Assembly: GCA_043228905.1 (NCBI GenBank)
Contig: JBHGNT010000001.1
Coordinates: 26,412,001-26,476,000 of the forward strand
Length of the DNA: 64,000 nt
Direction of reading: 5' to 3'
From: Azolla caroliniana
Lineage: Eukaryota > Plantae > Polypodiophyta
The first letter of the stretch is position 1. Each line of letters begins with the position of its first letter. The notes under the pieces were generated by a model. That model was not told where the DNA came from, did not search any database, and saw nothing but the letters and a program-made list of their open reading frames with translations. This document shows positions 1-64,000 of the stretch, one piece after another. A program made the position numbers and the translations under genes.

Positions 1-1734
1 GAGGTTTGACAACAAAATTAGGAATGCTTGTGTTATTGGTACACATGTTTACTACGTAGGCAATCGAATGCATATGGGGTCGAGAATAAGTAATGGCCAT
101 TTTGCTACCCATTGTCTACTTTCAACCCTTCAAAAAGTACGACTCTCTATCAACCCATCAACATTTACAAAGGATACTAGACTCTAGTTCATCATATTCT
201 TAAACAAGACGTCACATCATAAAGTGTAAACAAGCAAAATCACATCGTCAAGTTGTTGAGATTAACATACTAGAGCACAATGTGAAAGCATTACCTTTTT
301 GCATTCGATGTGACATGAGTTTTGACTTAACCTAAAATAACTACTTCTAATCCACCAAGTTACTATATTAAAATTGCAAACCTCCCTTTGTAAGGGAACA
401 GAGTTATAAAATTTGAGAAGCGTTCCGGCGTTCCGATAGGATAACGACCAAATGTTGCGTAGTCTCAACTCTTCTTAGGCTCAAACCTACATTTTTAAGG
501 GAAGGCTGCACTAATCCAACAAGCAACCAGTGGTTGTGGGCACATACTACAATTTAAGAGAATTAAACAATATTATATATGCAAAGATTATTTAACTTAT
601 GGAATTTGGTGTCCAAAATGCATTACTTCAAGCATTATGTATCTTCCAATTGAGTCATAAATTTTAAATAATCACTTTGGGAGACCTCATTTACCATTGA
701 ACCAAGACACCAAGAAACATGTAAAATGGAAGAAAATTTGTGACATAGAAGAGAATTTGCTACAAAACATGTAAAATGGTTAGTCCTAACTCCTAAGAAT
801 TGGTCCGCATAAATCACTTGGTGAAATGGAAATATTCAATAATGAGTATATGCCAACCCATAAGTAGAGAGATATAACGCAACACATGCACAATTTGACG
901 ATTATTAACAACCGGCATGCCTACACATTTTATATCAGTGTCTCAAGTTTCAACTATTACTTATAAGCCACTCTATATATCACACGTGGAAGCATTGTTC
1001 CATAAATAACATTGGCTAATGCAAAATTGCATCCACATATATAGCCTTGTAACCTTACGGGTAGGGATAGAAAAAACAACCAAGCATGCATAGATGGTTT
1101 TTGATCGATCAAATTGATTCTCCATGTATTGGTTGAAGATTGAGTGCCCAATGCCTTCAGAATTGACAGCCAAAAGCTAAGTGATATAAGAGGGGATCTA
1201 ACAAATCAACATTTTTATTTTTTTTCTTCTTGAAAAATATCCTTTCATTAGTTATGAACAATTATTACAATAAAAACTGACCTACCATCAAGCTAACAAA
1301 TCAACAATTTGGTCAAATTGTAAACATAAAGGCGGTATCTACAACACCACGACAACCCACAAAACCTATAACATAACACACCATACAATAGCCTATCCCA
1401 AAACCCAAAACCGGGAATCCTTTATTCTTTGAGGCATCATACAAATTGACACAAGTGACACACATACGTCATATGAAAGCCAAATATGTGTACACAGATA
1501 ACCATAATTGTTGAATTGATCGAAACCCATTCCAGACAAAACATCAAACTTATTTATCAAAACCTAGAGGAGAGAGAAGGGGGAAGAAGAGGGAGAGGGC
1601 TAAGCTTGGACCCACTCACTCACTCGATCGATCAGATGATGGTTACATAGCCCACCATGCAAACATCCTCATCGCCATTCATACACACATATGTGTACAT
1701 GCATACATATAGGCACACACACACACAATTGCAA

Positions 1735-1765
<31 letters not shown>

Positions 1766-1780
1766 TACAATCGCAAACAT

Positions 1781-4088
1781 GCTCGTGACTAACTACTACC
1801 AAAAATTAAAGAGGGCAAGTGAGGGAATCGCGGGCACGGATGGTGCAGGTCGCTCAGCTGATGGCGCGTGCGATCTCCACCGTCCAATCTGGATAAAAAG
1901 CTGACAACATCTGTCACCAGGAGCCCGACTCTGTCATAAGGAGCCCCGCTGTCTGACAGCCTCTGTCACCAGGAACCCGACTCTGTCAAAAGGAGCCTCG
2001 CTGTCTGACAGCCTCTATCAGCCTCTATCACTAGGAGCCCGACCAATTGTGGGTAGGAGCCTGACTCTCAAAAAAGTAAAGTAATAAAGAATAATATAGC
2101 AATATAATAAAATAAAAATGAATAGGGTATTGGTTAGAGTTATCCCTAAGTTTTGCTAGGTTTATGGTTCAAATCCTTCTTCTTTTTAATTATTTCTCTT
2201 TGGTTTTTTTTTCTTCTTCAATTACTTTCTTTATTAGGGTTTCAACATTTGGTTAGTCACTTTACACTTCATTTACATTTAAGGGTCGTAATAGTGGTAT
2301 TGAATTCTCGTCTTTACAAGTTACAACGTGATGAATTCTTGTCTTTTGCAATTGTAGATCTTTTACCCTATGATCCTTCTAATCTGCATCTTGCCCTTAA
2401 CACTTTTGTTTAAGTAAAATTAGCTCTTACCATTTGGGCTATGTTGATTGTCACTTTAATATGCAACTCACTCATGTTCCAAGTTAAGTTAACTCTCGTA
2501 ATTTTGGCTTTTTCTTGATTCTTTGATTTTATACCATGGAATACTCTACCTATGGATCATGAGCCAAAACAAGAAGAAATGACACATTCACATTTTCAAA
2601 CTCACTCATTCACTCTATTCACAATAGTATGCAACTCACTCATGTTCCATGTAAAGTTAGCTTTCATAATTTGGGCATTTTCTTGGTTCTTTGACTTTCT
2701 ACCATGGAATACTACTACCTATGGATCATCAATCAACACAAGAAGAAATGACACAATAACACATTCACATTTTCAAACTTGTAGGAAGCATTGGACACCA
2801 CTTGGAATTTCCAAGGTTAAATAGACATAGCAAACAACTACTAAAGAGTACAAAAAACAGTGGCACTTATAACATTTCAATTCCACATGAAAGATTCCCT
2901 ATTAGGGTGTAAAAATAAATTTCCATACATACATCCCTATAGAGTACCAGTATCAATATAATACTACCCAATTTTGAATATATACAAGGTATGCATAGAA
3001 AACCTTGTGGATGGTGAATATCATTCTCACATGCTCATCGGATGCAATAAGTATGGTGCCGTACTAGAGAAGCATGATACTCAAATCCCACCAAGAAGGA
3101 TGAGCATATAAGCACATTAATTACCTTCACACAATTTTTAACTACAAAATAGCAAACCCCCTTCACAAGGGATCGCATATATGATGACATGTTTAATTGC
3201 TAAATGGAAAATAAGAATAGATTTTATTATACTCCATTCTCAACTACAATATCTCATGATAATAGGACAAGTTTAGCATGTATTGAACTCATATATTAGT
3301 ATTCTTGTAGGATTGTCTATAAGATTGAATCGTGACCCTTTTTGAGCATTGAATAGAAAATCCTTGGTTTAACACACCCAAGATCCATACAGTAAATCAA
3401 TGGCTATTCATATAAGAACATTGAGATATTACCATGATGGCCTTTTCAGTGCAGCTACATGTATAACATAACAAAGTTGTGATTTATGTTCGCTTCACAA
3501 AGAAATATAACAATGTGAGAAAAAATGAGCAAAAAGGTGTCATATAAAGATGCCCCAATATGTAGTTTTAGTTCATAGATACAAACTTGTGTAAAAAACA
3601 TATACACAAAACATAATGATTTTTGAGGATTTCAAACAGAATTTTCAACATTAACCCTAATTTGAAACTTGAAACTTAATGTCATTGGAGATCTAGTGAC
3701 ATTTTTTATGCATAGAGATTGATAACCTGTGAGACTATATTAACAATATGTTTCAAAATAGGTTCAAAATGAGTGATTCAGGGTTTTTATAATCAGTGCT
3801 CATTAATAATGAGCGGGGCTCCTTTTGACAGAGTCGGGCTCTTGGTGACAGAGGTTGTCAGGTAGCGGGGCTCCCTTTGACAGAGTCAGGCTCCTAGTTA
3901 CAAAGGTTGTCAGACAACGGGGCTCCTAGTTGGGCTCCCCAATAAGTGACGATTTCTTCGCGCGTTTTTTTTTTCCCCACATCAGACGGTGCAAATCGCA
4001 TGTGCCCTCGACTGAGCGACCTGCACCGTTCCTCTCCGTGATTCCCTCACTTGCCCTCTTCAATTTTTGGTGGTATTTAGACACCACG
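1781..4088. mobile_element. Non-autonomous Mutator-like (MULE) DNA transposon, same TIR family as 30162-37751
   Basis: ~110-bp imperfect TIRs (left GCTCGTGACTAACTACTACCAAAAATTAAAGAGGGCAAGTGAGGGAATC; right rev-comp CGTGGTGTCTAAATACCACCAAAAATTGAAGAGGGCAAGTGAGGGAATC). Exact 10-bp TSD TCGCAAACAT at 1771-1780 and 4089-4098. Inverted subterminal GGAGCCCGACTCTGTCA-type repeats at ~1911-2070 and ~3811-3930. No coding ORF. Confidence 0.88.
2461..2779 (+). repeat. Imperfect tandem duplication (~170-bp unit, 2 copies) inside the small MULE
   Basis: ATGCAACTCACTCATGTTCC...ACCATGGAATACT...CACATTCACATTTTCAAACT occurs at ~2461-2601 and ~2629-2779. Confidence 0.75.
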
Positions 4089-4249
4089 TCGCAAACATAC
4101 ATACATACATACATACACATATACACATACATACAGTTGCAAACATACATGCATACATTTGCATGCATACATACATACATATGCATATGTCATCATACTG
4201 TATACATCATCATCATCATCATCATCATCAGCAGCCGCAGCAGCAGCAG
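4089..4249 (+). repeat. (CATA)n microsatellite followed by (CAT)n(CAG)n in the ABIL promoter/5'UTR
   Basis: Read directly. A matching CATA/CA tract lies at ~1680-1770 on the other side of the MULE. Confidence 0.9.
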
Positions 4250-4254
4250 AATAC

Positions 4255-7200
4255 ATGAGTCAGTCGTTGGGGATGATGGAATCCATGGCCACGAAGGAGC
4301 AGCAGAGCTTCTCCTCACCCCACCCCCCCATGACTTATGATGAAGCTTCCATGGAAGGAAGCCGCCATTTCTACATAGCTCTGCAGGTAAATGCTGTACC
4401 GCAATTTCCATTTTTTTTTTTTGGGGGGGGGGGGGGGTAGTTTCCTGTTAGGGTTTCATTTTTAGAGCTGTTCATGTGTGATGCAGTTCTTTTGTTTTCA
4501 AATACTGCTCACATATAATCTAATTCCTGTTCTTTAGTGTTTGTTTAATAGAACTACTATTCTATTTCCATCTTTTAGGGTTTCCATTTATCTGTTACTT
4601 AATGATATTATAAAGACATTTTTTTTGTTTGTTTTTGAGCTTCAGTCTGCTCAGTAATGAGCTCTGGATGTTTTTTTAGGGTTTTATTATTATTATTCAA
4701 GCTCTTAGGGTTTAGTAAAGATTTCCATGGCTATGTCTTTCTAGTGTTAAGCTCGTTAGAGCTATTTATTCAAGAAAATTCATCTTTTATAACTTTCTAG
4801 GTTTTGACTGGAGCTTTTCTTTAGAGTTCGTTAAGAGATTTTCCTTAAGATTCGGTTAAAGCTGTTCAGTACTCAAGAGGGAAATCAGAATGTATTCTGT
4901 TTACGTTTCTAAGGGTTGGCTATAGATTTTCCGTGTTCATTAGAGGATCCAGAATCTACCTTGTTTGAATTTCTAGACTTTGTTTAGAGCTGTATACCCT
5001 GAATTTATCTTGTTTCAGTTTCTTGGGTTTGGCTAGGAAATTTTAGGGATTGTGGAGAGTGTTGCTTTAGGGTTTGGTTAGAAATCTTCAGTTTTAAACA
5101 GGATACATGATTCATAGTATAGTTTGTTTAAGTTTCTAAGGTTTAGATGGAAGTTGTTAACATTGATCAAGCTATAGAATTCCAAATGAATATTTCTGTA
5201 AGTTTTTAATGTTTGATTTAGAGCCTGTCAGTGTCCACCAGTCACAGAAAATGCAGAATGTAGAATTTCTAGGGTGTGGTTTGATGTTGTCAGTGTTAAT
5301 GAAGACACAGAATGTAGGTTTTGGATCCATGGTTAATCAAAATGCATATTCAGAGGGTATCTTCTTTTGATTTCTCAGGTTTGGGTAGAGCTCATCAATG
5401 TTAATCAAGAGATAGTTTGTAAAATATGTTTTTCTTAAAGTTTCTATGGTTTGGTTAGAGCGTGTAGTGTTAATCAAGACACAGAATGCAGCTGCAGGAT
5501 GTATCTTGTTTAAGTTGCTCGGTTTGGGACGATCTTGTGAATGTTAATCAAGACACAATGCAGAAAGTATTTTCTTTTTGGGTTTGGTTAGAGCTATATT
5601 TCGGTGGATTTGATTAGAAGAGCTCCATAAATATTTTAGTAGAGTGTTTTTTAGATTCCTATCTGGTTTCAGAATTTACCTTCTCTCTGTTTCCAATTTG
5701 TGGCTCAAAATCTATAGAACTGAAGTTTAATGCTCTATATCTTTTAGTGTTCAAGCTAAGAAAGAATTCACCAGATCCCATACTATAGCATTCTTTGTTG
5801 TGGCTTTAGTCAATTCATGGTGTTATGTCAGGAGCTTAAAAGTCTGCAACCACAACTCTATTCTGCAGCTGAGTATTGCGAATCTTCATACCTATTCAAT
5901 GATCAGAAACAAGTGTAAGGTTCACTTTCCTCTCATTATGTCCATTATTCAGACTTATCACTCTGTATATATCAAGAAGGTCTTCTTATTATTAATCATG
6001 TAGGGTACTAGAAAACCTAAAAGATTATGCAGTGAAGGCTCTTGTGAATGCGGTAGATCACCTGGGAACTGTTGCATATAAGCTTGATGAGGTTCTTTCT
6101 CAACAAATTAGCGAGATATCTTCAGTTGAAATCCGAGTTTCTGGTCTTGCACAGGTAGCATTGTCTTAAAGATTTGTTCAGAAAACAAAGAGAAGAAAAA
6201 ACGTGTATGTTTTGAGTCATATCTTATTAAATACTTGTAGATCATTTTGAGCTTGCACAATCTTATACACATTTTGGAACGATGATATGATATTCGTTTG
6301 TATTGTAAGCTCCTAAGCTCTTGTGTGATGGTGTTAGATATAGAAACTACACATTCAATTTTTGTGCAAAAAGCCAAGAGGTGAAAATACCTCTATTCAT
6401 GGAGTTACTATATTTTTGAATGCTTAATTTAGATACTTTTCATGTACACTTGATCTTATACACATTTTTCAAGTACGATATGCTGTTTTCATCGTGCTAT
6501 ATGTAGAGGGCACACCTTCAAGGGTAAAATACTGCATGTATGCATTATCATATACACATTTAGCAAGGATGATATGATGTTTTATTTTTACTGTAAGATC
6601 CTAAGCTCTTGTCTGGATTCTGGTATCAATTGTAGAGAGTGCGCACATGCCAAGAACACAAAAGCTTTGAAGTACTTTCTCATCAGCGGCCTCCCAGAGC
6701 TAATCGGAGATATCACAAGCACTATCTTCTCCCAGGTACATCTTTCTCACAGTGATTGATTGTGGGGGATGAAAAAGCGTAGACACAAATGTTTATTCCA
6801 AACATTATATGCTTTTTAGCGTACATATAATCAATACCTTTATGGATTCAATTACACTGTAGAAAGTTCATTAGCTTGTGGATGACCCATTGATGACTCA
6901 CAGTCTGAATTTCTGTGGTCTACATATAGAGATAGGGTTAATTTGTTATAAAGTTCTAGCTGGTCTATTGTGTCCTTGCTATTTTCATTTTGAGCTCCTC
7001 AGTCTCTTGTGCAAGGATATTACTCTTTCTTGAATGTACAACTCTCAATTCTGAGGTATGTATTTATTGCTTCTCTCATTGTATTAAAAGCCGTAGAAGT
7101 TCCACACACCAGATGATGAACCTCGGCCTCTTTTTCTTGTAAAATATCCAAATTATGCTTTGATTACTTCTTAATTATGTTAATGAATTGTTGATTTCTT

Positions 7201-8399
7201 TACAATATGACATTAGATGATAAGCCAAAATACAAAGAACAACCAAAGGAAAACATGGAAGGGCGAAAAAGCGAATCTGAGATTTCAGAACCACAGAATG
7301 GTATATATAAACATACTCCTGTATTTGATGTGTGGACAAAGCATAAGCATGAGAATCTTTGATATTTTCATCTATGCAACTGTATTGTGTTTATTGAATG
7401 CATTTTACATGGCAGTCATGGAAGAGGCTGGAAAGACTTTGTCATGGCATTTAGCAACTGAACCCCCAATTACTATAAAAGCGACAAGGGAGATGCTACA
7501 AGATACAACAAACAGGTGGGGTCAGTTCATATGCATCTGAGGAATAGATATTGTTGTGCAAGTAGCTTAGAAGATAAATTTTTTTCTTTTTCCTTTTCTG
7601 AATCAATCACTTAAATACTGATTCAAAACTGGTTTCCATCATTGACCAGTGCTTCTGAAAGTCCAACTTCAGGTGATTCAATCAGGCTTCATTCACCTTA
7701 TTGATGATGCATCATTATGTTTTATGTATTTGTTGTTTTTTATGATAATTTATGCACAATTGTTTAAATCATTTATTTCAGATGATATATCACCATTCCC
7801 AGCTGATCGACCAGGACATACTGACCAGGTTCTCTCGCTCTCTCTCTCTCTCACACACATGCACGTACACACACCATGTTCTCTAAATTGCAAAGCTCAG
7901 TAGTAAAATTCTTGACTATTGAGATTCACATATCAACTGCATGGATATTTTACATGAGAATGTTTCACGTTCGTTCCATATTGAAATCTATGTCAAGATG
8001 AATATCTAAGGATAAGTTTTAAATGGTGGGTTCCTGGAAGGATTTGGAAGTTTTCTAGACTGCTTGTTAAATAAGTGAAACAGACTGGTTATTGAATCCC
8101 TTAGCCTATGAAGAATGGAAGAGCTAATTTTTATGGGATGTTAAAAGCTTTGCTATGTAATTGCTAAAACATTAAGCTTTTGTACTGTTGATTCCATTTA
8201 AAGAAAACATGATGATTGTTTGCTACTCATTTTTAATCTGTAGGCTTCTGCGTTTGATGGTCTAAAAAAGCCTTTAGCATCACAATCTTCATTTAATGAT
8301 AAGTCATCAGGCAGCCCAAAACAAGCGCAGCATGTACCAACTCGAAGCAAAAGCTTACTTTCATCCCTGCTCCGGAGGAAACGTAGTGGGAAGTCATAA
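4255..8399 (+). CDS. ABIL: ABL-interactor-like protein (ABIL/ABI subunit of the SCAR/WAVE complex), 9 exons: 4255-4386, 5832-5914, 6004-6154, 6636-6735, 7217-7300, 7416-7515, 7650-7672, 7782-7828, 8244-8399
   Basis: Spliced translation with GT-AG introns and consistent phases: MTYDEASMEGSRHFYIALQ/ELKSLQPQLYSAAEYCESSYLFNDQKQV/VLENLKDYAVKALVNAVDHLGTVAYKL...RYHKHYLLP...KTLSWHLATE...PTRSKSLLSSLLRRKRSGKS*. These are hallmark plant ABIL motifs. The start ATG could be one of several nearby. Confidence 0.92.
4700..5620 (+). repeat. Degenerate tandem repeat array in ABIL intron 1
   Basis: Recurrent TTTCTAGGGTTTGGTTAGAGC and GTGTTAATCAAGACACAGAATG-like words at roughly 60-70 bp spacing. Confidence 0.55.
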
Positions 8400-9753
8400 G
8401 AGTGAGCCTGACGAGCGTTGAATTCATAATTTCAACATTTGTTATTTCATGTATAATTGAATGTTCGTACCTTTCCATTGGTCCTCTCTTGCTAATGATT
8501 ACCCTATAAATCATCACATCCACCACAGATGTATTCTGCAACCATTGTACTATTTTTCTAAAACATTTTATCTTGAATTAGAAATTAAGAATCTTATTGG
8601 ATTTCTTGCATGGCTTGTTTTTGCCATTATTGACCTAGAAAAAACTTGAAATCAAAAGATGTCAGCCTACTGATGTTATTAGGCAACCATTGTAGTTAAA
8701 TAAAGAATCTAAGAACGTTACTTCCTCTTATGAAAGAATAATACATATTTTTTTGAGGGACTTATTTTGGTTACAAGAGACGTGTAATATCTTTAAGGGC
8801 ACTTAAGTGGGATTCCAAGTAGTCAATAATGTAATTGGTGTCATATCTCTAATCTTATAGTTTGCTTACGAATATCATCTCTAATATAAGCATTAAATTT
8901 TACTCTTTATAAAAATCCAGGCTTGCTGATACTTTCTATGAAAAACATAACTTTGACCTCTTACATACAAATGAGATGGAGATAGCTTCCGTATGCATAC
9001 TAGAAATGATTGGAACAAAGAGGTTCTAGGCATGAAGGTTTAATATTAATTGCCTAAAACAGTTTGAGGTCTGGAAATTAGTAAGTAAATCTGATACGGA
9101 CGTTTTGCTTTGGACCCAATTTAAGTGTCAAACCTGGACGTTTTGCTTGTATTTCAGTTTGGAAAATTTTCCCTTCAATCACAATATATTATATATATGC
9201 TCTTGAAAGATTTGATTAAAAATTTAAACCCTCTCTAGATGGAAAACTTTCCCATTAAATTCAAGAAATGTTACTATCCTGAATGAATGTTTACCTTTTT
9301 TTTTAAATAATCTTGATTTGAGTGATTGAAGTTTGTCAGGTTTAGTGCTCAAATATACAGATCATTTCTACACATTCTTAATAAATAGTAAAGATAATAT
9401 CCAACTTAAACTGTGATGAAAGCTTCTTTACCAATAAATATTTCTTTATAGCATATATTGAGTATCGTATGTTCTTACAAATGTTACAAATTATGCGACT
9501 CCACCAAAAACCAAGAATTTTCTTAAATAAACTCGAAGACTAGATTGACCTATCTCTGATTCCAAAATGAGTGGTCCAAGGTAGTTTTCATTAGACCCTG
9601 CAAGTAATGAAACAGATATTTGAATTGCATTTCCGTAATTACATATCTATATCAATCTTACCAAACTTTACCTAAACTGTAAAACCATTTCACTTGATAT
9701 GCTTTTAAAAACACCAAGCTGGACCATTTAGAAGTCCTGCATTTCGATCTTTA

Positions 9754-10977
9754 TCATGTAAGTATAAAATAGAGTAGACAAAATACAATTTGGGTAGTAA
9801 AATTCTTACAACATTGTAGCCATGCCTCGATCTCATTTATTTCCTTAGGAATTGAAGCCGTAAGTACCTGTAAATGTATGTGACAATATACATGGTTATT
9901 GAAGCTGAAGAAGGTATAGAACATCTTTGAACACAAATATACTTTTTGGAGAAACCAGACTTTACAAGAGAAATCTCATCATCTATATCTACTTCTGTCA
10001 TTAGAGGTATTTATAAACAACAATCCATCAAATCAAAAGTAGCTAAACAATATAGAGATACAGCAATAGGTTATTATCAGCATAGTGGCAGCAAGTGATA
10101 GAAGCAGTGAAGCGAGTTATATATAGAGGTATGCAGTACAGCAGCAGCACTGTAAATGCAGCTCAGAAAAGTAAAACATTAAATAAGTTACTGATACCAC
10201 TTTGACAAAATGCAAAAGGAGCTTCTATTTTGATGTCACAAAGAGTATAAGGAATCATTCATAAAACGCAGCATGTATCTGGGCTGCATACTAACACAGT
10301 TAAGGTCTGGGGTTGGATATTTTGAGGATAATTTGTACTTCAAATATATAATAATGTTTATAGAATGGGAACGAACTCCAAATACCAACAAGGTTTTCTT
10401 TATAACCAAAATGCCCTTACTCTTTCAAATGCAAATCGTCAACACCTAAAAGACTGAAAAAGAGGATGAATTGACCATACAATTGCTCAAATAGCACTTA
10501 TACTTGACAATGGGGCCTGAAATGACAAGATAATTGCTCAAATAGCACATATAATTAATAAAGACAGGGTTCACCAAGGGTATTTCAGAATTAACACAAA
10601 ATAGGGGCACCAAGCAAAGGAAAGAAAACTTGGGGTATTTTGCTGGTTTTCCCTACACTAGACATGGGGTAATATCAACTCTAGCCCCTGTAGTTTAAAA
10701 GATATCAGGAATAACCCATTCATAGCTTAAACAATCAGTATACCCTATATTCAAAAAGCTTCAAAATATGCATTTTCCCCTTCTACTTGGCTATATACAT
10801 CTACAAAAAAATATCAATTTCCACATCAAAGAATCTGTGACATGTGAATAACAACAAACCTCATTTCCTGTTTCTGTGATTAGGACTTCATCCTCAATCC
10901 TCACCCCAATTCCTTGAAAACTGCATTGAAAGAAATTATTTACCACATTAACCATGCCATTTTGAAATACTCCATAG

Positions 10978-11026
<49 letters not shown>

Positions 11027-14000
11027 CAACTGGTAGAAAAATAGAATACTCTGGCCTAGGCACAATAAGATATTTTAACTACAAAAGCGTCATCAATGAG
11101 CTCAAGTGTTAAGAGTCAAACTCTAATCCCATCAAAATCAAACATGTAGTAGGCCAACTAAATCTCTTCCCATACGAATTCTCAGTCTGCGATGCTCAAC
11201 CCACTCCCATGTATCCCTATATCTCTGAAACTACTCTGATAGAATGCATAGACAATTATATAACCTCAAAACCATGTGAATAAGAATAGAGTTCCTCTTC
11301 CTTATTGTGAACTGGGAACATGTAAGTAAGGACACTTAGTTCCATATTCTACTCTGCTTAAGGTTGATTAGCAGTAAGGACATTTAGTTCCATGTAAGAT
11401 AGCACAGAACCTGATTTTTTATTATTTTAATTCAGTAATCACAATCGGCAATTTCTTTCTTAACACTGCATTATTCTTATTATTTGAAAATTCAGTTGTA
11501 CCTAGTTGCTCTGAATCAATTGGCCAACAAGAAACTTCATTATATCATCACATCTCAACACTTTTATAATCATCTGACAAATAGCAGAGCCTTGTACCAT
11601 ACCATTTTGGAAATTCATCGGATACAGGTATATACAGACCAGGCTCAATTGTCAGCACCTGCATAAGAATAATATGTATCATTAATTCACACATATAAAT
11701 CAGATATAGAAATTATACCTAAAATTTACAGTTCTCAAGTTATTAATCAAATGTTACATCATTGACGTTCCCTGCATAACCCCCAATAATTCTACACCAA
11801 AGATAAATGTACAGCAAGGTAGGTAATATTGATATCACACAGTGCTCAAGGCCAGCAGCTCTCATGTACATCATGGCATTGAGGAGTAGCTAAAATCTCA
11901 AATTGGTAAGCCACAACCAATTACGTTATATGGTAGTAACATAATCAGACCACCTTCTTTTGCAAAGGAACTGCCCTACACGAGGTAGAGAGATGAAACC
12001 CCTCGGAATGGTCTTTTTCCCAGAGCCCACTCCTAGGAACTCAGTGTGCATTTTAAATGTGGGATTCTTCAGGCAGATACAAACCTCCATATTCATACTT
12101 CCACATTTACATGATTTAGCACAGGATGAAACATCAATGTCACTGTTCACAATGCTGCCCATTCACCAAAATAGGAGAAATCGTATCACATAAAAAGTGA
12201 CCTATAAACCACAAATGATTTATAGGCTGTAATATATGTTATAGTGTCCCTCTTCAACAGTTCTGCTATTACACAGAAATTGTCAGTCAATGAAAGAAAC
12301 TTACAATATCTGCACTAGCACAAAAACAGACCTTCATATCAAGACATCAAGATAATTTGGAATCGTGATCATACCACTCCAGGAACGAGCTGGCGGTCCT
12401 CTCGAATTCCTTTGCAATCATGAACGTCCATGCCAAGATAGTGTCCTAGAAGTTTAAGGTAAGAATTAGATTCCACAATAACACCGAGTAGCTTGGCCAA
12501 AAGGAATCTTGAATAACAGATGCCAAATATTGCCTAAATGAATGCATTGTTACATAAGAACCTCGAAGTACTAAAGAACAAAGAATGAATTTTAAGAGTA
12601 AGCATGCCTCACAAACAAAAAGCATTCTGCAATTGTACGCATACAATATCCTGTAGCAAGAAGAACCACAAAAACCTTCTATAGATCTAACTTTGAATTT
12701 AGCTTTCACATTGAGGGAGTGGACACTCCACGCCTGCAGGGATGCACTCTTTTTAAAGTAAGTTTGATGTTACATTGCCAAAATGCAGAGAAAAATGGGT
12801 GAATCACTGGTACAGTGAGGTGCAACCAAAAATACTAGGAACTATGGTAAAAGATGTAGAAGTCATCAATGACTCCAAATTCTTACAAATAAATAAATAA
12901 GCGTGAAAGAGCCTACCTTAATAGATCATCAAATTAGGGAAAAATACACGTGTACAAAAAATACTAGACTATTAAAACCACGATGAGTAAAACCAGGAGA
13001 AAATAATTGTATATACACATGGTCGAATTTAGACATATGTATGGATCAGACACCAAGGTCGATATGTGGTACAAAGTGATACAAACATAAAATATGGAAA
13101 AAATTTATTTATTACGCCCAAGTAGGAGACAATTATACGTACCAACACTAGTCGGGTTGATCTTTCCATAGTCTTCCTGTTTCTGTATAATACCAAGTTC
13201 TCTGGCAGCTTTGCATAGCTTATCTGTCTAGGAAATAAAGAACCAAGTTTACATTTCCATCTCTCCCTTTCCCCTTCCATCTTTCCCACTCATGTAATGA
13301 TTAATCGCATTTTCTTTTTCACGAGGGTCCGCTGTATCAGACACTTATTAACTATTACATAGACACAATGTTTTGAACTAAAACATTTTTCTCTGAACAA
13401 TAATGCATACAAACAGGATTTGCCAATCTAGAAATGATGTCAATTAACCATGGCCTCCAATCTGAGGCTCAGTTTGGAATACATGCATAGACATGAACCC
13501 TGGTCAGCAAAGTCGGGCCAAAAAACTGAAATTATGAAATATTTTGGTAAAAGCAGCACAAATAATTGGTAGGAATGTGCTTTACTTGCCCCCTATCATA
13601 TGTAAAATAATCCATCTTGACCTACCCCGCCTGAACAAACATTGAAGATACAACTTCTTCACTGTTTGATAAAATGAATGAAGTTGTCAAAAGATTGCGT
13701 CATTAAAAAACTACAAGACCAAGAAGTATTTTATGATAGATGTCCTACATTGAGCAATATTTACAGATTTGCATTAGAAAAAAAATCTCAATGTGGCAGA
13801 TCTTTGAGCTCCACGAATAGCAACCTTTAGATATCTCTATATATTTTTGTATCATATGTATGTGCATTAAGGAGACCTATTTGCATAACTTTCCAATTAA
13901 TTTCAGTCATTGTTAGAAATTAGTAATATTTTTTAATACAACAAAAACAGCTTGTAAACTCAATCACGAGGAAATGGTAGACTTTTGGAGCAAGGACACT

Positions 14001-17000
14001 TACTGCTGCACGATGGATCTCTTGCAAGGTTCCACCAGGTTTGTAAAACTTTAGGCATTCTTTAAATGTTGCCAAAACAACTTCATAAATATCTTTCTGC
14101 ATAGAAAAAAATTTAAACCATCAAGATGCATTAGAGAACATGGTGTTAAGACGATTCAAGAATAGCATTTGATGCATCCTCTGTAGTAAATTGTTCCAGC
14201 TACTCTCCCATTCGTTTACATGAGATTTGGACTATTCCTTTTATAGAAAAGCTCATTGAGAGATTCTGAACTTACAAATGCAGTATTCTAATACCAAAAG
14301 AGAACTTTCTGTGAGGAGTTAGAACTTTGTGATGTTAGTTGTGCCTCTATAAGTCTGCGATATCAATGTTAGTTTGGCTGTGCATCTCAGTCTATGAGAT
14401 TAATCTTTGGCCTATGGATATCAAATGGCACTATCCAAGTGCCTATGTATCACAAAGATTAATAATTATATCATTTATTAATTCTTATTGATATATATAT
14501 CCAGCTAACTATTAGCTTAAAGAGGCATCACCTGAGCATTAGAAATAATTCCGGAAGGGGACCATGTGCGAGTTATATCGCTGACATACCCATAATATTC
14601 ACATCCCGCATCCATCAGTACCATTTCGCCTTCTCGAACCTGCATTTTTATTTGATGTTATCTTTCGGCTCTTGCAATGAGTACACATATAGTTATATAT
14701 TCTAATTGAGTGACCATATACATTAGCAAGTGGTAGTATAATCAACCAGATACCAACAATCAAGTAGTAATACGATATGGAAAGAGACTTTAATAGATGG
14801 TTAGTTAAACTCTACTCTGGCATGTCGATTGATTGCTTTAAACATTTATTGTTAAGAGTTGGGACAACCTAAGATGACATAATCCCTCAAGACCTAATAT
14901 GATACTATGCCACGAATACAAGAGAGAAGATAAAACAATGACAAGATCTTTACATTCAGATATACAAAGACACAAAACACGGGATTTAATGAATACTAAC
15001 ATTTATTGTTAATAGTCACGACACCCTTAGATGAGCTAATCCCTTCAGACCTAATATGATACTACACCATGACCACAAGAAATAAGATAACCAATGACAA
15101 GATCTCAACACAATGACACTAGAGTCAGACATGCGAAGAGACAGTACACAGGATTTAACCAACAATGCTGTAGATGATAACTTCACCATTCACAATAGTA
15201 GATACATTGCCAGGTACAGGAGTTCTCCATCTCACTCTACAAAGCTCTACAGATTAAAGAAGACCTGCCCCTTCCAAGTCCTGAGACTCTCATATTTAGA
15301 CTTTGACTTTGAGAGCCAGCTCACTTGGCTTTTCCTGCTTGTGTGTCTTATTTAGATTCTTTACCAGCACCACAATAGTAGGTTGGCATTCACGATAATC
15401 ATTGAACATATTGCTCATCACCCGTGAGAAAACCTAATAAAAGTGATACATGCACACTCTTATTCTGATTGAATCTACATGCCCTGCCATTACAAAGACT
15501 TTTAAAGATATCTGTATATATTTCTGTCACACTAAGAACATTTATATGGAATTTTTAAACACTACCATTACCAAGATTCCTAGACTCCCATATTGGATGC
15601 TTATTTAATTTTCTGTATCAGACCCACTCATGACAGAGACCAGATGGAAGTGAGGCCCCACTCCTTTTATTACAACTTCATTCAATGTTGACTTGGTATT
15701 AGTATTTATACCTCAAATTAGAAACAAGACTACATATCAGAATTAAACATTTGCAGTGTCTCTAACTTCGCATGTTTCCAATGTGAGGACAACCAAAAAC
15801 ATCTAGGATAAAAATCTATAAGAACGAAAATGGATGGTATGGACATCATTTTAGATGTTCTGTAAGAAAAAAATGATACTGGTATAATGCCTTGATACTT
15901 TACATGGCACTGTATAGAAACAAAATAATACTAACATATGAAACCACGCATATTCAGGAGGACAACAAATACCGGTTGATCATTTCGAGAATAATGAATG
16001 ACTGTTGAATTTACTCCTGCTGCAACAACTGGTGGGAAACTGTTAAAAGTACATGTTTTTGCAACTGATATTAATTTAGATTGAAAACATGTAGAAGCAG
16101 ATTGATGTAAGTAAAACCTATGTATCTAAATGATCAAAAATTATGCTAACAATGCAGATGCCTGTGTGAATACACACTCAAAATGCCTCTATCTCTATCA
16201 TTAACCAGCTTTTTGCAATAATCCGGCAGTCAACTATATTCCGCTACTAAACAAGATACAATCAGCAATATGGTGGTTGTCACCACAATGAATTCATTTG
16301 AATTCTCCTAAACTATTATCCAAGAGTGTGAAGAGAAACTTTTGAACATAAACTAAGGTTGCAAGAAAAGACCCTTAATTTTAATAGAAGAGAAAGATAC
16401 AAATTCAGCTATGACTTGGAAGATTCAGGGTGGAGATTCACTGTAAAACATTAAAAAGGCAAATCAGGATCACTCTAATCAACATCTGGACAGCGCACCT
16501 GATACATATTCAGACTATCAATTAAACAATTAAAAGATAATATATATGAGTCTTACAGCTTCACTTGAAGCTCCAAAATACGAAAATATTTGTATCCTAA
16601 GAACAAAGGACAGCAACATCACTTATATATATTAATGAATCTTTTTCTACCTATATAATTACCACAGAAGAAGAGATGAGTACAAATACTCACGCCATAC
16701 GCTGAGCTCCTTTAATTTTACACTCATACTCTATAGTAGCTGCTAAAAGATGCTCATGCATCCTTGTCCGAGACACCTTCATGGTTTGCAAAAATGCCTA
16801 CAGTATTCACAAGATGAGTTCTTTTGTAAGCAAGTATCGGACATACTAAACTAAGTACATGCTTAACATGAAATGAAATGAAAATTCTTTTTGCACACTC
16901 TAGATACTTTGTCTAGGAGCCAATCATCTATACATGAATGACAATGTGAAATTTCATGTATGTGCAAATGTTACACGAATCACTACATTGAATCATTATA

Positions 17001-20000
17001 TGTAAAGTGATGTACATTATCAAATACACCCACATATCAGGATGTCTATTATAAGAAAGATTGTACTCTCACCTGACAAGCAATTCCAGCTGAATGTCTT
17101 ATCAGATTAATTTCTGAAGGGGACTTAATCCAACGAGCTTCGTGACTATGTTTTTGTATACTATGAACTTTCTTTTCTTGCGTTGCCTCCTTGAAAGCTG
17201 GTAGCTGTCCAAGTTCAGAATCTGAAGGCAATTCATTGTCCACATAGACTCCCTTGGACTGTTTTAGAAGCTGGGGGAGATGCTGTAAAACCAAAACCCA
17301 CATTCTATCTATAAAGAAAACTGCGGTATACAATATAAAACATCATCAATAATAATCAAATAAGTAGAAGGTACAACAACCACGAATTAACAAATAACTA
17401 TTATTTCATGCATATATTCCATTCATGTTTTAATGACGAAATAAGAAACTTCTTTAGAACTTCAGATATTTATTTATTTATTTATTTATTTAAGAAACCT
17501 CACACCATAGTCTACTTAATAATTAATCATTTTTCCATGGATTTGAAATGGCAATAAGCACTGAAAAAAGGAACATGCAAACTTTGACAACACACTTCAT
17601 AGACTGCAACGCAAAGTACTACCATATTTGAATCTTCTAGTTACTGTTTCAAAACCTGCTTTTTTACTTTTGCTTCAATTACATTACCACCAATTTCAAA
17701 TAAACTAGCTACATGTTGTCAACTTCTTTATATGAAGAGTCATCAGTTACCTTGGATAAATCATTCATGTCATAAGCACGATCTGCTTTGAAAACAGTCA
17801 AAGCTTGAGGGGCAAGTGCTTTACGTCCTTCCCAAAATGCACCCTACAAAGAATCCAAGTTCAAGAAAATTTTCCATCCTTCAAATAATTTGAATGCACA
17901 AATTATAATCCAATTAAAATTTGGAATAATTACCAAAATACACCTCATTTTTTACGTAATTCTAGGAACACCCGTAGTATCTTCAACATTCTATAAATAA
18001 AATACCCCTCTTTTTACAAAATTCTCCAAGTACTCTTCTATCCACAATTTCCCTTTTTCTCTAGAGCAATAGTTTCATGAGAAATGAGGAGTATTCTGGT
18101 AAATGTCACTTGATATGTATACCTCTATTGGGGGGTCAGGCATAAACATGCACAGCTGGCCTGCCCCAAAAATTACTGCTATGCCTCCAGACTGTTGCGA
18201 ACCAGTATAATATAAGTAGTCAGCACTCTGGCGATATGGATACGGCACCAAAACAGTCATTTCTTTAACAGGAGCAGAATGCAATATGACTATACTTCCA
18301 GTTGGCAGTGATGACAGCAACTTTTTTCTCCTCGATGCCACTTCATCATAGGTCACACCTGGCATGATTTCACCAGGTCGCAAAACCTGCAAGATCATAC
18401 TGATCAGAAATTAACATAGATCAGATTACAAACAAGTACATTGCACATGTAACCAGGGACAATAAATATAAGAATGTCCTATGTCTACCCTGATCTACTG
18501 AATGTTTGTAATATATATTGTTGTTCATGAATGAGAGCACACGTAGTTCTAAATTATCAGAGATGCTAATACTACTTTATGCTTAGACCTGTCAGATTAT
18601 CAAAAGTCGGACCATTAGGTCATTTTAGCAAAAAACAGTGGTATGTGGACATATCTCATGAAAACTAAAGACCTATTGTTCCATGCTTTCCTAATAAAAA
18701 AACCCACTGCACAGATCCTACTTTTAATAATAATAATAATAATAATAATAATGTACATGTGATTTCCCTTTCAGATCATCTCTGGCACAGTATTTCGCCT
18801 ATGATGTCCTTGAGACTGCAATTTTAGGGGAATTGGCATTGAGATGAATTTGTGTTTTTATTTACCTTATGTGCAGCTAATTTAGCCATTATGACATTGA
18901 TACAGCCTTCTATTATAACTAGAGAGAAGAAAAACCATAACATTGTCAATTTAGGGGAATCGGCATTGAGATGAATTTGTGTTTTTATCTACCTAATGTG
19001 CAGCTAATTTAGCCATTATGACCTTGATACAGCCTTCTATTATAACTAGAGAGAAGAAAACCCATAACATAGTCAATATCAAGTTACCAGTATCATTGAG
19101 TGAGTAGCTATTATACAATTAATAGAACATTTGGCATTTTAAGCGGAAACTTCAATGCAACAAGAAATCATACAAGTCTGATGTGAAAAAATTCAAATTC
19201 GTGTTCTAGTTCTAGTTCTAGTCCTGGTCCTGGTTTGCATCAGCAATGTCCACAACAAAGAGAAATGACTTTAGATGCCTGACATGAATCCACACTGGTT
19301 GGTATGCTTGCCAGTACACCATGAGGATCACTGGTAGTACACGTGTAGAATAAATCTGTCAATTTCTGTCTCTAGGTGGATTGATCAGCATCCACCTCTT
19401 AGAGGAAAACGCAGTAATCATCTTTGATCATTGGACTCCATCACTCTACAGATAAATTCAAATCCTTCTCATGAAACAATGGTATCTTCCTCCAAACTCA
19501 TAATAGACCAGTCAATGACACATATAATGCACCTAAAATTCAATTTCCCAATTTGTAACGCTGACAGGTGCAGTCTCCAAAGCCATATGTCTATCGTGCA
19601 ATCTCTATCTTCAGTTACGATCATTGATATCCTGCCCGGCCCTATTGTTGTGCAACAGATATGTTATGGGTGTCTCCAAATACAAGCCTTGAAAAAGTTA
19701 CTACGGAGATATCCAAATCCTTATTTAAAGAGACAATGTTTTCTTCCTCTGATTTCATAATAACATAACCTTGATCTCACCAAGGTTCACTGAGAGAATT
19801 CTTTCTTCACAAAGGCACATAGATCATTTACATGTTTTTGTGCACCCTCTGGGCTCTCTGTCAAGATCAAACCAGCTGCATACAGAAGTGTGGATATGAG
19901 TAGTACCAAGTTCACTCAATCTACATGTGTAATTAGAAATCTCACTGATGCAAAGACAGAGAGAAGAAAGAAGAAAGAAAGATATATTAACGTCTTTTAA

Positions 20001-23000
20001 GAGGCCAAAATGGCCTAGAAGACCAAACAAGAGATTACATCTGAAGTGTTGTCTTGTCTTTGAGAACAACAAATCAAAAAAATAAGTAAACAATACTTCG
20101 TAAATATAAAAGTATATAAGATAAAAAGAGACAAGGGAATCTGGTTTTCAGCACATGTGAGATTATCAAGTTAGATATATTGTAGCTTTTGTCTTCGAAA
20201 GATCTCTAGCATAGGTCGATCCAGAATGGAAATATCTCCGAAGCGAGGGAAGCACCTACGATGGCGGGAGATAATGGCTTTTATCTATCGATGACAAGGG
20301 TGTCGAGGTCGTGATCCATGGGGCCGGGGTCTACGTGCACGGCAAATTGCTATTGCCGATCAATTGTAACCCCTTTGTTATGTCCTGGTCGGGAGCCCAT
20401 TTGTGTATCCCGTGATTGACTTGTAGCATTAGTAGGAGTGATGGGGCTAAAGAAAGTTGTGATTGTTCTTTGTGGATGAGCTTGTGTGGCTATATTCTTT
20501 AACAACTTTCGTTGATGTCTCTTGAGCTCTAGCAAGAAAAGTCCTAGGCACCGTCGGTCCTCATATTCCATTACATTGAGTAGTGGACCAAAGCCTTGTT
20601 TAAAGAGGCAATGGTATCTCCCTCTGATTTCATAAAAGACACTACAGTGACAAACATAGTATGCTTCGGATTCCACTCCTTGATGACACAATTGGCAAAT
20701 TCTCTCTTCTAGAGGTAGTCATGTATATCTGCCTACCTCAATCTGTAACTGATGTGATGAAGTTCACAGCTGCCATATCACACTACACATCACATAGGAT
20801 AGATGTATGTCCATATAAGGTGGCCTAATGATGAATCCATCCTCCGATGTGTGTAAGAAGTGTGTCTTATAGTGGGCCATATTTGTACCAAGTGGTATTT
20901 TGGGACTGATCCATGTTATCTTGTTTTCCAAGTTAATAATATCAGTTCGGATCACTCTATTCTTTTCCACTTTGGTCATATTTAGATGGGGACAGTCCAA
21001 GGTATATTAGAACGGGAGTAGTGCATTTATACTCATGCCATGTGACTCGAACCATTGCTGCATTTCAGCATACCAACAATGAATGTCTCCATTTTCAGCA
21101 AGTTGTCTTGATGACATAAGTGCCAACCTTGGGTACCTTTGTTGAGGGAGCTCCCAAAGATGTTGGATAAATGTCACCAATCGGAATAATGCCTCAGTGA
21201 TTATAGGTGTTGCTCCCATCTCTGCCCAAATTATATCGTGGGGCACCGATGCTTTGCTCCTTATCATGCGAGCAATCATTGACACTAAAGGTCTCTCTAA
21301 ATCTTTCCAATGATTTGCCTTGTTAAGACTTGTTCCCCATGTTCCTACTCCATAGAGAAGATTTGGTGTGACAAGTGTATCAAATAACCACAGCTTAGAA
21401 CGTGGCTCTTGGAACTACAAATGTGCACATTGTCTCTCAAGAGCACCAAGGGCTGCATATCCACGAGAAAGTCGAGCACAAGCAGCCTCCTGTAAGGAGA
21501 ACCTAGGCCCTATAAATGTTACTCCTAGGTATGTGTAGGAGCATGTGTATTCCACCTTTTCCTCTCCCAAGAAGAATTCTGATTCTGATCTTGTTACCCA
21601 TGCTTGAGTGGTGTTAAACACCATCACTTTAGTTTTATCCATGTTGATTGACAAACCTTTGTCCGTACAAAATAGGTTTAAGGCATTTAGATGTCTTTGT
21701 AGTCCCTCTAGAGAGTCAGAAATCAGCACAATATCATCAGCATATAGTAATATTTGATAGCTATACCTGCTAGGTGTGCTTCCCAACCCCCGAATCTCTC
21801 TATGTAATGTACCTCATCTATATAGAGACCAAAGAGAGTGGGTGATAGTGGGCATCCTTGCTTCACTCCGATTGTGCTAGCCACCGCCTCTGACAAACCC
21901 TTGGATACAGGACATCCTTGTTTACCCTAACGGTGCTGATCAACTTGTCTAATGCTCCTCTTGGAGCCTTAACCTTCCTTGACATCATCTCATAAAGTTT
22001 ATAAATCCCAGCTGCATATCCTTTGGTACCTCAATAATTTGTTGTTATTGCATAAATTTAGCTCGTGGCACTGTGTCAAAGGCTTCACAAAAACCTGCAA
22101 AGTAGCAATATATATTCCAATGGGCTCTGCTGTCTTCAACAAGAGCCCATGACTTCAATATGAGGTTCATGGTGGCCCTTGAGCTAGATGTCCATCTAGT
22201 CAGGAATCCCTAACAATTAACTTATTAAGTATATGCACAAGAAGTGGAGCCAAGGTATCAGGCACATACAAAAAAGTTTTCCTACCAAGCCCAGATGGTC
22301 TTAGGCTTTCCTATTCTACTGTTTTCCAATTGCATTCATCAACATCTGGCAAGTGAAACACATATAGGAAATTGGCATGTCTTGTGAAGATGGAAGAGTA
22401 GGCTGCCATAGTATATCGATAAAGTTTCTTCAAAAGCACATTTCAACGCTCTAGGAAATCAGTGCTATGGTATTTGTTTGTCATGAGACATCTTCCAAGC
22501 CCTCTTGTGCTGGTATTAAAGGCTCTTTAGGTTTCTCTAACAAAACTAGAAGACAAGTTTATATTATTTAATATATTCTAATTCTTGTTAAAAGTTGTAT
22601 GGTCTCGTTTCAAAGCTGTACTACAACTTCTAAAAGAATATTTTTTGTAGTTTGAATGGGATCCTTGCACAAGATTCTACTCAGCATTAAATAGGTATTT
22701 ATGAGGCCATAACTTAGCTGTCATATCAATATTTAAAGCTCTTCTTCTAAGAGCATATATGTGTGTGTGTGTGTGTGCGCGCACTCCTACCTTGTATATT
22801 CTTTTAAGCAATAGGCTTTTGTTTTGCAAAATTGCTTCTATTACTTTAATCCCAACTATATGTTAAACCCCGTAATTGTTTTTAGTTTCTATATCCCTGT
22901 CTTTAGATATTTCAGAAAACTGTCATTCTATCTTCTACTTCCTTATATCTTGCTATCTTGACTCAAAAAAATATGATGAATCTCTGTTCCACCATACCAA

Positions 23001-26000
23001 AGAATGCTCTCTTCTGTCTCCCTATAAGGCATTGAAATATTGATCTCGCATGCTTACATGTTCATGTTTTTCTACATTCAACATTGTACCTAGTATGATG
23101 TGGGGCTGCCCTATGTTAGCAATAAGAACTGGCGTTATTGTGACAAAAGACATAGCTGGCCAATATAGATAGTATTTCTGAACACTGTTCAATTGTATAC
23201 TTGAGCTACCTCTGAGATATATCGTCATTTAGGGTATCTTGTCATGTTCATTGTATCAACATTTTCAGGTCATTCCCCTTCAACAGTGAGTTTCAAATTT
23301 GAACAATTAGCAGATGATATCAATTGGGATAAAGCATTTATCAAAGTAACCTACATGGAAAACATGAAATTATCTGCATCTTTTGATTAGATTGACCAAC
23401 AGAAGTCTGCAATATGATTTAAAGGTGGAAATAAGATTGCAACCAGAGGCTCATAGTCAATCCAGATATTCTCACCAAGTCCAACAGACCTTGATCTATT
23501 TATATTATCTTTCTATGCATACGTGGATAGATATATCTCTATTCACCTCTGGATGAGTTTCAGGAATCGGCTGCCCAGCATCCAAATCCACTACTGCAGC
23601 AGTTGACAAATCTCTAGAAAGAACCATGGTTCTCAGCAGTCTAATGTCAACCTGCACATCACCAATCAATAAGCATTATCAAAAGATCCAAATCCTCCTG
23701 GAACCAAAAGTGCACCTGAAAAGCATATAGTACTAGACCCACTTTAGTTCAAACTATAAATATAAAGCATGAAATTGGCTAAAACTTCTTCTAGTTAATT
23801 CTCTATAATTTATCAAAATATTTCTGCTATGTATTTTGAATAAAGAATATTGAAACAAAATAGATTTGCATGGTCATGGGCGAGATTGTTTCTACATGCA
23901 CAGTTTCTAGATATAAAATCAGCCACCCAATAGCCTTCCAGGGTAAGTTTATGTCATACATTCATCACATCAAAATAATTTTATACATTGTATACACGCC
24001 CATAGAGACACTAGTATGAAGTGGAATTTCAAATTTTTTTAGTTGTGGAACAACTTAAAATTTCAGGGTTTTTCAATTAAAAATTTGGGCTTTTGTATAT
24101 AACCACCTTACAGAAGCCATAACCACCTTACATGAATTGAGCCTTACATATAGTCTCCTACATTAAAAATAAGCCTACCTATGCCGCATATTCACCAGAT
24201 TTAAGTTAAATCGTGCAGCTCCCTTCAACTTTCTAAGTTAAGCCATGCAATGGGTCAACCTAATTGCCTCAGAATGCAATGTCACCAATTGAAGGCACTT
24301 GGCAAAGAAAGTTTGATTCTGGATACAATTCTCTCTCGTTGATGAATTAAGGTTCCTTGCATATTTATACATAGATGTTGCACTTCTCTGGCTACACTGT
24401 TGTACCTCGCCCAAATACCTCAAGGATGCTAAAGAAGCTCGTAGAAGATTGAACGATGATTCTACAACCACTATAATTGATAGTTTGGTTAATGTTTTGA
24501 ATGAGAAAATAACTCAATGTGTCAGGTTGATATAAATGACCACACAAAAAAATAACATGCTAATGAATATTGGGACATGCTAATATCATCATGTAAGATG
24601 AGAAAGCTTACCCAAGAAGAGCAAGAAACTATGTACAATATGCAAGCAACCATTAATTTGCATAGGTATGCATAATTGGAAAGTGTGAAGTTCTTACTTT
24701 TAGCAATAATTAAGGTAGTTGGAAATGGAGGTCTTATATTCCTTCATTTTAACATGCTTTGCACACGAACAGAATGCCAAATTGAACATTAGTTCATGGA
24801 TGCACATCTCAAGCAAAATGGAAGAGATATTTCTGCAATATTATTTGTGACTGATTGGACATTGGCTCCACACCCATGATAATATTTATCGCATGTTTCA
24901 TTCAGACCATTATAGTGTGTCCCGCACATGTAGCATATATTTTAGACATTCTCATATTGTTTCAAGAGGGTCTGTCACCAGGAGCTGTTATTTCTGTTCT
25001 CTTTGTAGAATTGTTTAATTATTTGCGTTTTACTTGCTCCTCAAAATTCTTGAAATTGGGCACAACAAGAATGGCTGTTCAATGTGAAAAAGTCAAGAGC
25101 CAATGGTCATTAGACCATAGGAAACCATTGTTGGCAGGCCCTGGATTAGCACGTATTCAATCCAGTTAGCATTGGATTCTTATATGGGTGGAGGTGAGTT
25201 TAGTTGTAAAGTTGTGCCTGATAAATTCACTTTAAGTGAAGCCCTCCACAAAACCTTCACCTAAAAGTTATAAGTGAGAGAACTAAGATATTTTTTTGAA
25301 GTGATGGAAAATCAATTTTCAATTTTGAAGGGAAAAGGGAATTATGTTCAAGAGCCAAAAATCTGCATAAATCATGGCTTAAACTAATACCTGTCTTTCT
25401 AGGTTTTGAGATCTATCTTATTATATTATCCTCTATTATTAGTTAAGAAAGAATACCCAGAGGTTGGGGCAGCCTTTGGGGGGCAACTGGTGTCGAATTC
25501 TTTGTGCAAGCGCAATATAGTCGTGGATGCGAAATGAAGCCATAGTGAGTTCAAAATCTTAATTAATCTTTCATTGTTTGAATGAAACTCCTCCAGTGGT
25601 GAAATTAAGCAAATTTGGTGGTTCCATTGGGACTTTACTTCAATCTGAAAGTTCCTTATGTCAGATTCATGATTCCATAAATGGGATTTGATCATTTGTT
25701 TCCTCAAAAAGTGGCACACAGTTAGGTATAGATCGAAGTATACATAAAAGAAAGAGTTTTCAGCCAATGGCCGACCAGAGACAAGATGATAAGGAGGTTA
25801 AAACTGGACCTTTTTGGTATGGATGAAATGTTTCATTGAGAAATCAGTGAGCAAATTGTTTATCCAATAATTTCACCACCCTTTTCACAGCCTGGTTACT
25901 CAAATGGGTTCAAAGCCGTAGATCTAATTCCTAAATGTTTCCAATCCTATATGCCAACAAATGTATTGGGATCAATGCAAACTACCGTAACAAATTCAAT

Positions 26001-27523
26001 GTACAGATATTGGGATTCAACCAGGTTTTCAAGGGGCTTCTGGGAATATTGTAAACCCTGACAGATATTTTGCACCAAATACTTTAGCTCAACCATACGC
26101 AGGCAGCGCTAATATAGCTGGAAGCAGTAAAAACCATTCATACAAGGAGGGCTTACAAATGACTAATCGTGGAGCGCCATTTTCACAAACACCTATTTAT
26201 GACCACTTGACACCTTCAAAGAAAGCAAAGAATTATGCAGACGGATTGCAGCAATAAAGCATGAAATGTTCAGCAGTATGCAAGATAAATTCGAAGGCTT
26301 TACCTTCTATAAAGAATTTGACATAACTACTACAAGGTGGAACTTCACTGAGTCCTAAAAATTGAGCAATGCAGCCACCTTCTTGAAGGGTAATACATTG
26401 CAATGGTGGAACAATTTCTTCGTGCAGGGTCAGGCACCTTCTTCATGGATCCAGTTAAAACAAGTTTCATCGTCTTCGTGATTTATAAACACTCGGCCTC
26501 CTAAAATTGGTCAATCAATCACCATGCTATTTTAATCACTGACTTCTCCTGGGTAAAATGCTTAGTCATGATTCTCAACCAATCATAACAACTAATTGTG
26601 GATTGGCTTCAATACTATTTCATTTCATGGATCGATCCTTTATTTTATCTATCCATTCACTTCCATTTACTACATCACCCCCCTTATGAACTAACCCTCA
26701 AGGCTAAATCCAATCATATCAAATAACCAATAAACTTCAACATCCACTTATCTAATTGATGGGCCAGCCTTGATCACTTCCATTCATCACAGTCACATCG
26801 TCTTGAGTCTTGGTGTCTTGATCCTCAACCAATCACATTGACTGGCAACCAATGTTTCAACAATCACCATTAAAATTGATGAAACACTTATTTCATCTTT
26901 CCAACCAACTTCCCAGGATTCCTCAACCAATCATATCTACTAAGTAATGATAGGTTTAACAATCACTGATCTTATCAATAGATCACTTATAGCATCGATA
27001 TGATCAATTCACATTCATCATATGTGTACATCATCTGCGTATTAATATATTTAAAAACTCTGAAGCTTGTTTCTATTTATTTCCACATTCACTCCTATTG
27101 AGTGAATGAACATTAACGGAGGAAAATGTGTGATTTGATGTTTTCACCTCATGGAACACTTGCAACCCCAAGAGCTAGAAAAATGATCCAGAACGGTTAA
27201 TAATATACTCTTAGGAAAAAAAAACACTAACTTGCTACACATGATCATTCAATTTTTCAATTGCCCGACATCATCAGGTACTTTGTATGATGACCTTAAC
27301 AATGATGAAAAATTAGAGCATCTATATTATTTAGGAACCCTACCATAGTATCAATATGCCAAATTTTTTTGTTTTCTTGACATTTGATCAGAGCGGAAGG
27401 TGAAAAACTAACCGTATCTCTCTGACGGCCGTATGAGAAGAAGGATTTCCTCTGTATCTGTTTCTTCGTGTGCTGCAGGGTGCGTGAAGATGCAGACAAA
27501 ACACCGCGCAGACGAGATGCCAT
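9754..27523 (-). CDS. ICP55: Xaa-Pro aminopeptidase (M24B), mitochondrial intermediate cleaving peptidase 55-like; 14 exons: 27523-27413, 23651-23547, 18386-18123, 17843-17751, 17282-17073, 16797-16694, 16039-15973, 14639-14532, 14096-14004, 13227-13143, 12445-12375, 11658-11603, 10920-10860, 9867-9754
   Basis: R/S-rich presequence [14 protein letters not shown], then [85 protein letters not shown] and [13 protein letters not shown] (M24 metal ligands D, D, H, E, E). All introns are GT-AG and in phase. The exact last exon and stop are less certain. Confidence 0.93.
10981..11022. repeat. (TA)n microsatellite in ICP55 intron
   Basis: About 21 TA units read directly. Confidence 0.95.
14840..15160. 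repeat. Degenerate ~155-bp direct duplication, possibly a decayed LTR fragment
   Basis: AACATTTATTGTTAA...AGACCTAATATGATACTA...AAGATAA...ATGACAAGATCT occurs at ~14840 and ~14998. Confidence 0.5.
18819..19077. repeat. Near-perfect 128-bp tandem duplication in ICP55 intron 2
   Basis: CAATTTTAGGGGAATTGGCATTGAGATG...CCATAACA starts at 18819 and again at 18947. Confidence 0.9.
20150..21900 (-). mobile_element. 5'-truncated, degenerate LINE (RTE/RTE-X-like) in ICP55 intron 2
   Basis: Minus-strand RT motifs [18 protein letters not shown] (~21870-21815), LLYADDIVL and YTYLGV. C-terminal IEVGRY...[20 protein letters not shown] Cys/His motif. Stops and frameshifts are present and the boundaries are approximate. 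Confidence 0.85.
21900..22650 (-). mobile_element. Second, older LINE RT fragment adjacent to the first
   Basis: A second GVKQGCP motif at ~21930-21905 and an AFDTVPR-like motif at ~22085-22060, heavily degenerate. Confidence 0.55.
26180..26480 (+). mobile_element. Decayed retrotransposon gag fragment in ICP55 intron 1
   Basis: Translation [35 protein letters not shown] resembles the Retrotrans_gag L.G.A..WW...W..LK pattern. Confidence 0.55.
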
Positions 27524-27698
27524 AGTTTAGCTCAGCTCAGGCCGGCTCGGCTCTGCGAGTTTTTCTCCCTGCTAAACCCTAGAAAAACCTCCTCTGTATT
27601 GCTGACTATTTAATGAAATGTTAATGAATTTGCAGATATAGCTCCTGTGACTTTGAAAGTCGTTGATAAATTACAATTTTACAAATAATACATAATAG

Positions 27699-28350
27699 CA
27701 TAGTATGACCCATACGTGCATTCGCGTGTACGAATGTGTCAAAGTTACCCACCCTCGAAGAATGGTAAATACCATACTTTTGGATTCACTATTTACAGAA
27801 ATTACAGAAATTATTTCAAAATTATAGAAATTACTTCAAAATTATACAGATTACAGAAATTGCTTCCAAATTATAGAAATTACAGAAATTACAAAAGTTA
27901 CAAAGAAATTACAGAAATTTTATAGAAATTACAAAAAAATTATAAAAATTACAGAAAATTTACATAAATTTTTGTACCACATACTACATACTATGACCTA
28001 AAGTTTAAAACTTTAAACTTTAAACCCTATTATTAACCCTAAACACACCTAGATGGGAGAGGCGGGCAGCTTGGTGTCTCGTTGGTATGCAAAAATTAAT
28101 GGTGGGGAAGATGCACTATGCAAGGCTCAAGCAACAGATCATTGAAGGCTAGATGGGAGAGGAGAGGAGCTCATCATCACGTTGATGTGTAGAAACTGAT
28201 GGCGCGAGAAGTTGTGCATGTGTGAGCAAAAGGAAAATATAACTGTTTTGGAAAAAAAAAAACACGAATATTTGAATAACATACGCATTTGTTTGCCAAC
28301 ATATGAAAACGAATGTTATGGTAGACAAATGCATATATTTACATACTATG
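27699..28350. mobile_element. hAT-type non-autonomous element (652 bp) in the ICP55 upstream region
   Basis: TIR CATAGTATG at 27699 and CATACTATG ending at 28350, extending imperfectly to ~25 bp. Exact 8-bp TSD CATAATAG at 27691-27698 and 28351-28358. Internal (AAATTACAG)n-like array at ~27790-27970. Confidence 0.8.
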
Positions 28351-28899
28351 CATAATAGGGTTTTGAGAGTACTCTCTCTCTCTTATCGTAATTAGTTTAC
28401 CCTAGTGGTAAGTTGTTACACTACTAGTGCTCACTACATCTACTAGATGCCACTGTGGAACATAGGGATTGAACCCATGACCTCTCGGTCTCCATTGGGA
28501 CCTTCCATTTGGGCAAACTCTCTTCTCAATTTTACCTTTGTATCATAATGACATGATAATAGAAGACTTATGCTATCTTTAATTCACAATATCAAGGTAA
28601 ACCGCTAATCAATGACTAGAATTTCACAATTTTTGGACATTTTTCCCCTAATAAATGACTGGAATGTCACTAAATTTTTTGCTTGTTAAGTTTCTTAAAA
28701 ATTGGTTTTATTGCTATTTGAAAACGTAGTTTGAAATATTAGGGTTTTTGCAACAACCAAGATAAAAATAATGTTCAAATGGTTTAGGGTTTTCTATTAA
28801 AATGTCAAAATGGATTGTATAACTTTATTAAATCTATTAAAATGTTAAAAATGGAACAAAATCTGATAAAAATGTAAATGATCACAAATGTGGGGGAGG

Positions 28900-30016
28900 G
28901 ACAATGTGCAAAGCGGGGAAAATGACATCTGATGGACCATGAGTTTGTTCATCATGTGGATGGAGTACACGCCTACCCCAAGAGTTGTTTGAGAGGCTCC
29001 ACATCGTCAATCCACTTTGGGTGCAACTTCATGCACAAAGTTGTAAGGTGGCTGACATTTTGAATTGGGTGCCGGAGGGCGATTACATATTCATACCCAC
29101 ATTGCACTCATGTCATCTAGTGTTGTGGACAAAGATGTGGCACAACCCAACCGGTGTAGATGTTATGAAGGGGACCAACTAGGTACTCTACCACGATCCA
29201 GTTAATAATGAGGTGATTGTCACCTTGAAGAAGTTGGCATATATGGCGATACAAACGATATGTAACACGTTGACTGACCATTGCATTGTAATAGAGGGTC
29301 GACATCTCATCTTGCACATCCCAATGCAACGAAATGGGTGGGATTGTAGCTATTACATGATGCAATCCATTCAAATGCTAGTTCAGGACACAACAAAGAA
29401 AAAGGGGTGCATCCATCACGGAGAAATTTCATGCTATATTAGGAAAGTAAGAACACAGAACACACATTCACAATCAACAAGGATATTGCTTTCTTTGAAG
29501 TGGATAATATGGTTATTTGAGCATTTGTGAAGACAAGCAAAAAAGTGGTTTTCCAAATATTTTTAAATTGAAATGGCTCTGTATTCCTAGTGATAGATTT
29601 TGAAGTTTTGGCATTCGCAAGGATAGAGTAAACTTATGAAATGCTCGTATTCCTAGTGATAGATTTTGAAGTTTTGACATTCCTAAGGATCGAGTAAACT
29701 TATGAAATGCATGATGGTTAAATAGGAAGGGTGAGGAAGAAAACATTAACATACAATACTATATAGCCTCCATTTTGATGTTTGTCTCCCAAAATTGACC
29801 AAGAAGCAAATACTATGGAAGAGAGATTCGAACTCTAAACGTATTGACAAGAGGTGGTGGTTAGAGTAGGGCACTATTTTTATTGGCTTGTTTTTCTTAT
29901 AAAGATTGTAGGGTGCAGATTGCACGCGTTCTCAACTAAGCGCACTGCACCGTTCGTGGCCATGATTCCCTTGCCAGGAAGCTTTCTTTATGATTTGATA
30001 GCAGATAGACACGAGC
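28900..30016 (+). mobile_element. Old MULE remnant with Ulp1-like (peptidase C48) pseudogene and one TIR of the same family
   Basis: Broken ORFs read WVPEGDYIFIPTLHSCHLVL and HIPMQRNGWDCSYYMMQ (the Ulp1 F.P...H..L and P.Q.NG.DCG motifs). TIR at ~29905-30016 ends ...AGATAGACACGAGC. A partial duplicate of this terminus lies at ~30116-30154. Confidence 0.7.
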
Positions 30017-30309
30017 TAGAAACTGATACACACATAACATACATACATACATACATTCAATATATGATTCTCTTTTACATTCATGCATGCATACATACTT
30101 ACATACATACATACAGAAGCCTTCTTTATGATTTGATAGTAGATAGACACGAGCCAGAAACCGACGTGTCTATTATGACACAAATCATAAAGAGGCTTGG
30201 TGAGGGAATCGCGGCCACAGACGGTGCAGGTCGCTCAGAGAAGGCGCGTGTGATCTGCACCGTCCGATTTGGATGAGGAAGAAGGCGCCAAAAAAAAAGT
30301 TGCGCAGGC

Positions 30310-30690
30310 GGTCGCCCAACCCTGTCAGAGGTCTCCCAACCGTTTTTTTTTTAAATTTTTGGTTGATTTGGTCACCCAACCAACTCAAAAAAAAAAGTAG
30401 GTCACCCAACTGTTTATTTTTAAATAGGTTGGGTGACCTGTTTAACCAGGTTGGGAGACTCCTTTAGAGTTTATATTGAGTTGGTCACCCAACCAACTCA
30501 ATAAAAGAAGCAGGTCACCCAACTGTTGATTTTTAAAACAGTTGGGCGACCTGTTTATCCAGGTTGGGAGACTCCTTTAGAGTTTATATTGAGTTGGTCA
30601 CCCAACCAACTCAATAAAAGAAGTAGGTCACCCAACTGTTGATTTTTAAAACAGTTGGGAGGCCTGTTTATCCAGGTTGGGAGACTCCTT
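30310..30690. repeat. Left subterminal repeat array (GGTCACCCAAC / GTTGGG motifs, ~111-bp higher-order unit)
   Basis: Many GGTC[AG]CCCAAC and GTTGGG[ACT]GAC copies in both orientations, mirrored at 37370-37605. Confidence 0.85.
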
Positions 30691-30933
30691 TAGGGATGTC
30701 TATAAAAGCCCTAAACCTGTCATAATCTGTCATTTTTTCAAACGAGATTGACAGGTTGGGTTTGCCGGGAAAGAGGTGGGAGCTCCTCCATCACAAATCG
30801 TCTGTGGCTGCACAAATCGATCTCCTCCATCACAAATCGATCTCCTCCATCACTATTCCCAGGTATGCTCCTTGTTATTATATCTTCCACAATGTTATAT
30901 TCATCGCTTCTTAATAATAATGAAAACAAGCAA

Positions 30934-31347
30934 GATTGTATGGACCATATTGATGCATAGACATGTTTAAGCTTTAGGGTTTAGAGTCACTATAGACAAG
31001 AAGATTGTATGGACCATATTGATGCATAGACATGTTTAAGCTTTAGGGTTTAGAGTCACTATAGACAAGAAGATTGTATGGACCATATTGATGCATAGAC
31101 ATGTTTAAGCTTTAGGGTTTAGAGTCACTATAGACAAGAAGATTGTATGGACCATATTGATGCATAGACATGTTTAAGCTTTAGGGTTTAGAGTCACTAT
31201 AGACAAGAAGATTGTATGGACCATATTGATGCATAGACATGTTTAAGCTTTAGGGTTTAGAGTCACTATAGACAAGAAGATTGTATGGACCATATTGATG
31301 CATAGACATGTTTAAGCTTTAGGGTTTAGAGTCACTATAGACAAGAA
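30934..31347 (+). repeat. Six identical copies of a 69-bp minisatellite containing TTTAGGGTTTAG
   Basis: GATTGTATGG starts at 30934, 31003, 31072, 31141, 31210 and 31279. The array follows a putative 5'UTR donor CCAG|GTATGC at ~30862. Confidence 0.95.
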
Positions 31348-31655
31348 GATAAGCGAACCATAAGTGAAGTATAATAGGATCTAATAGGCAAGGCTTTGTT
31401 GATTTCCAGCCACTCTAATCCCAGCCAGTATCTTGAAGGCATAATCTAGAAGAGGATGTAACCACTCTTATCCACACTATAGGTGAGGCCTATCAAACTT
31501 ATTATGATCTTGCGTTCACTAGATTTGCTTGCTTAAACTTGATTTAATCATCTATATTTTGATTGTTGGTTTTAATGATTTGCTTGCTTAAACTTGATAT
31601 TTTGTGTGTTTGAGTACTAAAATCAAAAAATGTTTGATTACTTGAATGGTGGTAG

Positions 31656-32988
31656 ATGACTTCCAACTCCAAGTACAAAGATTGGTGGGATTTCGATAAC
31701 AGTGATATATATCCAACTCAAGAGAGGTATGTCACGAACCAATCTCCCCCAAGAATGGTTTAGGGTTTGATGCATGTATGTTGACTTGTGATTTGTTAAA
31801 GGGTCTTCGTTAGAAGACATTGGCGAAGTCGAGGAGCCGACATGTGTACGAGTGGGGACAAAATGGACCAAGATGCTCCTCCAAATGGTATGTGGATTTG
31901 GTGTCGTTGCAATATCTCAATCTTTATGCCAATCTTTATGTCAATCTTAAATATGTAACACAGGTGCAGAAGGAACAGTTGCTCCTCGTCCCGACTTGTT
32001 GTATAAGGTTGGAAGAGATGCAAATGGGAACAAGGCTCGTGCATGTATCTACACTGAGTTTTGCCGCCTCTCGCCAAGGTGGTATCGGAAAAAAAGTGAC
32101 ATGGAGTCACATTTACGCAGAGAACATGCAATAGACGTAGTCCTACCACGAGGGATGCGTATAGAGGAGGAGGAGGGTATTCCGGGGGCATGCTTTAACA
32201 GTTATGAGCGTCAAAGATCACTCAAAAGATTCATGGACCCGGAAATCAAGTACTATAGAAATCGACAAAAATATATCTGAAAGTTGAAGGTTAGGGCTGT
32301 TTCGAAATACAACTCTATTCCTGCTGAACTCCGTCTTGACACACAGGCAGAGTTCGTGGCACGATTTATGGACAAAGAGATGACTATATACGACTCCAAT
32401 AAGGATGAGCGTTTGGAGATGTTGACGAAGAAGATAGCAGCTGGTTTGGATTCTTATGTAAGTATGAGTGAGGATTTCATTTCAGATTGTTGGAGGGTTT
32501 ATTGGCAAAATTCAGATAATAAGATGTGTCTTATTGTGGTGAAACAGTGTAAAAAGGCGGGGATATCCACCCAACCGCAGGGTGTGTCCACGGATGTGGA
32601 TGAGAGTCAAAACCCATCTGAGGGTGGTGTGTCCACTCCACCGAGACGGAGACGACCGAAAATGCCAATCCGACGGAAGGAGGTCGAGTCAAACACTGAT
32701 GTTGTTTCCCTAACATCAGATTCAGATGACGTTGCATCGGATGTGGCCATAGTTCAAATTCAACATGGCAAGGGCATCGGATGTGGCCATATCTTCGACT
32801 TTTGTAAGTGTAATTGCAATTCCTTGTTCATGTGGATTGTGTATAGATGTGTTCTTATACATATTTGGTTACAGGGCACAGAGATGTGGTTCACCAAACG
32901 CGAAGTGGATTCACTTCGGATTCATGTGGACGAGTGGGCACGATCGGTATTAGGATTTGCACCTGCGACCGGTGGCTCCATATTGTAA
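31656..32988 (+). pseudogene. MULE accessory gene encoding a C2H2 zinc-finger protein, intron-containing, with one premature stop
   Basis: Exons 31656-31726, 31802-31887 and 31964-~32804 join in frame through GT-AG introns (MTSNSKYKDWWDF...PPNGAEGTVAPRPDLLYKV...). Motif CIYTEFC...YRKKSDMESHLRREH. TGA at 32278-32280 lies in a CpG context and the frame continues after it. A further donor GTAAGT at ~32805 and acceptor at ~32874 are present. Confidence 0.6.
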
Positions 32989-33225
32989 ATTTTGGGAATG
33001 TTGTTTTCAGCACAGATTTGGCTATAGAGCTGATGTTGTAACTATATTTTGGAATCCCCAAAAATTTTGTATAGTGAGAATCGACTCATTGTATATCGCG
33101 ATTACTTATTAATGGAAATGTTGTTTACAACAATTATTTATCTCAATCTGAATGTATTTATCTCAATCTGAATATTGTGGATGATCTGAATGTATGGTTT
33201 TAAACCAATCGCAAGTTGTGGTATT

Positions 33226-33490
33226 GTTATGGTCACCCAACCAGGTTAAAATTAATTATCTTTTGTTATGGTCACCCAACCAGGTTAAAATTAATTATCT
33301 TTTGTTATGGTCACCCAACCAGGTTGCCCAAACCTTTTAAAATTAATTATCTTTTGTTTTGGTCACCCAACCAGGTTGCCCAAACCTTTTAAAATTAATT
33401 ATCTTTTGTTTTGGTCACCCAACCAGGTTGCCCAAACCTTTTTAAATTAATTATCTTTTGTTTTGGTCACCCAACCAGGTCGCCCAACCT
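33226..33490 (+). repeat. Internal tandem array (38-59-bp units) carrying the subterminal GGTCACCCAACCAGGTT motif
   Basis: Five GGTCACCCAACCAGGT copies separated by AAAATTAATTATCTTTTG. Confidence 0.9.
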
Positions 33491-33659
33491 GTTATGTAAA
33501 CGGCCAGAAAAACGGTCATCTTAACATGTAAATTAATCACATTCTCTGTCACTTTAAACCATTCTCTGTCATTTTAATCATAGCTCATTGCATCTCCAAT
33601 ATCTGTCTTATAATCACATTCTGCGTCTTAATCACATTCTTATTTTGCACAATCTCTAA

Positions 33660-34105
33660 AAGCTAATCAGGATTAGTTATATTCTTAATCAGTTATAATC
33701 AGATTAGTTAGATTCTTAATCAGATTAGGGGGATTCTTAATCAGATTAGGGGGATTCTTAATCAGATTAGGGGGATTCTTAATCAGATTAGTTAGATTCT
33801 TAATCATCTTAGTTAGATTCTTAATCAGTTATAATCAGATTTTGTAGATTCTTAATAAGATTAGTTAGATTCTTAATCAGATTAGGGGGATTCTTAATCA
33901 GATTAGGGGGATTCTTAATCAGATTAGTTAGATTCTTAATCATCTTAGTTAGATTCTTAATAAGTTATAATCAGATTTTGTAGATTCTTAATAAGATTAG
34001 TTAGAGTCTTAATCATATTAGGGGGATTCTTAATCAGTTATAATCAGATTAGTTAGATTCTTATAACCAGATTAGTTAGATTCTTAATCAAATTAGTTAG
34101 ATTCA
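33660..34105 (+). repeat. ~21-bp unit minisatellite (ATTCTTAATCAGATTAG[TTAG/GGGG]) immediately upstream of the transposase ATG
   Basis: About 20 variant units read directly, ending a few bases before the ATG at 34112. Confidence 0.9.
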
Positions 34106-34111
34106 TTCGAG

Positions 34112-37036
34112 ATGAATCCCAACGAAATAGATTTAATCACATCCTTGTATGATTCTGAGGATGGTTATGCATCACCATACTCCGCAACCATCGACGATGA
34201 CTTGGATTCGTCTACATCCGAAGACTATGAGTCGGCTTCATCCGAAGAAGAGGCGGAGGAGGTTGATCCCTTCATGTATTGTTCGGCGAGGTATATTGCG
34301 TTCACTAGAGGTATGTATGATTTAATGCTTAAAGATTTATTAGGTCAAGTTAAGGTAACATTTGAAATATTAAGCACACTCGCAAGGGGGGCACCTCTTA
34401 ATTTACATGCATGGAGGCGCATGAAGAGTCGTCTCACGCTTATGAATGAGAATGCAATACACCTTAAGGCATCGCCTCATCTTCAGATTACGCACGTAGA
34501 GAAATGGAGGGAGATAGTATTGGCGTCACATTGTGGCGCATCGCACCGTTCTTTGACAGGTACTCTGACAGAATTAAAGAGAAATTGGTCCAATGACCTT
34601 CGTGACTATGGGATCCCTAGTGCGTATGTGAAAGCAGTGATTGACCAATGCGGTTGTCAAGTTGTGTCGAGGTTAACTCCATCTGACATGGAGGGGACAA
34701 GTGTCGTGAAATATAAAAAGTCTAGACCCATAGAAGTGATCAAGGTAGAGGCACATAGGGTTGATGATACGTTGATAGATGTTCAATTGAGGTATCACAC
34801 ACGCTTTTGTACAGGGGTCACAAGGGGTGCACATGTGACTAGGTATAATTGTCACCGATCCGGTGTGGCCAACAAGCAATATCCATGCACTCGACGTAGA
34901 AAGCATTCATCTCGATGTGGGTGTACTTTTCATGTGAACGCTCGAATGAATGGCGGGGTTGACCATGGGACAGTGACCCTTTCAATATATGGACCTCATA
35001 CGGGTCATGTACCGGGAAGTAGACCAGATGCATACTATTTGCCAGTGGCCCCAAATGTTATAAGTTGTTGTAGAGATGACCTTTTTGATGTTGGTTGCGC
35101 ACGACACGTGGCACGGATGAGCATGCGTAAGGAAGCATATCATAAGTCCAAGGCTAGTCCATTAGACCTTGTGAGTTATAGGTTCTTTATGATACCAAAG
35201 GAGGTCAATAACATGGCCAACAAGTTAAAAATCGGGAGTGCCATGTCAGGGGTTGATTGGTCTTTGATGATGCAAGATGCCTATGCCCTCCGAGATCTTG
35301 GGAAGGTGGCTCATGTCCAACCCTACTTGCCTGGTGAATATGGATCTCCCGCAAGGCAACCGTTCATCTTGGTTCTCCAAGATGAATGGATGTTAGAGAT
35401 GTGTGAGCGACTGTCGATAAACAACTCTTGGGCAATCGACTCCACGTTTAAAACAAACCAATTTGGCTTGCCATTATATGCAGTTGTGGCTCCAAATGCC
35501 ATGGGAGTTGGTATCCCATTATGGTACATGATATGTAGTTCTGATAAGGGGTCTAACCATGAGCAAGTAGCTTTAGAAACTTGCTTGAGAGTCATATTTG
35601 CACGGATGCCCAATGTGAGGCCAAATGCCATAGTCATCGATAAAAGTTGGACATCGTATAATGCCATAAGTAATGTGGTTGCAACAGACCGATTATCTTG
35701 GATAGTTACAAATGGGCAAAGGTCGCAAACACATTGTCGACTTTTGTTGTGTCACTTCCATGCAAAAAAAGCATGGTTGGACAACTTGTTGCCAAAGGTA
35801 AGTGCAAGTGAGAGAAACCACCTTTATAATCGGATGTGCCAACTCATGCAATGCATTACGGAATCCACATTCAATGCCCAATGTGAGGACTTAAAGGTAG
35901 AATATGCAAACAAGCCAGGTGTTTGGCAATATATAGAAGGAGGATGGTGTGGCTTGACATGTGTGTGGAGGAAACTGTGGCCCAAATTTGGTAGAATGTT
36001 CAACTACGGACATGTTGACACTACCAATCTTGTGGAGAGACATTGGCAGTTTATCAAATATACTGCCTTAAGAGGGAGGATAAACCGATCAATTACCGAT
36101 CTTGTGCATGTTTTAATCGGGGACAGTCAAACTGGCACTTGCATCGGGGGTACTGTTATTGAATGGTACAAGCAACGACAAGAAATATGTGAGAGTGGTA
36201 GATTTGCACCACGTGCAAATTGTAGGGATCAAACAACTAGACTTAAAGAGGCCGAAAGGCTACTAGAGAGGTATGAAACTAATAATGCGACAATGCATAT
36301 TGTGGACGAGCCTCGATATTGGTTTAAAATATTGAGCTTGACAAAACCGGATGTATGGTATAATGTATCGCTCCAATGTTCATATTGTGATTGCCACGAC
36401 CCTGCGAGTAAATGTAAGCATATACTTGGCATCAGGATGATTATTGAGAGGCACATGCCACATCTATGTGGGTCATTGCCTTTTATAGATCATGCAACCT
36501 ATATGCGCAATGACCATTTCACAGAGACGGAAATGGAGACAGAGGTAGAACCAGTCGAGGAGACAAACCCTATAACATCACGAGTGGAGGAATGTTTGTC
36601 GAAATTACAAACGCTTGAGGGGGCTATTCAATGTTTTAAGCAAGGGTTACAATCCCTCGACTGTGCAGCAATTTTGGCATGTATGGAGTCCATTCAAGAA
36701 ACAAGTGAGACATTGGTGTATCACACAGGTGCACCGAAACCAACTAACGAAGAAGACCGTGGATCCATAGGGCGTAAGCAAGCAATTGGTGCAAAAAGGG
36801 GAGCATCAATCAACATTTCACAAGATCTTATTGGCAGCTCCCCAAACACTTCCAAGGCACACACAGGAAAAATGCAAAGAGGCGCAAGTCGAGCTAGGAG
36901 GCGGTTGCCAATATGTGCGACAGATAAAATGCGATGCTTGCATTGCGATGCCTTGACCTTTAGATCAAGGGACTCAAATGTTGATTGTTGCAAGAATTGT
37001 GGTCGCATCTTGCCATCATCTCCGGATGAGCCATAA
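34112..37036 (+). CDS. MULE (Mutator-superfamily) DDE transposase with SWIM zinc finger, 974 aa, uninterrupted ORF
   Basis: WRKY/GCM1-like finger (CHRSG...CGCTFHV...HTGH), D in AIDSTFKTN, D in IVIDKS, the CxxH motif LCHFH, E in TTNLVERHW, SWIM finger CDC...CKH and a C-terminal CLHC...CKNC finger. The ORF lies inside TIRs with a 9-bp TSD. Confidence 0.92.
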   Translation: MNPNEIDLITSLYDSEDGYASPYSATIDDDLDSSTSEDYESASSEEEAEEVDPFMYCSARYIAFTRGMYDLMLKDLLGQVKVTFEILSTLARGAPLNLHAWRRMKSRLTLMNENAIHLKASPHLQITHVEKWREIVLASHCGASHRSLTGTLTELKRNWSNDLRDYGIPSAYVKAVIDQCGCQVVSRLTPSDMEGTSVVKYKKSRPIEVIKVEAHRVDDTLIDVQLRYHTRFCTGVTRGAHVTRYNCHRSGVANKQYPCTRRRKHSSRCGCTFHVNARMNGGVDHGTVTLSIYGPHTGHVPGSRPDAYYLPVAPNVISCCRDDLFDVGCARHVARMSMRKEAYHKSKASPLDLVSYRFFMIPKEVNNMANKLKIGSAMSGVDWSLMMQDAYALRDLGKVAHVQPYLPGEYGSPARQPFILVLQDEWMLEMCERLSINNSWAIDSTFKTNQFGLPLYAVVAPNAMGVGIPLWYMICSSDKGSNHEQVALETCLRVIFARMPNVRPNAIVIDKSWTSYNAISNVVATDRLSWIVTNGQRSQTHCRLLLCHFHAKKAWLDNLLPKVSASERNHLYNRMCQLMQCITESTFNAQCEDLKVEYANKPGVWQYIEGGWCGLTCVWRKLWPKFGRMFNYGHVDTTNLVERHWQFIKYTALRGRINRSITDLVHVLIGDSQTGTCIGGTVIEWYKQRQEICESGRFAPRANCRDQTTRLKEAERLLERYETNNATMHIVDEPRYWFKILSLTKPDVWYNVSLQCSYCDCHDPASKCKHILGIRMIIERHMPHLCGSLPFIDHATYMRNDHFTETEMETEVEPVEETNPITSRVEECLSKLQTLEGAIQCFKQGLQSLDCAAILACMESIQETSETLVYHTGAPKPTNEEDRGSIGRKQAIGAKRGASINISQDLIGSSPNTSKAHTGKMQRGASRARRRLPICATDKMRCLHCDALTFRSRDSNVDCCKNCGRILPSSPDEP

Positions 37037-37369
37037 ATGTTTGGTAACTTTCAACTTTTATGTTTTGCCAGGATTATTTGTTTTAACAGAAGTATGGTAA
37101 AGATCGTCGGTTTTAAGTAATTTAAGGTTGAATTTTGTGACTATTTGATATGTTATTGTAAGTTTACATTCTTCGTTTTATGTTTTAAATGTTTTTTAAC
37201 TTTCAACTTTTATGTTTTAATATGATTATTTGTTTTAACATAAGTATGGTAAAGATCGTCGGTTTTAAGTATTTTAAGGTTGAATTTTGTGACTATTTGA
37301 TATGTTATTGTAAGTTTTAAGGGTAATTAACAAGCTTATTTGAAGATTTTGGTTGGAATGATACATTTG

Positions 37370-37605
37370 GTTGGGCGACCTGCAACGGTTGGGAGACCAA
37401 TCGGTTGGGCAACCTGTAACTGTCAGGGTTGGGTGACCTAAAACGGTTGGGCAACTTGCAACAGTCATAGTTGGGTGACCAATTTCGGTTGGGCGACCAA
37501 CGACTCAGAGTTGGGTGACCTCTGACAGGGTTGGGTGACCATCGACTCAGAGTTGGGTGACCTCTGACAGGGTTGGGTGACCATCGACTCAGAGTTGGGC
37601 GACCT
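37370..37605. repeat. Right subterminal repeat array (GTTGGGTGACC; 42-bp unit repeated)
   Basis: GACTCAGAGTTGGGTGACCTCTGACAGGGTTGGGTGACCATC repeats in tandem and is the inverse of the left-end motifs. Confidence 0.88.
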
Positions 37606-37831
37606 CTGACAACTTTTTTTTTCGCGCGCTCTTCCTTATCGAAATCTGACGGTGCAGATCGCACGCACCTTCCTCTAGGCGACCTGCACCGTCTGTGGCC
37701 GCGATTCCCTCACCAGCCCTCTTTATGATTTGGTGCAGGATAGCAACGAGCGCCAGAAACTGATACACACATAACATACATTCATACATACATATTATAC
37801 ATGCGTGCATGCATACATACATTCAATATAC

Positions 37832-37862
<31 letters not shown>

Positions 37863-38045
37863 GCTTCTCTTTCTTACATTAGGATCCAAAGCTACTACTT
37901 CTGCTGCTACTTTTAAGCAGAAACTGCGCCACAATCCCAAATGCAAATGGAAGCAAATCGACCATGCCCACCAATCCCTGCATGATGATGATGTATTAGC
38001 CTTGCCTGTCTGTCTTACACCTTGCCATGATCCTCAGAGGGGGAT

Positions 38046-40793
38046 ATGCTGCTACCCCATCCTCCATTAGAGCTCCCTTCATCCTCCAAGTCCGCCTCCA
38101 TAGCTGCTTTAGCTTCTCCCTCGCGTAGAAACCACTACAACCTAGCAGAGAAACAGCGATCAGATCGAGCTGATCAGGAGCTGATTTGGCGGGACCTCCT
38201 CGCAAATCCTTCCCTCTGGTGGGATAATAGATATGATAAGCTTGGCCGTGGCCACCCTGACTTTAGACACAAAATCTCACGGCAGCCTCTCTGGCTTAAC
38301 AGTCATTGTAAACCTACCTGGGTCGATAGGGAAAAGCTTGATTCTTTCAACCATGGCCTTTATGCAGATAGTTGTGGCGTGTTCGAAGATTTGGTTAAGA
38401 AATTCCATGGTTTTTGCAGGGTTGGAAAGCTTGATATGGCCATCCATATGCTATTTAACATGCCTTTTCATCCCACTGAGAACATGTATTACGCTTTGCT
38501 CAAGGTGTGTAATGATAGAAAAGATCTTGCTGAAGCGAGATTGGTTCAATCTCGTCTTTCTTGGGATAACCTTGAGATTTTTGGGTTTCTGGGTGAGTAT
38601 TTGGTCATCACCTTGGTTAAATGTGGTGGAATTGAAGATGCTCTCTATGTCTTCAATAGAATGCCACATAGAACGGTTTTCTGTTGGACTGCTATCATTT
38701 CAGGATATGTAGAATGTGGAAATTTTAATGAGGCTTTAAGTCAATATCCTTTGATGCAAGGAGATGGCATTGATCCAAATGATTTCACATTTATATGTCT
38801 TCTCAAAGCATGTGGCTCTCTTCGTGATTTGGAAGGGGGAAACAAGATGCATATAGAAGCGAAAAAATATAACTATGGATGTGATTTGTTTGTTGGGACA
38901 AGCTTGATTGACATGTATGCAAAATGTGGGAGTATAATCCTCGCCAAGAAAGCATTTGATGGGTTATTAGAGCGAAATGTAGTCTCTTGGACTGCATTGC
39001 TAGCGGCTTATGCTGAACATGGTCAACCTGAAAGAGCTTTGGGATTCTATGATAAAATGCAAGATGAAAGTGTGAGTCCTGATGATCGCGCCTTTGTGAT
39101 TGCCCTTCAAGCTTGTTATGTGCTCGCCGAAGATGAAGGGTCTCTTGGTCAAGATGCTCTTAGAAGAGCTCAGGCATTACATGCTAATGCATGGATCAAG
39201 AGCTTAGACTCTGATGTTTTTGTAGGCAATGCTCTTGTGAGTTTGTATGGGAAATGTGGAAAGATTACTGAAGCTGAAAATGTGTTTGCCAGGTTGCCTA
39301 TTCGCGATATAGTCTCATGGAATGCATTGTTATTTGCTTATGTTGAGGACGGTTGGACACACAAGGCTTTGCGTTTGTTTCGACAATTGAAGGAGGAAGG
39401 AGTGGCTCCAGATGATCGGACATTTGTATCATCCCTTCAAGCATGTGTCATGTTGGTTGAAAATGATGAATGCAGTGGTTTTTCAGCCCAATCAACTAAA
39501 TTGATTGCTGTTGAGGTTGGCCGAGCATTGCATTTCGAGTCAAGAATAACAGGATTTGATACAAACCTCTATGTGAGTCATACATTAGTGAATTTGTATA
39601 GTAGTTGTGGCACGATTGCTGAATCCGAAAATGCCTTTATTCGTCTTAGAGAATACTCAGTTGTATCATGGACAGTCATGTGCCTAGCGTACCTCAAGCA
39701 AGACGAAGGTGTAAAAACGTTACAGCTATATAAGGAAATGCAAGATGAAGGGGTAGCTCCGAATGATAGAGCCTTTACAGTTGCTCTTCAAGCCTGTTGC
39801 TCTCTTGCTGAAAAGGAAGCAACTGAGGGTCAACCAGACAAAGCTATACTCCATATGATTGGAAAGGCACTCCACGCCGATGCACAAAGAATTGGCTTTG
39901 ATTTGGATGCATTTGTTAGTAGCGCACTGGTGACAATGTATGAGAAGTGTGGGGGTCTAGAAGAGGCGAACAACACGTTTTCTGAGCTATCAAAAGATCA
40001 CGTAGCACCGTGGAATGCAATGCTATCGGCATGCATTGAAAGAGATGAAGGACATAAGGTTTTAGAATTGTATGGACAAATGCAAGAGAGGGGAATTGAG
40101 GTGACCGATACAACTCTTCTATATGCTCTGCAAGCATGTAGTAAAGCTGGGAGTCTAGAGATCTGTCGGGAGATTCATTACACTCTTGTTGCTGCCGGGC
40201 TAGAGTCAAAGATGAGCCTTGTGAATACTTTTATTCATGCTTATGGATTTTGTGCAAGTATAGCCGATGCACATGCTGTTTTCAATCTGATGCCAACACA
40301 TGATGATGTGGCATCATGGAACACTCTCATTGGTGGATATGCTCAACAAGGTAACTGGGCAACAAGCCTCCTCCTATATGAGAAAATGAAGGGGACATTT
40401 GTTAAACCTGATGGGATCACATTTACTTCCATTCTCACTGCGTGTTGTCATGGTGGGCTTGTAGAGAAAGGCATTGATTATTTAGAATCCATGAGTAGAG
40501 ATTATAGTCTATGTCCAGAGATTGGGCACTATAGTACTGTCTTAGATCTCCTTGGGAGAGCAGGCGATTTTGTGAGGGTGAGAGACTTGCTATCAAGTAT
40601 GCCAATGTATCCTAACATAGCTATGTGGTTAGGCTTACTTGGTGCATGTCAAATGCATGGTAATGTTGAGTTAGCATGGCATGCGTACAATGAGGCTGTT
40701 CATTTGCAACCCAAGCAAGCGACTGCTTATGTTTTAGTGTTGAATATTTATGCTGATGCAGACCCTGAGGTTTATGAAGTGGCAATGGATTAA
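38046..40793 (+). CDS. PLS-class pentatricopeptide repeat protein (E subgroup, no DYW) with N-terminal OSB-type PDF motif
   Basis: Repeated P-L-S triplets (VVSWTALLAAYAEHG / PDDRAFVIALQAC / DVFVGNALVSLYGKCG), terminal L2-S2-E1 (ACCHGGLVEKG, HYSTVLDLLGRAG, WLGLLGACQMHGN) and a truncated E2. Residues ~46-97 read WRDLLANPSLWWDNRYDKLGRGHPDFRHKISRQPLWLNSHCKPTWV. Confidence 0.93.
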   Translation: MLLPHPPLELPSSSKSASIAALASPSRRNHYNLAEKQRSDRADQELIWRDLLANPSLWWDNRYDKLGRGHPDFRHKISRQPLWLNSHCKPTWVDREKLDSFNHGLYADSCGVFEDLVKKFHGFCRVGKLDMAIHMLFNMPFHPTENMYYALLKVCNDRKDLAEARLVQSRLSWDNLEIFGFLGEYLVITLVKCGGIEDALYVFNRMPHRTVFCWTAIISGYVECGNFNEALSQYPLMQGDGIDPNDFTFICLLKACGSLRDLEGGNKMHIEAKKYNYGCDLFVGTSLIDMYAKCGSIILAKKAFDGLLERNVVSWTALLAAYAEHGQPERALGFYDKMQDESVSPDDRAFVIALQACYVLAEDEGSLGQDALRRAQALHANAWIKSLDSDVFVGNALVSLYGKCGKITEAENVFARLPIRDIVSWNALLFAYVEDGWTHKALRLFRQLKEEGVAPDDRTFVSSLQACVMLVENDECSGFSAQSTKLIAVEVGRALHFESRITGFDTNLYVSHTLVNLYSSCGTIAESENAFIRLREYSVVSWTVMCLAYLKQDEGVKTLQLYKEMQDEGVAPNDRAFTVALQACCSLAEKEATEGQPDKAILHMIGKALHADAQRIGFDLDAFVSSALVTMYEKCGGLEEANNTFSELSKDHVAPWNAMLSACIERDEGHKVLELYGQMQERGIEVTDTTLLYALQACSKAGSLEICREIHYTLVAAGLESKMSLVNTFIHAYGFCASIADAHAVFNLMPTHDDVASWNTLIGGYAQQGNWATSLLLYEKMKGTFVKPDGITFTSILTACCHGGLVEKGIDYLESMSRDYSLCPEIGHYSTVLDLLGRAGDFVRVRDLLSSMPMYPNIAMWLGLLGACQMHGNVELAWHAYNEAVHLQPKQATAYVLVLNIYADADPEVYEVAMD

Positions 40794-41499
40794 TAAGCAC
40801 CGAAATTGGGTGAGATAGTGATCATTGCATATTTTGCAATATGTTTATTTTGTTTTCTCAAGACATTTTTGGAAGATCTTCTTACCTTTTGCCTGGACAC
40901 GGGCAAAAATCGCTATCCCAATAATTGAAACATGTTATTTATAGGAGCTCAATGTTGATCAAGTTCAAGAAAAAAATTCATGGAGAAGTCTTGGTGGATT
41001 TGGGCAAATTATAGTAAAGAAAAAGTATGCATGCGAATTAGAGTTGTCCTATTTGGAACACATCACATGAAGGTGCCATATAGCATGTGTTTTTTAGATG
41101 GTGCTTTGATGATCACTGTGCAAGATTGCGAGGAAGCACCATGTAATGTACTAAAGACCTTTTATATATATTGTACCAACATTGAGTGGGATGGTGTTCA
41201 TTACTTATTTGGCAACATGTTTCTTTTATTTTCTCAAGCCTTAGAAGCTAGAGGTGTATAGTGTCTCAAGAATCTATGAGAAGGGTGTGAAAGTGTCGGC
41301 AGGGCCACGAAACGAGAGTGTGACTTGGACAGTAAAATGAGATTCTATTAATGAGGGAGCTGCAATAAAGTGAGACTTGGGCAACAAAAAAAAAGCAAAT
41401 AAGAGGGGAGAAGCGTGCTTTATGTAGCCACCCTCTCTACATTCCCTCTTCAACGATCAACATTAGGAGTAGGATCAAGAATATACTCTTAGAAATGCA

Positions 41500-42900
41500 T
41501 ACACCATGTCAATTGCAATATTCCATGTTAGTTACAATAGTATCATTTCAAGAATGACTAGTAATGAGTTATTTGATGCTCATGGCTGCCAAGCATATGT
41601 TCACACTATACTGCATGTTGAGCTTGTTTCTCAACTCCCTCCTTCAAGCTTGACTAAGAGTCAGATGTTGAATTAGAACTAGCCCCTTCATCTTATGACC
41701 ATCGAATTAGATACCTTAGATCTTGCTTGAGCTTGTTCCTTCATCATTAATCTCCTTTATTACTCCCACTTAAGCTTTCGTGATTCAAGTGGGTGTAATG
41801 ATTTTCTCCAGATTAGCCATACCAAGTGTCTCGTGAAAATGTGTGTTGTTTGTAGGCCACTATGTAAGAATCAATAATCGTTCAGTTTGAGTTGAATTGA
41901 GCTTCAAAATCGTGGTATAATAGTTTCACCTATTTGGTTTGGTTTGGTTTAGTTTTAGAAATTTGTAAATGGTTCAATTTGCCTTGGGGGAGGGTTCAGT
42001 TTAGTTTGTTTTGAGCCATTATCAACTAAATGATGCAACTTAATAGTTCAATGGCTTAATGTCTTAACAATCTAATGGTTTGGGGGTACATTTTCGAAAC
42101 ATTTACTAAATATATAAATGATGTAATATGTATTATGAAGTTTTAACTTTGAACCCTAACAAAATATTTCAATTACAATTTTTTTTTGAGTTTTAAGAAA
42201 ATAGCCCTTTCTTGAAAATTTGAAAATTGAGTCCTAATTGCGAAACTGCGACTTAATGGCTTAACCGTTTGTCGATCTCTTGAAGCGTTTAGTTTGAGCT
42301 TGAAAATCCTTCAAATAGGGTTGGTTTAAACAATTTGGTTAAAATGGTTTTGCTGTAATGGTTTCATAGTTCAATTCAGTTAGGTTTAGTTTCAATTTTT
42401 TTTAATGATTTGAGTTTGAGATTCCCAAACTAAATTGAATTGAACTATTTCTGGTTATTACAAGTATGAATATATTGGAGATTGACATATCTAGTGATGG
42501 TCTGCCCTTGGATTCAATGGTAGTGCACCTCAGTGTGCTTCTTGCTCGCATAAAAGATCGAGTTCTCTGCTTGTTAGATTCTACTCATGTTGTCATGAAG
42601 GTCTAGAGCAGTACTTTAGCCACAACCTCTTCGTGTGCAACAACTATGCCTGTTTTTGCCATTGAGTGTTATAAGCATAATCCAGAGAACCAATTCATTT
42701 GCTAATTTTAATGGGTTAAGAGTACAATAGTCGAGAAATCAACTATCAGAGGAACTGGGATAACTCGTAAGGACTCATGACACGTGGTGACCTCAGAGCC
42801 TTATGTGTTAGGCTATATGAAGGGGTGTAGCTACCCACTTTATTATGATGTCTTGCAACATTGTAGAGGCTTCTTCAGATTTGTTATTAAATTATCAATG
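41500..42900 (-). mobile_element. Highly decayed Ty1/Copia 3' remnant, split by a small inverted-repeat element (~41858-42467)
   Basis: Minus-strand KHTEVHYH-like RNase H motif at ~42545-42515, HIFTRHL (ADIFTKAL-like) at ~41845-41820 and a PPT-like AAGTGGGAGT at ~41771-41762. The insert has GTTT/AAAC-rich ends. Confidence 0.45.
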
Positions 42901-43052
42901 TTAGAGGCTAACTAATTACTCAACAAAATATAAGGAAAGATAAATTATAGAAAGGAAAGATGGGTGCAAAATCATCCAAGTACCACCTAGTGATGGCTTG
43001 AGACTCACCCAAATCTCCTTGATTTGTCCCATACCATTGAGTATTGATTTAG

Positions 43053-43714
43053 TGTCGTGGAGGTTTCCGACCACCAGGAGAAAGGTCCGTCGAAAGCGTG
43101 TGAACAAGGGTGTGCAAGTATGCACATGAACTCGGTCTAATGTACAAACAAATGTAAATAACAAAGTATTGATAAGTACAAGGCAGGAGCATTTAATAAG
43201 GTATTTTATGATCCCACAAAATGAGGGGAATAATAATGTGTGTGATAGGAGGAGATTGTGGAGGGGATCACTGACAGAAGCGTCTGTCATTACTACAGAT
43301 GTAACAACCTCTTCTTGTGCTATAAAAGGAGAGGATTGAAACAGTTTTGGGGATCCATCATTTGGTAGGGGAAGGCGCTGCCATTTTGTGCTCTCGAGGT
43401 TTTAGTTTCTTGCTTTGTGCATTCGGTGGGGAGAGTAAGGCCTCTGTTTGCATAGGAAGCCTGTGTGCTCTCGACCAGAGGCTTACTTGTGTGTGCGTGC
43501 GTGTGCGTGAACACCGAGCTCGAAGCTCTCATTCCGGCCTGAGGCCATTTGTATTCTTCTCTATCTTTGATACATTAGTTGAATATTTTGGCATTGTTAT
43601 ATTCGGGTATTTTCTCTCCATTTCCTCTATCTCGGTCTCTTTGTGTAGCGTCAACATTCGACTCTCTATTTTAGTGTCCGGGGAGGTGTTGTTCTCCCCT
43701 TCCTTGTTAAACAT
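43053..43714 (+). mobile_element. LTR fragment (element A) interrupted by element B
   Basis: Starts TGTCGTGGAGGTTTCCGAC, similar to the element B start TGTCGTGAAGATTTCCGAC. TATAAAAGGAG box at 43321. Confidence 0.55.
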
Positions 43715-46700
43715 TGTCGTGAAGATTTCCGACTATGGTGAGAAAAACCGGGTGGAATGGGCAAAGTCGGCAATGTGCACCTTTTGCACATGTACATTCA
43801 AAAATGTATATAAAATAAGAAGGGGAATATTTGTCCCACATTGTAACGTCCTTCCCTCCTTGGACTATAAAAGGAAGGAGGGGTCTCTTGTTAAGGGGTT
43901 GCCCATTTTGAGTTAGAAGGGTATACCACTTAGATCTAGGGTTTGGTAGTTTTCTCTTCTTCTTATTTTCCTTAGGGTTTCTACTTTGGTCTTCTTCACC
44001 CTATTTTGTTTTAGGGTTTCATTTTAGGTCTTCTTCTTCGTCGTCTTGTGGGTTTTGGTTCCTTCTTCTTGAGTGGAGGTTTAGTGTTCCATTTTGGTTC
44101 TTCATATTGTGAGAGTTCGTGGGTGATTTAGGGTTTCGGTTTTCTTTGTGTGAGAGTTTGGGTTTGTTTTGGGGTTTCTACAACGACGACTCTTCGACAT
44201 TCTGGTGGTGGCACTTGGTGGTTTGGCTTCCTCTCCTCTTCTCGACAGAGAGCATTTCGTGTGGCAGCCGGTTCGAGAAGGGAGGGTGAAGTGGCACGGG
44301 AACACTCCACCGTCTTCGGGGCATGACCAATGGTGGATGTCGTGGTCCCGACGGCCCACTTAACTCGCCTTCGCTAGTTCCCATTTCTTAACTCGTTGTA
44401 TTTACCCGATTGTTTTGTAATAGCTACCGGATTCGTGGGTTGTAAGCCGACTCATTGTAAAATGTTTGTAACATATATATATATTTGTGTATATTCCTCT
44501 TTGTTTTCACCTATTTGAGTTGAGTCCTTGTTCACGGTCAATCCTCTTACCGATCCGAGTCAATCCGTCCAGAAGTTGATCCGACGGGATATTGATCCAG
44601 ATCGATCCATTCGGAGGTCGATCCGGGCCGATCCATCCGGAAACCGATTCAGACCAATCCGACTAGACCGATTCAGCCGGAAACGGACATGAGCGGAAAG
44701 CCAAAGGGCCGATGCTCGTTGAGAGTGAGACCTCCACCATCCGACTCCCTAGTCTGTGACCCCCGTGGTCCCACCCAAGCCGACACGTATGCATGGATAA
44801 TTGCGACAACGTTTTGTCCATTGCGAATCAAAGCCTGTGTGCTCATCTTCTGGAGTATGACTTTGGATCTGAATCAGATAGAGGTCCTAAGAGCCCGTAT
44901 GTTCAACAAAGCACTTGACAATTGAGCCGGACAGGACACTGCAAGCTTAGTAGCCGCTCATTCTTAGGCTCCTTGGTCCGAGATCCCGGTGGTCCCGCCT
45001 GAGCCGACCCCCAAGTACTGGAAACCCGCGACATCTTTGGTGAACCCGATGTGAAAAAGGCGTAAAAAGAGTTCTAGGAGAGAGGCAGTGGGCTGACTCA
45101 AGCAATGGCTGGCCTCGACAGGGCCATAGAGAACATAGTGAGCACGATAGGCCGATTTGATGGAAAGAATGTCTCGAGCTATCTGAAGGCCTATAGGGCT
45201 GAAATGGTCATGTGGGACATTCCCAAGGAAAGACGGTTGGGTAGCTTTGCCAGGGTTATAGCCCTGAGCATCCACATCGAGGTGCTCGAGATGGAGGCGG
45301 TTTGTCACAATTGGGAAGAGGTATGGTCTCGACGACTCGCTCTGAATGTCGAAGAGGGAGCTTATGGAGTGGGTCGAGCTCCTCAGGAAAGGGAGGAACA
45401 CATCGACACTTGTCCAAGAGTTTGAGATGCGGTTTGCAAGACTATCGCCGCTGGACCGGACTGTGCTCGATATGAGCAAGGTCCTATTGTTCATCAAGTC
45501 GGTCGACTCGCATGATTGTGAGAAGGTGGGTATGTTTCTGGAGACGGACGACGACCTTATGATTGACTGGGCCATGGTGAAAAGAGTCTACCACCATTTT
45601 GATAAACGACGGGAATGGAGCGACAAAGGGCTGTCGTTTGCCAGCCCATCCACGTAGGGAGGAGTAGCGGCGGAGGTCCCGACTCCGCTGGGTGAGGCGA
45701 GAAGGCGGACTGACTTGGGCCCAGTACTGACCAACATGGTCGAGGGACAGTCCGGGGCGCAACGCTGTAGGAGCTGACGAAAATGGTGCGTGATCTCCAA
45801 ATTGGTTAGGCTCGAAGGGATGGTGGGGGTCAATCGCGTGACTGGGACCCGTCTAATGACCTTAGATGCATGTGGTGTGACAGTGTTGACCACATCTTGA
45901 GGGACTGCACCGACTTCATCGAGGCGTTGATGAACAACATGGTGTACCTCTGGAATGACCGAGTACACACGAGTGAAACACGAAGGCCCCTCAAGATGAA
46001 CACTAGACGAGGCGGTATGAAGAGGATAATCGAGGAGGCAACAACGGGGCATGTTGAAGCCGTCCATTACTCGGCGTTGGCAGGTATCTGGGTAGGAGGA
46101 GAGAAGAACATTGGCTCGGAAAGCGACATCGGAATTTGGTCGGTTATACTTGAAGGGTTCTCTGGGAAGAAGCTGAAGAAGGAAGAGGCGGATTGCGCGG
46201 AGAGGGTAGTCCGGGAGGTCACTGGATGGAGCAATCCGGTAGAGGAGAAGACCAACTTCATAGAAACTGCGGCTTCATAGAAGTTCTGGTTGAAGACTAG
46301 CGGGTAGGAAAGGCTGGAGGGGCCAGACCTTCAGGCATGTATGATACCCGGAGTGGGTCAATGAAGAATGATGGCGGTCCGACTGACATGCAGGAAAAGG
46401 TAAAGGGAAGATTTCTGAGCTTCCTGTTGAGCTGGAGATTCAGAAGTTGCTAGACCTAAGGAAGGTCTTAGAGGAGCGCATCCTCAACAATAGGGTGGAA
46501 CTCATGTTGCGAGAGGTATTGGGTACTTCCAAGAAGGAGTTCCACGACACAATCATTGAACTGGTAAAGAGGAAGCGGCTCTCGACTGAGCCAGAAAGCG
46601 AGAAACTGGTCGAAGTGAAAATGACGCACATCGATGAGGTGGTGGTAGAAGAAGGGTATCTGATAGCCACTACAAGCGGCCGCACTAGGCAAGGGCAATA

Positions 46701-47060
46701 ACGGATACATCAGTCTGGATCGGGGTTGTAACGGAATTGGTGGTGGTTCTAATGGACCACAGATAAAAAATTAACCTGATGTCCATGGATTTCTACAGAA
46801 CGGGGAAATGACTGATCGACACCAAGCATGGGTGGAAGATACACGTGACAACTCGTGTTACGAAGGAGCTACACGGTACATGCCCAAATGTTCGGGTGAA
46901 GGTTGGGGACGTCGAGATTGGTCAACACTTCTTTGTGCAGGAGTCATCGTCCCATCTAGTAATCTTGGGTGAGCCCTATATTATGGCGGCTCAGATAGAG
47001 ACAAAGGTGCTCGACAACGGGTTGGCATACGCACGGGTGAAGAGTATTGTCTGCCGGCAT
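43715..47060 (+). mobile_element. Degenerate Gypsy LTR retrotransposon (element B), relative of element D; 5' LTR 43715-45033, gag-protease remnants, interrupted at 47060
   Basis: LTR TGTCG...CGACA and PBS TGGTGAACCCGATGTGAA at 45038-45055. Broken ORFs are collinear with element D gag-pro (IGRFDGKN, CMWCDSVDH..C, HGTCPNVRVKVG). Confidence 0.85.
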
Positions 47061-47765
47061 TGTAACCATCATACATAACGCATGGAGAATAGAGTATTAT
47101 ATTAGGAGCGTTAAAGTAACGCGTTGTCGTGAAGAAAACCATCCAGAGCGGAATCCGTGCACCGGAGCGTAGAAACCGACTCTTCATGCACGTGCGCCTT
47201 AAGTTGTACATAGGAGATCCTAGGTAGATTCGGTAGGTAGGGAGTAAAGGGGAAACGACTCCTTCCTTGCCTATAAAAAAGGAGGGAGACGAGGAGGGTA
47301 GGGGGATCGCGGAGAGTCGAGGACGAAGTGCTGTCGGTTTGCGTGCGAAGGCTTCTTTCTCTCTCTCTGGTTCGCAAACTCCATAGCTTCCTTTTGTGCA
47401 GGTTTCGGGAGGCTCGCGCTGCTCTGAGGAATGCCCGAGTGCTTCCGGCAGCACCTCCAACCTGTTCCTGTCTTTCTGTGCGTTTACGAACAGGTATCGA
47501 CATCTGATCGCCGGCCTGTTCGGTTGTAACCGACTTCGTGTTTTGTTGTCTTCGTGTTCTTGTTGTTTGTCTTTGTTAATACATACATACATTCGTGTCT
47601 TTCTATGTCGCTGTCCCACTTGCGTCTTTGCGTCGAAGGGCCGTGTCCCTGTGGATCTACGCTCGCACGTAGAGGGTTTCTTCCCCTTCCTCTCTCGCTC
47701 TTTGGTATAGGACCCCCGAGGTTCCGCCTCATTCCACGCATCCGCGAGGAATACCTCGACATCTT

Positions 47766-47783
47766 TGGTGAACCCGACGTGAA
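47766..47783 (+). promoter_or_regulatory. Primer-binding site complementary to the tRNA-Trp 3' end
   Basis: Reverse complement of ...TTCACGTCGGGTTCACCA, the 3' end of plant cytosolic tRNA-Trp as I recall it. It begins 4 nt after the LTR. Confidence 0.8.
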
Positions 47784-47805
47784 GGAGGCGGCAGAAGAGC
47801 AGAAG

Positions 47806-49932
47806 ATGAAAGGGTCGGATCTTGCAGAGGCCATGGCTTCGGCCGTGGATCGGATACTGAGCGCACGCGAGGGCTCCAGCGCCCTCGACAGAGCCATTGA
47901 GGCGGTCGTCGGTACGATCGGCCGGTTCAGCGGAAAGGATGCCACGAAGTATTTGGCGTCCTACGGGGTAGAAATGCTGATGCGGGACATTCCAGAAGAG
48001 AGGCGTCTTGCCGGGTTCCCTCGAGTGGCGATGCCGAGCATCCATGTGGAGGTGCTCGAGGTACGGGCGGAGAGCCGTACCTGGGAGGAGTTCGAAGGCC
48101 GACTCCTAGAGAAATATGGGCTGAACGACGCGCTCCGGCTTTCGAAACGGGACTTCATGGAATGGGTGGAGTCCCCCGACAAAGGAAGAAACGCGTTGGC
48201 ACTCCTCTGGGAGTTCGAAGAACGCTTTGCGCGCCTTTCGGCGCTTGACCGAACTATCCTGGATACGAGCCGGGTCCTACTGTTCGTCAAGTCGGTGGAC
48301 GAGCGGGACCGGGATCAAGTCGGCTCCTTGCTGGAAACCGAAGACGGGTTGACAACCGATTGGGCTGCGGTTAAGAGAGTCTATGGCCGTTTCGACAAAC
48401 GGCGAGAATGGGCTGACAACGGGGCGGCCGATGCGGGCTCTGTTACAGCAAGGAGGCTTGAACCGGCGCCGCAAGTGCGAAGGGAAGAGACCCGGGAATG
48501 GCTTGAAACCGGTTCGGCTTCGACCGGCATGGTCAATGGCTCGTCCGGAGGAGCAGCGCTGGAGGAGTTGATGCGGGCGATAAAGGATCTCCAGATCGCC
48601 CAGACTCGAAGGGAAGGCGGCGAACCGGCTCGTGACCGACGGCCGGCAGTAGGGAACAGGTGCATGTGGTGCGACGAGGTCGGCCACATCCGGAAGGACT
48701 GCGGCGATTTCGCAGAAGCGTTGAGGAACTGGGTGGTGTACCTGTGGGAAGGCCGGGTGCACGCCGGCGACACCATAAGGGCCCTAAACCAAAACGACGG
48801 ACGAGGAGGTATGAAGAGACTGATGGAAGAGGTAGCGGCCCGACACGTGGAGGCCATCCACTACTCGACGTCGGCCGGCATTCGGGTCGGGGGCAGCGAG
48901 GCCCGAAAGGAGGGCAAAGACGGCTTCTGGTCGGCAATGCTGGAAGGTCTTGCCGGCGCATGGTTGAAGAAGGATGAAACGGACCGCGTTGAGAGACGGG
49001 TCCGGGAAATAACCGGGTGGAGCGATCCGGTCGAGGAGAAGACGGGCTTCGTAGAAGCCGCCTGCCAGAACTACGAGGCTCTGGTAGAAGACAAGCGAGT
49101 GGGGAAAGCCGGAGCGGCCGGGCCCTCACAACGATACGAGACCCGATACGGGCAACGACGGAACGATGCCGGCGGGTCCAGCTCGCAAGATAACCCTAGG
49201 AAGGGCGGATACCGATTGGGGACGGAGATAGAAAGGACTACGGACCTACGAAAGGTCCTAGAAGAACGGATCCTCGACAGCAAAGTGGAGCTGACATTGC
49301 GAGAGGTGTTAGGGATCGCCAAGAAGGAGTTCCACGACTCCATTGTAGACTTGGTGAAACGGAAGAGGCTGTCGACGGAGACGGATCCGGAAAGACCGGT
49401 AGAGGTGCGGACGACGCACATCGACGACTCAGCACTAGCAGATGAGTGGGCGGAGAGCCACTATTCGAGGCCACACTGGGCCCGGGCGACCACGGAGACC
49501 CCGGCAAAGATCGGAGAGGTTCAGGAACTGGTGGTGGCACTGGTGGACCACGGTTCGGAAATAAACCTGATGTCCATGGACTTCTATAAGAAGGGGAAGT
49601 GGCCGATCAACACCAAGCACGGGTGGAAGATACGGGCGGCGACGCGCGCCACTGAGGAACTGCATGGGGCCTGCCCGAATGTGCGAGTCAAGATCGGCGA
49701 CGTCGGGATTGACCAGCACTTCTTCGTACAGGAGACGTCCTCGCACTCGGTCATATTAGGGGAACCATACATCACGGCGGCTCGAATGGAGACCAAGGTG
49801 CTAGACAACGGTTCGGCCTACACAAGGGTCAAAAGCCAGGACGAGTGCCATTCGGTCCAATTTCTGACCGTGAGACCGAACCACGAGAGGAACCGCGAAT
49901 CCCTCGGTGGCGAGAACCGGGAGGATTTTTAG
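47806..49932 (+). CDS. Gag-protease ORF of element D
   Basis: CCHC knuckle CMWCDEVGHIRKDC, aspartic protease ALVDHGSEINLM and ILGEPY. The upstream part of the 47554 ORF lies in the LTR, so the first ATG after the PBS (47806) was chosen. Confidence 0.85.
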   Translation: MKGSDLAEAMASAVDRILSAREGSSALDRAIEAVVGTIGRFSGKDATKYLASYGVEMLMRDIPEERRLAGFPRVAMPSIHVEVLEVRAESRTWEEFEGRLLEKYGLNDALRLSKRDFMEWVESPDKGRNALALLWEFEERFARLSALDRTILDTSRVLLFVKSVDERDRDQVGSLLETEDGLTTDWAAVKRVYGRFDKRREWADNGAADAGSVTARRLEPAPQVRREETREWLETGSASTGMVNGSSGGAALEELMRAIKDLQIAQTRREGGEPARDRRPAVGNRCMWCDEVGHIRKDCGDFAEALRNWVVYLWEGRVHAGDTIRALNQNDGRGGMKRLMEEVAARHVEAIHYSTSAGIRVGGSEARKEGKDGFWSAMLEGLAGAWLKKDETDRVERRVREITGWSDPVEEKTGFVEAACQNYEALVEDKRVGKAGAAGPSQRYETRYGQRRNDAGGSSSQDNPRKGGYRLGTEIERTTDLRKVLEERILDSKVELTLREVLGIAKKEFHDSIVDLVKRKRLSTETDPERPVEVRTTHIDDSALADEWAESHYSRPHWARATTETPAKIGEVQELVVALVDHGSEINLMSMDFYKKGKWPINTKHGWKIRAATRATEELHGACPNVRVKIGDVGIDQHFFVQETSSHSVILGEPYITAARMETKVLDNGSAYTRVKSQDECHSVQFLTVRPNHERNRESLGGENREDF

Positions 49933-52900
49933 AGAGGGCTGCCAAGGCGTGGGGCCGAGACAGTCCGGACACTCGGGAAAGACCCCACAGCTGTACGATA
50001 GAACAGAAACCGAAGAAACCTTGTACGATAGGTAGAAAATTCTGCTTCTCCGGCAACGGAGGGTGCATGATAGTCGGCATCGTTGGGCGAGAAAAGACAA
50101 GGGCGGAAGTGCGACTTCGAGCGTGCGGAGTTCTCGGCCCGGACGAGGAAATCAGCGGAGCCGTTGAGGCGGTCTCCTTCGACGACACCTTGGGGATGCT
50201 GAGGAAGGTTGCCAGAGAAGACCTTAACGAAGACCGGACGATACTGGTATGTTCCGAAGAGATGTACGAAGTCATCGCGAACTTCAGTCGGGGGCTCGGG
50301 TCGGATCGGACGGCCCGAGTTAGCACAAAGTACAAGGCTGTGGACCGGAAGGTAAGGCCAGTCGCGGCACCCTTACTGGAGGGCAGCGAGTCCCGGATCG
50401 GAGGGGTTGCGTCGGACCCCAGTTTACGAGATCCGGCCTGCATAGGACACCCCTTCACCGACGGGACGCTCCGGGAGCTCAAAATCGGTGGGGGCGGGTT
50501 CCTACTGCCGGCGGAGGAAGACCGTTTTTGGAGGATGCTCAGAAGGCACGGGAAAGCCTTCGCATTCTCACCGGAAGAGATCGGGTGCGTGGACCCGACG
50601 ATCGTGGAGCCGATGGTGATATTCACGGTACCGCATGTACCGTGGAATCTCAAGCCGATTCCAGTACCGAGAGCTCACATCCCGAAGTTGATGGAGCTAT
50701 TGAGGCAGAAAGTCGATATGGGTATTCTCGAACCGTCGAGCGCGCCATACTTGAACCGATGGTTTACCATACCAAAGAAAAACGGAACATTGCGCTTCAT
50801 TCAGGACCTGCAGCCGGTCAACAGAGTGACCATCTGGAACGCATGAATCGGACCGACCATAGACGAGTTCGCGGAGGCCTTCGCCGGAAGGTCGATTTAC
50901 TCGGTCGGTGATCTGTACTCGGGGTACGACCAGTTCCAGCTAGCCGTGGAGAGCAGAGACATTACGACGATGCGAACTCCCCTCGGCCTAGTGCGAATGT
51001 GTACCCTGCCACAAGGAGGGACCAACTCGGTGGCCCACATGGTGAATGCAATGAACAAAGTACTGAGGGATTGCATCCCGGACATCACCATGCCGTTTCT
51101 AGAAGACATCCCTATCAAGGGGTGCCCGGTGGAAGAGAAGGATGAGACACTCGGGCCGGACGGATGCCGGCGATTCGTAGCAACACACATCGACGACTGC
51201 GAGAAGGTGCTACAAAGGCTAGAGGATGCGAGGCTCACCTTCTCCGGGGAGAAATCGGCCTTCGGGCAATCAGAGATCCTGGTGGTCGGGCACCTATGTG
51301 GACCATATGGCCGGAAGCCGTCTCCGGCAAAGGTAGAAGCCATCTCCGCGATGAAGACCGACTGTAGCTCGGTTACGGAAGTTCGGAGGTTCCTGGGGGC
51401 ATGCGCATTCTACCACATATGGATCCCGCATTACGCCCACGTTGCGGAGCCGCTATACGGGTTGCTGAAGAAAGGGCGAAAATTCGAGTGGCGAGACGAG
51501 CACACGGAGTCGGTCCGGAAGCTGAAGGAAGCTCTTGCGGCAGCACCGGCGCTCCGGAAGGCTGTCTACGAGAAGGGTACCCCAGTATACATAACGGTGG
51601 ATACGAGCCCGACCGGGATCGGATGGGTCGTCAACCAAGAAGACGAGGACGGCACCCGGTTCCCGATCCGATTCGGTGCGAAGGTCCTCAGTGAACGACA
51701 GCGAGGGTACGCCCAGGTTAAACGCGAACTCTGGGGTATCGTTTCGGCAGTAAAGGCCGACAAAGATTACCTGATCGGGATGGAAGTGGTTATCGAGACG
51801 GATTGCCTGCCGATTCTCGGCATGGTTTCCGGATGCGCGACACCGGACCTGGCGATGCTCAGGTGGATAGCGTACATCAAGTCCCTGGACCCGGAAATAC
51901 GACACATTTCCGGAAAGGACAACACCATGGCCGACATGCTTTCGAGGGCGAGGTTTGATGACGAGGGCGACATAGTTTCGGAGGACGAAGAAGTCGGCGT
52001 GGACTTCTTCGAGGCAGCGTACGTGACGACCGACGGGGCGAGCACTCCGGCACTTAACGGCTTCGACGAGAGCAAGTACGACGGCGAGTGGCTACAGATC
52101 GGTGGATTTTTGAGGACAATGACGCCGGATGCGTCATGGACGAAGGACGAGGCCAACCGGATCCGGAAGAAAGCATATCGATTCTTTCTCCAGGACGGAT
52201 ACTTATGGAAGCACCCGAAGAAGAGGAACGGCGTCCCGCTCCGGGTGGTGGCGATGAAGGAAGAACAGGAAGAGCTGCTGACGGCCTACCACGACAGCCC
52301 TTGGGCTGGACACCGTGGAACGTGGGCCACGTTCGAGAAGATAAAGGGGAAGTACTGGTGGCCGGGACTGTACCGGGACGTGCATCGGTTCGTGACAACT
52401 TGCGAGAGCTGTCAGATGCACTCCATAGTCCGACATCGGGACAAGCTTCACCCTACGTACCCTCCGACCATCCACTTCAAATGGATGGTAGATCTGGTGA
52501 CGATGTCGATGGGAGTCGGACAGATGCGGTATCTGGTCCTGGCTCGGGAAGATCTGACGAACCAGGTGGAAGGTCGAGCCCTTCAGAACAAAACGACCGC
52601 GGCCGTATGTCGGTTCCTGATCGAGGACGTGATATGCCGGTACGGGTGCGTCGGGAAGATCGTGGCCGATCGCGGGGAGCTGGACGCCGAAGAGGCCAAG
52701 GAGCTGTTCGACCGGCTAGGAGTCAAGCTCTCGCTTACCACTGCGTACAATCCGGAGGCGAATGGAAAGGTGGAGCGCGGACACGGACCGATCGTCAAGG
52801 CGTTAGTTCGGGCATGCGGAGGTCAAGTCGGGAACTGGCCGCGGCTGTTGCCTTACGCGTTGTGGGCGGACCGAACTACGCACAGTTCGGTAACCGGATT

Positions 52901-53426
52901 CATGCCGGCAGAGCTGATGTTTGGGCAGAAGCCGATCATGCCGATGGAACGCACGATCTCCTCTTGGGCAACCGTGGACTGGAGAGACGAGATGAGCTGG
53001 GAGGAACTGTTGGCGGCGTGCATACGACAGCTCGAGCGAAGAACAGAGGACGTGGAGCAGGCCGCGGGAAAGCTTCGAGTGGCAAGGACGAGGAACAAAG
53101 TCCGGTTCGACCGAACGCACCGGCTCCGACCGAAGAGGATCGAGGAAGGCGACTGGGTGCTAGTCTACGACAGCAGCCTCGACAACCAGCACCGAGCGAC
53201 ACGGAAGTTCGCAAGAAGGTGGTTCGGGCCTTATGTGGTACAAAGCGCCAACGACAACGGGACGTACCATCTGGCGGAACTCGACGGCACAAGAATAGCG
53301 ATACCGGTAGCTGGGAAGCGGATCAAAGCGTTCAAGAAGCGTCACGACAACGAGCCGGATCCGGTTAACCTGGACTGGGACGACGAACGATCCGAAACCG
53401 AGGAAGAACCGACGGGCGGGGAATGA
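49923..53426 (+). pseudogene. Pol (RT-RNaseH-integrase) of element D in the -1 frame, with a premature TGA at 50844-50846
   Basis: RT motifs LRFIQDLQ, DLYSGYDQ, LPQGGTNS and FLEDIP. RNase H VDTSPTG. Integrase H2C2 (H..PWAGH...CESC), D-D-E (MVDLV, VADRG, VERGH) and GPY motif. No chromodomain. Confidence 0.88.
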
Positions 53427-55904
53427 AGGCTGGACCGGTTTTCTCCGTCCCAACACAATTTGGCGCATGCCGGTGGATGCGCGGTTAGGTGGGGGCGGAT
53501 GTCGTGAAGAAAACCGTCCACGAGCGGAATCCGTGCACAGGAGCGTAGAAACCGACTCTTCATGCACGTGCGCCTTTGTACATAGGAGATCCTAGGTAGA
53601 TTCGGTAGGTAGGGAGTAAAGGGGAAACGGCTCCTTCCTTGCCTATAAAAAAGGAGGGAGACGAGGAGGGTAGGGGGATCGCGGAGAGTCGAGGACGAAG
53701 TGCTGTCGGTTTGCGTGCGAAGGCTTCTCTCTCTCTCTCTGGTTCGCAAACTCCATAGCTTCCTTCTGTGCAGGTTTCGGGAGGCTCGCGCTGCTCTGAG
53801 GAATGCCCGAGTGCTTCCGGCAGCACCTCCAACCTGTTCCTGTCTTTCTGTGCGTTTACGAACAGGTATCGGCATCTGATCGCCGGCCTGTTCGGTTGTA
53901 ACTGACTTCGTGTTTTGTTGTCTTCGTGTTCTTGTTGTTTGTCTTTGTTAATACATACATACATTCGTGTCTTTTTGTGTCGCTTTCCCACTTGCGTCTT
54001 TGCGTCGAAGGGCCGTGTCCCTGTGGATCTACGCTCGCATGTAGAGGGTTTCTTCCCCTTCCTCTCTCGCTCTTTGGTACAGGACCCCCGAGGTTCCACC
54101 TCATTCCACGCATCCGCGAGGAATACCTCGACAGCGTGTAACGGTTGTACGCAGGGATCGTAACCAATTAGAAGCCCTGTGTATATAAAGGGCTAGAGAC
54201 TGTTGTAAAGGGCTAGCGTATTACGAGAGTGCCGTTTTAATATAGTTTATCTTCTCTGATCTTGGTGTTCTGTCTATTGGTCTATTGGTCTCTTGTTTCC
54301 GTGTCTCGTTCTTTGTACAAGACTGTGTTGCAGTAAACACAAGGTAAGTACGCGTTGGGTGCTATGCCCCTATGGAGGTTAGGTTGTAGTCGCCTTCCCC
54401 TTACGCCCTACCTATTCCCTTGCACCACGATCACCTTGTAAGCTACCCCGAAGGATTGAGGGTGGCCTGCGTTCCTAACCGGTAACACTTTTGGCACGCC
54501 TGGTGATATGTGAATCCTCGCAGCCAAGCAAGCAAGGAATGGATGTCTAGCCTCCGATGTATCAGAGAACCTACGCGACAAGATCGACCACTAACTAGAT
54601 CCATCACCAGACAGATAGAAGAACGCGCTACGTGGAAACCCCGCCTCAACGACCACACCTCCTCTTTTCAAGAGTACACGGTAGACTCCACGCTCACATA
54701 ATAGAGCGGCTTCGATCATGAAGTCTTATCGCCACATGACCAAAGTAGTGCGAACAAACGCCACAGTAGCCCACACTACGGTGTTAGTAGCCTTCGTTTG
54801 CCGATCGTCACCATTGCGACCGGAATGACTTTTTCATACCCCCGCTTCAATGGAGAAATCGACGCTGCGAGCCACATACGATCGTTCCTCAATGTATGGA
54901 ATGCTAATGACATCGTGCAACGGCTTCCAGACGCAGAAGCCCATGCTTCGAAGATCGCCGATTTCGGGTTAACTTTGGACAGTTGGGCAGCGTGCTGGCA
55001 TTCCCAGATGGATTTGGCAGCAATCACAACCTTCGACCAATTGCAATCGGCATTCTTGCATTTTTTTCATCAGAGGGTGTCACAACGTGAAATTGTTGGT
55101 CAGTTCTATACCATCAAGCAACTTCCAACAGAATTCGTAGAGGATTTCAGTCTGCGTTTCCAGACTTTACGACGGAACCTTACACGGGCCTCGACAAACG
55201 AAGAGGCCAAGGAAACGTTTTTGGCAGTCCTACGAAGGCCTATCCGGAGGATGCTGAACACGCAAAGTGTGAAAGGGGAGACGTCAGATATGGTCATCGA
55301 GCAAGCATGAGTTAGAGGAGGAAGATGAAGGACTATCCATGGCATCGCTACGGCAGGCGTTGCCTCAAAAAGAGGAACATCAATTCCGCCAGGCCTACCA
55401 ACAATCGCTACGACAATTTGACGAGTAATATGCGGAATAATCTCCTGCCACAACCGAAGCATAGATCACTTGATGACAATCAAACACAAAAGAAATGGGA
55501 ATGGAGGTAAGTACACAAATAGAAAGAGAATACACAGGATGTTAACATGGAAAACCCTGAGAGGGAAAAACCACGGGAGTCCACAGACTCCAAACTATCA
55601 CTATGTCAAGGAGTACAAAAGGGAGCACAGAGGCAACGACCTCTTACTCACGATCTTCGCCTGGCGGCGGTTACAATAGAGATATGCTCTGTATCGCTCT
55701 CTCTCTCTCTATACAATCGTTTCGCAAAAAAAATCCTATATGAAGATAATAACATCAACAACTAACACTACTGTTTGCCCTAGGTCACATTTATACTAAT
55801 ATGACATTAGGACTATTTACAGATATAGCCCCAATGGGCTCTCAGAAACATATCTACATATATGTCCCTTCATCTGGTGAGAGGTTCTGACAGGGCCTGC
55901 AACA

Positions 55905-56185
55905 TTTGGTTCTCACCGGGTCTTCCTTGCCGGGTACTTGTCATCCGGTTCTCACCGGGTCTGCATCGTCCGGTTCTCATCGGGTCTTCCTTGCCGGGTA
56001 CTCGTCATCCGGTTCTCACCGGGTTTGTATCATTCGGTTCTCGCCAGGTCTTCCTTGCCGGGTACTCGTCATCCGGTTCTCACCGGGTCTACATCATTCG
56101 GTTCTGGGTACTCCACATCTGATTCTCAGGTCTTCCGTTGCCAGGTACTCCACATCCAGTTCTCACCGGGTCTTCTGATGCCGGG
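55905..56185. repeat. Tandem CCGGTTCTCACCGGGTC repeats within the Copia LTR (also 61615-61910)
   Basis: The motif is repeated many times in both LTRs, and copy number differs between the two. Confidence 0.85.
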
Positions 56186-56221
56186 CCCTCGTATCCCATC
56201 CGGAGGGACCGAGATCCTAAC

Positions 56222-57067
56222 CAAGGTTGTTAGGTATGTTAGGTACGGTACATATACCATACGTATTTAACGTATTAATACCCGTATAATACCTCCCAAT
56301 TTAAAAATACGTTAAATACGTTTTCTTAATATGTTAAATACTTATAAAATACGTTAAATACGTATTTTACGTATAGTACGTTAAATACTTCTAGAATTTG
56401 AAAAATTATTTACCTTTCTAAACAATATCTATAATATTGTAAAAAACATCTATGTTTACACAATTTTGTGATGTACAATATAGTTCTACATCCTAAAATG
56501 CATATAAGACATTTGAACATTTCACATCCTAAAATACTTGTAGTAATATGGATGTCTACCTTCCCTTATTCTATAAATAAGTGTAAGTGTGTATCACAAT
56601 GTTCTACTTCAAATTGTAATTATTTACAATTATGCCTTCATAGATTGAGGAATCGTCTACGATTATCACGCTCATGATAGGTTTCTCTTTTCTTCGTTTT
56701 CTTCTTCTTCTTCTTCTTCTTCTTCTTCTATCTTCTGCGATTATCACACTCAAGACAGGTTTATGTCTTCTTTTCTCTCTTCTTCTTCTTCATCTTCTTC
56801 ATCGTCGTCTCTTCTATTCTTCTTCCTTCCTTCCTTTGGCTTCTTTTTCACTAAAATCTTTTTTTTCTTTTGCTTTTTGTTAGGGTTTTACTTACATTTT
56901 CTTTATAAATACGTATTATACCTGTTGTTTTATAAATATGTTAAATACCGTATTGGACAAATGTACATGATATTTGACTGAACAACATTGAGGTATAGTA
57001 CATACTATACAAATTATGCGGTACTACACGTATTTAAACGTTAAATACGGGTACGTAAACAACCATG
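56222..57067. mobile_element. hAT-type non-autonomous element (846 bp) inserted at the inner edge of the Copia 3' LTR
   Basis: TIRs CAAGGTTGTT and rev-comp CATGGTTGTT. Exact 8-bp TSD ATCCTAAC at 56214-56221 and 57068-57075. Absent from the sister LTR. Subterminal ACGTATTTAACG repeats and an internal (CTT)n tract. Confidence 0.92.
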
Positions 57068-60000
57068 ATCCTAACAAACTCCCCCTTCACTCTGGCATGG
57101 GATGCCTCGTCAATCCAATCCGCTTCCGGCATACGTCTAGCTTGTCGGGCGTCATCACCTTGGTCAACATATCCGACCCGTTCTCCTCCGTGTGGATCTT
57201 CGACAACATGAACTCTCGGTCTTCTACTCGCTCCCGAATCCAGTGGTACCTACGCTGGATGTGCTTCATCCTGGAATGATACACTTCGTTCTTCGCAAGG
57301 TGGATGACACTTTGACTGTCGCAATAGAGCCAGTATTCCTCGTGCCGGATCCCTAGCTCTTCGATGAAGTCCTTCATCCATAGTATTTCCTTGTTGACTT
57401 CCACAGCTACCATGTACTCCGCTTCCGTGGTTGACAACGCAACCATCTTCTACAACCGTGATTGCCACGAAACAACTCCCCCCGCATATGTCATGACATA
57501 TCCCGATGTTGACCGGCTGATATCCGCATCAACCGACATATCCCAATTGGTGAAACCGTCAAGTTGGGGTTTATCGGAGCCGAATCAGAGACACGTACTT
57601 GAGGTGCCTTTCAAGTATCGGAGTATCCATTTTACCGCATTCTAGTGCTCCTTGCTGGGATTGCTCATAAACTGGCACACCACTCTGACTGCATATCCGA
57701 TATCCGGTCGGGTACACACCATTGCGTACATTAGGCTCCCGACGGTAGAGGCATATGGTATCTTCATCATATCCACCTTCTCTGCCTTCCTCTTCGGGCT
57801 TTGCTTACCAGATAACCTGCAGTTTGCTGGAAGTGTCGATCCGACCGGTTTCGCATCTGACATGGTGAACCGTTGAAGCACCTTTGTCACGTACTTCTCC
57901 TGTGACAACCACAATTGCTTCGTTGGACGGTCCCGGATGATATGCATCCCCAACATCTGTCTTGCCGAACCCAAGTCTTTCATTGAGAAGGTCCGGTTCA
58001 GGGCCTTCTTCAGCATCCGTACCGACGATCAACATGTTGTCCACGTACAAGGGGAGTATCAGGAAGTCTCCACCTTCGAACTTCTTCACAAATACGCAGT
58101 GATCGGCTTGCGTCTTGTGGTACCCTTGATCGGTCATGAAGGAGTCGAACTTCCGGTACCATTGCCGGGGAGCCTGCTTCAACCCGTAGAGGCTCTTTTT
58201 TAACCAGCAAACCAGGTGCTCCTTCCCTTTCTTCACAAATCCCTCCGGTTGCTGCATGTAGATCTCCTCTTCGAGGTCACCGTGGAGGAACACCGTCTTC
58301 ACGTCTAACTACTCTACCTCATGGTCCATGCTTGCCGCTATGCTCAGCACCATCCGGATGGAAGTCATCTTTACTACCGGGGCAAATATCTCGTCGAAGT
58401 CCACACCCTTCTTCTGTCGGAACCCCTTCACCACGATCCTGGCTTTGTACCTTGGAGGGTTGCCGACATCTCCTGGTTTCAACTTGTACACCCACTTGTT
58501 TCGGAGTGCTCTCTTTCCTTTCAGCAACTCCACCAATTCATACGTGTGGTTCTCATGCAGGGAATCCATCTCGTCCTGCATGGCACTCAACCACTTGCAG
58601 CTATGGGTGTCATCCTTCACTTCTTCGAAGCTTTCCGGCTCCCCCTCATCGGTCAGCAGCACATGCTCTGCATCCGGAAATCTCCGGGGGCCCCTTCTCT
58701 CTCTAAGAGGATATCTCCGTCTTTGGCTTTCGACAACCGGCTTCTCTATTTGTTCTTCATCCGAATCCAATTCGGGTTCTTGGCCGGTTCCGGTTTCAGC
58801 TTCCTCTACTTCTTCTTCTACCGGTTCGGTATCCTCACCGTAACCGGCTGGTTCCTCGAGTGTCAACCGGTTCTTAGCCGGGTGAGTCCGAATCTCATCG
58901 GAGTTCATTATCTTCTTCTCTGACTCCCAGTCGGCAAGAGTCTTGTCCTCCATGAAGATAATATCTCGGCTCCGGAAAACCTTCTTGTCAGCCGGGTCCC
59001 ACACTCGGTAGCCGAACTCATCATCGCCGTATCCGAGGAATATGCATGGCCGGGTCTTTGGATCCAACTTTCCTCTCCGGTCCTTAGCAACATGCACGTA
59101 TGCGAGACACCCGAACACCTTCAAGTGCCGGTAGGACGCTTCCTTACCGGTCCACACCTTTAGTGGCATGTCTCCATCCAAGGGCACTAAGGGTGATCTA
59201 TTTATCACATACGTCGCTGTTGACAATGCTTCAGCCCAAAACGTCTTGGGTAGTTTAGCATGTGCTAGCATACTCCGGACCCTCTCCATTATGGTCCGGT
59301 TCATCCTCTCGGCTAGCCCGTTTAGTTTCGGCGTCTTTGGCACAGTAAATTCGAGCCGGATTCCCTTCGAGCGGCAGTACTCCTCGAACTGCCCCCGGTA
59401 TTCCCCTCCGTTATCTGCTCGAACCACCTTCAGCTTCTGTTTGGTTTCTCTTTCCACTCTTGCGTGGAGCTCCTTGAAGAAGGATAACACCTGATCCTTC
59501 GTCTTCAACGGTGGCCCACAACCTCCGACTGTGGTCATCTATGAAAGTCACGAAGTACTGTGCTCCGGCATGGGACTTCGTGTCCACTTGACACACATCG
59601 GTATGCACCAACTCCAATGGTGCATTACGTCTCATCGGCGGCCTTGATTGGAAGGAGGTCCGGTTTTGCTTACCGGCTAGGTAGTCGGTGCATCTCTCAA
59701 GATGCACGTTCTTCACCAGAATGAGGTTGTCATAGGCAAGCCTCTTCATCCCCTTCACGCTCATGTGACACAGTCTCTTGTGCCACAGCTCACCGGCAGT
59801 GTCGGAAGCCACATTCACTTCTTCCGGGCATAACTGGGCATTCATCAGGTACAACGTGTTGACCTTCCGGGCCCGAGCCACTATCAGGCTCCCTTTGCTG
59901 AATTTCGTGATTCCATTCTAGATGCTACCTGTGTAGCCTTCATCATCTAGCTGACCGACTGATATCAAGTTCAGTCGAACCTCCGGAACATGTCAGACAT

Positions 60001-63000
60001 CCTTCAGCAACAACTTGTATCCGGTTGGTGTTGTCAACCACACGTCTCCTATGCCGACAATTCGGCATGTACCTTCATTCCCCATCCGGACACAACCGTG
60101 ATCACCGGCTGTGTAGGATGAGAAGCATTTCTGGTCCGGGGTAAGGTGGAGCGACGCTCCGGAATCAACAACCCACATTGTCTTGTCGCCGGCAAGGTTC
60201 AACTCACTCTCCTCGGTGATGAGCATCAACTCTTCTTCACTTGCCGCGATTGCCGTCATTCCCTTCCGGTCCGGTCCCCTCCGGTCTTTACCGTTCCGTT
60301 CCGGTGTCCGCTTCGAATCAGTACCGTCGGTTTCCTTGTCTTTTCGGAAGTGCCGATAGTTCTTTTGGAAGTGTCCCGACTTGTCGCAATAGAAGCAAGT
60401 AGGCCTCCCCCTTGACTTTGACCGTGTCCCCTACTTTTCCCGGTTCTGGGGACTACGGTTCCTTTGTCTTCCGCGTTCCGATTCGGTAAGGAGCGCTTTG
60501 GAGTCGGAGCTCGTATCCTTGTCTTTCCGACGCGCCTCCTCATCTAGCAAGCTCGACTTCACTCTTGCTAGGGATAACCATTTCCCTTCCGGCCCGGCGT
60601 TGCCCAAAGTGACAACCAACGTCTCCCAACTATTTGGGAGGGAACCGAGCAAGAGTAGTGCTAGTACCTCATTGGCGAGAGGTACTTCCAATGATGTTTC
60701 ATGGTGGATCAACCCCTGGAAGGCATTCATTGCTCCGCCATGCTGGAGCCATCTTGGTACCAAAGTCTTACTAGCTTCCAAAATACCGAAACCTGATTAA
60801 CAACATTTTTGTTCTGAAACATAATGCCGATCTTCTCCCAGAGCTCATGAGCCTTGCTCTCTTCATTGAAGTTGTTGTATAGACTCATGTCGATGAAGCA
60901 CCGTATGTACGCTGTTGTCATCATGTGCATCACCTCCCATATCGTGGAAACGATTTGGTCTGTTCTCTTGTCCCCGAACTGAACCGACAACCAAAGATCT
61001 TTAACCACGAGCATGTCCCTCATCTTCGATTTCCACACTGAGTAGTTGGAGCCGGTGAGCTTGAACATGCCTCCCAACGAATCGTCCATTTTTCTATGTC
61101 GTTTCACTCTGATACCAGTTTGACGAGTAATATGCGGATAATCTCCAGCCACAACCGAAGCGTAGATCACTTGATGACAATCAAACACAAAAGAAATGGG
61201 AATGGAGGTAAGTACACAAATAGAAAGAGAATACACAGGATGTTAACATGGAAAACCCTGAGAGGGAAAAACCACGGGAGTCCACAGACTCCAAACTATC
61301 ACTATGTCAAGGAGTACAACAGGGAGCACAAAGGCAACGACCTCTTACTCATGATCTTCGCCTAACGACGGTTACAACAGAGATATGCTCTGTATCGCTC
61401 GCTCTCTCTCTCTCTCTGTACAATCGTTTCGCAAAAAGAAATCCTATATGAAGATAATAACATCAACAACTAACACTACTATTTGCCCTAGGTCACATTT
61501 ATACTAATAGGACATTAGGACTATTTACAGATATAGCCCCAATGGGCTCTCAGAAACATATCTACATATATGTCCCTTCATCCGGTGAGAGGTTCTGATA
61601 GGGCCTGCAACATCTGGTTCTCACCGGGTCTTCCTTGCCGGGTACTCGTCATCCGGCTCTCACCGGGTTTGCATCATCCAATTCTCACCGGGTCTTCCTT
61701 GCCGGGTACTTTTCATCCGGTTCTCACCGGGTCTGCATCATCCGGTTCTCGGTACTCCACATCCGATTCTCACCGGGTCTTCTGTTGCCGGGTACTCCAC
61801 ATCCGGTTATCACCGGGTCTTCCGTTGTCGGGTACTCCACATCCGGTTATTACCGGGTCTTCCGTTGCCGGGTATTTCACATCCGTTTCTCACCGGGTCT
61901 TCCGATGCCGGGCCTTCGTATCCCATCCGGAGGGACCGAGATCCTAACACAATTGACGGCCTACCAACAATCGCGGAGGATTCAATGAACCTCGTCCAAA
62001 TGGTAACAATCGTTCGCCTAGGGACCATTGCCGTTATGAGGAGAGTTCAGAAGATGAACAATGCCTAGAGCTGCACCAAGAATATCGTCAACAACCCCGG
62101 AATAACAGGTGAATTCAGCAAACCCGGGAAGAGCAAGCCGCACCGGTAGAAACCAATACACCGCCACGACTACTCTCAATTGCTAGGGACCTGACCTCAG
62201 GTGAGAAGACAACAATAACAGAACTGCTCCGGGAATATAAGGATGTTTTCGCATGGTCACACGAGGACATGAAAGGGTTGGATCCGAAATTTTATCAGCA
62301 CAAGATGAACTTGTCCACTGACGCGAAACCTGTGCAGCAGCGACGCTATTGAATGAACCCGAATTACGCGGCTCAGTAAAAGAAGAAATTGACAAACTGT
62401 TGAAAGCAGGGTTCATTCGACTGGTCAAATAGGCCCCGTGGTTGAGTCCAATAGTCGTGGTGCCGAAGAAAAATAGGAAAATACGCGTTTGTGTGGATTA
62501 CCGCAAGCTAAACGCCGTAACAATTACAGATGCGTTTCCCTTACCTTTTACAGATAGCATACTAGACGCCGTCGCGGGCCATGACATGTATAGTTTTTTG
62601 GATGGCTTCAACGGATACAATCAAGTACGTATGCACCCTGACGACCAAGAGAAGACCGTGTTCGTCACGGACTGGGGCGTGTTCGATGCCGTAGTAATGA
62701 TGTTTGGTCTGAAAACGGCGCCCGCCACTTTCCAACGAACAATTGTGAAGATTTTTGGAGAATACATACCTGCATTTATGCAAGTTTTTCTCGACGACTT
62801 TGTGGTGTATGGAACATGAGGTGAACATTTGGGGCATCTACGACTTTGTTTGGAACGTTGCCATACGTCACGCCTCAGTTTTAAACCGGCGAAATGTGCA
62901 TTTGGTGCCACTAGCGGAGCACTCCTTGGAGATATAGTAAGCAAGGAGGGGATAGCGGTAGACCCTAACAAAATCACGACAATCATCAAAGCAAAGACCT

Positions 63001-64000
63001 TGACTAATGCCAAAGCCCTTAGCCGCTTCTTAGGGCAAATACGCTGGCACAACCGTATGTTATGATACTTGGCAGATTTCACGAGTCCGTTACACGCCAC
63101 CGTACATCGTACTCCTTTCAAGTGGACGGCCGTAGAAGACAAAGCGTATGAGGCATTAAAGATAATGCTAACCCAAGCTCTAGTGGTACAATCACTAGAT
63201 TGGACGACACCTTTTCATGTATTTGTAGATGCCTCTGATATCGCAATAGGCAGTGCATTGATGCAGCTCACAAAGCCTAATTGGTACCGACCAGTTTATT
63301 ACACTAGTCGTAAATTATCGGATGCCAAATAGAACTACTCCACAACTGAGCTTGAGGCCTTGGGTATGATCTACGACAACAACAAATTCCAGCATTATCT
63401 ACTCGGACGAAAATTTACGTTTCACGTAGACCGCGCGACATTACTCTACCTGGTCGAGAAGTAGATGTTGACAGGGAAGCTGGCCAGATGGATGCTGCTG
63501 CTCCAAGAGTTTGACTTCGTCATTCAACATTGGTCGGGTACACAACATGCCGTACTTGATTTCTTAAGCAGAATAGACAACGGTGATAACATGTTGCGAC
63601 AAGATGATGACTTTCCCGACGCTGATATTTTGTGGGTCGCTACCACGGTGTCACGAGAAGAAAAGAATTTTCCGGATCGTTGTCTCATGGAGATGACCTA
63701 CTTTTTGACCACGGGGATGCCACCACCACAACTACGGACGGATGAAAAGAAACGACTGGTAGTCTGGAGTCGTAACTTCTATCTGGTTGAAGGCGTACTC
63801 TACCATAAAGGAAATGATGGCATTTGGCAGCGTGGAATACGACAGGATGAGAAGGAAGTCATACTATGTGAAACTCATTGTGGAACGGCCGGAGGACATT
63901 ACACATGTGATGTCACGGCTAGAAAAGTATGGCAAGCGGGTCTTTGGTGTCCAACTACGCAAAATGACGCGTATCAATACTGTAAGCAATGTGATCCGTG

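Follow-up and report, generated by a model that had tools for sequence, protein, structure and literature searches.

An intron-less Azolla gene joining an OSB-type PDF motif to a PLS-class PPR array and belonging to a large gene family shared by seed-free plants

The 64,000-nucleotide window of Azolla caroliniana (the whole stretch of DNA that was analysed, taken from contig JBHGNT010000001.1) contains an intact, single-exon open reading frame of 915 amino acids, without internal stop or intron, which by its sequence is a PPR gene of PDF-PLS-E1-(half E2) architecture (Table 1). Profile searches assign it to a large group of PDF-PLS fusions in seed-free plants, and it is a conserved and functional-looking gene. 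We tentatively propose, with a probability of roughly 45%, that the encoded protein would be a PLS-E editing specificity factor acting in an organelle and tethered by its PDF motif to the ssDNA of the nucleoid.

Table 1. Position and basis of the features of the PDF-PLS gene in the window
Feature	Position	Strand	Basis
Single-exon PDF-PLS-E1-(half E2) PPR gene, 915 aa	38046..40793	+	ORF, Pfam, collinear Adiantum homologue
Leader, aa 1-46, Ser/Ala-rich, fast-evolving, likely organelle transit peptide	38046..38183	+	composition, substitutions, Adiantum identity
OSB-type PDF motif, aa 47-95 (P71-D72-F73)	38184..38330	+	profile, selection, model, conservation
Linker and degenerate first helical repeat, aa 96-144	38331..38477	+	sequence; 41% identity to Adiantum homologue
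20 PLS motifs: L-S, five P-L-S triplets, P2-L2-S2	38478..40616	+	Pfam, hand parse
E1 motif	40617..40718	+	Pfam, hand parse
First part of E2 and short tail, without E+ or DYW afterwards	40719..40790	+	hand parse, DYW profile

The earlier note on this DNA had placed the finding at 38181, whereas the ORF starts at 38046; aa 48-93 (nt 38187-38324) match the peptide that it quoted without a single change. The annotated start is supported by one related organism, in which the indels upstream of the ATG are frame-breaking and the sole downstream indel is a 3-base insertion. In two related organisms, contigs bridge the PDF and the PPR array (X15 record 21, 38183-41376; X3 record 27, 38025-39021). The fusion and the open frame are thus present in relatives, and these contigs say nothing on the transcription of the Azolla copy. 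Several short stretches of the last codons (40732-40759) are absent from the X15 contig, indicating that the tail beyond the E2 fragment is variable between relatives.

The assignment of aa 47-95 as a genuine OSB-type PDF motif is based on a profile that combines 90 motifs from 33 proteins with an OB-fold; its seeds were proteins annotated as OSB2-like and OSB3. The window motif reached 61.4 bits on this profile. Of 2000 shuffles, 1966 of which obtained a score, none exceeded 12.8 bits, and the OSB motifs themselves ranged from 28.7 to 86.5 (median 74.5). The OSB proteins of the profile had been retrieved with the window motif as query and the profile is not fully independent of it, but the OSB names carried by the retrieved clusters are independent of the query. 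This score, together with the 21 of 25 conserved OSB columns that the window motif keeps, upholds the view of the earlier note that an OSB PDF motif is present. A six-frame scan of the 64-kb window with the PDF profile gave the aa 47-95 motif as its one match. The net charge of the motif is +4 and it contains 7 aromatics, for OSB means of +1.4 and 7.0.

When 58 aa containing the motif were compared by exhaustive search with 1.84 billion representatives, 457 proteins were obtained at a whole-library E<=0.001. Pfam, run on 149 of the best 150 of these 457 matches, detected the SSB OB-fold in 33 and PPR families in 12, and the names OSB2-like and OSB3 were borne by two of the ten clusters looked up. 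A word-index search with the motif alone as query returned no long match and a single 224-aa fragment, 94% identical. No Pfam family matched the PDF motif alone. The SSB OB-fold PF00436 gave no match in the ORF at E<=1, merely 46 aa lying ahead of the PDF, and the identity of an OSB protein was rejected since the OB-fold is absent.

The PDF motif is predicted to be a small folded domain. Its AlphaFold2 model, obtained from a 76-row alignment, is compact (mean pLDDT 81.8) and consists of a helix, three short strands and a helix; the single-sequence model of the full-length protein was poor (pLDDT 49) and was set aside. No sequence relative of the motif was found among solved structures. Comparison of the PDF model with 48,161 chains gave no fold match (best Z 2.7) and Foldseek returned nothing at E<=0.001 in PDB or BFVD, from which fold novelty does not follow. 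In the ESM Atlas, the motif alone had no match and the motif together with the array retrieved PPR clusters only.

Along the rest of the ORF, Pfam recognized PPR families and an E motif (aa 871-905) at 26.4 bits, for a cut-off of 27.3. The 20 P/L/S motifs, a complete E1 and the 24 aa of E2 were parsed by hand from the consensus anchors of these motifs. No DYW was detected by Pfam in the ORF, and a DYW profile applied across the window revealed no remnant in the ORF or downstream, so that the identity of a DYW editing enzyme was rejected. The PLS array with E1, a partial E2 and no DYW that the earlier note had described is thus recovered by Pfam, hand parse and DYW profile. Canonical code pairs at positions 5 and last (TN, TD, ND, NT and SN) are present in 10 of the 13 P/S motifs. 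Three L motifs (39084-39215, 39414-39566 and 39765-39908) have insertions of 9-16 aa between their helices, all three shared with the Adiantum homologue.

This homologue, GOP47_0023086 of Adiantum capillus-veneris, is collinear with the Azolla protein and 52% identical to it over 892 columns, the identity being 63% in the PDF, 54% in the PPR array and 17% in the leader. Nine of the 13 P/S code pairs are the same in both proteins, for a chance expectation of 0.08-0.18 per motif, which points to a conserved RNA target. With 8 Ser and 6 Ala in 46 aa, the leader is likely an organelle transit peptide, and the far higher identity of the PDF makes it unlikely that the PDF is part of this peptide. 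The differences listed between the window and the contigs of the two related organisms, at least 35 in all, lead to a similar picture: synonymous and non-synonymous differences number 2 and 9 in the leader, 7 and 2 in the PDF, and 5 and 10 in the linker. The ratio in the PDF (7/2) departs from that of its flanks (7/19; Fisher p=0.015), and on these substitutions the PDF motif is under purifying selection.

The earlier note had presented the gene as a chimera. Both modules and their fusion are real, but the gene is not a one-off, as it belongs to a family of at least 107 fusions. This number was obtained by screening 276 proteins for a PDF accompanied by at least two P/S motifs, and it includes the query and a few near-duplicates; the fusions come from ferns, Diphasiastrum and Sphagnum. 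One PDF copy is present in 75 of them, two in 24 and three in 8. In 106 of the 107, all PDFs are N-terminal to the first detected P/S motif, and across the family the leader ahead of the PDF measures 3-190 aa. A DYW-like end is found in 34 of the 107 fusions, with HxE...CxxC kept in 30.

A PDF-only profile was also run against proteins of 476-2000 aa and gave 246 matches, PPR arrays being present in 93 of the best 120. Counted by hand, these 93 are made up of 81 Diphasiastrum complanatum clusters (a few of which are isoforms of one locus), 5 from Sphagnum, 2 from named ferns and 5 unnamed. Among the same best 120 of 246 matches, a PPR domain was found in none of the 20 named angiosperm proteins, and no named fusion came from Selaginella, Physcomitrium, liverworts, hornworts or gymnosperms. 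The named fern members belong to Adiantum, Ceratopteris (KP509_09G038200 and KP509_14G038700 among them) and Pteridium, and a transcript-style record of Pteridium aquilinum contains three PDFs and PPR in a single ORF of 1374 aa. Ten fern-type members were examined: all lack a DYW, and the majority end soon after the first part of E2. The named members of the family are annotated as hypothetical or plain PPR proteins, and the lack of a Pfam model for the PDF motif makes the family invisible to routine annotation.

Two other arrangements of the motif were observed. In an ENA record (P0137) a PDF motif is found behind the C-terminal domain of a SUV3 helicase, suggesting that other organellar nucleic-acid enzymes may carry the motif as well. 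Four long proteins (P0006, P0004, P0009 and P0019) carry 8-11 PDF-like stretches and match neither the OB-fold nor PPR.

With a moss-type motif as query, 164 metagenome stretches were retrieved and 80 loci were kept, PPR motifs being found within 79 of these loci and an OB-fold exon in none. The PDF is split in 58 of them, contiguous in 20 and represented by one half only in 2. In 54 of the 58 split-PDF loci, a GT-AG intron is located right behind the invariant Lys codon, a place at which the Azolla gene has no intron. Four contiguous moss-type contigs (L001, L003, L007 and L008) correspond to genomic loci minus their introns, that of the PDF included, with 99-100% identity. This match of intron-less contigs to intron-bearing loci indicates that the fused message is made and spliced in relatives. 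In a tree of 95 motifs and 51 columns, from which most Diphasiastrum motifs were omitted and in which unnamed rows received their clade labels by similarity, the window motif groups with other fern-type PPR-fused motifs (support 94/96, not starred). A single clade of PPR-fused motifs is not rejected (p-AU 0.41), one origin and several origins being both compatible with this 51-column tree.

Two mobile elements were noticed elsewhere in the window. An apparently intact MULE (Mutator-like) DNA transposon occupies 30162-37751, with terminal inverted repeats of about 140 bp (86%), a 9-bp target duplication (30153-30161 and 37752-37760) and a transposase ORF of 974 aa (34112-37036). Tandem arrays are found within it, composed of near-perfect 69-bp units and of 21-bp units just before the transposase start (30863-31414, 33652-34104). 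The MULE ends 295 bp upstream of the PPR ATG, a proximity that may affect the expression of this PPR copy. The coding region of a Ty3/gypsy-like retrotransposon (47530-53426), with several ORFs comprising DUF4100 and RT, RNase H and integrase domains, sits in a GC-rich block of about 44-62 kb.

Our reading of the protein's function relies on what is reported for its two modules. According to the excerpts of three reviews (PMC6963530, PMC4166229, PMC6451138), the ssDNA binding of OSB proteins resides in the PDF motif, OSB1/2 favour ssDNA over dsDNA or RNA, and the binding form of OSB2 is a tetramer with several PDFs; these excerpts and those of PMC13393729 also state that OSB proteins limit repeat recombination. 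For the PLS module, section 17 of PMC10226603 describes arrays that bind upstream of edited cytidines, with a DYW supplied in trans for some of them, as well as PPR-DYW proteins that edit singly and without helpers, from which it follows that a PDF is not generally needed for editing.

Several steps could be envisaged: (i) the 46-aa leader would import the protein into the plastid or the mitochondrion and be cleaved ahead of the PDF; (ii) the array would bind one RNA sequence through the PPR code, approximately xxAnAGnUUnnAGnYnUUnA, the edited C being located four bases further along; (iii) having no DYW, the protein would borrow a deaminase in trans, like the E-class factors of angiosperms, and those members of the family whose DYW is intact would edit on their own; and (iv) the PDF would add a weak, sequence-independent ssDNA binding by which the factor is concentrated where its transcript is made. 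The PDF would then be an accessory that boosts efficiency and is dispensable for catalysis. By analogy with the OSB2 tetramer, a lone monomeric PDF may be a weak binder. The third step is uncertain in view of the stop inside E2 and of the absence of DYW from the ten fern-type fusions. Moreover, a PPR array reads RNA 5' to 3' from its N- to its C-terminus (excerpts of PMC13041630), which sets the PDF on the 5' side and at a distance from both polymerase and transcription bubble. A broader version, in which a seed-free-plant PPR class of hundreds of genes would be PDF-anchored on organellar ssDNA while the array (with DYW in many) reads nascent RNA or a displaced DNA strand, seems unlikely to us; if true, it would make a physical connection between RNA editing and both transcription and the maintenance of the organelle genome.

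The 5' position of the PDF could also serve another role, that of a sequence-independent ssRNA grip. It would bind the RNA just 5' of the PPR site, or unfold it there, and would serve as an internal helper in plants that lack MORFs. We consider this somewhat doubtful, though a serious rival to the candidate roles at R-loops or transcription bubbles or in recombination that the earlier note put forward. The geometry sets an N-terminal PDF beside the upstream RNA, and the location of all PDFs ahead of the first detected P/S motif in all fusions but one is in agreement with it. Among the best 120 of the 246 long matches, the named fusions originate from mosses, one lycophyte and ferns only, and MORFs were recruited in gymnosperms and angiosperms (excerpts of PMC13386178), but this complementary distribution may be a coincidence. 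The PPR-fused PDFs average 8.9 aromatics compared with 7.0 in OSB, a mean on which many Diphasiastrum paralogues weigh. The preference of OSB1/2 for ssDNA over RNA, as given in the OSB excerpts, and the retention of almost every OSB-conserved residue in the fused motif argue in the other direction.

It is improbable that the whole protein is a sequence-specific ssDNA binder, in which the PDF would provide affinity and the array would read the same strand, for instance one displaced in an R-loop or one in a recombination intermediate, so as to protect particular repeats or loci. Designer PPR arrays do recognize ssDNA through the same code, albeit less tightly (excerpts of PMC13041630), repeat recombination is reported to be suppressed by OSB proteins, and the Azolla copy has no deaminase. 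However, a catalytic-type DYW is kept in 30 relatives, and the presence of at least about 80 paralogue clusters in one lycophyte fits one factor per editing site better than genome surveillance.

Small Trp-rich domains are often protein-binding, and the PDF could be a protein-interaction module that either self-associates or docks on a partner, be it an OSB protein or a DYW donor. The reported tetrameric state of OSB proteins and the need of a partner by fern-type members without DYW would suit such a module. It is nevertheless quite improbable, as the PDF is also found on DYW-bearing members and its invariant Arg, Lys and aromatics suit nucleic-acid binding, the sole activity reported in the OSB excerpts. 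Finally, a PDF that is an inert hitch-hiker, or is lost along with the transit peptide, would agree with its start 46 aa from the beginning of the protein but is very improbable given its purifying selection, its higher conservation than the PPR array, its predicted fold, and its persistence, with triplication, in mosses, a lycophyte and ferns behind leaders of such different lengths.

The family is a direct handle on the question of whether organellar RNA editing is coupled to the nucleoid and transcription. By it one may also learn how plants that edit heavily and lack MORFs raise their editing efficiency, and the PDF is a naturally occurring module of 50 aa that could be appended to engineered PPR editors.

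The PDF-PLS family is apparently undescribed. No description of a PDF-PPR fusion was found in the full-text literature searched, the original OSB paper, the large PPR surveys and supplements lying outside this search, in accordance with the earlier note, whose author knew of no functional description. In the excerpts of a 2026 OSB survey, PPR is absent from the main text, and inclusion in the survey required a PDF together with an OB-fold, which excludes PDF-PPR proteins. The excerpts of a 2026 kingdom-wide survey of editing factors mention neither PDF nor OSB, those of a review on Physcomitrium PPR proteins give added domains without PDF among them, and in those of PMC7611903 ssDNA occurs in a reference title only.

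Compared with known systems, the Azolla protein shares features with three groups, as far as the excerpts of the cited papers describe them. With OSB proteins (PMC6963530, PMC4166229, PMC6451138, PMC13393729) it has in common the same 50-aa PDF, single or repeated, preceded by a putative transit peptide. In contrast to them, it is devoid of an OB-fold and its PDF is N-terminal, before the PLS array, whereas the OSB PDF is C-terminal. With the PLS-E editing factors that use a DYW in trans (PMC10226603), such as CRR4 with DYW1 or the partners of DYW2 and MEF8, it shares PLS triplets, P2-L2-S2, E1, a canonical code and the absence of DYW, but it differs from them by the extra N-terminal PDF, the shortened E2 and the long insertions in three L motifs. 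Finally, like the PPR proteins with RRM, SMR, LAGLIDADG, NYN, CBS or SAP domains and the RRM or MORF fusions (PMC9459714, PMC13386178), it would carry an accessory nucleic-acid-binding domain. The PDF is on neither of these lists as excerpted, and the fusion is distinguished by a partner that comes from DNA metabolism and by its occurrence as a large family of the PLS class.
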